Source: an uncultured bacterium (GTDB lineage Bacteria > GCA-001730085). From it: a stretch of DNA of 23,803 bases. Shown piece after piece: positions 1 to 23,803 of the stretch. The stretch covers positions 1 through 23,803 of the forward strand of contig CAZMGY010000009.1 in the NCBI GenBank assembly GCA_964565945.1. Direction: 5' to 3'. Position 1 is the stretch's first letter, and each line of letters begins with the position of its first letter. The position numbers and the translations under genes are program-made. Below the pieces are notes generated by a model. The model was not told the DNA's origin. It worked only from the letters and a program-made list of their open reading frames with translations, and ran no database searches.

Positions 1-284
1 CCTTTTCTTATCAAAAAACAGATACTGTCTCTGTATTCGAGAGAAATAAAGAAGAACTCAAACTAAGTCTAAAACAGCCCTTGTGGACTTTTGGGAAATT
101 AACATCAGGCTTAAATAGCTCAAAAGCTGCTTTAGAAGCGACTCTCGGGAGCTTGGAAGAGGTTCGTCAAACCCTTACTTTGGAAATCATCACCCTCACT
201 GGAAATATTTATCGTAATGAAAAACTATTAAGCATCCACCAAGAGTATTTGAGTACTCATGATGTCCTTTTATGGGTCTCCTGA
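1..284 (+). pseudogene. TolC-family outer-membrane channel fragment, open from the window edge and apparently truncated at the C-terminus
   Basis: Frame 3 is open from nt 3 to the TGA at 282-284. The translation ...LKLSLKQPLWTFGKLTSGLNSSKAALEATLGSLEEVRQTLTLEIITLTGNIYRNEKLL... fits the TolC/OMF repeat pattern (Q-P-L-f-x-G-G..., a.a....a...l...r..l..ev). It stops about 65 aa after the QPLW motif, which is shorter than I expect for an intact OMF C-terminus. The same frame then continues into an ABC-transporter fragment. Confidence 0.45.
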
Positions 285-785
285 TTTCTTTTTATAGCAT
301 GCAAATCTATACATAGAGTTATTCCAAGCGGAGCTTTTCAAGCCTTACTGGTTCTAACATCGGGCGTTTTTATAGGTGTTATCTTTGAACTCATAACTAG
401 GTTAACAAGAAATTTGTTGTACGAAAAATTAATCCATGAAGTCGATAGTCAACTATCAAGAACAGTGTATCTAAGATTTCTTTCTATCCGTCTAGACCAA
501 CTACCTCAAGGCGTAGGAAGCCTTTCTAGTAAATTACGTAGTTATGAAGTTGTTCGTTCTTTCTTTGCTCAATTATTCACAAGTTTTTTAATAGACATTC
601 ATTTTTCTTTTATTTACTTTATAGTCATTCTACTAATCGGGGGTAAGTTAGCTCTCATTCCATTGCTTTTTTTAATTATTTCTATTTGCATTGGGTTGTG
701 GCACAAAGAGAACACTAAGAAACCTATAAAAACTAGAAATACAAATACACATAAAACAATGCTATTTATTATATACTATAATTAA
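285..785 (+). pseudogene. HlyB/LssB-type type I secretion ABC transporter, internal transmembrane-domain fragment only (no N-terminal region, no nucleotide-binding domain)
   Basis: The frame is open from 285, directly after the TGA of the TolC-like frame. The translation VIPSGAFQALLVLTSGVFIGVIFELITRLTRNLLYEKLIHEVDSQLSRTVYLRFLSIRLDQLPQGVGSLSSKLRSYEVVRSFFAQLFTSFLIDIHFSFIYFIVILLIGGKLALIPLLFLI is collinear by eye with the recalled E. coli HlyB segment (...[56 protein letters not shown]...). It then decays into a low-complexity tail (KENTKKPIKTRNTNTHK) and a stop. No Walker A/B or ABC signature follows. Confidence 0.65.
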
Positions 786-823
786 TTTATTTTTAACATA
801 AATACTCGTCTTAAATCCGCTAA

Positions 824-852
824 TTGACAAAAGACCCTATTTATACGACAAT
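824..852 (+). promoter_or_regulatory. Putative sigma70-like promoter for the cupin / small-ORF pair
   Basis: TTGACA at 824-829, a 17-nt spacer, then GACAAT at 847-852, about 40 nt upstream of the ATG at 895. Read by eye only. Confidence 0.3.
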
Positions 853-894
853 AAGAGAATGCTATAGGTGCTGACCAGGTGGATAGAGGTTCCC

Positions 895-1275
895 ATGTTA
901 ACAAAAGAATTAACACGTACGCTTTTATGCCAACGCCCTTGGGGCTTTTACGAAGTGCTTTTTCAAGACGATAGCACTGGCTATAAAATCAAACGGATTC
1001 GAATGAACCCATTTTCTCGTATCAGTCTACAAAAACACCACCACCGCACGGAAATTTGGACTATCATCAAAGGAACAGGCATCGTCACGATTAATGGCCA
1101 CAACATTCGTGTGTCCGAAGGAGACACGGTCACGGTTCCCGTGCAAAGCATGCATCGCATTGCCAACCCTATTGAAGCCCCCCTCCTTTTTGTCGAAGTG
1201 CAGGTCGGTTCTTATTTGGAAGAAGATGATATCGAACGTATCGAAGACGATTACGACAGAATTAGTCCCTTATGA
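895..1275 (+). CDS. Cupin-domain protein resembling the C-terminal cupin of type II phosphomannose isomerase (ManC C-terminal-like)
   Basis: RPWGFYEVL...YKIKRIRMNPFSRISLQKHHHRTEIWTIIKGTGIVTINGHNIRVSEGDTVTVPVQSMHRIANP...LLFVEVQVGSYLEEDDIERIEDDYDR matches the PMI type II cupin pattern (RPWG, QxHxHRxE, H near the C-terminus). I prefer the ATG at 895, which has GAGG about 7 nt upstream, over the tracked GTG at 868. Confidence 0.75.
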   Translation: MLTKELTRTLLCQRPWGFYEVLFQDDSTGYKIKRIRMNPFSRISLQKHHHRTEIWTIIKGTGIVTINGHNIRVSEGDTVTVPVQSMHRIANPIEAPLLFVEVQVGSYLEEDDIERIEDDYDRISPL

Positions 1276-1442
1276 ATTTTATAGCTACTCTCATTCTTTT
1301 CGCTCTCGTGTTAACTGGAATGGCCATCGGTCTTATTTTGGCTAAAAAGCCTTTGCAAAAAGGATGCAGTAGCTCTCCCGACGAAGAATGCCAGATTTGC
1401 AAACGCAAACCTGGTGACCCTTGTGCCGATACTCAAGACTAA
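1272..1442 (+). CDS. Small (56 aa) single-pass membrane protein with a Cys-rich tail, NqrM (DUF539)-like. The alternative is a FeoB-associated Cys-rich membrane peptide type.
   Basis: Not in the supplied track because it is under 60 aa. Its ATG at 1272-1274 overlaps the cupin TGA at 1273-1275 (ATGA coupling). Translation: MNFIATLILFALVLTGMAIGLILAKKPLQKGCSSSPDEECQICKRKPGDPCADTQD. The layout is an N-terminal TM helix, a basic stretch, then KGC...CxxC...PC, which resembles my recollection of NqrM (TM - K/R - GSCGG - CxC - PC). Confidence 0.5.
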   Translation: MNFIATLILFALVLTGMAIGLILAKKPLQKGCSSSPDEECQICKRKPGDPCADTQD

Positions 1443-1446
1443 TGTG

Positions 1447-1863
1447 TTAAAACTTAACAGCAGGCTTCATGATGATTTCAAAGGTGCGTGCTTGTCCATT
1501 GGCCGTGCTGGCAAAATAGTAGTAATAAGCATTGCCTGGAATAGTGGCCTCGGTATATTCAGTACGATCAATCACCTGACCTTGGGCATCTCTAAAAGAG
1601 GTTTGGATGTTCACAGGAATCGCCTGGCCCGATTTGTTTAAAATCTTTGCAGTCACATTGATCTGACCATCCTGACTCATTTGTGCTTTGCGATCCACAA
1701 TCATCAAAGACGACGAGATATTGACTTTAGGCGCCGATGTGATTCTCTTAGCCGAAGATTCTTGGGGCATCTTGTGTTTCGATCCAATTTTAAGAATATT
1801 CGAAAAACCACACCCTGTAACCGTAACCCCCATCAATAAAGTACAAACGATATTTTTGTTCAT
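1447..1863 (-). CDS. Lipoprotein, YcfL (DUF1425)-like
   Basis: The internal ATG at 1863 is preceded by AAGGAG with a 6-nt spacer. The N-terminus MNKNIVCTLLMGVTVTGC carries a lipobox (VTG-C). The C-terminal beta-rich part (QINVTAKILNKSGQAIPVNIQTSFRDAQGQVIDR...ARTFEIIM) resembles the YcfL pattern. The tracked start at 1941 has no such RBS. Confidence 0.55.
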   Translation of the reverse strand: MNKNIVCTLLMGVTVTGCGFSNILKIGSKHKMPQESSAKRITSAPKVNISSSLMIVDRKAQMSQDGQINVTAKILNKSGQAIPVNIQTSFRDAQGQVIDRTEYTEATIPGNAYYYYFASTANGQARTFEIIMKPAVKF

Positions 1864-1957
1864 GAAAAACTCCTTTCTTACACACAAAACCGTCACCAAA
1901 CAACCAACCCTATCATAAAGGATAATGCAACTTTTCTTCAATTTTTTTTACCCACCC

Positions 1958-3028
1958 CTATAAAGTGTAATTCAAACGGATAAGATCATAGGGATCTTTC
2001 ACCAGCGCCGTGGCCATTCCTATCAATATTGCTCCAGCTTTCTGAAGCTCATAGACCTGTTCTGGTGTTGAGACTCCGCCTGTAGCCATAATTGGCAGAT
2101 TCACGGCAGACACCAAACGAACCATTTCTAAGGTTCGAGGAAAAAGGGGCGCACCACTTAAGCCCCCTCCTCCAACAGAAATGGTATCAGCAGGTAAATT
2201 CATCGTTTCGCAATGACGATACTGGGTGTTTCCTAAATTCACGTAAGTTCGCTCAAACGACGCAATCACATGCGCATAATCAACCAAATCATCATTGCTT
2301 TGATCGGGTGACAGTTTAACCCCCACAACACGCTGAGTGTGTTGACGCGTGAAATCTAAAAGTTCCTTTAATAAATCTAACCTACGACACATATCCTGCC
2401 CTTCTTTGGTGTTTGGGCAGCTAATATTAAACTCAAAAAAGAACGACACATCGTCCCATCCATCACAGACTCGATTCATATAAACCAGGTTACGTTGATA
2501 CTCCTCCATGTCCCTACCACCAAGACTAATCCCTATCGGACGTCCAGAATACAACAGGGGAGGGTTAGTCTGCAATATTTTGGCAAAACCTTCGACACCA
2601 GGACCTGGCAAGCCCATAGCATTGATCAATGCATGCTTATCGGCCAAATCAACAATACGTGGTCGTGGATTGCCAAAATGAGCATGTTCTAGAAGGGTTT
2701 TGGTGATCACTCCCCCCATGCCCATCTTGAGCCATACATTCAAAATGACAGGATCATCCTTAAAAGACGATACCACCAAAGGCGAAGGAAAATAAAGGTC
2801 GTACACATAAACGCCAATATCTTCGGGCAAAGGAAATTCGTGCACCCAAGGGCCCAATGAACAATCCAGTCGGTGCAATACTTTATCACCAAACTGAATC
2901 ACATCTTCAAAATCAAAATTTTTCTTAGCCCAGCGGTTTTTCCACTCAAACCCAATGATAACAGCCTGACGACCACACCGGTAGCCCAAAGACATCAGCG
3001 GTATTAAAGCTAGTTTAAAATCAGACAT
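1958..3028 (-). CDS. pyrD: Dihydroorotate dehydrogenase family protein (PyrD-like)
   Basis: The motifs GGVITKTL...GNPRPRI, INAMGLPGPGVEGF, FEFNISCPNT, VGVKLSPD, GGGLSGAPLFP and PIMATGGVSTPEQVYELQKAGA are collinear with the DHODH fold. The start is uncertain because GAGGA sits immediately adjacent to the ATG at 3028. Confidence 0.75.
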   Translation of the reverse strand: MSDFKLALIPLMSLGYRCGRQAVIIGFEWKNRWAKKNFDFEDVIQFGDKVLHRLDCSLGPWVHEFPLPEDIGVYVYDLYFPSPLVVSSFKDDPVILNVWLKMGMGGVITKTLLEHAHFGNPRPRIVDLADKHALINAMGLPGPGVEGFAKILQTNPPLLYSGRPIGISLGGRDMEEYQRNLVYMNRVCDGWDDVSFFFEFNISCPNTKEGQDMCRRLDLLKELLDFTRQHTQRVVGVKLSPDQSNDDLVDYAHVIASFERTYVNLGNTQYRHCETMNLPADTISVGGGGLSGAPLFPRTLEMVRLVSAVNLPIMATGGVSTPEQVYELQKAGAILIGMATALVKDPYDLIRLNYTL

Positions 3029-3046
3029 TCCTCAAAAACTCTCTTG

Positions 3047-3076
3047 TTAACATCAATAAATTCCTAAAAATATGAT
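3047..3076 (+). promoter_or_regulatory. Putative sigma70-like promoter for cmoA-cmoB
   Basis: TTAACA at 3047-3052, an 18-nt spacer, then TATGAT at 3071-3076, in the divergent intergenic region between the pyrD-like gene and cmoA. Confidence 0.3.
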
Positions 3077-3141
3077 ACCATAAGGGTTCCTTCAATTTGG
3101 TCATTCATAGAAAATAAAATTTGAGTAAACGTCTGCTTATT

Positions 3142-3873
3142 ATGACAAAACGTGATAACATCTACAAAAAACAACATAACTCAGTAGCTTTCTTTGAATT
3201 TAATCAAGAAGTTGTCGAAGTATTCGATGATATGATCGAGCGATCGGTGCCTGGTTACCGATCCTTGCTCCATCAGATCGGCCTCTTAGCCAACCAATTC
3301 GCTCAACCCAACAACCATATATATGACTTAGGCTGTTCAACAGGCAATACTCTGGCCTATCTGCTACCAGCCCTTTCCGATATCCACAGTCACATCTTTG
3401 CCATCGATAGCTCAATCGATATGATTAACCAATGCAAGCAGAGGTTTGATCCCTCCAACAACGCGATAAACACTCTCAATTTTCTTCACCAAACCATCGA
3501 AGAAACGCCCATCGAGCAAGCCACGGTTGTTATCCTCAACTTCACTTTACAGTTTATTCCACCACCACAAAGAACCCACGTTCTCTCCCAAATTTATCAA
3601 GGACTGCAACCAGGAGGAATTTTGGTGGTATCCGAAAAAATTTGCTTCGATCATCCTCAAATTCAGGAGCATATGACCAAGCTCCATCATCGTTTCAAAA
3701 GCCAACAAGGCTACAGCAAACTTGAAATCAGTCAAAAACGTGCCGCTCTAGAAAATGTTCTAATTCCCGAAACCCAAGACCAATTGCAAAAAAGACTCTC
3801 CGAGGCAGGATTCACCAATATTGCCCAACACTTTCAACAGATCAATTTTGTCTCTTGGGTAGCCTTTAAATGA
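3142..3873 (+). CDS. cmoA: Carboxy-S-adenosyl-L-methionine synthase CmoA
   Basis: Strongly collinear with the recalled E. coli CmoA: F(D/N)xxVxEVFxDMIxRSVPGY, YDLGC(S)xG, VVLNFTLQF, YQGLxPGG, GYSxLEISQKRxxLENV. The start could be the ATG at 3142 or the TTG at 3121. Confidence 0.9.
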   Translation: MTKRDNIYKKQHNSVAFFEFNQEVVEVFDDMIERSVPGYRSLLHQIGLLANQFAQPNNHIYDLGCSTGNTLAYLLPALSDIHSHIFAIDSSIDMINQCKQRFDPSNNAINTLNFLHQTIEETPIEQATVVILNFTLQFIPPPQRTHVLSQIYQGLQPGGILVVSEKICFDHPQIQEHMTKLHHRFKSQQGYSKLEISQKRAALENVLIPETQDQLQKRLSEAGFTNIAQHFQQINFVSWVAFK

Positions 3874-4844
3874 ACCTACTTGACCCTTTTTTAAACCAAA
3901 TCTCACAAAATCCCTGCCTTGCCGAGATAAGCCAGACACTCCATCAGTTCAAAAACCATCTAATTTTCAACCAACCCCATGGCAACTGGGGCAAATGGAT
4001 CAATATCTTAGAAAAAATGCCCAAAATTACTCCTTCATCGATTAACTTAGATCGCGATGTGATCACCATTGGTGAGCCAAATAACATCTCTCCCGAAGAC
4101 TCTGCACAATTAAAACCATTGGTCGAAAGTATTTTTCCTTGGCGCAAAGGACCCTATCAATTGTTTGACATATACATTGATGCCGAATGGAGATCCGATC
4201 ATAAATGGTCAAGAATTCAAAATCACCTACCCAATCTAAAAAACAAAACCATTCTAGATATCGGTTGCGGAAACGGCTATCACTGTTGGCGCCTCGAGGG
4301 CAGTGGCGTCAAACACGTTCTAGGCATTGATCATACCATGGTTTATTTCTTTCAGTTTCTCATCTTTCAATCCTATATCCAAAGTTCCACGACAGCAATT
4401 TTTCCTTTTTCTCTTGAGGCACTCAAAGGGCTTACCGCATGGAATGATATCATTTTTTCCATGGGAGTCTTGTATCATCAAAAACAACCGATCAACCATT
4501 TGAAACAAATTTATCAGCTACTTAAACCCGAAGGGCATTTGGTACTGGAAACACTTTACATCGAGGATAAAGACGGAGACTTGCTCATTCCTCAAGACCG
4601 CTACGCGCGCATGCGCAACGTTCACAACCTTCCCTCTTGCCCAACCTTAGAACAATGGCTTAAACAAGCTCAATTCAGGAATATTCAACGCATCGACACC
4701 AATAAAACAGATAGCCAAGAACAAAGAAGCACATCCTGGATGACGGGACCCTCCATCAAAGACTTTCTCGACACTCACAACACCAACCTAACCATCGAAG
4801 GCTATCCAGCACCTCGCCGAGTAACCTATCTAGTCCAAAAATGA
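3870..4844 (+). CDS. cmoB: tRNA U34 carboxymethyltransferase CmoB
   Basis: PWRKGPYQLF..IDAEWRSDHKWSRI, ILDIGCGNGYHCWRL, FSMGVLYH, LVLETL, DRYARMRNV and EGYPAPRR are collinear with the recalled E. coli CmoB. There is an ATGA overlap with the cmoA stop. Confidence 0.9.
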   Translation: MNLLDPFLNQISQNPCLAEISQTLHQFKNHLIFNQPHGNWGKWINILEKMPKITPSSINLDRDVITIGEPNNISPEDSAQLKPLVESIFPWRKGPYQLFDIYIDAEWRSDHKWSRIQNHLPNLKNKTILDIGCGNGYHCWRLEGSGVKHVLGIDHTMVYFFQFLIFQSYIQSSTTAIFPFSLEALKGLTAWNDIIFSMGVLYHQKQPINHLKQIYQLLKPEGHLVLETLYIEDKDGDLLIPQDRYARMRNVHNLPSCPTLEQWLKQAQFRNIQRIDTNKTDSQEQRSTSWMTGPSIKDFLDTHNTNLTIEGYPAPRRVTYLVQK

Positions 4845-6956
4845 GGTCCTTCTCCACCAAGCTTGAATCAAACGCGGCAAAAGATATAAAGCCGCAAAAG
4901 AAGCCACACAGGTTCCTAACACAATCGTAATCCCAAAACGTTGTGTGGGAGGAAATGCCGAAAAAAGAAAGATGGCAAAACCTAACATCACCACCGTCAT
5001 CGCCGTAAAGACAGGCTTTTTTAATTCTAAACAAGCCCCCGATAAGGCCTCCGAAGGCCTTTCTTCTTTCAAGCGACGTCGGTAAGCTACGATCAAGTGA
5101 ATCATCACATCCACACCCATCGCCATAGCCACATTCGATGCTGGAGACGAAATAATATCCAGAGGAATCCGATACATGCCAATAAACCCTAAAATCGCTA
5201 TCGGAATCAAAAATAAACTCACCATCATCGCAACCGTAATCGGCAAAGAGCGCGATATCACAAGAGCAATCAAAAAGAAAAACATCAAAAGCTTGAGCAA
5301 ACCAAAAATAAGACTAGAAGCCACCATCTGCGACAACTGACCTTGCAAATAGTAAAGTCCACCTATTTCGTACAAGATAAACCCATGCGCCGAAATAATC
5401 TCTTTCAACCGCTCCACGACTTCCAAACGTTTATCAACCCGATTCATTTCATTCATACGCAACAAAAACAATCCGTGTCGATGATCTTGAGTGATAAAAC
5501 TTCGTGCAATACGCCCAAACTGTGGTTCTTCTAACTTTCTTAATAGCCACTGCCAAGCTAAAAAGAAGGTTAAAGGTTTTTTTGCTTCCGCCATCAGGAC
5601 AGGCAAAGACATCACTGAACCCACAGAAGGATGAAATTCAAGAGCCTTTTGCAAATTCCACAGTTTTTCATACGATTGTTTCGTCACCAACACATCTCCC
5701 GACTTGTCTCGCACCACTAACAAAAGGGGACTACTTCCACCATTGCGATCGATGTAGCGCAAACCTTTGTTGATTTCTTCGTTAGGAGAAAAAAAAGACA
5801 ATATGCTAGGATCGGTGTTAATGAAGCTTAAGCCAGGCAACATAACAAGAGTAAAGGTCACCAAAACACTCCCCACATAACACTCCTTGCGTTGAAAGAA
5901 CTTAAAAATGTGTTTTTCCAAGCCTTTGTCTTCCGACAAATTTTCACGCGGCTGCACAAACTTAAGAAAAAAAGGAAATATCACAAAGGCGGCTAAAAAG
6001 GCTGTCACAGTTCCAATCGCTCCTGCAATACCCAATTCTCTCAAAGGTTTCGCTGGAACAGACAGCAAACTTAAAAAACCCAAAAACGTGGTTAGCATGC
6101 TCCAAAATGCTGGCTTTAAGGTCATTTTAACACCCTCCCATACGTTGGAACTCCGCTGAGAGGCACGGTTCAAACTGCGCCAATTGGATGTCATAAAAAT
6201 AATATGGGATAAGGTAATCACAATAATAATCGTCACCAAATTAGCGGTTAATAGACCCATCGAAACCTTAAAAGCCGTAATCAATAAAAACGTCCACAAG
6301 AAAGCACATGTGCAAGCCACCCACGTCCCTAGCAAAATCCAAATAGAACGAAAGGAAACAAACATAACTAAACCAAAAATCAAGAAAGCTAACAAAGTGA
6401 AAAGCTTAAAATCACGCCCCAAATTGCGTCGAATCAGCTCCACCACATAAGGGATGCCTGACATGTGAAGCTCAAAACCCTTTTGCGCGTATTTATCAAT
6501 CACAGTTTCTATTTTCGAAATAAATTCCCCTGAACTATCGGCTTCAACAAACATAATGATATTGGTGGATAAAAAATCATTAGCAACCAACAAACGCTTC
6601 CATAAAGGACTTGTCACCGCATGACGAAAATCAAGTGGACCATGTGTAATACTTTTAAGACTAACAACCTCTGGCATCGCTTGCAAGGTATTGGACAAAT
6701 GAGCCATCCGTTGCAAGTACAATTTCGACTTAATTTTACCTTTAGCACTAATAATAAGCTGGGAATCTTTGCGCAAAAACAACTTCGAAATGTGTTGCTC
6801 CGATTGCATATTGGGATCAGTGCTTGAAAAAAATATATTCTTATCGACTTTCGGGGAAATATTGGCATAACTAATAAAACCCCAAATCGTTAACACAAAG
6901 ATCGCTAGTACAATTCCTATCCCTAAATGAGGCCTGTTTGGACGTTTTTGATTCAA
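4830..6956 (-). CDS. RND-superfamily / MMPL-type integral membrane exporter
   Basis: 708 aa with two repeated halves. Each half has a soluble loop followed by a cluster of about 5 hydrophobic helices, the architecture typical of MMPL/HpnN-like RND exporters. Only a TTG start is available upstream of the first TM helix, and no SD is visible. The substrate is unknown. Confidence 0.7.
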   Translation of the reverse strand: MNQKRPNRPHLGIGIVLAIFVLTIWGFISYANISPKVDKNIFFSSTDPNMQSEQHISKLFLRKDSQLIISAKGKIKSKLYLQRMAHLSNTLQAMPEVVSLKSITHGPLDFRHAVTSPLWKRLLVANDFLSTNIIMFVEADSSGEFISKIETVIDKYAQKGFELHMSGIPYVVELIRRNLGRDFKLFTLLAFLIFGLVMFVSFRSIWILLGTWVACTCAFLWTFLLITAFKVSMGLLTANLVTIIIVITLSHIIFMTSNWRSLNRASQRSSNVWEGVKMTLKPAFWSMLTTFLGFLSLLSVPAKPLRELGIAGAIGTVTAFLAAFVIFPFFLKFVQPRENLSEDKGLEKHIFKFFQRKECYVGSVLVTFTLVMLPGLSFINTDPSILSFFSPNEEINKGLRYIDRNGGSSPLLLVVRDKSGDVLVTKQSYEKLWNLQKALEFHPSVGSVMSLPVLMAEAKKPLTFFLAWQWLLRKLEEPQFGRIARSFITQDHRHGLFLLRMNEMNRVDKRLEVVERLKEIISAHGFILYEIGGLYYLQGQLSQMVASSLIFGLLKLLMFFFLIALVISRSLPITVAMMVSLFLIPIAILGFIGMYRIPLDIISSPASNVAMAMGVDVMIHLIVAYRRRLKEERPSEALSGACLELKKPVFTAMTVVMLGFAIFLFSAFPPTQRFGITIVLGTCVASFAALYLLPRLIQAWWRRTSFLD

Positions 6957-6988
6957 AAAACAGGGTAACTTGAGTGACTTAGACTTTA

Positions 6989-7027
6989 ATTTTTAGACAA
7001 GCTTATTTTTAGCAACTTTGATTTTAG
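6989..7027. repeat. Three phased copies of ATTTT(T)AG with a 16-nt period in the ribF / exporter intergenic region
   Basis: ATTTTTAG at 6989-6996 and 7005-7012, and ATTTTAG at 7021-7027, with similar flanks (ttaATTTTTAGaca / ttATTTTTAGcaa / tgATTTTAGgtt). On the minus strand they read CTAAAAAT, a -10-like TAAAAT, 33-70 nt upstream of the exporter start. Confidence 0.4.
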
Positions 7028-7065
7028 GTTCAAGAATGGTTTTCATTTTTGGCCGCTTTTGCAAT

Positions 7066-8007
7066 CTAAACATGACACTTTCCGTCTATAGACCCAATAA
7101 GCTCTCGAGCCAACTGGCAATCTTTTTCAATTTGGATCATCAAATCCTCTTGAGATGCAAATTTTTTCTCATCGCGAAGCTTACAAACAATATCAACATC
7201 AATTAGTTGATTATAAATCGGCTCATTAAAATCGAAAATATGCACCTCAAAAATATTGTGGCTATCTTCATCAAAAGTGGGCCTTCTCCCTATATTCATC
7301 ACTCCATTATAAATATTTTGCTTATAATGCACCTGCACCGAATAAACCCCCAAAGGAGGTAAAACTTCCTGGCTCACATCTAGATTGGCCGTAGGATACC
7401 CCATCCGCCGTCCTCGAGCTGATCCTTGAACCACAATGCCCGAAATATTCACAGGTCGTCCCAAATACTGCGCGGCTTGATCAATCCGGCCAGATTGGAT
7501 CACAGATCGAATATGACTACTGCTCACCACCTGACCATTTATTTCGAAGGCATCGATAACTATAACCTCTATGCCTTTCGCCATTAGCGCCTGAGTCAAA
7601 TACTTTGTTGTTCCTTGGCGCCTTTGCCCAAACTGAAAATTAAATCCCACCACAACAGCAGCCACCTTCGGCCCAGATAAGAGAACATTGTGCACAAATG
7701 CGTCATGACTAAGTTGAGAAAAAGTAGCATCAAAAGGAATCGCACACACATAAGGAAAGCCGAGCGACTCCAAAACAGCGACCTTTTGGTCAAAGCTTGT
7801 GATCAAAAAAGGTTCCTGCTCCGGTTTAAGAACTTGCCTAGGATGAGGCTTAAACGTTACACAAACGGCCGCCGATTGATGGTCTTGAGCCTTGCTCAAA
7901 ACAGTTTTTAACACAGATTGATGCCCCAAATGAAGGCCATCAAAATTGCCCAAACCAACAACAATAGAATGCGCATCGATTGCTTGCAAAGAAACTACTA
8001 TCTTCAT
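7066..8007 (-). CDS. ribF: Bifunctional riboflavin kinase / FAD synthetase
   Basis: N-terminal FMN adenylyltransferase motif (VVGLGNFDGLHLGHQSVL). The C-terminal riboflavin kinase part has G.GR..G.PTANL and the pattern FDFxxxxYxxxxxV. Confidence 0.9.
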   Translation of the reverse strand: MKIVVSLQAIDAHSIVVGLGNFDGLHLGHQSVLKTVLSKAQDHQSAAVCVTFKPHPRQVLKPEQEPFLITSFDQKVAVLESLGFPYVCAIPFDATFSQLSHDAFVHNVLLSGPKVAAVVVGFNFQFGQRRQGTTKYLTQALMAKGIEVIVIDAFEINGQVVSSSHIRSVIQSGRIDQAAQYLGRPVNISGIVVQGSARGRRMGYPTANLDVSQEVLPPLGVYSVQVHYKQNIYNGVMNIGRRPTFDEDSHNIFEVHIFDFNEPIYNQLIDVDIVCKLRDEKKFASQEDLMIQIEKDCQLARELIGSIDGKCHV

Positions 8008-8729
8008 GAAATCACTTGAAATAAAACCTCATCCTTGTTTATCACTACAGCCATTAATTGTTCCATCGACATTTGCTTCAGTATGTCCAAATCATACGCA
8101 TCCTTAAGCGCAAAAGACCCACTGCGAGTCCGAACCAAGGATGTCATGTGTGCACCGACACCTAGTCTTGCTCCAATATCATGACACAAGGTTCGCACGT
8201 ACGTCCCTTTCGAACATTGAATGTCTAACGCACCATCAACGCCATTAAAATCTTTCAAGTATAAGGAATGAATGGTCACTTTTTTGGGATCTCTTTCGAC
8301 CGAAATACCTTTGCGAGCCAATTTATATAAACGCTGACCTTTAAGTTTTTTGGCTGAAAACATCGGCGGAATTTGTTCAATCACACCTTTGAAATTATGA
8401 CATACCCGCTCAACATCGTCTTGCAACACTTCAAACGACTCTTTTGTAGCCATAACATCGCCAGTGGAATCTTGTGTATTGGTCTCTATACCTAAGCGAA
8501 ATCCAGCACAATACTGTTTATCTTCATTAAGGAAGTACTGCAGTTGTTTGGTGCCTTGACCTATCCCCAACACCAGAACACCCGTGGCCAAAGGATCAAG
8601 GGTTCCCCCATGACCGACTTTATGCTTGGGAAACAGCTTTCTAACCTGATCCACCACATCATGCGAAGTTATCCCTTCGGGCTTATTCACAACAAGAAAA
8701 CCATTGGCTTGCAACAACTCAGTTCCCAT
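8004..8729 (-). CDS. truB: tRNA pseudouridine(55) synthase TruB
   Basis: GFLVVNKPEGITSHDVV......KVGHGGTLDPLATGVLVLGIGQGTK contains the catalytic Asp motif. There is a 4-nt ATGA overlap with ribF. Confidence 0.9.
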   Translation of the reverse strand: MGTELLQANGFLVVNKPEGITSHDVVDQVRKLFPKHKVGHGGTLDPLATGVLVLGIGQGTKQLQYFLNEDKQYCAGFRLGIETNTQDSTGDVMATKESFEVLQDDVERVCHNFKGVIEQIPPMFSAKKLKGQRLYKLARKGISVERDPKKVTIHSLYLKDFNGVDGALDIQCSKGTYVRTLCHDIGARLGVGAHMTSLVRTRSGSFALKDAYDLDILKQMSMEQLMAVVINKDEVLFQVIS

Positions 8730-9075
8730 TTTGTCTTTTAATATCCTGCAAAATTTGATCGATTTTGAACGCGTGAAGCTGTCCTTTATCTTCCAAAAAA
8801 CTCAAGCGCGGTGCAAATTTAAGATGCATCCGATTGGCAAGCTGTCCCGAAATATAACCACTCGCACTTTTGAGTCCTCGGAACGTTTCGTTGCGTTTTT
8901 TGATCGTTTCCGCCAAAATAGTCACGTAAACTTTGGCATTTTTAAGATCTCGCGAAATATCAACTGAAGTGATCGTCACAAAACCTATCCGAGCATCTTT
9001 AACACCCTTTTGTAGCAATTCACTAATTTCACGCTGCACCTGTTGAGATACACGCTCGGTACGTAGAGACATCAT
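8719..9075 (-). CDS. rbfA: Ribosome-binding factor A
   Basis: RTERVSQQVQREISELL...DARIGFVTITSVDISRDLKNAKVYV is the typical RbfA KH-like core. An AAAGG RBS lies 5 nt upstream, and the gene overlaps the truB start by 11 nt. Confidence 0.9.
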   Translation of the reverse strand: MMSLRTERVSQQVQREISELLQKGVKDARIGFVTITSVDISRDLKNAKVYVTILAETIKKRNETFRGLKSASGYISGQLANRMHLKFAPRLSFLEDKGQLHAFKIDQILQDIKRQNGN

Positions 9076-9120
9076 TATAACCTTTCACCACTGTCTTATT
9101 TCTATTCATTCAAAGATTTT

Positions 9121-9149
9121 ATCATAACGGAAAACTCTCAATTTTTCAA
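9121..9149 (-). promoter_or_regulatory. Putative sigma70-like promoter for rbfA-truB-ribF
   Basis: On the minus strand: TTGAAA (9149-9144), a 17-nt spacer, then TATGAT (9126-9121), about 45 nt upstream of the rbfA ATG. Confidence 0.4.
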
Positions 9150-9180
9150 ATTATTTCGCATAAGTCCAATTTAAACAATC

Positions 9181-11346
9181 TTAAATCATCATAATAGGAT
9201 CGACATTAATCCAGACTTTCACCTTCGATTTTTTCAAAGGAAAAGTGCTCACTTTATGCAAAAGACGTTGCAACACATCCCTCCGAGTCGACTTAATCAG
9301 CAAGTGCCATCGATACTGATGATTGATTTTGGCGATCGGCATCGGAGAAGGCCCCAATAGCGTAACACCATGAGATCTAGCCATTTCCGCTTTAAGAGTT
9401 TGTGCCAATTGCAAACTGATACGCCTCACATCCTGTTCATGAGCACCTCGTAACAAGACCTCGACCAGGCGTGCATAAGGGGCATAACTTAAGAGTTTCC
9501 GCTCTTTCATTTCCTGCTGGTAAAAAGTGTCATAATCTCCTTTAAGAGCACATTTGAGAGCGCGATGATCTGGATTATAGGTCTGAATTACCACTTCCCC
9601 AGGTTTGTGTCCACGCCCTGCGCGACCTGCCACCTGATGAATCAGTTGAAAACTTCGCTCCGAAGAGCGAAAATCTGGCATAAAAAGCCCTGTATCAGCA
9701 TAAACAACGCCAATGAGTGTGACATTGTGCACATCCAAGCCTTTCGCCACCATTTGCGTGCCAACCAAAATATCAATTTGTCCCTGTTCCAAATCATACA
9801 AGATTTGATCCATAGCACCCTTTTGATTGGCCGTATCTGTATCTAAACGTGCCACTCGGGCTTGAGGAAATAAACGTTTAACTTCGTCTTCGAGTTTTTG
9901 AGTGCCAACCCCTACCGATTTCAAAGGTGATTGGCATTGCGAACACATCCACTCAACGTTCGTTCTAAAATCACAATAGTGACATCGCAATTGGTCGCAA
10001 GAGGCATGATAGGTTAGAGCCACTTCACAACCAGGACACATTTGATGGTCCCCACAAGACTCACACAACAAAGCTGGGATAGCTCCTCGACGATTCAAGA
10101 ACAGGATCATTTGCTCTTGGCGTTGTAAACATTGGATGACTTTTTCAAACAACAAGCGTGACAACAGAAATGTTTTTTTAGGATCATAGCGCATATCAAT
10201 CAAAAAAGTGGTCGGTACTTGTCCTTGGCCAGCTCTTTGTCGCATTGTTAACAGCGTATATTTATCTTTTTCAACATTGTAAAAACTTTCAAAAGATGGG
10301 GTAGCGCTCCCAAGAACAATCGGAACATGATTTTTCATAACCCTCATAACAGCAACATCTCGAGCATGATAACGCGGAGATTCTTCCTGTTTATAAGTTG
10401 ACTCATGCTCTTCATCCACAACAACAAGGCCTAACTTCTTCATCGGTGCAAACACAGCCGAACGTGAGCCAATAGCAATTCTGCACTCTCCTCGTTGAAC
10501 CTTCCACCACATTTGAACACGTTGCGCCGTACTCAATTGACTATGCAACAAAGCCACCGCTCCAGGAAAACGTTTTTCGAAACGAGCAAACAATTGAGGT
10601 GTCAAAGCAATTTCAGGAACAAGAACAAGCGCCGACTTTCCTTGCTTTAAAACATCTTCAATCAACTGCAAATAAACTTCGGTTTTGCCACTTCCCGTCA
10701 CACCATACAAAAGATACGCCCCATACGCCTGAAGATCAACTTGTTCATAAGCTTTTTGCTGCTCTTGATTAAGAGGGTGTTCCGCTTCCAAAATTGACCC
10801 AGCAAAATTTTCAATTTTCAAAACACCTTCCTTCAAAAGCATTTTGACTTCGGAGGGAAGTCCGTTAACTGAGCATACTTCTTTAAGCTTGGTCAAAGTC
10901 CATAAAGTCTGCTCTAAAAAAAAGCGCAACACCTGCTGAGGTTTTTTTTTGCGAGAATGACGCGCCATCCATTCATTCACTTGCTCCCGAGACATCGCCA
11001 ACCTTAAGGTGTCATCAGCATACCAATCCTCAGCTTTTTTCAGGTCGGGAGGCACCATGGCAAATAGAATTACACCCAAGGGAGTGCAATAATATTGACT
11101 CATCCATAACGCCAGATCCATCAACTCATCTTGAATCACGGGCACTGAATCCAAAACTTTTTTGACATGTTTGGGTTGATCAAAATCGCATTGCGACGAA
11201 CACTTGATCACAAATCCAACTAAGCTTTGACGCCCAAAAGGCACTGTCACCCGAACACCAGGGACAATCAAAGACTCAAGTTCTTGGGGAACTTGGTAAG
11301 AAAACAACTGAAACAACGGTCTATTGACCGCCACAGAAACATACAT
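9181..11346 (-). CDS. priA: Primosomal protein N' (replication restart helicase PriA)
   Basis: Walker A GVTGSGKTEVY, a DEEH box, the Cys-rich zinc region (CESCG...CPGC...CHYC...CSQC) and helicase C-terminal motifs (QVAGRAGRG). Its start codon shares one nt with the upstream UDG stop (TGATG). Confidence 0.92.
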   Translation of the reverse strand: MYVSVAVNRPLFQLFSYQVPQELESLIVPGVRVTVPFGRQSLVGFVIKCSSQCDFDQPKHVKKVLDSVPVIQDELMDLALWMSQYYCTPLGVILFAMVPPDLKKAEDWYADDTLRLAMSREQVNEWMARHSRKKKPQQVLRFFLEQTLWTLTKLKEVCSVNGLPSEVKMLLKEGVLKIENFAGSILEAEHPLNQEQQKAYEQVDLQAYGAYLLYGVTGSGKTEVYLQLIEDVLKQGKSALVLVPEIALTPQLFARFEKRFPGAVALLHSQLSTAQRVQMWWKVQRGECRIAIGSRSAVFAPMKKLGLVVVDEEHESTYKQEESPRYHARDVAVMRVMKNHVPIVLGSATPSFESFYNVEKDKYTLLTMRQRAGQGQVPTTFLIDMRYDPKKTFLLSRLLFEKVIQCLQRQEQMILFLNRRGAIPALLCESCGDHQMCPGCEVALTYHASCDQLRCHYCDFRTNVEWMCSQCQSPLKSVGVGTQKLEDEVKRLFPQARVARLDTDTANQKGAMDQILYDLEQGQIDILVGTQMVAKGLDVHNVTLIGVVYADTGLFMPDFRSSERSFQLIHQVAGRAGRGHKPGEVVIQTYNPDHRALKCALKGDYDTFYQQEMKERKLLSYAPYARLVEVLLRGAHEQDVRRISLQLAQTLKAEMARSHGVTLLGPSPMPIAKINHQYRWHLLIKSTRRDVLQRLLHKVSTFPLKKSKVKVWINVDPIMMI

Positions 11347-11987
11347 CAGACGTTTTTAAGAAGTTCCATAATCAATTGTAAGTCCTCCCATGTCTTTTTC
11401 TTCATAGAAGGATTGCGTAGCAAATACGCTGGATGAAACGTGGGTACCAAATCAATCCCTTCATACTTGTGAATTTGACCACGCAAACGGCTAATTGGTG
11501 ACTCTGTCTCCAGTAAGGTTTTGGCCGCAAAGCTGCCCAATGCACATAGAACCTTCGGTTGGATAAGAATAATTTGTTGCTTCAAATAAGTCGAACATTG
11601 TTCGATTTCATAAAGGTTTGGATTTCGATTTTCAGGAGGACGGCATTTCAAAATATTCGCAATAAATACTTGCTCTCGATCCAGTCCCATCGCCTGGATC
11701 ATTTTGGTTAAAAGTTGACCAGCACGCCCAACAAAAGGCTGACCACTCAAATCTTCATCTTTGCCAGGAGCTTCCCCAACAAACATCAAATTTGTCTTAA
11801 TAGATCCAACTCCAAAAACGGTTTGAGTTCGCGTATCGCACAAAGTACATTTTTGACATTGGCTCACCTCTTGCCTGAGATCCTCCAAAGCCACACCTGT
11901 TTGTGGCTGAAAGTCACTCTTTTCCAAAATCAAATCATCTCCTACAAACTCATACTCTAACTCAATGAACGGCTTTAAGTTTGTCAT
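11346..11987 (-). CDS. Uracil-DNA glycosylase, family 4 (4Fe-4S type)
   Basis: CQKCTLC...VFGVGS...LMFVGEAPGKDEDLSGQPFVGRAGQLL...ANILKCRPPENRNP...HPAYLLR. I prefer the ATG at 11987, which has AGGGGGG 4 nt upstream, over the tracked ATG at 12005. Confidence 0.85.
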   Translation of the reverse strand: MTNLKPFIELEYEFVGDDLILEKSDFQPQTGVALEDLRQEVSQCQKCTLCDTRTQTVFGVGSIKTNLMFVGEAPGKDEDLSGQPFVGRAGQLLTKMIQAMGLDREQVFIANILKCRPPENRNPNLYEIEQCSTYLKQQIILIQPKVLCALGSFAAKTLLETESPISRLRGQIHKYEGIDLVPTFHPAYLLRNPSMKKKTWEDLQLIMELLKNV

Positions 11988-12185
11988 GATACCCCCCTGA
12001 TACATCTGATTTGATTCATGTGAAAAATGTTCCTAAATCTCACTCCATTGCTTTTTCATATGCTACAAGCTTCCTAGCTTTATCCAAATATTCTCAATCG
12101 CCACAAGAACCTCCTGAACAGACACAGCCCATCGCACCAATTGCTCACGAACCATTTCTCGCCACAACAAACGTTCATACCGATT

Positions 12186-13067
12186 TCATGAGTTCAAGGA
12201 CATTTCGGCAGCTTTAAGCGTGTTTTTTAGCAACATCGCAATCGTCATAGGCCCAACCCCTCCAGGAACAGGAGTAATCGCCTGACACAAAGGCGCCACA
12301 CGCTCAAAATCAACATCTCCGACCAAACGATAACCTTTGTCCGTTTGAATATGGTTAATGCCAACATCAATCACAACGGCACCTTGGCGAACCATCTCGG
12401 GAGTCACAAAACAAGGCTGACCAATGGCTGCAATTAAGATATCCGCCTGACACGTTATCTCCGCCATATTGTGGGTCCGCGAGTGACACACAGTCACCGT
12501 CGCATTAGCTCCAGCGGCCTTTTGCAACATAATCAAGGCTATCGGCTTACCAACAATGTTACTGCGACCAATCACCACAACATGCTTACCTTCCGTTGCA
12601 ATATTCGATCGCTTGAGCATCTCAAAAATGCCAAAAGGCGTGCACGGCAAAAAGGTCGGCTGGCCAATGGTCATCTGTCCCACATTAAACGGATGAAACC
12701 CATCCACATCTTTATCTGGAGAAATGGCCAACAGCACGGTTCCTTCATTCAAATGATTGGGCAGAGGCAATTGCACCAAAATTCCATGCACGTCCTTATT
12801 TTGATTAAGCTCCTGCTCAATCAATTTTAAAAGATCATCTTGCGACACATCTTCTGGTAAAACATGTTCCCAAGACTGAAAACCTATCTCTTCACAGGCT
12901 TTCTTTTTACGATTCACATAAACCCACGAGGCGGGGTTATCTCCAACAATCACAACCGCTAAACCTGGAACAAAGCTATGTTTTGCTTCAAAAGCCTTAA
13001 CCTCTTGCGCCAAGTCGTCCATAATATCTTGAGAGATTTTTTTTCCATCTATTAATCGAAATGACAT
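12186..13067 (-). CDS. folD: Bifunctional 5,10-methylene-THF dehydrogenase / 5,10-methenyl-THF cyclohydrolase
   Basis: IDGKKIS...PGLAVVIVGDNPAS.VYV..K.KACEEIG, HGILVQLPLP, DVDGFHP.N.G, VVIGRSNIVGKP and TPVPGGVGPMTIAMLL are canonical FolD motifs. Confidence 0.93.
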   Translation of the reverse strand: MSFRLIDGKKISQDIMDDLAQEVKAFEAKHSFVPGLAVVIVGDNPASWVYVNRKKKACEEIGFQSWEHVLPEDVSQDDLLKLIEQELNQNKDVHGILVQLPLPNHLNEGTVLLAISPDKDVDGFHPFNVGQMTIGQPTFLPCTPFGIFEMLKRSNIATEGKHVVVIGRSNIVGKPIALIMLQKAAGANATVTVCHSRTHNMAEITCQADILIAAIGQPCFVTPEMVRQGAVVIDVGINHIQTDKGYRLVGDVDFERVAPLCQAITPVPGGVGPMTIAMLLKNTLKAAEMSLNS

Positions 13068-13078
13068 AAGACCTCTCC

Positions 13079-14380
13079 TTAAAAAGTATACACATGATCT
13101 CGTTCAGACTGAACATGCTTCGTGGCATTGCGCATATCGAGCAACACAGGAATCTCAGCAACCAAACGTTCGTAATCAAAAGCACTATGTGCCGTCATAA
13201 TTACAGCGCAATCACAAGATTGCATCAGACTCGATGTTAACTCTTTGGAATGTTTTATTTCTCCTAAAAAGTCCAATTCTGGAACATGAGGATCGGCATA
13301 AATAATCTCGGCACCTTTTTCGGCCAAAATCTCCATCACATCCAAAGCAGGAGACTCGCGCAAATCATCCACATCATTTTTGTACGCTACCCCTAACACA
13401 AGCAGCGACGACCCCCTAACTGGTTTGCCCTGATCATTCAAGAGATCCGCCATTCGAGCAACAACGTAATGAGGCATCGAACGATTGATTTCGGCCGCCA
13501 AATGAATAAAGCGCGTTTCAAAGTTATGAAACTTGGCCTTCCATGCTAAATACAGGGGATCTACAGGCAAGCAATGTCCACCCAAACCTGGTCCTGGATA
13601 AAAGGGCATAAAACCAAAAGGCTTGGTCGAAGCGGCATCAATCACTTCCCAAACATCAATATTCATCTTTTGGCACATAAGAGCCATCTCATTAATTAAT
13701 CCAATATTGACCGTCCGAAACGTGTTCTCTAACAACTTGGTTGTTTCAGCAACTCTTGGCGAAGATACCGGCACCACTTGATCAACAATTTGACGGTACA
13801 AAATCGAGGCAAACTGCAAGCTTTTCTCACCCAATCCACCAACAATTTTAGGAATATTATGGGTTTGATACTGCTGATTACCTGGATCGACACGCTCAGG
13901 TGAAAACGCCAAAAAAACATCGTCTCCAACCTTAAAGCCTCGGGCTTCGATAATGGGCGCCAACACCTCTTCGGTCGTGCCTGGGTACGTTGTGCTTTCC
14001 AATACAACCAACATACCTGGGTGCATATATTTAACTACCGCATCCATTGCCGATAAAATGAACGCCATATCTGGTTCCCAGATTTTATTAAGCGGGGTTG
14101 GCACACAGAGAATCACGACATCAACATCGGCCAAAACACTCACATCCGAAGTAGGTATAAGAAATCCATCGTCCACTAACTCCCCCAAGCGCTCCGAATC
14201 AACATCGGGAATATAGTTCTTCTTAGCTTTCAAGTCTTCGACTTTAGATCGTATTGTATCAATCCCCCATACATGAAACCCTGCCTGAGCAAACTCCACC
14301 GCCAAAGGCAAACCAACATAACCTAAGCCCATAATAGCGATCGAGCTCTGTTTTTGCTCAACACTCTCTTGTGTTAACAT
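13079..14380 (-). CDS. Nucleotide-sugar 6-dehydrogenase (UDP-glucose/GDP-mannose dehydrogenase family; WbpA/TviB/WecC-like UDP-N-acetyl-hexosamine dehydrogenase)
   Basis: The N-terminal Rossmann motif IAIMGLGYVGLP, FSPERVDPGN, the catalytic Cys context GLGGHCLPVDP, and the C-terminal UDP-binding domain (LGVAYKNDVDDLRESPA). I prefer the ATG at 14380, which has AAGAGGA upstream, over the tracked TTG at 14407. The exact substrate cannot be assigned. Confidence 0.8.
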   Translation of the reverse strand: MLTQESVEQKQSSIAIMGLGYVGLPLAVEFAQAGFHVWGIDTIRSKVEDLKAKKNYIPDVDSERLGELVDDGFLIPTSDVSVLADVDVVILCVPTPLNKIWEPDMAFILSAMDAVVKYMHPGMLVVLESTTYPGTTEEVLAPIIEARGFKVGDDVFLAFSPERVDPGNQQYQTHNIPKIVGGLGEKSLQFASILYRQIVDQVVPVSSPRVAETTKLLENTFRTVNIGLINEMALMCQKMNIDVWEVIDAASTKPFGFMPFYPGPGLGGHCLPVDPLYLAWKAKFHNFETRFIHLAAEINRSMPHYVVARMADLLNDQGKPVRGSSLLVLGVAYKNDVDDLRESPALDVMEILAEKGAEIIYADPHVPELDFLGEIKHSKELTSSLMQSCDCAVIMTAHSAFDYERLVAEIPVLLDMRNATKHVQSERDHVYTF

Positions 14381-14413
14381 GACTCCATATCCTCTTACAA
14401 AATGCAAATTCTT

Positions 14414-14446
14414 ATTATACCCTATGGAGAGCTCTCTAAATAGAGA
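14414..14446 (-). promoter_or_regulatory. Perfect -10 hexamer with adjacent overlapping palindromes, upstream of the nucleotide-sugar dehydrogenase gene
   Basis: On the minus strand TATAAT lies at 14419-14414. The palindrome GAGAGCTCTC (14427-14436) sits 8-17 nt upstream, and the inverted repeat TCTCT-aaat-AGAGA (14433-14446) overlaps it. No good -35 is visible. The palindrome could be an operator or a weak lptD terminator stem. Confidence 0.3.
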
Positions 14447-14488
14447 CCTTTATGACTTACTAAAACCCTGAAATCTTTGTGTTAATTC

Positions 14489-16600
14489 TTAATAATTATG
14501 ATCAAACGCCTTCAACTGGAAGGTTAGCCACAATGCATTCTCAAATCCCGATTCATCGCGTTTCTTGACATAGGTAAAGGCCGATGTCCAGCAGTGCAGA
14601 TCGCGCAAAACGGTGTACTCCTGACGGCTCATATGATTCGTCTCAAAGTTATAATCGTTACGGATAAGAAATCTCCATTTATCCATGGCTTTGAAGCGCA
14701 CCTTTGTCGAAAGTTCATCATTACGATCTCGGAGATAATGATGCCCCAAACTCACGGAATACTCTTTGTCCGTATTGGTGTACACCAAGTCGGCTTCAAT
14801 TTCGTTGTAACGTTTTTCATAAGGATCAAATATTGTTTCAATATCCAAACTTAGCCAATCCCATGGTTGAATTTCAAGCTCTTGATAGATTTCAGACAGA
14901 TCGCGCTTGGCATCACCCCACTCGAGCCCACGAGGATGATAATTGATGTAAAGGCGATGTTGGATCAAGTTCCAATTTTGCGCCCCCGACGGTTTGCGTC
15001 GTCGTGTCTGCAAACGGTTTTCTAAACGAATCTGAAAAAAGTTCTCGTAATTCACATCATCTTTGCTATCAAACTGTTCAATTTTTTCCGACAATAGGGT
15101 GGGTTCACCCTGGTAACGGTACTCAATGCTCGGTTCATGAACAATTCTAAGTCCATTGATATCCAACACTTCGCTGTGATAATCCAGAGATCTATAAAGC
15201 TTTGTATTAAAGGTAACACCACCCAAAACGGCCCCACGAAACTCACTTTCATCGTGTTCTAAATTATGGCTGTAATAAGTTTGGCGTGTCCCGATGTAAG
15301 GCTTAACCCCCACAAAACCCCAACGCCTCGCATACGAAAGCTCTTGTAAAATATCTATCCGATTTGTGCTATTATTGCTCGTCACAGAGTCCTTATTAAT
15401 ATTGGCATACTCCACTTCGGTTTTCCAATACAGTGGCAAGCGAGAAATGTTAATCGGATTGGTGTGATAACGGATCTGCGGCGCATACTCAACAGTATCA
15501 AAAAATTTGTTAGTCTTTTGTTTCAAAAGCACACTGGCTGCCGAACGAGGCATATCATATTGTGTGTACACATACGACTCGGGTTCAGGATTATTCTCGA
15601 ACTCTTTTTCGATATACTCTTGAATCACACTGGCATCACTTAACTTATGCCACTCCACCACCGACCATAGCTCATCTGAAAACTGTTGGCGATGAATCCA
15701 CTTGAATCGGTAACGATCGTCTTCACGCACAGTATGCGACGTTTCATCACGCTCATTGACATAGTAAACCCGTGCCAAACCTTTCACGTCTCGCGTGTTA
15801 TACTTGTGATCTAAACCATAAGCAAAACCTCGTTTATGACGATAGTCGACCAAAGCCTCTCCATGCTGATGATCCCCAATTCCATAGCGATATCCACTCA
15901 AAACATACGTCCCCCAATCAGAATTACAACCAGGAACCAAAAAAAACTTACCACGACGATGTTTCAAAGAGTGGGCATAATACGGCCAATAAAACACTGG
16001 AATTTTGCCAATGTAGACAACAACATTTTTGGCCACAATTTTGTCATTAGGATAAATCAACAACTCTTTGGTCTCAAGGCGCCAATGAGGCTTTGCCAAA
16101 TTACAGGTCGAACATTCGGCCCCATGAATCACAACCGCACCTTCAGGATGACGTTCGAGGGAAGCCCCCCAGGCAAACCATGGCGGCATTTCCATGTGCG
16201 TGTTATCAACATTAGTCTTTTTGGTCACAAAGTCGTAAATAAGGTTATCTCCCATAGTCACCTTATCGCCTTTTTTCAACTTGGCCTGACCATCGGCAAA
16301 GGCTTGCTTTTTGTTCATATCGATCACAATTTTGTCCGCCGTAAGCACCACATCTTTATACTCCACTTTCACATGGCCTTGACCGATAATTTGGTTTGTT
16401 TCACGGGAAAAATCAATTTGATCAGCAGTATATTTAATCGCTTTAACCCAAGAACGATCATCCTCCTGAGCAGATAAAGATGCAATGGCACCCAATAAAA
16501 CAACACAGCAAATAAAAATGCCCCTCAAAGACTTATCTCCTATTAGTTTATAGTATGAAGTGATGTCGCACATCGTATCATAGGTTTTTTGAGAATGCAA
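14489..16600 (-). CDS. lptD: LPS-assembly outer membrane protein LptD (OstA family)
   Basis: A signal-like N-terminus (GIFICCVVLLGAIASLSAQ), then an OstA-N beta-jellyroll pattern (ADQIDFSRETNQIIGQGHVKVEYKDVVLTADKIVIDMNKKQAFADGQAKL), then a long aromatic-rich C-terminal beta-barrel region ending in an aromatic residue (...FDHNY). The start could be the TTG at 16600 or the ATG at 16573. Confidence 0.8.
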   Translation of the reverse strand: MHSQKTYDTMCDITSYYKLIGDKSLRGIFICCVVLLGAIASLSAQEDDRSWVKAIKYTADQIDFSRETNQIIGQGHVKVEYKDVVLTADKIVIDMNKKQAFADGQAKLKKGDKVTMGDNLIYDFVTKKTNVDNTHMEMPPWFAWGASLERHPEGAVVIHGAECSTCNLAKPHWRLETKELLIYPNDKIVAKNVVVYIGKIPVFYWPYYAHSLKHRRGKFFLVPGCNSDWGTYVLSGYRYGIGDHQHGEALVDYRHKRGFAYGLDHKYNTRDVKGLARVYYVNERDETSHTVREDDRYRFKWIHRQQFSDELWSVVEWHKLSDASVIQEYIEKEFENNPEPESYVYTQYDMPRSAASVLLKQKTNKFFDTVEYAPQIRYHTNPINISRLPLYWKTEVEYANINKDSVTSNNSTNRIDILQELSYARRWGFVGVKPYIGTRQTYYSHNLEHDESEFRGAVLGGVTFNTKLYRSLDYHSEVLDINGLRIVHEPSIEYRYQGEPTLLSEKIEQFDSKDDVNYENFFQIRLENRLQTRRRKPSGAQNWNLIQHRLYINYHPRGLEWGDAKRDLSEIYQELEIQPWDWLSLDIETIFDPYEKRYNEIEADLVYTNTDKEYSVSLGHHYLRDRNDELSTKVRFKAMDKWRFLIRNDYNFETNHMSRQEYTVLRDLHCWTSAFTYVKKRDESGFENALWLTFQLKAFDHNY

Positions 16601-16636
16601 TTTGAACTTTGCTCTCTAATAACATCTGCATGGATC

Positions 16637-16665
16637 TTGTCGAAAAACATTCAGGTCGCTATAAT
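16637..16665 (+). promoter_or_regulatory. Putative sigma70-like promoter for the small membrane ORF / transketolase unit
   Basis: TTGTCG at 16637-16642, a 17-nt spacer, then a perfect TATAAT at 16660-16665. Confidence 0.4.
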
Positions 16666-16712
16666 CCAAACTAAGAATTTGAGAGAGTAAATAACCATCC
16701 AAACAAGAACAT

Positions 16713-16943
16713 ATGACTATCAATATTTTACCCAAACTCTTAGCTCTGGCTCTGGCTCTGGGTGTGCTTGTCCCATACTTTTTTTATCGCCATTCAAACT
16801 CACAGCATTTCAGGGATCTTTTGATGAGTGCTATCGCCCTTTCTTTTTCGTTCATTCTTTTCGATAAGATGGTCAACCTTTATCGATGTGCTAGTTTGAC
16901 AAGTAAATTTAAAAACAGTATAGTTTTAGGATTCATAAAATAA
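16713..16943 (+). CDS. Hypothetical small membrane protein (76 aa, two predicted TM helices)
   Basis: The ORF has two hydrophobic stretches (LPKLLALALALGVLVPYFFY and LLMSAIALSFSFILF) and lies downstream of the putative promoter. It has no SD and no recognisable family, so it may not be a real gene. Confidence 0.3.
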   Translation: MTINILPKLLALALALGVLVPYFFYRHSNSQHFRDLLMSAIALSFSFILFDKMVNLYRCASLTSKFKNSIVLGFIK

Positions 16944-16992
16944 GCCCCCTGGGTATAAATGGACCCTATGATATTAAGGAAGGATAGAAGCC

Positions 16993-18945
16993 GTGCTTCG
17001 TCTCGAAAAAAGAACACCACAACTCACAACAGAAGATCAACAAACCTTAGAAACAATGTGGCAAGAGTGCACAAGCGATATTCTACATTGCACGTCTTTA
17101 GCGGCTTGCGGACATCCAGGGGGCTCAATGTCTTCACTCAATCTACTTCTAATGACTTATGCGTTCAGTAATATTTCGCCCGAAAATGTTTTATCGGACA
17201 ATAGAGACCGGGTTATTGTGAGTCATGGTCACATTAGCCCCGCCGTCTATGCCGTTTTGAGCCAATATGGTTTTTTCGATCGCGAAGAGATGATTCTCAA
17301 TTTTCGCAAAACAGGATCTAAGTTTTCTGGTCATATCGAAGATGGCGTCCCAGGAGTGGAATGGAACACAGGGAACCTTGGTCAAGGCATTTCGGCCGCA
17401 TGCGGTCTCGCTTTAGCTCAAAAGAAAAAAAATATCGCTAAATCGGTCTATGTTTTTATGGGAGACGGTGAGCAACAAAAAGGCCAAATTGCCGAAGCCT
17501 GCCGTTTTGCAATCAAGTACAAACTCAACAACCTTGTGGCTATCATTGACGTTAACCGCATGCAAATTGGGGGTGCCACATCCGATATTATGGATCAGGA
17601 TTTAGCAGCTCTTTACAAAGCTCTTCAATGGAATGTGCTTGAAGTGCGGGATGGTCACGACAATCAAACCATCCTCGAAGCCTTGCAACAAGCTCAACAA
17701 CATCACATCGATAACCCTGAAGCCCCCACCGTGATTTTGGCTCACACCATAATGGGCAAAGGTGTTTCTTTCATGAGTGATATCTACGACTTTCACGGCA
17801 AATCCTGCTCGATCGAAGAACACGCTCAGGCAATGGAAGAATTAGGGCTTCCTAACAAACTTAAAGAGTTCCAAGATAAAAAAGCCAAACTAGCTTATAA
17901 ATCTTCGGTGGCAGCCCTAGCTCAAAAACCTACTGTTAATATTAACCTTGGACAGCCCATTGTTTATAATGTGGACGCATTCACCGACAATCGTTCGGCT
18001 TATGGTGCAGCTTTGAATGACCTTGCCAAGCTTAACAACTCCGAGAAAGAAACAACCAAAATCGTTGGGTTTTCTTGCGACCTCGAAGGCTCCGTCAAAA
18101 TGTCGCCCTTTCGCAAAACGTCGCCTGACTACTTCTTCGAAGGAGGTATTCAAGAACATAACACAGCGGTTGTGGCAGGCGCTATGTCAAAAGAAGATTT
18201 TCAAGTGTTCTTTTCAACATTTGGGGTGTTTGGCGTCGATGAAGTTTATAACCAACAACGTCTCAATGGATTTAACCACACCAATATTAAAACCGTATGC
18301 ACGCACTTAGGCTTAAGCGTTGGAGAAGACGGTCCCACGCATCAAAGCATTGACTATGTCGGACTCTTACGTAATGTTTTTGGCTATCAAATTCTTATTT
18401 CAGCCGATCCTAACCAAACAGATCACATGGTCCGTTATGCCGCAAGCATCTATGGAAATGTTTTCATCGGCATGGGGCGGGCCAAAACACCCGTGATTGC
18501 CAACCAAGATAATCAGCCTTATTTCGGCTCAGATTACCAGTTTGAAATTGGCAAAGCCGATTTACTCAAAGAAGGCAATCAAGCAACTCTTATCACCTAT
18601 GGTCCTCTATTGGCCTACACTCTGGAGGCTGCTAAAAAACTAGAAAAAACTCATAACTGTCTGGTAAGTGTACTTAATATGGGATCGCTAGCCCCCTGTG
18701 ACGAAGCAGCTATTATCTCTGCCGCCAAAGACACAGGACATATCATCACTATCGAGGATCATCATGTCGATACAGGTCTCGGCAGCATTGTGGCAAGTGT
18801 ACTCACTCACCATCAGCTGGCCCCTCGCTTTAAAGCACTTGGTATTGATCGATTCAGTTATTCAGGACAACCTTCTGAACTCTACAAAGAACATGGCCTC
18901 GACACAGACAATATTGTCGCAACCGTCCTAGAATTAAGGAAGTAA
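16993..18945 (+). CDS. tkt: Transketolase (single polypeptide; the N-terminal half resembles the short TktN/TktC-type enzymes)
   Basis: GHPGGSMS, RDRVIVSHGHISPAVYA, GNLGQGISAACGLA and the ThDP-binding GDGEQQKGQ..E......L.NL..I.D.N motif. It also has the pyrimidine-binding and C-terminal domains (EGGIQEHN, THLGLSVGEDGPTHQ). The GTG start has AAGGAAGGA about 8 nt upstream. Confidence 0.85.
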   Translation: MLRLEKRTPQLTTEDQQTLETMWQECTSDILHCTSLAACGHPGGSMSSLNLLLMTYAFSNISPENVLSDNRDRVIVSHGHISPAVYAVLSQYGFFDREEMILNFRKTGSKFSGHIEDGVPGVEWNTGNLGQGISAACGLALAQKKKNIAKSVYVFMGDGEQQKGQIAEACRFAIKYKLNNLVAIIDVNRMQIGGATSDIMDQDLAALYKALQWNVLEVRDGHDNQTILEALQQAQQHHIDNPEAPTVILAHTIMGKGVSFMSDIYDFHGKSCSIEEHAQAMEELGLPNKLKEFQDKKAKLAYKSSVAALAQKPTVNINLGQPIVYNVDAFTDNRSAYGAALNDLAKLNNSEKETTKIVGFSCDLEGSVKMSPFRKTSPDYFFEGGIQEHNTAVVAGAMSKEDFQVFFSTFGVFGVDEVYNQQRLNGFNHTNIKTVCTHLGLSVGEDGPTHQSIDYVGLLRNVFGYQILISADPNQTDHMVRYAASIYGNVFIGMGRAKTPVIANQDNQPYFGSDYQFEIGKADLLKEGNQATLITYGPLLAYTLEAAKKLEKTHNCLVSVLNMGSLAPCDEAAIISAAKDTGHIITIEDHHVDTGLGSIVASVLTHHQLAPRFKALGIDRFSYSGQPSELYKEHGLDTDNIVATVLELRK

Positions 18946-20124
18946 ATCTTCAATAGCAGCTTTGAGTTGCGCATCGTCAATTTGGTTCATCGACATTTGA
19001 ATCATATCTCCGTCAGAACGTTTGATCTGTCTTAAATCAATACGAAAAACTTGCTCCATCTCTGGTGTGGATACAGCCAAATCGGGAATAATTCCCTGAC
19101 CTTCCACCAAATCGCCTAAAGGCAAAACATAACGATGGGTCGTAAAACGAACAGCTCCTCCTTGAGGCAAAGGAATAAGGGTCTGAATCGATCCCTTTCC
19201 AAAACTTTTTTGCCCAATCACAGTCGCACGTTGATAATCCTGAAAGGCTCCAGCAACCACCTCAGCCGCACTGGCACTTCCTTCGTTAATCAAAACACAT
19301 AAAGGCAATTGAACTGCAAGTGAATCCGCGCTCACACGATACTTTTTTTCCGAGGAACGATCACGTCCTTTGACGCGAACCACAACTTTATTTTTTTTCA
19401 AAAACAAGGAGACAACTTTAACCGCCTCTGTCAAGAGGCCTCCTGGATTGTTTCTTAAATCCAGAATAAATCCCGAAATATTGCGCGCCATTAAACGCTG
19501 CAACTGATCCCGAACATCCTCAAAAACACCTTCTTTGAAGCGGGTAATTTTCAAATAACCGATATGTCCTTCAATAAGGCATTCATCGCGAACAGGGCGA
19601 GTTTTAATTAATCCACGATAAAGTAAAAAGTCAATTTCGTGTCCATCACGCAAAAACGTAAGCTTAACAGGCGTTCCTGGCAAACCTCGAATCATGCGCA
19701 CAGCTGTATCAATGGGAAACCCCAAAACAGAAACCCCATTCACGCGAATCAAACGGTCTCCAGCTTTAATGCCCGACAACTCCGCAGGAGACCCAAACAA
19801 AGGAGTTACCACCACATGAAATTGATCTCGCGTAACAAGATCAACCCCAACCCCTGCAAACACACCTTTTTGTTCTTTCAAAAGATCTTGATACTCTTGT
19901 TCCGTCATATATTCACTGTAAGGATCAAGAGTCGAAAAAAGTCCTTGCAAGGCCGCCTGAGATAAATCCTCTATCAAAACAGGATCCACGTAGGTTTGAT
20001 CCAGTAAGTGCATAACCCTCTGCACTGTATCGATATTGACTTGATCGTTTGAATTTGCACACAACAAAGGGCTAAACCCTAACCCCCAAAGCCCATAGAT
20101 TATGAACCTAGCAACTTTGTCCAT
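18934..20124 (-). CDS. ctp: S41 family carboxy-terminal processing protease (Ctp/Tsp) with a PDZ domain
   Basis: An N-terminal signal-like segment, a PDZ segment (GSPAELSGIKAGDRLIRVNGVSV), LDLRNNPGGLL, the catalytic Ser context GSASAAEVVAGA and the Lys context GKGSIQT. The start overlaps the upstream radical SAM gene by 25 nt. Confidence 0.88.
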   Translation of the reverse strand: MDKVARFIIYGLWGLGFSPLLCANSNDQVNIDTVQRVMHLLDQTYVDPVLIEDLSQAALQGLFSTLDPYSEYMTEQEYQDLLKEQKGVFAGVGVDLVTRDQFHVVVTPLFGSPAELSGIKAGDRLIRVNGVSVLGFPIDTAVRMIRGLPGTPVKLTFLRDGHEIDFLLYRGLIKTRPVRDECLIEGHIGYLKITRFKEGVFEDVRDQLQRLMARNISGFILDLRNNPGGLLTEAVKVVSLFLKKNKVVVRVKGRDRSSEKKYRVSADSLAVQLPLCVLINEGSASAAEVVAGAFQDYQRATVIGQKSFGKGSIQTLIPLPQGGAVRFTTHRYVLPLGDLVEGQGIIPDLAVSTPEMEQVFRIDLRQIKRSDGDMIQMSMNQIDDAQLKAAIEDLLP

Positions 20125-21143
20125 GTTTCAGGAAACTCCATACTTAAGGAAATCGGTTTCTGATATATTGCGAATCGATCCCGAACTAAGCGATACATTT
20201 GCTCACGTAAGGGTTTATAGTAACGGTATTTCCCATCTCTAGCCACCACAAATTCACTCGTAAATAAATCTGTTTTAGGAAACTTAGTTTGAATATCTTG
20301 ATCCATCCCCTTCATATAACGGAAGGACCCTACAAACAACCGCTGCACACGCGTAACATCCAACTGCTCGGCCACATAATCCACCATTTCGGTGTAACCT
20401 TCTTTCCAACCTGGGTAGTGAATCATCGGATCGACAATAATTCCTATCGAAAACCCGGCCTCTTGGCAGCGCCGTAAAGCCGCAACACGCTCCTCTAGAG
20501 AAGATGTTTTTAACTCGTATTTACGAATCACATCACGAGGGCTCAAAGTCCAGGTTAAATATATATGTTCCAAAGGTTCAATTTGATCCAAAAAATCAAC
20601 GTAACGGCTCTTGCTTCGCAACTCCATAGAAATATACGGACGTGTTTTTAAAAATGAGTACAAATGTTGACTAAATCCAGTAATCGGTTCAAAAAGCAAG
20701 CTATCACTCAGCTCTCCAGTGCTGATAAACAAGTTCTCTTTGTCTCGAGTTAAATCGTCAAGTTCTCGAAACAAATCTTCAATGTTAACCGCAATACGCA
20801 CCAAGGATTCATTTTTCAAATACGAATGCAAATAACAATAGACACATGCAAAATGACACCCTGTTACATGATCTAAGCAATACGCCTCTTCAAAACTCGT
20901 GCAATCTTGGCCAAATGTTTTTTTGCGAATAAAGGCACCCTTATTAACATGCAAATAAACATGCTTGTATTTTTTTTTACTATTTAGAACACGTGCAGCC
21001 TCTCCATCATTCTCAACCACCACATACTCTGGTTGATACACATCTAGACGATTCAACATCTCTTGAGTATAAGCGTAGGGTTCCGCCTCTTTTTGTATCA
21101 ACACCAAAGTAGGCCTAAACTCAGATCCACTCAAAGAAGTCAT
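20100..21143 (-). CDS. Spore photoproduct lyase (SplB)-family radical SAM protein
   Basis: CX3CX2C (C96-H-F-A-C100-V-Y-C103-Y-L) sits at nearly the same distance from the N-terminus as in the recalled B. subtilis SplB (C91/C95/C98). The length is similar (347 aa vs about 340) and the similarity is collinear (LVLIQKEAEPY.. vs LVYIEPRALEY..; GWKEGY vs GWEEGY; GKYRYYK vs GKYIYQK). An AAGGA RBS lies 8 nt upstream of the ATG, inside the preceding gene. Confidence 0.75.
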   Translation of the reverse strand: MTSLSGSEFRPTLVLIQKEAEPYAYTQEMLNRLDVYQPEYVVVENDGEAARVLNSKKKYKHVYLHVNKGAFIRKKTFGQDCTSFEEAYCLDHVTGCHFACVYCYLHSYLKNESLVRIAVNIEDLFRELDDLTRDKENLFISTGELSDSLLFEPITGFSQHLYSFLKTRPYISMELRSKSRYVDFLDQIEPLEHIYLTWTLSPRDVIRKYELKTSSLEERVAALRRCQEAGFSIGIIVDPMIHYPGWKEGYTEMVDYVAEQLDVTRVQRLFVGSFRYMKGMDQDIQTKFPKTDLFTSEFVVARDGKYRYYKPLREQMYRLVRDRFAIYQKPISLSMEFPETWTKLLGS

Positions 21144-22050
21144 TTAACAGATCCTTATGTTCATCAATCCATACTAGCAACTCATCCAATTGATCCACAC
21201 TGTAGGCCTTGAGTTGTAATATCAAATGATCACCTTCCAAATCTTTAGGCAACTGAATCGCAAGATCCTTGGGAGCTTTCAAATTCAGGTAAAGTTGCCT
21301 TATTTTTTCTTCGGCCTCATAACGAATGGGAAAGCGTCGCTTCCACAATTCCTCAAAAATATGCCGATATCGCACCCGTTCATGAAAATTTTGACTCAAA
21401 ATCGAATCAACACCTAACTGTTGCCATAGTTGTTCCAAAGACAGCACTTCTCTTTGGCAAATATGGTCCACGTATTGCATCCAAATTTTTAACTCGTTAT
21501 GATTCATTTTAAGTCCAAGCATCAATCGCACCCACGCATCGCGATGCAGGTTATCGTGCAAATCCACATACAAAAGTTGCTCAACCTTAAGGGTCCTCTT
21601 AAAAACCTCTTCGAAAATCCATTGTTCCGCTTGACTTAAAAAATCGGCGTACTCTTTGTCCTTGTCACCCAAATAAGACGTGGCATACGCATCCCATAAA
21701 TCATCTTTCACATTCCTTAAACTCAGGGATGAACCACATTTTTGACGAAATAAATGTGCCCAATCCCAAAAAGACATCGAAAAAGCATTCAAATGGAGAG
21801 ATTTTTTTAAATCAACAAATTCGTTAACTTTAGACCCAATAGAAACAATATCTATCTGCTTTAGATTTAATTTTTGAGCATTTATCAGCCGTTGTTTTCC
21901 GTCAATTACATAGTACTGATCCAGATCACTCACCACCCAAATGGGCGGTCCCCAAGCCACATTCGGAACAGAACCATCTTGCGGGCAGTGAACTTCTGGT
22001 AAGTAATCCGAAAAAACTTTGTTTATTGAAACTTGTTCAATATATTGCAT
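21121..22050 (-). CDS. Uncharacterised protein with an N-terminal ParB/Srx-fold-like domain (DGKQRL motif) and an unassigned helical C-terminal region of about 230 aa
   Basis: Residues about 30-75 (PPIWVVSDLDQYYVIDGKQRLINAQKLNLKQIDIV) fit the ParB N-terminal/Srx pattern (P-hydrophobic strand, y.v.DG.xR..A...l....i.v). They also resemble the DGQQR/DGQHR signature of DUF262/DndB-type relatives. I recognise nothing in the rest of the protein. It overlaps the SPL-family gene by 23 nt. Confidence 0.5.
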   Translation of the reverse strand: MQYIEQVSINKVFSDYLPEVHCPQDGSVPNVAWGPPIWVVSDLDQYYVIDGKQRLINAQKLNLKQIDIVSIGSKVNEFVDLKKSLHLNAFSMSFWDWAHLFRQKCGSSLSLRNVKDDLWDAYATSYLGDKDKEYADFLSQAEQWIFEEVFKRTLKVEQLLYVDLHDNLHRDAWVRLMLGLKMNHNELKIWMQYVDHICQREVLSLEQLWQQLGVDSILSQNFHERVRYRHIFEELWKRRFPIRYEAEEKIRQLYLNLKAPKDLAIQLPKDLEGDHLILQLKAYSVDQLDELLVWIDEHKDLLNDFFEWI

Positions 22051-22058
22051 AGGACATC

Positions 22059-22087
22059 ATTGTAATCTTCTCGCATTGTTTATGCAA
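22059..22087 (-). promoter_or_regulatory. Putative promoter of the ParB-like / SPL-like / ctp unit, positioned for a leaderless or near-leaderless transcript
   Basis: On the minus strand: TTGCAT (22087-22082), a 17-nt spacer, then TACAAT (22064-22059). Only 8 nt separate the -10 from the ATG at 22050, and there is no SD in that interval. An in-frame TGA just upstream excludes an earlier start. Confidence 0.35.
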
Positions 22088-22289
22088 GTTTTTTTCCTTC
22101 ATTTTTAGACACGAGCCCTCGACAAAGAATAGTCTCAAATTATTTTGAAAAACATTAGAAAGCATTAAATTGCCCAAATACGTTAACACAATCTTCATAA
22201 TTCACACATATGCACTTAATTTTTAAAGGGTACTATAACAGTCTATATGAGAGCATCTATCTAAACAGTAAATATACGATTAGAAAACA

Positions 22290-23803
22290 ATGAAAAAAAC
22301 ACTTTTATGGAATCTTATCATACTACTGTTCGCAACAGACACATGTTGGGGACTTGCGGCTCCTTCTAGCTTCCACTTAAGCCGACCCAAATCATCCTCA
22401 TCAGAGGCATCCGCATTATTTTTTAGTTCCCCTCAATTTTCAGAAATTAGCATTGAAGAGATTGAAAATCTCAAAGAAGGTTTAATCTTCGAAGAAAACA
22501 ATACAGAAGCAGCAAAACCTTACAAACTCATCAAAAAAGATGACAAAGAACTTCCTTCAGAAAAGTTTCGTTTTGGAAAAACAGATGCGGCTCTTTTTCT
22601 CCCCTCAACAAGCATGAAAAATAAGCCTTTTCGCGCAAAGTTAAAAATCTTTGGGTCCAGGTTTCAATATTATGCGGGCTACTTCATCAGCACATTTGTG
22701 TTTGACCTCTTGATTATCTTGGTCCTTATCTTATTCACCACAACTAGTGGAGCCCTCCCCGTCAATGCTCCCATTGCCTTCGCAATCTTGTTCGTCATTC
22801 GCATCTTCTTTCCTGGTTTAGACTCTGCAATCACTGAAAATACAAAAATAAACCTCAAAGGTCGCATTAGCAAGACTATCGAAGAACAAAACAAAAAGTA
22901 TCTTTGTTCTCAATTTGGCTTACAACGAAAATTCTTAGAAGACCTTCTTAAACGCAAAGCCATTGATAAAAATAGCGCCCAAGCCATCAATAGATTTCTC
23001 AAGCACATTGAGAACCATGGAAATAATCATATCCCAACGAACGAAGCCCAAACATTGCAGTTGGTGCTGGATTGGCAACAAAAAAACAACTTGTCGCTCA
23101 ACCAAACCCTTATTTTGCTCAACATTCTAAACCAGCTCTTATTTTCAGGCCGGGACATGCACGAATACTACAAAACCCACTCATCCTATAGCATTAGGAA
23201 GCTTCTCAACAGCCCTACTACAACAAGCAAAGGCCTCTCTATGTTAGAGCGCTATATCCTCATCAACACCTATGCCATAAGTAGTGTTGAAACCAAAAGA
23301 GATCGCGAACAATTTGTAACATTTTTGCTTGAACACCACAGTCTTAAAGCCGATATCAGCAATGTTATGGAACTGTACTATCGTTCTGGTCTTGAAAAAA
23401 TCTTTCAGTACTACATTGTTTCTAGCTACGAAATAGGGCAGTTCAGCTTTTACATACAAGAAGTTTTCGAAGACGATGGTCGTATATCAGCCCTACGGTC
23501 TTTCTTAGACATGCTTTCAAATATTCGTCCTTGGCCACGCGAACTTCGTAAAAGAATCATTCATCATGCCAAAGAAACAACCAAACTACCCCCAGTTTGG
23601 CTAGCTCATCTCTATGCAGAAAATGGAGCCCCAACACAAGAACTTCTTAAAATTTACAAAAGCTGCAAGCATTGGGCCAAAGACCAAAACCACTCCATCT
23701 GGAATACCAAAAAACTCGTTGTCGACGTTATCGCCTCTCATCAACCTATGGGCGAATCTTACAATGCAGAGATATTAGAATATTTATTTGACGAAGTATA
23801 TGA
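22290..23803 (+). CDS. Large orphan membrane/secreted protein, 5' partial (over 504 codons, open to the window end): signal-peptide-like N-terminus plus a bilobed hydrophobic hairpin
   Basis: Not in the supplied track because there is no stop in the window. The frame from the ATG at 22290 stays open to 23803. The N-terminus is MKKTLLWNLIILLFATDTCWGLAAP. Residues 127-176 (YYAGYFISTFVFDLLIILVLILFTTTSGALPVNAPIAFAILFVIRIFFPG) form two hydrophobic lobes separated by a short loop. The remainder is helical-looking with no motif I recognise, and no SD is visible. The tracked minus-strand ORFs 22679-22894 and 23244-23459 are its antisense shadows. Confidence 0.65.
   Translation, partial: MKKTLLWNLIILLFATDTCWGLAAPSSFHLSRPKSSSSEASALFFSSPQFSEISIEEIENLKEGLIFEENNTEAAKPYKLIKKDDKELPSEKFRFGKTDAALFLPSTSMKNKPFRAKLKIFGSRFQYYAGYFISTFVFDLLIILVLILFTTTSGALPVNAPIAFAILFVIRIFFPGLDSAITENTKINLKGRISKTIEEQNKKYLCSQFGLQRKFLEDLLKRKAIDKNSAQAINRFLKHIENHGNNHIPTNEAQTLQLVLDWQQKNNLSLNQTLILLNILNQLLFSGRDMHEYYKTHSSYSIRKLLNSPTTTSKGLSMLERYILINTYAISSVETKRDREQFVTFLLEHHSLKADISNVMELYYRSGLEKIFQYYIVSSYEIGQFSFYIQEVFEDDGRISALRSFLDMLSNIRPWPRELRKRIIHHAKETTKLPPVWLAHLYAENGAPTQELLKIYKSCKHWAKDQNHSIWNTKKLVVDVIASHQPMGESYNAEILEYLFDEVY

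Follow-up and report, generated by a model that had tools for sequence, protein, structure and literature searches.

The window, by which we mean the whole analysed stretch of 23,803 nucleotides, carries on its minus strand a ParB-like gene, an SPL-family radical-SAM gene and a gene for an S41 C-terminal processing peptidase (Table 1). As a reading of the sequence alone had described, ORFs of 309 and 347 aa are present and share 23 nt (21121-21143), and the AAGGA motif taken as the ribosome-binding site of the second gene lies inside the first, 8 nt 5′ of the radical-SAM ATG; the N-terminal peptide quoted for the 309-aa ORF, YYVIDGKQRLINAQKLNLKQIDIV, is likewise found in its translation. The position of the radical-SAM start codon is kept in the alignment of homologues, and an identical 23-nt overlap occurs in the homologous loci L011, L013 and L103. 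Since the radical-SAM gene and the S41 peptidase gene also overlap, by 25 nt, the three genes form one tightly packed unit. The S41 peptidase neighbour is also kept in L011; it is an operon neighbour in the PVC lineage of the window only and stands outside the conserved module. Elsewhere in the window, the earlier assignment of an LptD gene to this replicon finds a candidate whose identity is weakly supported: a 703-aa ORF (14489-16600) reaches 18.8 bits with LptD_N, for which the cut-off is 20.4, and its syntenic homologue in L011 gives weak LptD matches as well.

Table 1. Genes, domains and active-site elements of the locus, in window coordinates.
Feature	Position	Strand	Details
ParB-like gene	21121..22050	(-)	309 aa ORF; belongs, as a divergent member, to a ParB-family clade of ~320 aa
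ParB/Srx N-terminal domain, ~residues 1-105	21736..22050	(-)	Motif G51-K-Q-R54; from family alignment; ParB and sulfiredoxin N-domains superpose
Helical middle domain, ~residues 112-218, assigned as ParB HTH DNA-binding domain	21397..21717	(-)	Profile match to position 206; helices H112-H218 (model)
Family-specific C-terminal alpha/beta domain, ~residues 224-309	21124..21381	(-)	Conserved R239, P241, E272
Gene junction	21121..21156	(-)	AAGGA 21156-21152; radical-SAM ATG 21143-21141; ParB-like stop 21123-21121
SPL-family radical-SAM gene	20100..21143	(-)	347 aa ORF
Cys81 codon, candidate Clostridium-type fourth Cys (H-atom donor)	20901..20903	(-)	Corresponds to Gt SPL residue 76 (profile alignment)
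CxxxCxxC [4Fe-4S]/SAM motif C96, C100, C103	20835..20858	(-)	Alignment to Gt SPL
Predicted beta-hairpin, residues 298-309	20217..20252	(-)	Motif D303-G-K-x-R-Y308; at the place of the SPL lesion-flipping hairpin (model)
S41 C-terminal processing peptidase gene	18934..20124	(-)	Peptidase_S41 E=1e-51; TIGR00225 296 bits

Fold and Nucleotide Pocket of the ParB-Like Protein

Searched directly, the 309-aa protein has zero NCBIfam matches and no significant match in Pfam, where GmrSD_N (E=0.21) is the sole entry returned. A full HMMER scan gave 52 relatives; 34 relatives were aligned, and residues were counted over 85 full-length members. PF02195 (ParB_N) is matched by 26 of the 34 aligned relatives, and the family profile finds M. 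xanthus ParB in the PDB (7bnk, E=7e-30) over positions 7-206, which comprise NTD and HTH, as well as Noc, Srx, SerK and SbnI. Foldseek searches with an AF2 model of the protein (pLDDT 90.6) return Noc, ParB and KorB as top matches, and Srx too, with a probability of 1.00; the alignments to the NTD+DBD structures of Noc, ParB and KorB span 205-225 columns, and the weaker sequence and structure matches include sulfiredoxin, free serine kinase and SbnI. Judged by profile and model, the 309-aa protein is of the ParB/Noc/KorB type, with a predicted ParB/Srx NTD, an HTH and a family-specific C-terminal domain. The ParB/Srx-like character proposed by the sequence-only reading is thereby borne out, by family profile and fold search rather than by a direct Pfam scan. 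The C-terminal domain lacks any match in Pfam, NCBIfam, PDB or BFVD and is modelled as H224-257, E263-266, E277-280 and H285-308. The most conserved residues of the family sit in this non-HTH domain: P241 and E272 are invariant (85/85 full-length members), and R239 is found in 80/85.

With chromosomal ParB/Spo0J, Noc and KorB, which are CTP-switch DNA clamps, the family shares the NTD+HTH architecture, the HTH following the N-domain as is canonical for ParB, and retains overall G-x-(R/K)-R, mostly (D/E)-N, and E-K where ParB has its boxes II and III. It differs from them in its C-terminal domain, in the absence of a ParA-like gene beside the pair, both in the window and at 86 related loci, in scores of typical members against the curated ParB partition model TIGR00180 (40-49 bits) that lie below the cut-off of 58.45, and in lacking the Gln-Pro-Arg segment, which holds Gln52 in M. 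xanthus ParB. The family does not possess the complete ParB CTP pocket, consisting of Gln-Pro-Arg, a GERR box II and an ENLQR box III. While G51 is kept in 83/85 members and R54 in 82/85, position 53 is R/K in 73/85 and position 87 D/E in 55/85; the window protein instead reads G-K-Q-R, L-N and D-W at the box II/III positions (Q53, L87, W97). The residues of the NTP pocket are degenerate in the clade of the window, where the NTP-binding role that had been ascribed to this subunit is doubtful.

The DGKQRL motif had moreover been compared with the DGQQR motif of DUF262/DndB-type proteins. DUF262/GmrSD_N, DndB and DpdB are relatives within one superfamily, and their DGQQR looks superficially like DGKQR, but the family consensus is the ParB-type G-x-(R/K)-R, and defence or modification neighbours are absent here. 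As an identity for the window protein, DUF262/GmrSD_N was rejected: PF03235 gives 12.1 bits where 33.2 are required, and none of the 34 relatives matches it at E<=0.01.

Fold and Active Site of the Radical-SAM Enzyme

The radical-SAM protein matches the Pfam SPL model PF20903 with 111.4 bits (cut-off 27) from residue 9 to 308, corresponding to model positions 1-304 of 338; it matches PF04055 with 37 bits and Gt SPL chains with an E-value of about 1e-22. Its AF2 model (pLDDT 86, pTM 0.87) superposes on SPL (4k9r/4fhc) with a TM of 0.80 and E 2e-22 over about 350 columns, whereas the next radical-SAM fold reaches 0.48 only. The collinearity of the ORF with SplB noted in the sequence-only reading thus extends to PF20903 and to a full-length superposition. 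The protein nevertheless falls short of both curated models: with TIGR04070, the SPL equivalog, whose cut-off is 400 bits, it scores 120.2 (105-147 bits for relatives), and with TIGR03886, which represents an SPL-family clade of non-spore-formers, 46.9 bits against 437.55. By sequence and model, the 347-aa enzyme is a full-length structural match to SPL that lies outside the curated SPL equivalog.

Active-site residues were counted over 87 relatives, 52 of them ParB-paired. Present in all 87 are C96, C100 and C103 of the cluster motif together with Y102 (SPL Tyr96), K178 (SPL Lys174, which binds SAM) and R275 (SPL Arg273, which together with Lys309 contacts the lesion phosphate); position 199 (SPL Ser195) is invariably Ser or Thr, with Thr in the window enzyme. 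The predicted hairpin, modelled with strands E298-300 and E305-308, is equally conserved: D303, K305, R307 and Y308 occur in 87/87 relatives and G304 in 86/87. R275 and this hairpin correspond to the phosphate Arg and the basic/aromatic β-hairpin by which SPL binds its lesion, the hairpin having a role in lesion flipping (PMC3467042). In SPL a fourth Cys, Cys140/141 in Bacillus, serves as the H-atom donor, and a Cys at the Clostridium-type position has this role as well (PMC3467042). The best PDB match of the enzyme family profile is the C140A/S76C mutant 4rh0, whose engineered Cys76 aligns with the conserved Cys of the family, and Cys is found at position 81 in 70/87 relatives and in 50 of the 52 that are ParB-paired. 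Compared by way of this mimic with the Clostridium-type SPL (Cys77), the window enzyme has in common a Cys, C81, that aligns with donor position 76 and a non-Cys residue at position 140 (PMC3467042); it differs in that this residue is Glu, not Ala, and in the absence of a spore context.

Relative to SplB of Geobacillus/Bacillus (4FHC/4FHD), the full-length fold, CxxxCxxC, the β-hairpin and the counterparts of Tyr96, Lys174, Ser195 and Arg273 are common features. On the other hand, identity to SPL is only ~24%, a near-invariant Glu (84/87 relatives) stands in place of Cys140, and the counterpart of Tyr98, which belongs to the radical relay, is not family-wide: Y104 is Tyr in the window and in 17/87 relatives, Ile or Phe being usual. 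Because of the Glu and the unconserved Tyr98 counterpart, the reaction may differ from SP repair. Placement in a clade that does not act on DNA, named beforehand as an outcome that would speak against the sequence-only reading, is disfavoured: the SPL phosphate Arg, SAM Lys, β-hairpin and a candidate donor-position Cys are all kept, which favours action on DNA.

Conservation and Genomic Context of the Gene Pair

A scan with the enzyme alignment returned 563 stretches containing a relative, the best 80 of which were kept as loci, 78 of them informative. Of these 78 (best 80 of 563), 51 have the ParB-like gene immediately 5′ of the enzyme gene and in the same orientation, and 4 further loci have it within about 2.3 kb; 42 of the 51 adjacent pairs either overlap (23) or are separated by gaps of <=30 nt (19). 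When 8 relatives of the ParB-like protein were sampled in turn, the enzyme gene proved to be a direct neighbour or a member of the same operon in 6. Preferential adjacency to SPL-family genes, on which the sequence-only reading depended, therefore holds in both directions. The partnership is not obligatory, since 23 of the 78 enzyme relatives (from anammox, Sumerlaeota, Fibrobacterota and a short-form clade) have no ParB-like gene in the flanks examined and 2 of the 8 ParB-like relatives no enzyme within 3 kb. Adjacent pairs are found in Thermodesulfobacteriota, Acidobacteriota, Aminicenantes, Eubacteriales-labelled MAGs, Elusimicrobia, Planctomycetes, KSB1 and the PVC clade, and the paired state is scattered over the entire enzyme tree, which tracks taxonomy and not the spread of mobile elements. 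The surroundings of the pair are chromosomal and of housekeeping character, they vary by lineage, and across 86 loci they contain no third conserved gene. The association of the ParB-like gene with the SPL-family gene is not accidental. In the literature searched we found no description of it, in agreement with the earlier statement that none was known.

Interpretation of the Gene Pair

Unrelated genes may overlap in a compact genome, and the overlap between the S41 peptidase gene and the radical-SAM gene means that overlaps alone prove no functional linkage here; as an explanation of the pair, chance is effectively refuted by the neighbourhood analysis, in which adjacency persists across phyla (51/78 informative loci, best 80 of 563) while the remaining surroundings change. 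The ParB-like protein might also be a mere transcriptional (auto)regulator of the operon, in the manner of KorB or of SplA for splB, with no physical partnership. SplA, a small regulator of ~79 aa unrelated to ParB, is encoded immediately upstream of splB in one operon in Bacillus; the ParB-like gene occupies the same position relative to its SPL-family gene and, like SplA in B. subtilis, heads the operon, although the locus encodes no SplA-like protein. A regulatory role would further fit the ParB/KorB-type HTH, the repressor KorB among the structural matches, and the much faster divergence of the ParB-like protein, which is 38% identical to its Bugula PVC homologue as against 70% for the enzyme. 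We nonetheless hold such a role to be unlikely: upstream of the ParB-like gene, the window and three related loci show neither a conserved palindrome nor an inverted repeat resembling an operator, conservation is highest in the non-HTH C-terminal domain, the KSB1 pair stays in one operon despite the esterase genes inserted between its members, and the stop/start overlaps are kept across phyla, which indicates stoichiometric co-production.

Two further explanations concern the substrate. The pair could add or remove a DNA base modification for epigenetic or defence purposes, the ParB-like protein making DNA accessible in the manner of phage hypermodification pathways. In favour stand the repeated occurrence of ParB/Srx proteins in systems that modify DNA, a known thymine dioxygenase that depends on ParB (PMC13229309), and the near-invariant Glu at the Cys140 position, which is compatible with other chemistry on a thymine-like base. 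What makes this distinctly improbable is the context: neither window protein matches a PADLOC defence model, genes for methyltransferases, nucleases, glycosylases or other functions in modification or restriction are not conserved nearby in 86 loci, the housekeeping surroundings differ by lineage, and the enzyme tree follows taxonomy. One typical member of the ParB-like family shows a weak N-terminal match (E=3e-6) to a PADLOC model for a type II methyltransferase; this match corresponds to the shared ParB-like N-domain. We see a slim chance that the enzyme acts on something other than DNA, be it a small molecule, a protein or RNA, with a ParB/Srx domain that would serve as a kinase or phosphotransferase using ATP, as in sulfiredoxin, SerK or SbnI: radical-SAM families often switch substrate, and sulfiredoxin, free serine kinase and SbnI are among the weaker matches, but the best ones are the DNA-binding proteins ParB, Noc and KorB, HTH included, the SPL phosphate-binding Arg and the hairpin motif at the lesion-flipping position are retained, and the same 86 loci hold no conserved metabolic gene.

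The reading that we prefer, with a probability of about 0.5, is that of a dedicated two-protein DNA-directed module composed of a ParB-like adaptor or activator and an SPL-type lyase. Its best functional analogy would be the ParB-dependent phage thymine dioxygenases: the phage ParB homologue ParB176 is encoded with the DNA enzyme 5mYOX176, its cognate thymine dioxygenase, which requires it on dsDNA, while substitutions at the conserved residues for NTP binding or hydrolysis leave this role intact (PMC13229309). 5mYOX176 is a phage-encoded Fe(II)/2-oxoglutarate dioxygenase and ParB176 has no obvious DNA-binding domain (PMC13229309), whereas the enzyme here is a chromosomal radical-SAM protein and its partner retains the HTH. 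In such a module, translational coupling would keep the ParB-like protein and the enzyme at a fixed ratio, and the ParB-like protein would bind DNA and recruit or activate the enzyme on dsDNA, probably through its conserved C-terminal domain. The enzyme would use its [4Fe-4S] cluster and SAM to form the 5′-deoxyadenosyl radical; by analogy with SPL, its β-hairpin would flip from the duplex a dinucleotide that is damaged or modified, a C-C bond would be broken, and the Cys at the Clostridium-type donor position would give an H atom back. Because the NTP-pocket residues are degenerate, the ParB-like partner in the clade of the window probably acts without a CTP switch. From gene order only, we infer a physical interaction of the two proteins; we also infer that DNA is the substrate, that the chemistry is repair and not modification, and whatever role nucleotides have. 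In the sequence-only reading the ParB-like protein targets or loads the DNA lyase, a mechanism that may apply here.

As the pair recurs, tightly coupled, in more than 10 phyla and no description of it was found, it probably marks an unstudied system of DNA repair or DNA processing. Its hosts are non-spore-formers, mostly from free-living lineages of sediment and groundwater, and the condensed-nucleoid or dormant stage to which the sequence-only reading had tentatively tied the pair has no support. UV-generated SP is an unlikely lesion in the dark, anoxic habitats of most hosts. A precedent for the preferred reading is that SplB-type radical-SAM genes of COG1533 are SOS-regulated in non-spore-formers (PMC8565304).

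The Gene Pair Lies in a Compact Minus-Strand Unit

Reading the junction between the two genes from the sequence confirmed what the sequence-only reading had reported: the ORFs of 309 and 347 aa overlap by 23 nt, an AAGGA motif embedded in the ParB-like gene precedes the radical-SAM start codon, and the peptide quoted from the 309-aa ORF is found in its translation. The spacer between AAGGA and the start codon measures 8 nt. The radical-SAM gene in turn overlaps the S41 peptidase gene by 25 nt, and because of these two overlaps the three genes constitute a single compact minus-strand unit (see table of features). Promoter and terminator scans of the window performed no better than on shuffled sequence (equal counts), and searching it for Rfam families and tRNAs yielded zero matches.

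Features of the window and their positions
Feature	Position	Strand	Remarks
ParB-like gene	21121..22050	-	ORF, 309 aa
Radical-SAM gene	20100..21143	-	ORF, 347 aa
S41 C-terminal processing peptidase gene	18934..20124	-	signal peptide; directly downstream of radical-SAM gene
AAGGA motif	21156-21152		
Radical-SAM ATG	21143-21141		
ParB-like TGA	21123-21121		
Candidate LptD-like ORF	14489-16600	-	sub-threshold matches: LptD_N, 18.8 bits; OstA_2, E=0.015
Decayed pseudogene remnants	22773-23738	+	
CmoA-like methyltransferase gene, then CmoB-type gene	3121-4844	+	4-nt overlap; CmoB-type: PF08003, E=1e-103

The 309-aa Protein Belongs to a Divergent ParB-Like Family

Compared directly with Pfam and NCBIfam, the 309-aa protein gave no significant match (sole hit: GmrSD_N, E=0.21), and a word-indexed homology search with it returned only the protein itself and, when rerun with the family alignment, few proteins. 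When 1.8 billion representatives were scanned in full with HMMER, 52 relatives, mostly of ~320 aa, were retrieved. PF02195 (ParB_N) is matched by 26 of the 34 relatives that were aligned, and the family profile matches Myxococcus xanthus ParB (7bnk) with E=7e-30 over profile positions 7-206, which correspond to the N-terminal and HTH domains; further matches are Spo0J, Noc, KorB, PadC, sulfiredoxin, and a serine kinase. For the alignment-based AlphaFold model (pLDDT 90.6, pTM 0.80), the top PDB matches are NTD+DBD structures of Noc, ParB, and KorB, and the top viral matches are ParB/Spo0J HTH proteins. Family profile and structure search thus bear out the ParB/sulfiredoxin fold that had been proposed for this protein.

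The accompanying proposal of a DGQQR/DUF262-type motif did not hold: At the ParB box II position the family consensus reads G-x-(R/K)-R, with (D/E)-N and E-K motifs after it, and the motif is therefore of the ParB type. Kinship with DUF262/DGQQR proteins was also ruled out by Pfam scans of the 309-aa protein and its relatives. In the window protein and its PVC-clade relatives these box positions are degenerate (Q53, L87, W97), the Gln-Pro-Arg segment that holds Gln52 in M. xanthus ParB is missing family-wide, and typical family members score below the cut-off of the curated ParB model TIGR00180. The C-terminal ~85 residues are predicted to form a small α/β domain, which found no match in any search made; within it lie the most conserved residues of the family, namely P241 and E272 (each 85/85 full-length members) and R239 (80/85).

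The Enzyme Retains Several Features of Spore Photoproduct Lyase

The radical-SAM protein passes the Pfam model of spore photoproduct lyase (SPL) with 111 bits and stays below both the SPL equivalog TIGR04070 (120 vs 400 bits) and TIGR03886 (47 vs 438 bits). Its predicted structure (pLDDT 86, pTM 0.87) superposes on G. thermodenitrificans SPL with a TM score of 0.80 over ~350 columns, the next radical-SAM fold reaching 0.48, so that the collinearity with SPL noted earlier is upheld by both the Pfam score and the fold. Residues were mapped by alignment to SPL crystal-structure chains (offset +27) and with the help of the structural paper (PMC3467042), and their conservation was counted over 87 enzyme relatives.

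Conservation of SPL residues among 87 enzyme relatives
Window residue	SPL equivalent	Conservation
C96, C100, C103	cluster cysteines	87/87
Y102	Tyr96	87/87
Y104	Tyr98	Tyr in only 17/87
K178	Lys174	87/87
T199	Ser195	Ser or Thr in 87/87
R275	Arg273	87/87
E144	Cys140 (Bacillus-type donor)	Glu in 84/87
C81	residue 76 (Clostridium-type donor)	Cys in 70/87; ParB-paired 50/52

A β-hairpin predicted at residues 298-308 occupies the same position as the lesion-flipping hairpin of SPL and carries a D-G-K-x-R-Y motif, whose sole variation among the 87 relatives is one Ser in place of Gly. The top PDB match of the family profile is the SPL mutant C140A/S76C (4rh0), and C81, located at the Clostridium-type donor position, aligns with its engineered Cys76. 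Judged by alignment and model, the enzyme retains the SAM site of SPL, a phosphate-binding Arg, and a hairpin, together with a plausible H-atom donor; the conserved active-site Glu and the variability at the Tyr98 position would be compatible with a reaction other than that of SPL. Many of the enzymes without an adjacent ParB-like gene have Phe in place of Cys81 (11 of 26 unpaired), and many have a Cys two residues past the SPL-Cys140 position (9 of 26 unpaired), as noted for the anammox Planctomycetes loci L023, L024, L028, L031, L034, L043, L048, and L050.

The Pairing Is Conserved across Phyla

The close PVC-clade homologues (loci L011, L013, L014, L103) all have a ParB-like gene of ~300 aa that overlaps the start of the enzyme gene, and in delta-proteobacterial MAGs, whose enzyme is 31% identical, a PF02195-positive gene of 325-331 aa does so by 11 nt. 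When the GTDB species, each represented by a single genome, were scanned with the enzyme alignment, at least 563 stretches that encode a relative were identified, the best 80 of which were kept as loci and searched with HMMs of both families. Their hosts include Thermodesulfobacteriota and other 'Deltaproteobacteria', Acidobacteriota, Aminicenantes, anammox Planctomycetes, Eubacteriales/Clostridia-labelled MAGs, Elusimicrobia, Fibrobacterota, Sumerlaeota, Nitrospirae, and Auribacterota. In 51 of these best 80 loci the ParB-like gene lies directly upstream on the same strand, in 4 it lies within ~2.3 kb, in 23 it is absent from the fetched flanks, and 2 are uninformative owing to a contig edge. 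Among the 51 loci with an adjacent pair, the two genes overlap in 23, typically by 1, 4, 8 or 11 nt, and are separated by at most 30 nt in another 19. In a neighbour-joining tree of the enzyme, the paired state is found throughout; the unpaired state clusters in a small number of groups, namely anammox, Sumerlaeota, Fibrobacterota, and one clade of short forms. In the unpaired anammox loci the upstream gene is often hydantoinase-B-like, and in L035 and L045 the ParB-like gene is located one gene further upstream.

Viewed from the ParB-like side, for which only eight representatives were looked up, the enzyme is adjacent in four, shares the operon in two from the KSB1 lineage, and is missing within 3 kb in two. 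In the KSB1 loci (L101:4016-5488, L102:4239-4709) one or two genes of the esterase family are inserted, and the ParB-like and SPL-family genes are still on the same strand. With 51 of the best 80 loci adjacent and, among the eight ParB-like representatives, the enzyme adjacent or in the same operon in six, the two families are preferentially neighbours, and a merely accidental adjacency is effectively excluded.

Neighbour clustering yielded no third conserved gene, for example for an electron donor, a helicase, or a nuclease, the largest extra cluster comprising 10/86 loci. In some delta-proteobacterial MAGs (L015:7099-8849, L017:7116-8871) a multi-[4Fe-4S] ferredoxin-domain (Fer4) protein and an FMN reductase are encoded after the pair and could serve as electron donors for the radical-SAM enzyme; they are not general partners. 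An XPB/ERCC3-type helicase and a Helicase_C_3 protein directly upstream of the pair's ParB-like gene (P0033) on the same strand in L106:1-2837 hint, at this one locus, at a DNA-repair neighbourhood. The genomic contexts of the pair are ordinary chromosomal ones; neither window protein matches a PADLOC defence model, and membership of a defence system was ruled out on these zero matches.

Proposed Mechanism and Alternatives

To our knowledge, no radical-SAM DNA repair enzyme other than SPL has a defined reaction, and SPL is seen as a speciality of spores; the roles known for ParB proteins are mainly those of CTP-gated clamps that act in chromosome segregation, nucleoid occlusion, and the control of plasmid genes. 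The conserved, translationally coupled pair, found in many species of more than 10 phyla, suggests that SPL-type chemistry is used far beyond spores and that a DNA enzyme has come to use the ParB scaffold as its accessory factor; a phage study of 2026 has just opened this theme. The sequence-only reading knew of no description of the pairing, and our searches likewise yielded no account of ParB linked in this way with a photoproduct lyase or radical-SAM protein in the searchable literature, outside which most subscription journals lie. None of the curated NCBIfam models names either protein, so that current annotation pipelines would probably assign them generic names only. The components come from known superfamilies and the system is therefore not categorically new, yet specialists in both fields would be surprised by the combination and its breadth across phyla.

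Our results support a self-contained module of two genes, inherited vertically and translated together. As the most economical mechanism, the ParB-like protein would bind DNA via its HTH and possibly also its N-domain, and would use its highly conserved C-terminal domain to recruit or activate the SPL-type enzyme; we infer that the two proteins interact physically, that DNA is the substrate, and that the outcome is repair and not modification. A direct precedent is provided by a subclass of phage thymine dioxygenases, in which the cognate ParB homologue is required specifically for activity on dsDNA, a requirement unaffected by mutating its NTP-binding or hydrolysis residues (PMC13229309). Moreover, COG1533 SplB-type radical-SAM genes are reported to be SOS-regulated in several non-spore-forming groups (PMC8565304), which fits an involvement in DNA damage. 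For sediment and groundwater anaerobes, spore photoproduct generated by UV is improbable as a natural lesion, and the distribution of the pair lends no support to the condensed-nucleoid or dormant stage that had been considered; speculatively, methylene-bridged or dihydropyrimidine lesions from anoxic radical stress may be the substrate instead. We give a probability of roughly 0.3 to the reading that the pair is an ancient, widespread system by which bacteria that form no spores and are mostly anaerobic repair their DNA, and in which a ParB-family clamp or adaptor scans or opens the duplex and delivers an SPL-type lyase that directly reverses such lesions, formed without light or oxygen. If true, this would be the first ParB-family protein that is dedicated to DNA repair, and direct reversal of the SPL type would be seen for the first time outside spores.

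An HTH protein encoded by the first gene of an operon could also be a pure autoregulator of that operon. No operator-like inverted repeat is conserved upstream of the ParB-like gene in the window and three related loci, however, and both the conserved translational coupling and the non-HTH nature of the conserved C-terminal domain speak against this role, which we consider rather unlikely. A function in DNA modification or defence is made less likely by the housekeeping context and the zero defence-model matches and appears improbable, and an enzyme acting on something other than DNA, a reading opposed by the HTH domain of the partner and the retained DNA-handling features of SPL, is similarly improbable. 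The pair offers a concrete handle on which DNA lesion or modification anaerobes process by radical chemistry, and it allows ParB-family partners to be tested as general "dsDNA access" factors.

Genomic Surroundings of the Pair

The nearest relatives of both proteins are encoded by 'PVC group bacterium (ex Bugula neritina AB1)', which represents a deep-branching lineage of the PVC group and carries peptidoglycan genes (PMC5041132). Synteny between the window and this bacterium comprises the pair, the S41 gene, the transketolase gene, and the LptD-like gene. The S41 peptidase is an unexpected operon companion of a presumed DNA enzyme; its overlapping arrangement is kept there and probably reflects lineage-specific packing. 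As for the LptD claimed in the sequence-only reading, the LptD_N score points weakly in that direction and falls short of the cut-off of 20.4 bits; the ORF would encode a very divergent LptD-like protein, if one at all.

The decayed remnants upstream of the ParB-like gene consist of two tblastn pieces (32-36% identity, E 1e-11 to 1e-14) of a 1279-aa protein, whose gene in the Bugula PVC bacterium immediately precedes the ParB-like gene on its upstream side (compare L011:609-4448). They are inverted, an internal segment of ~186 aa has collapsed to 49 nt, and the region has no plus-strand ORF as long as 60 aa and a GC content down to 0.36. In about 23 other assemblies of the same organism (L001-L010), all contigs with the exact gene stop ~300 nt upstream of the ParB-like start, which suggests that a repeat or low-coverage AT-rich region past window position ~22350 breaks assemblies. 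Finally, the CmoA-like and CmoB-type genes apparently represent an intact gene pair of the tRNA uridine-5-oxyacetic acid pathway in this PVC genome.
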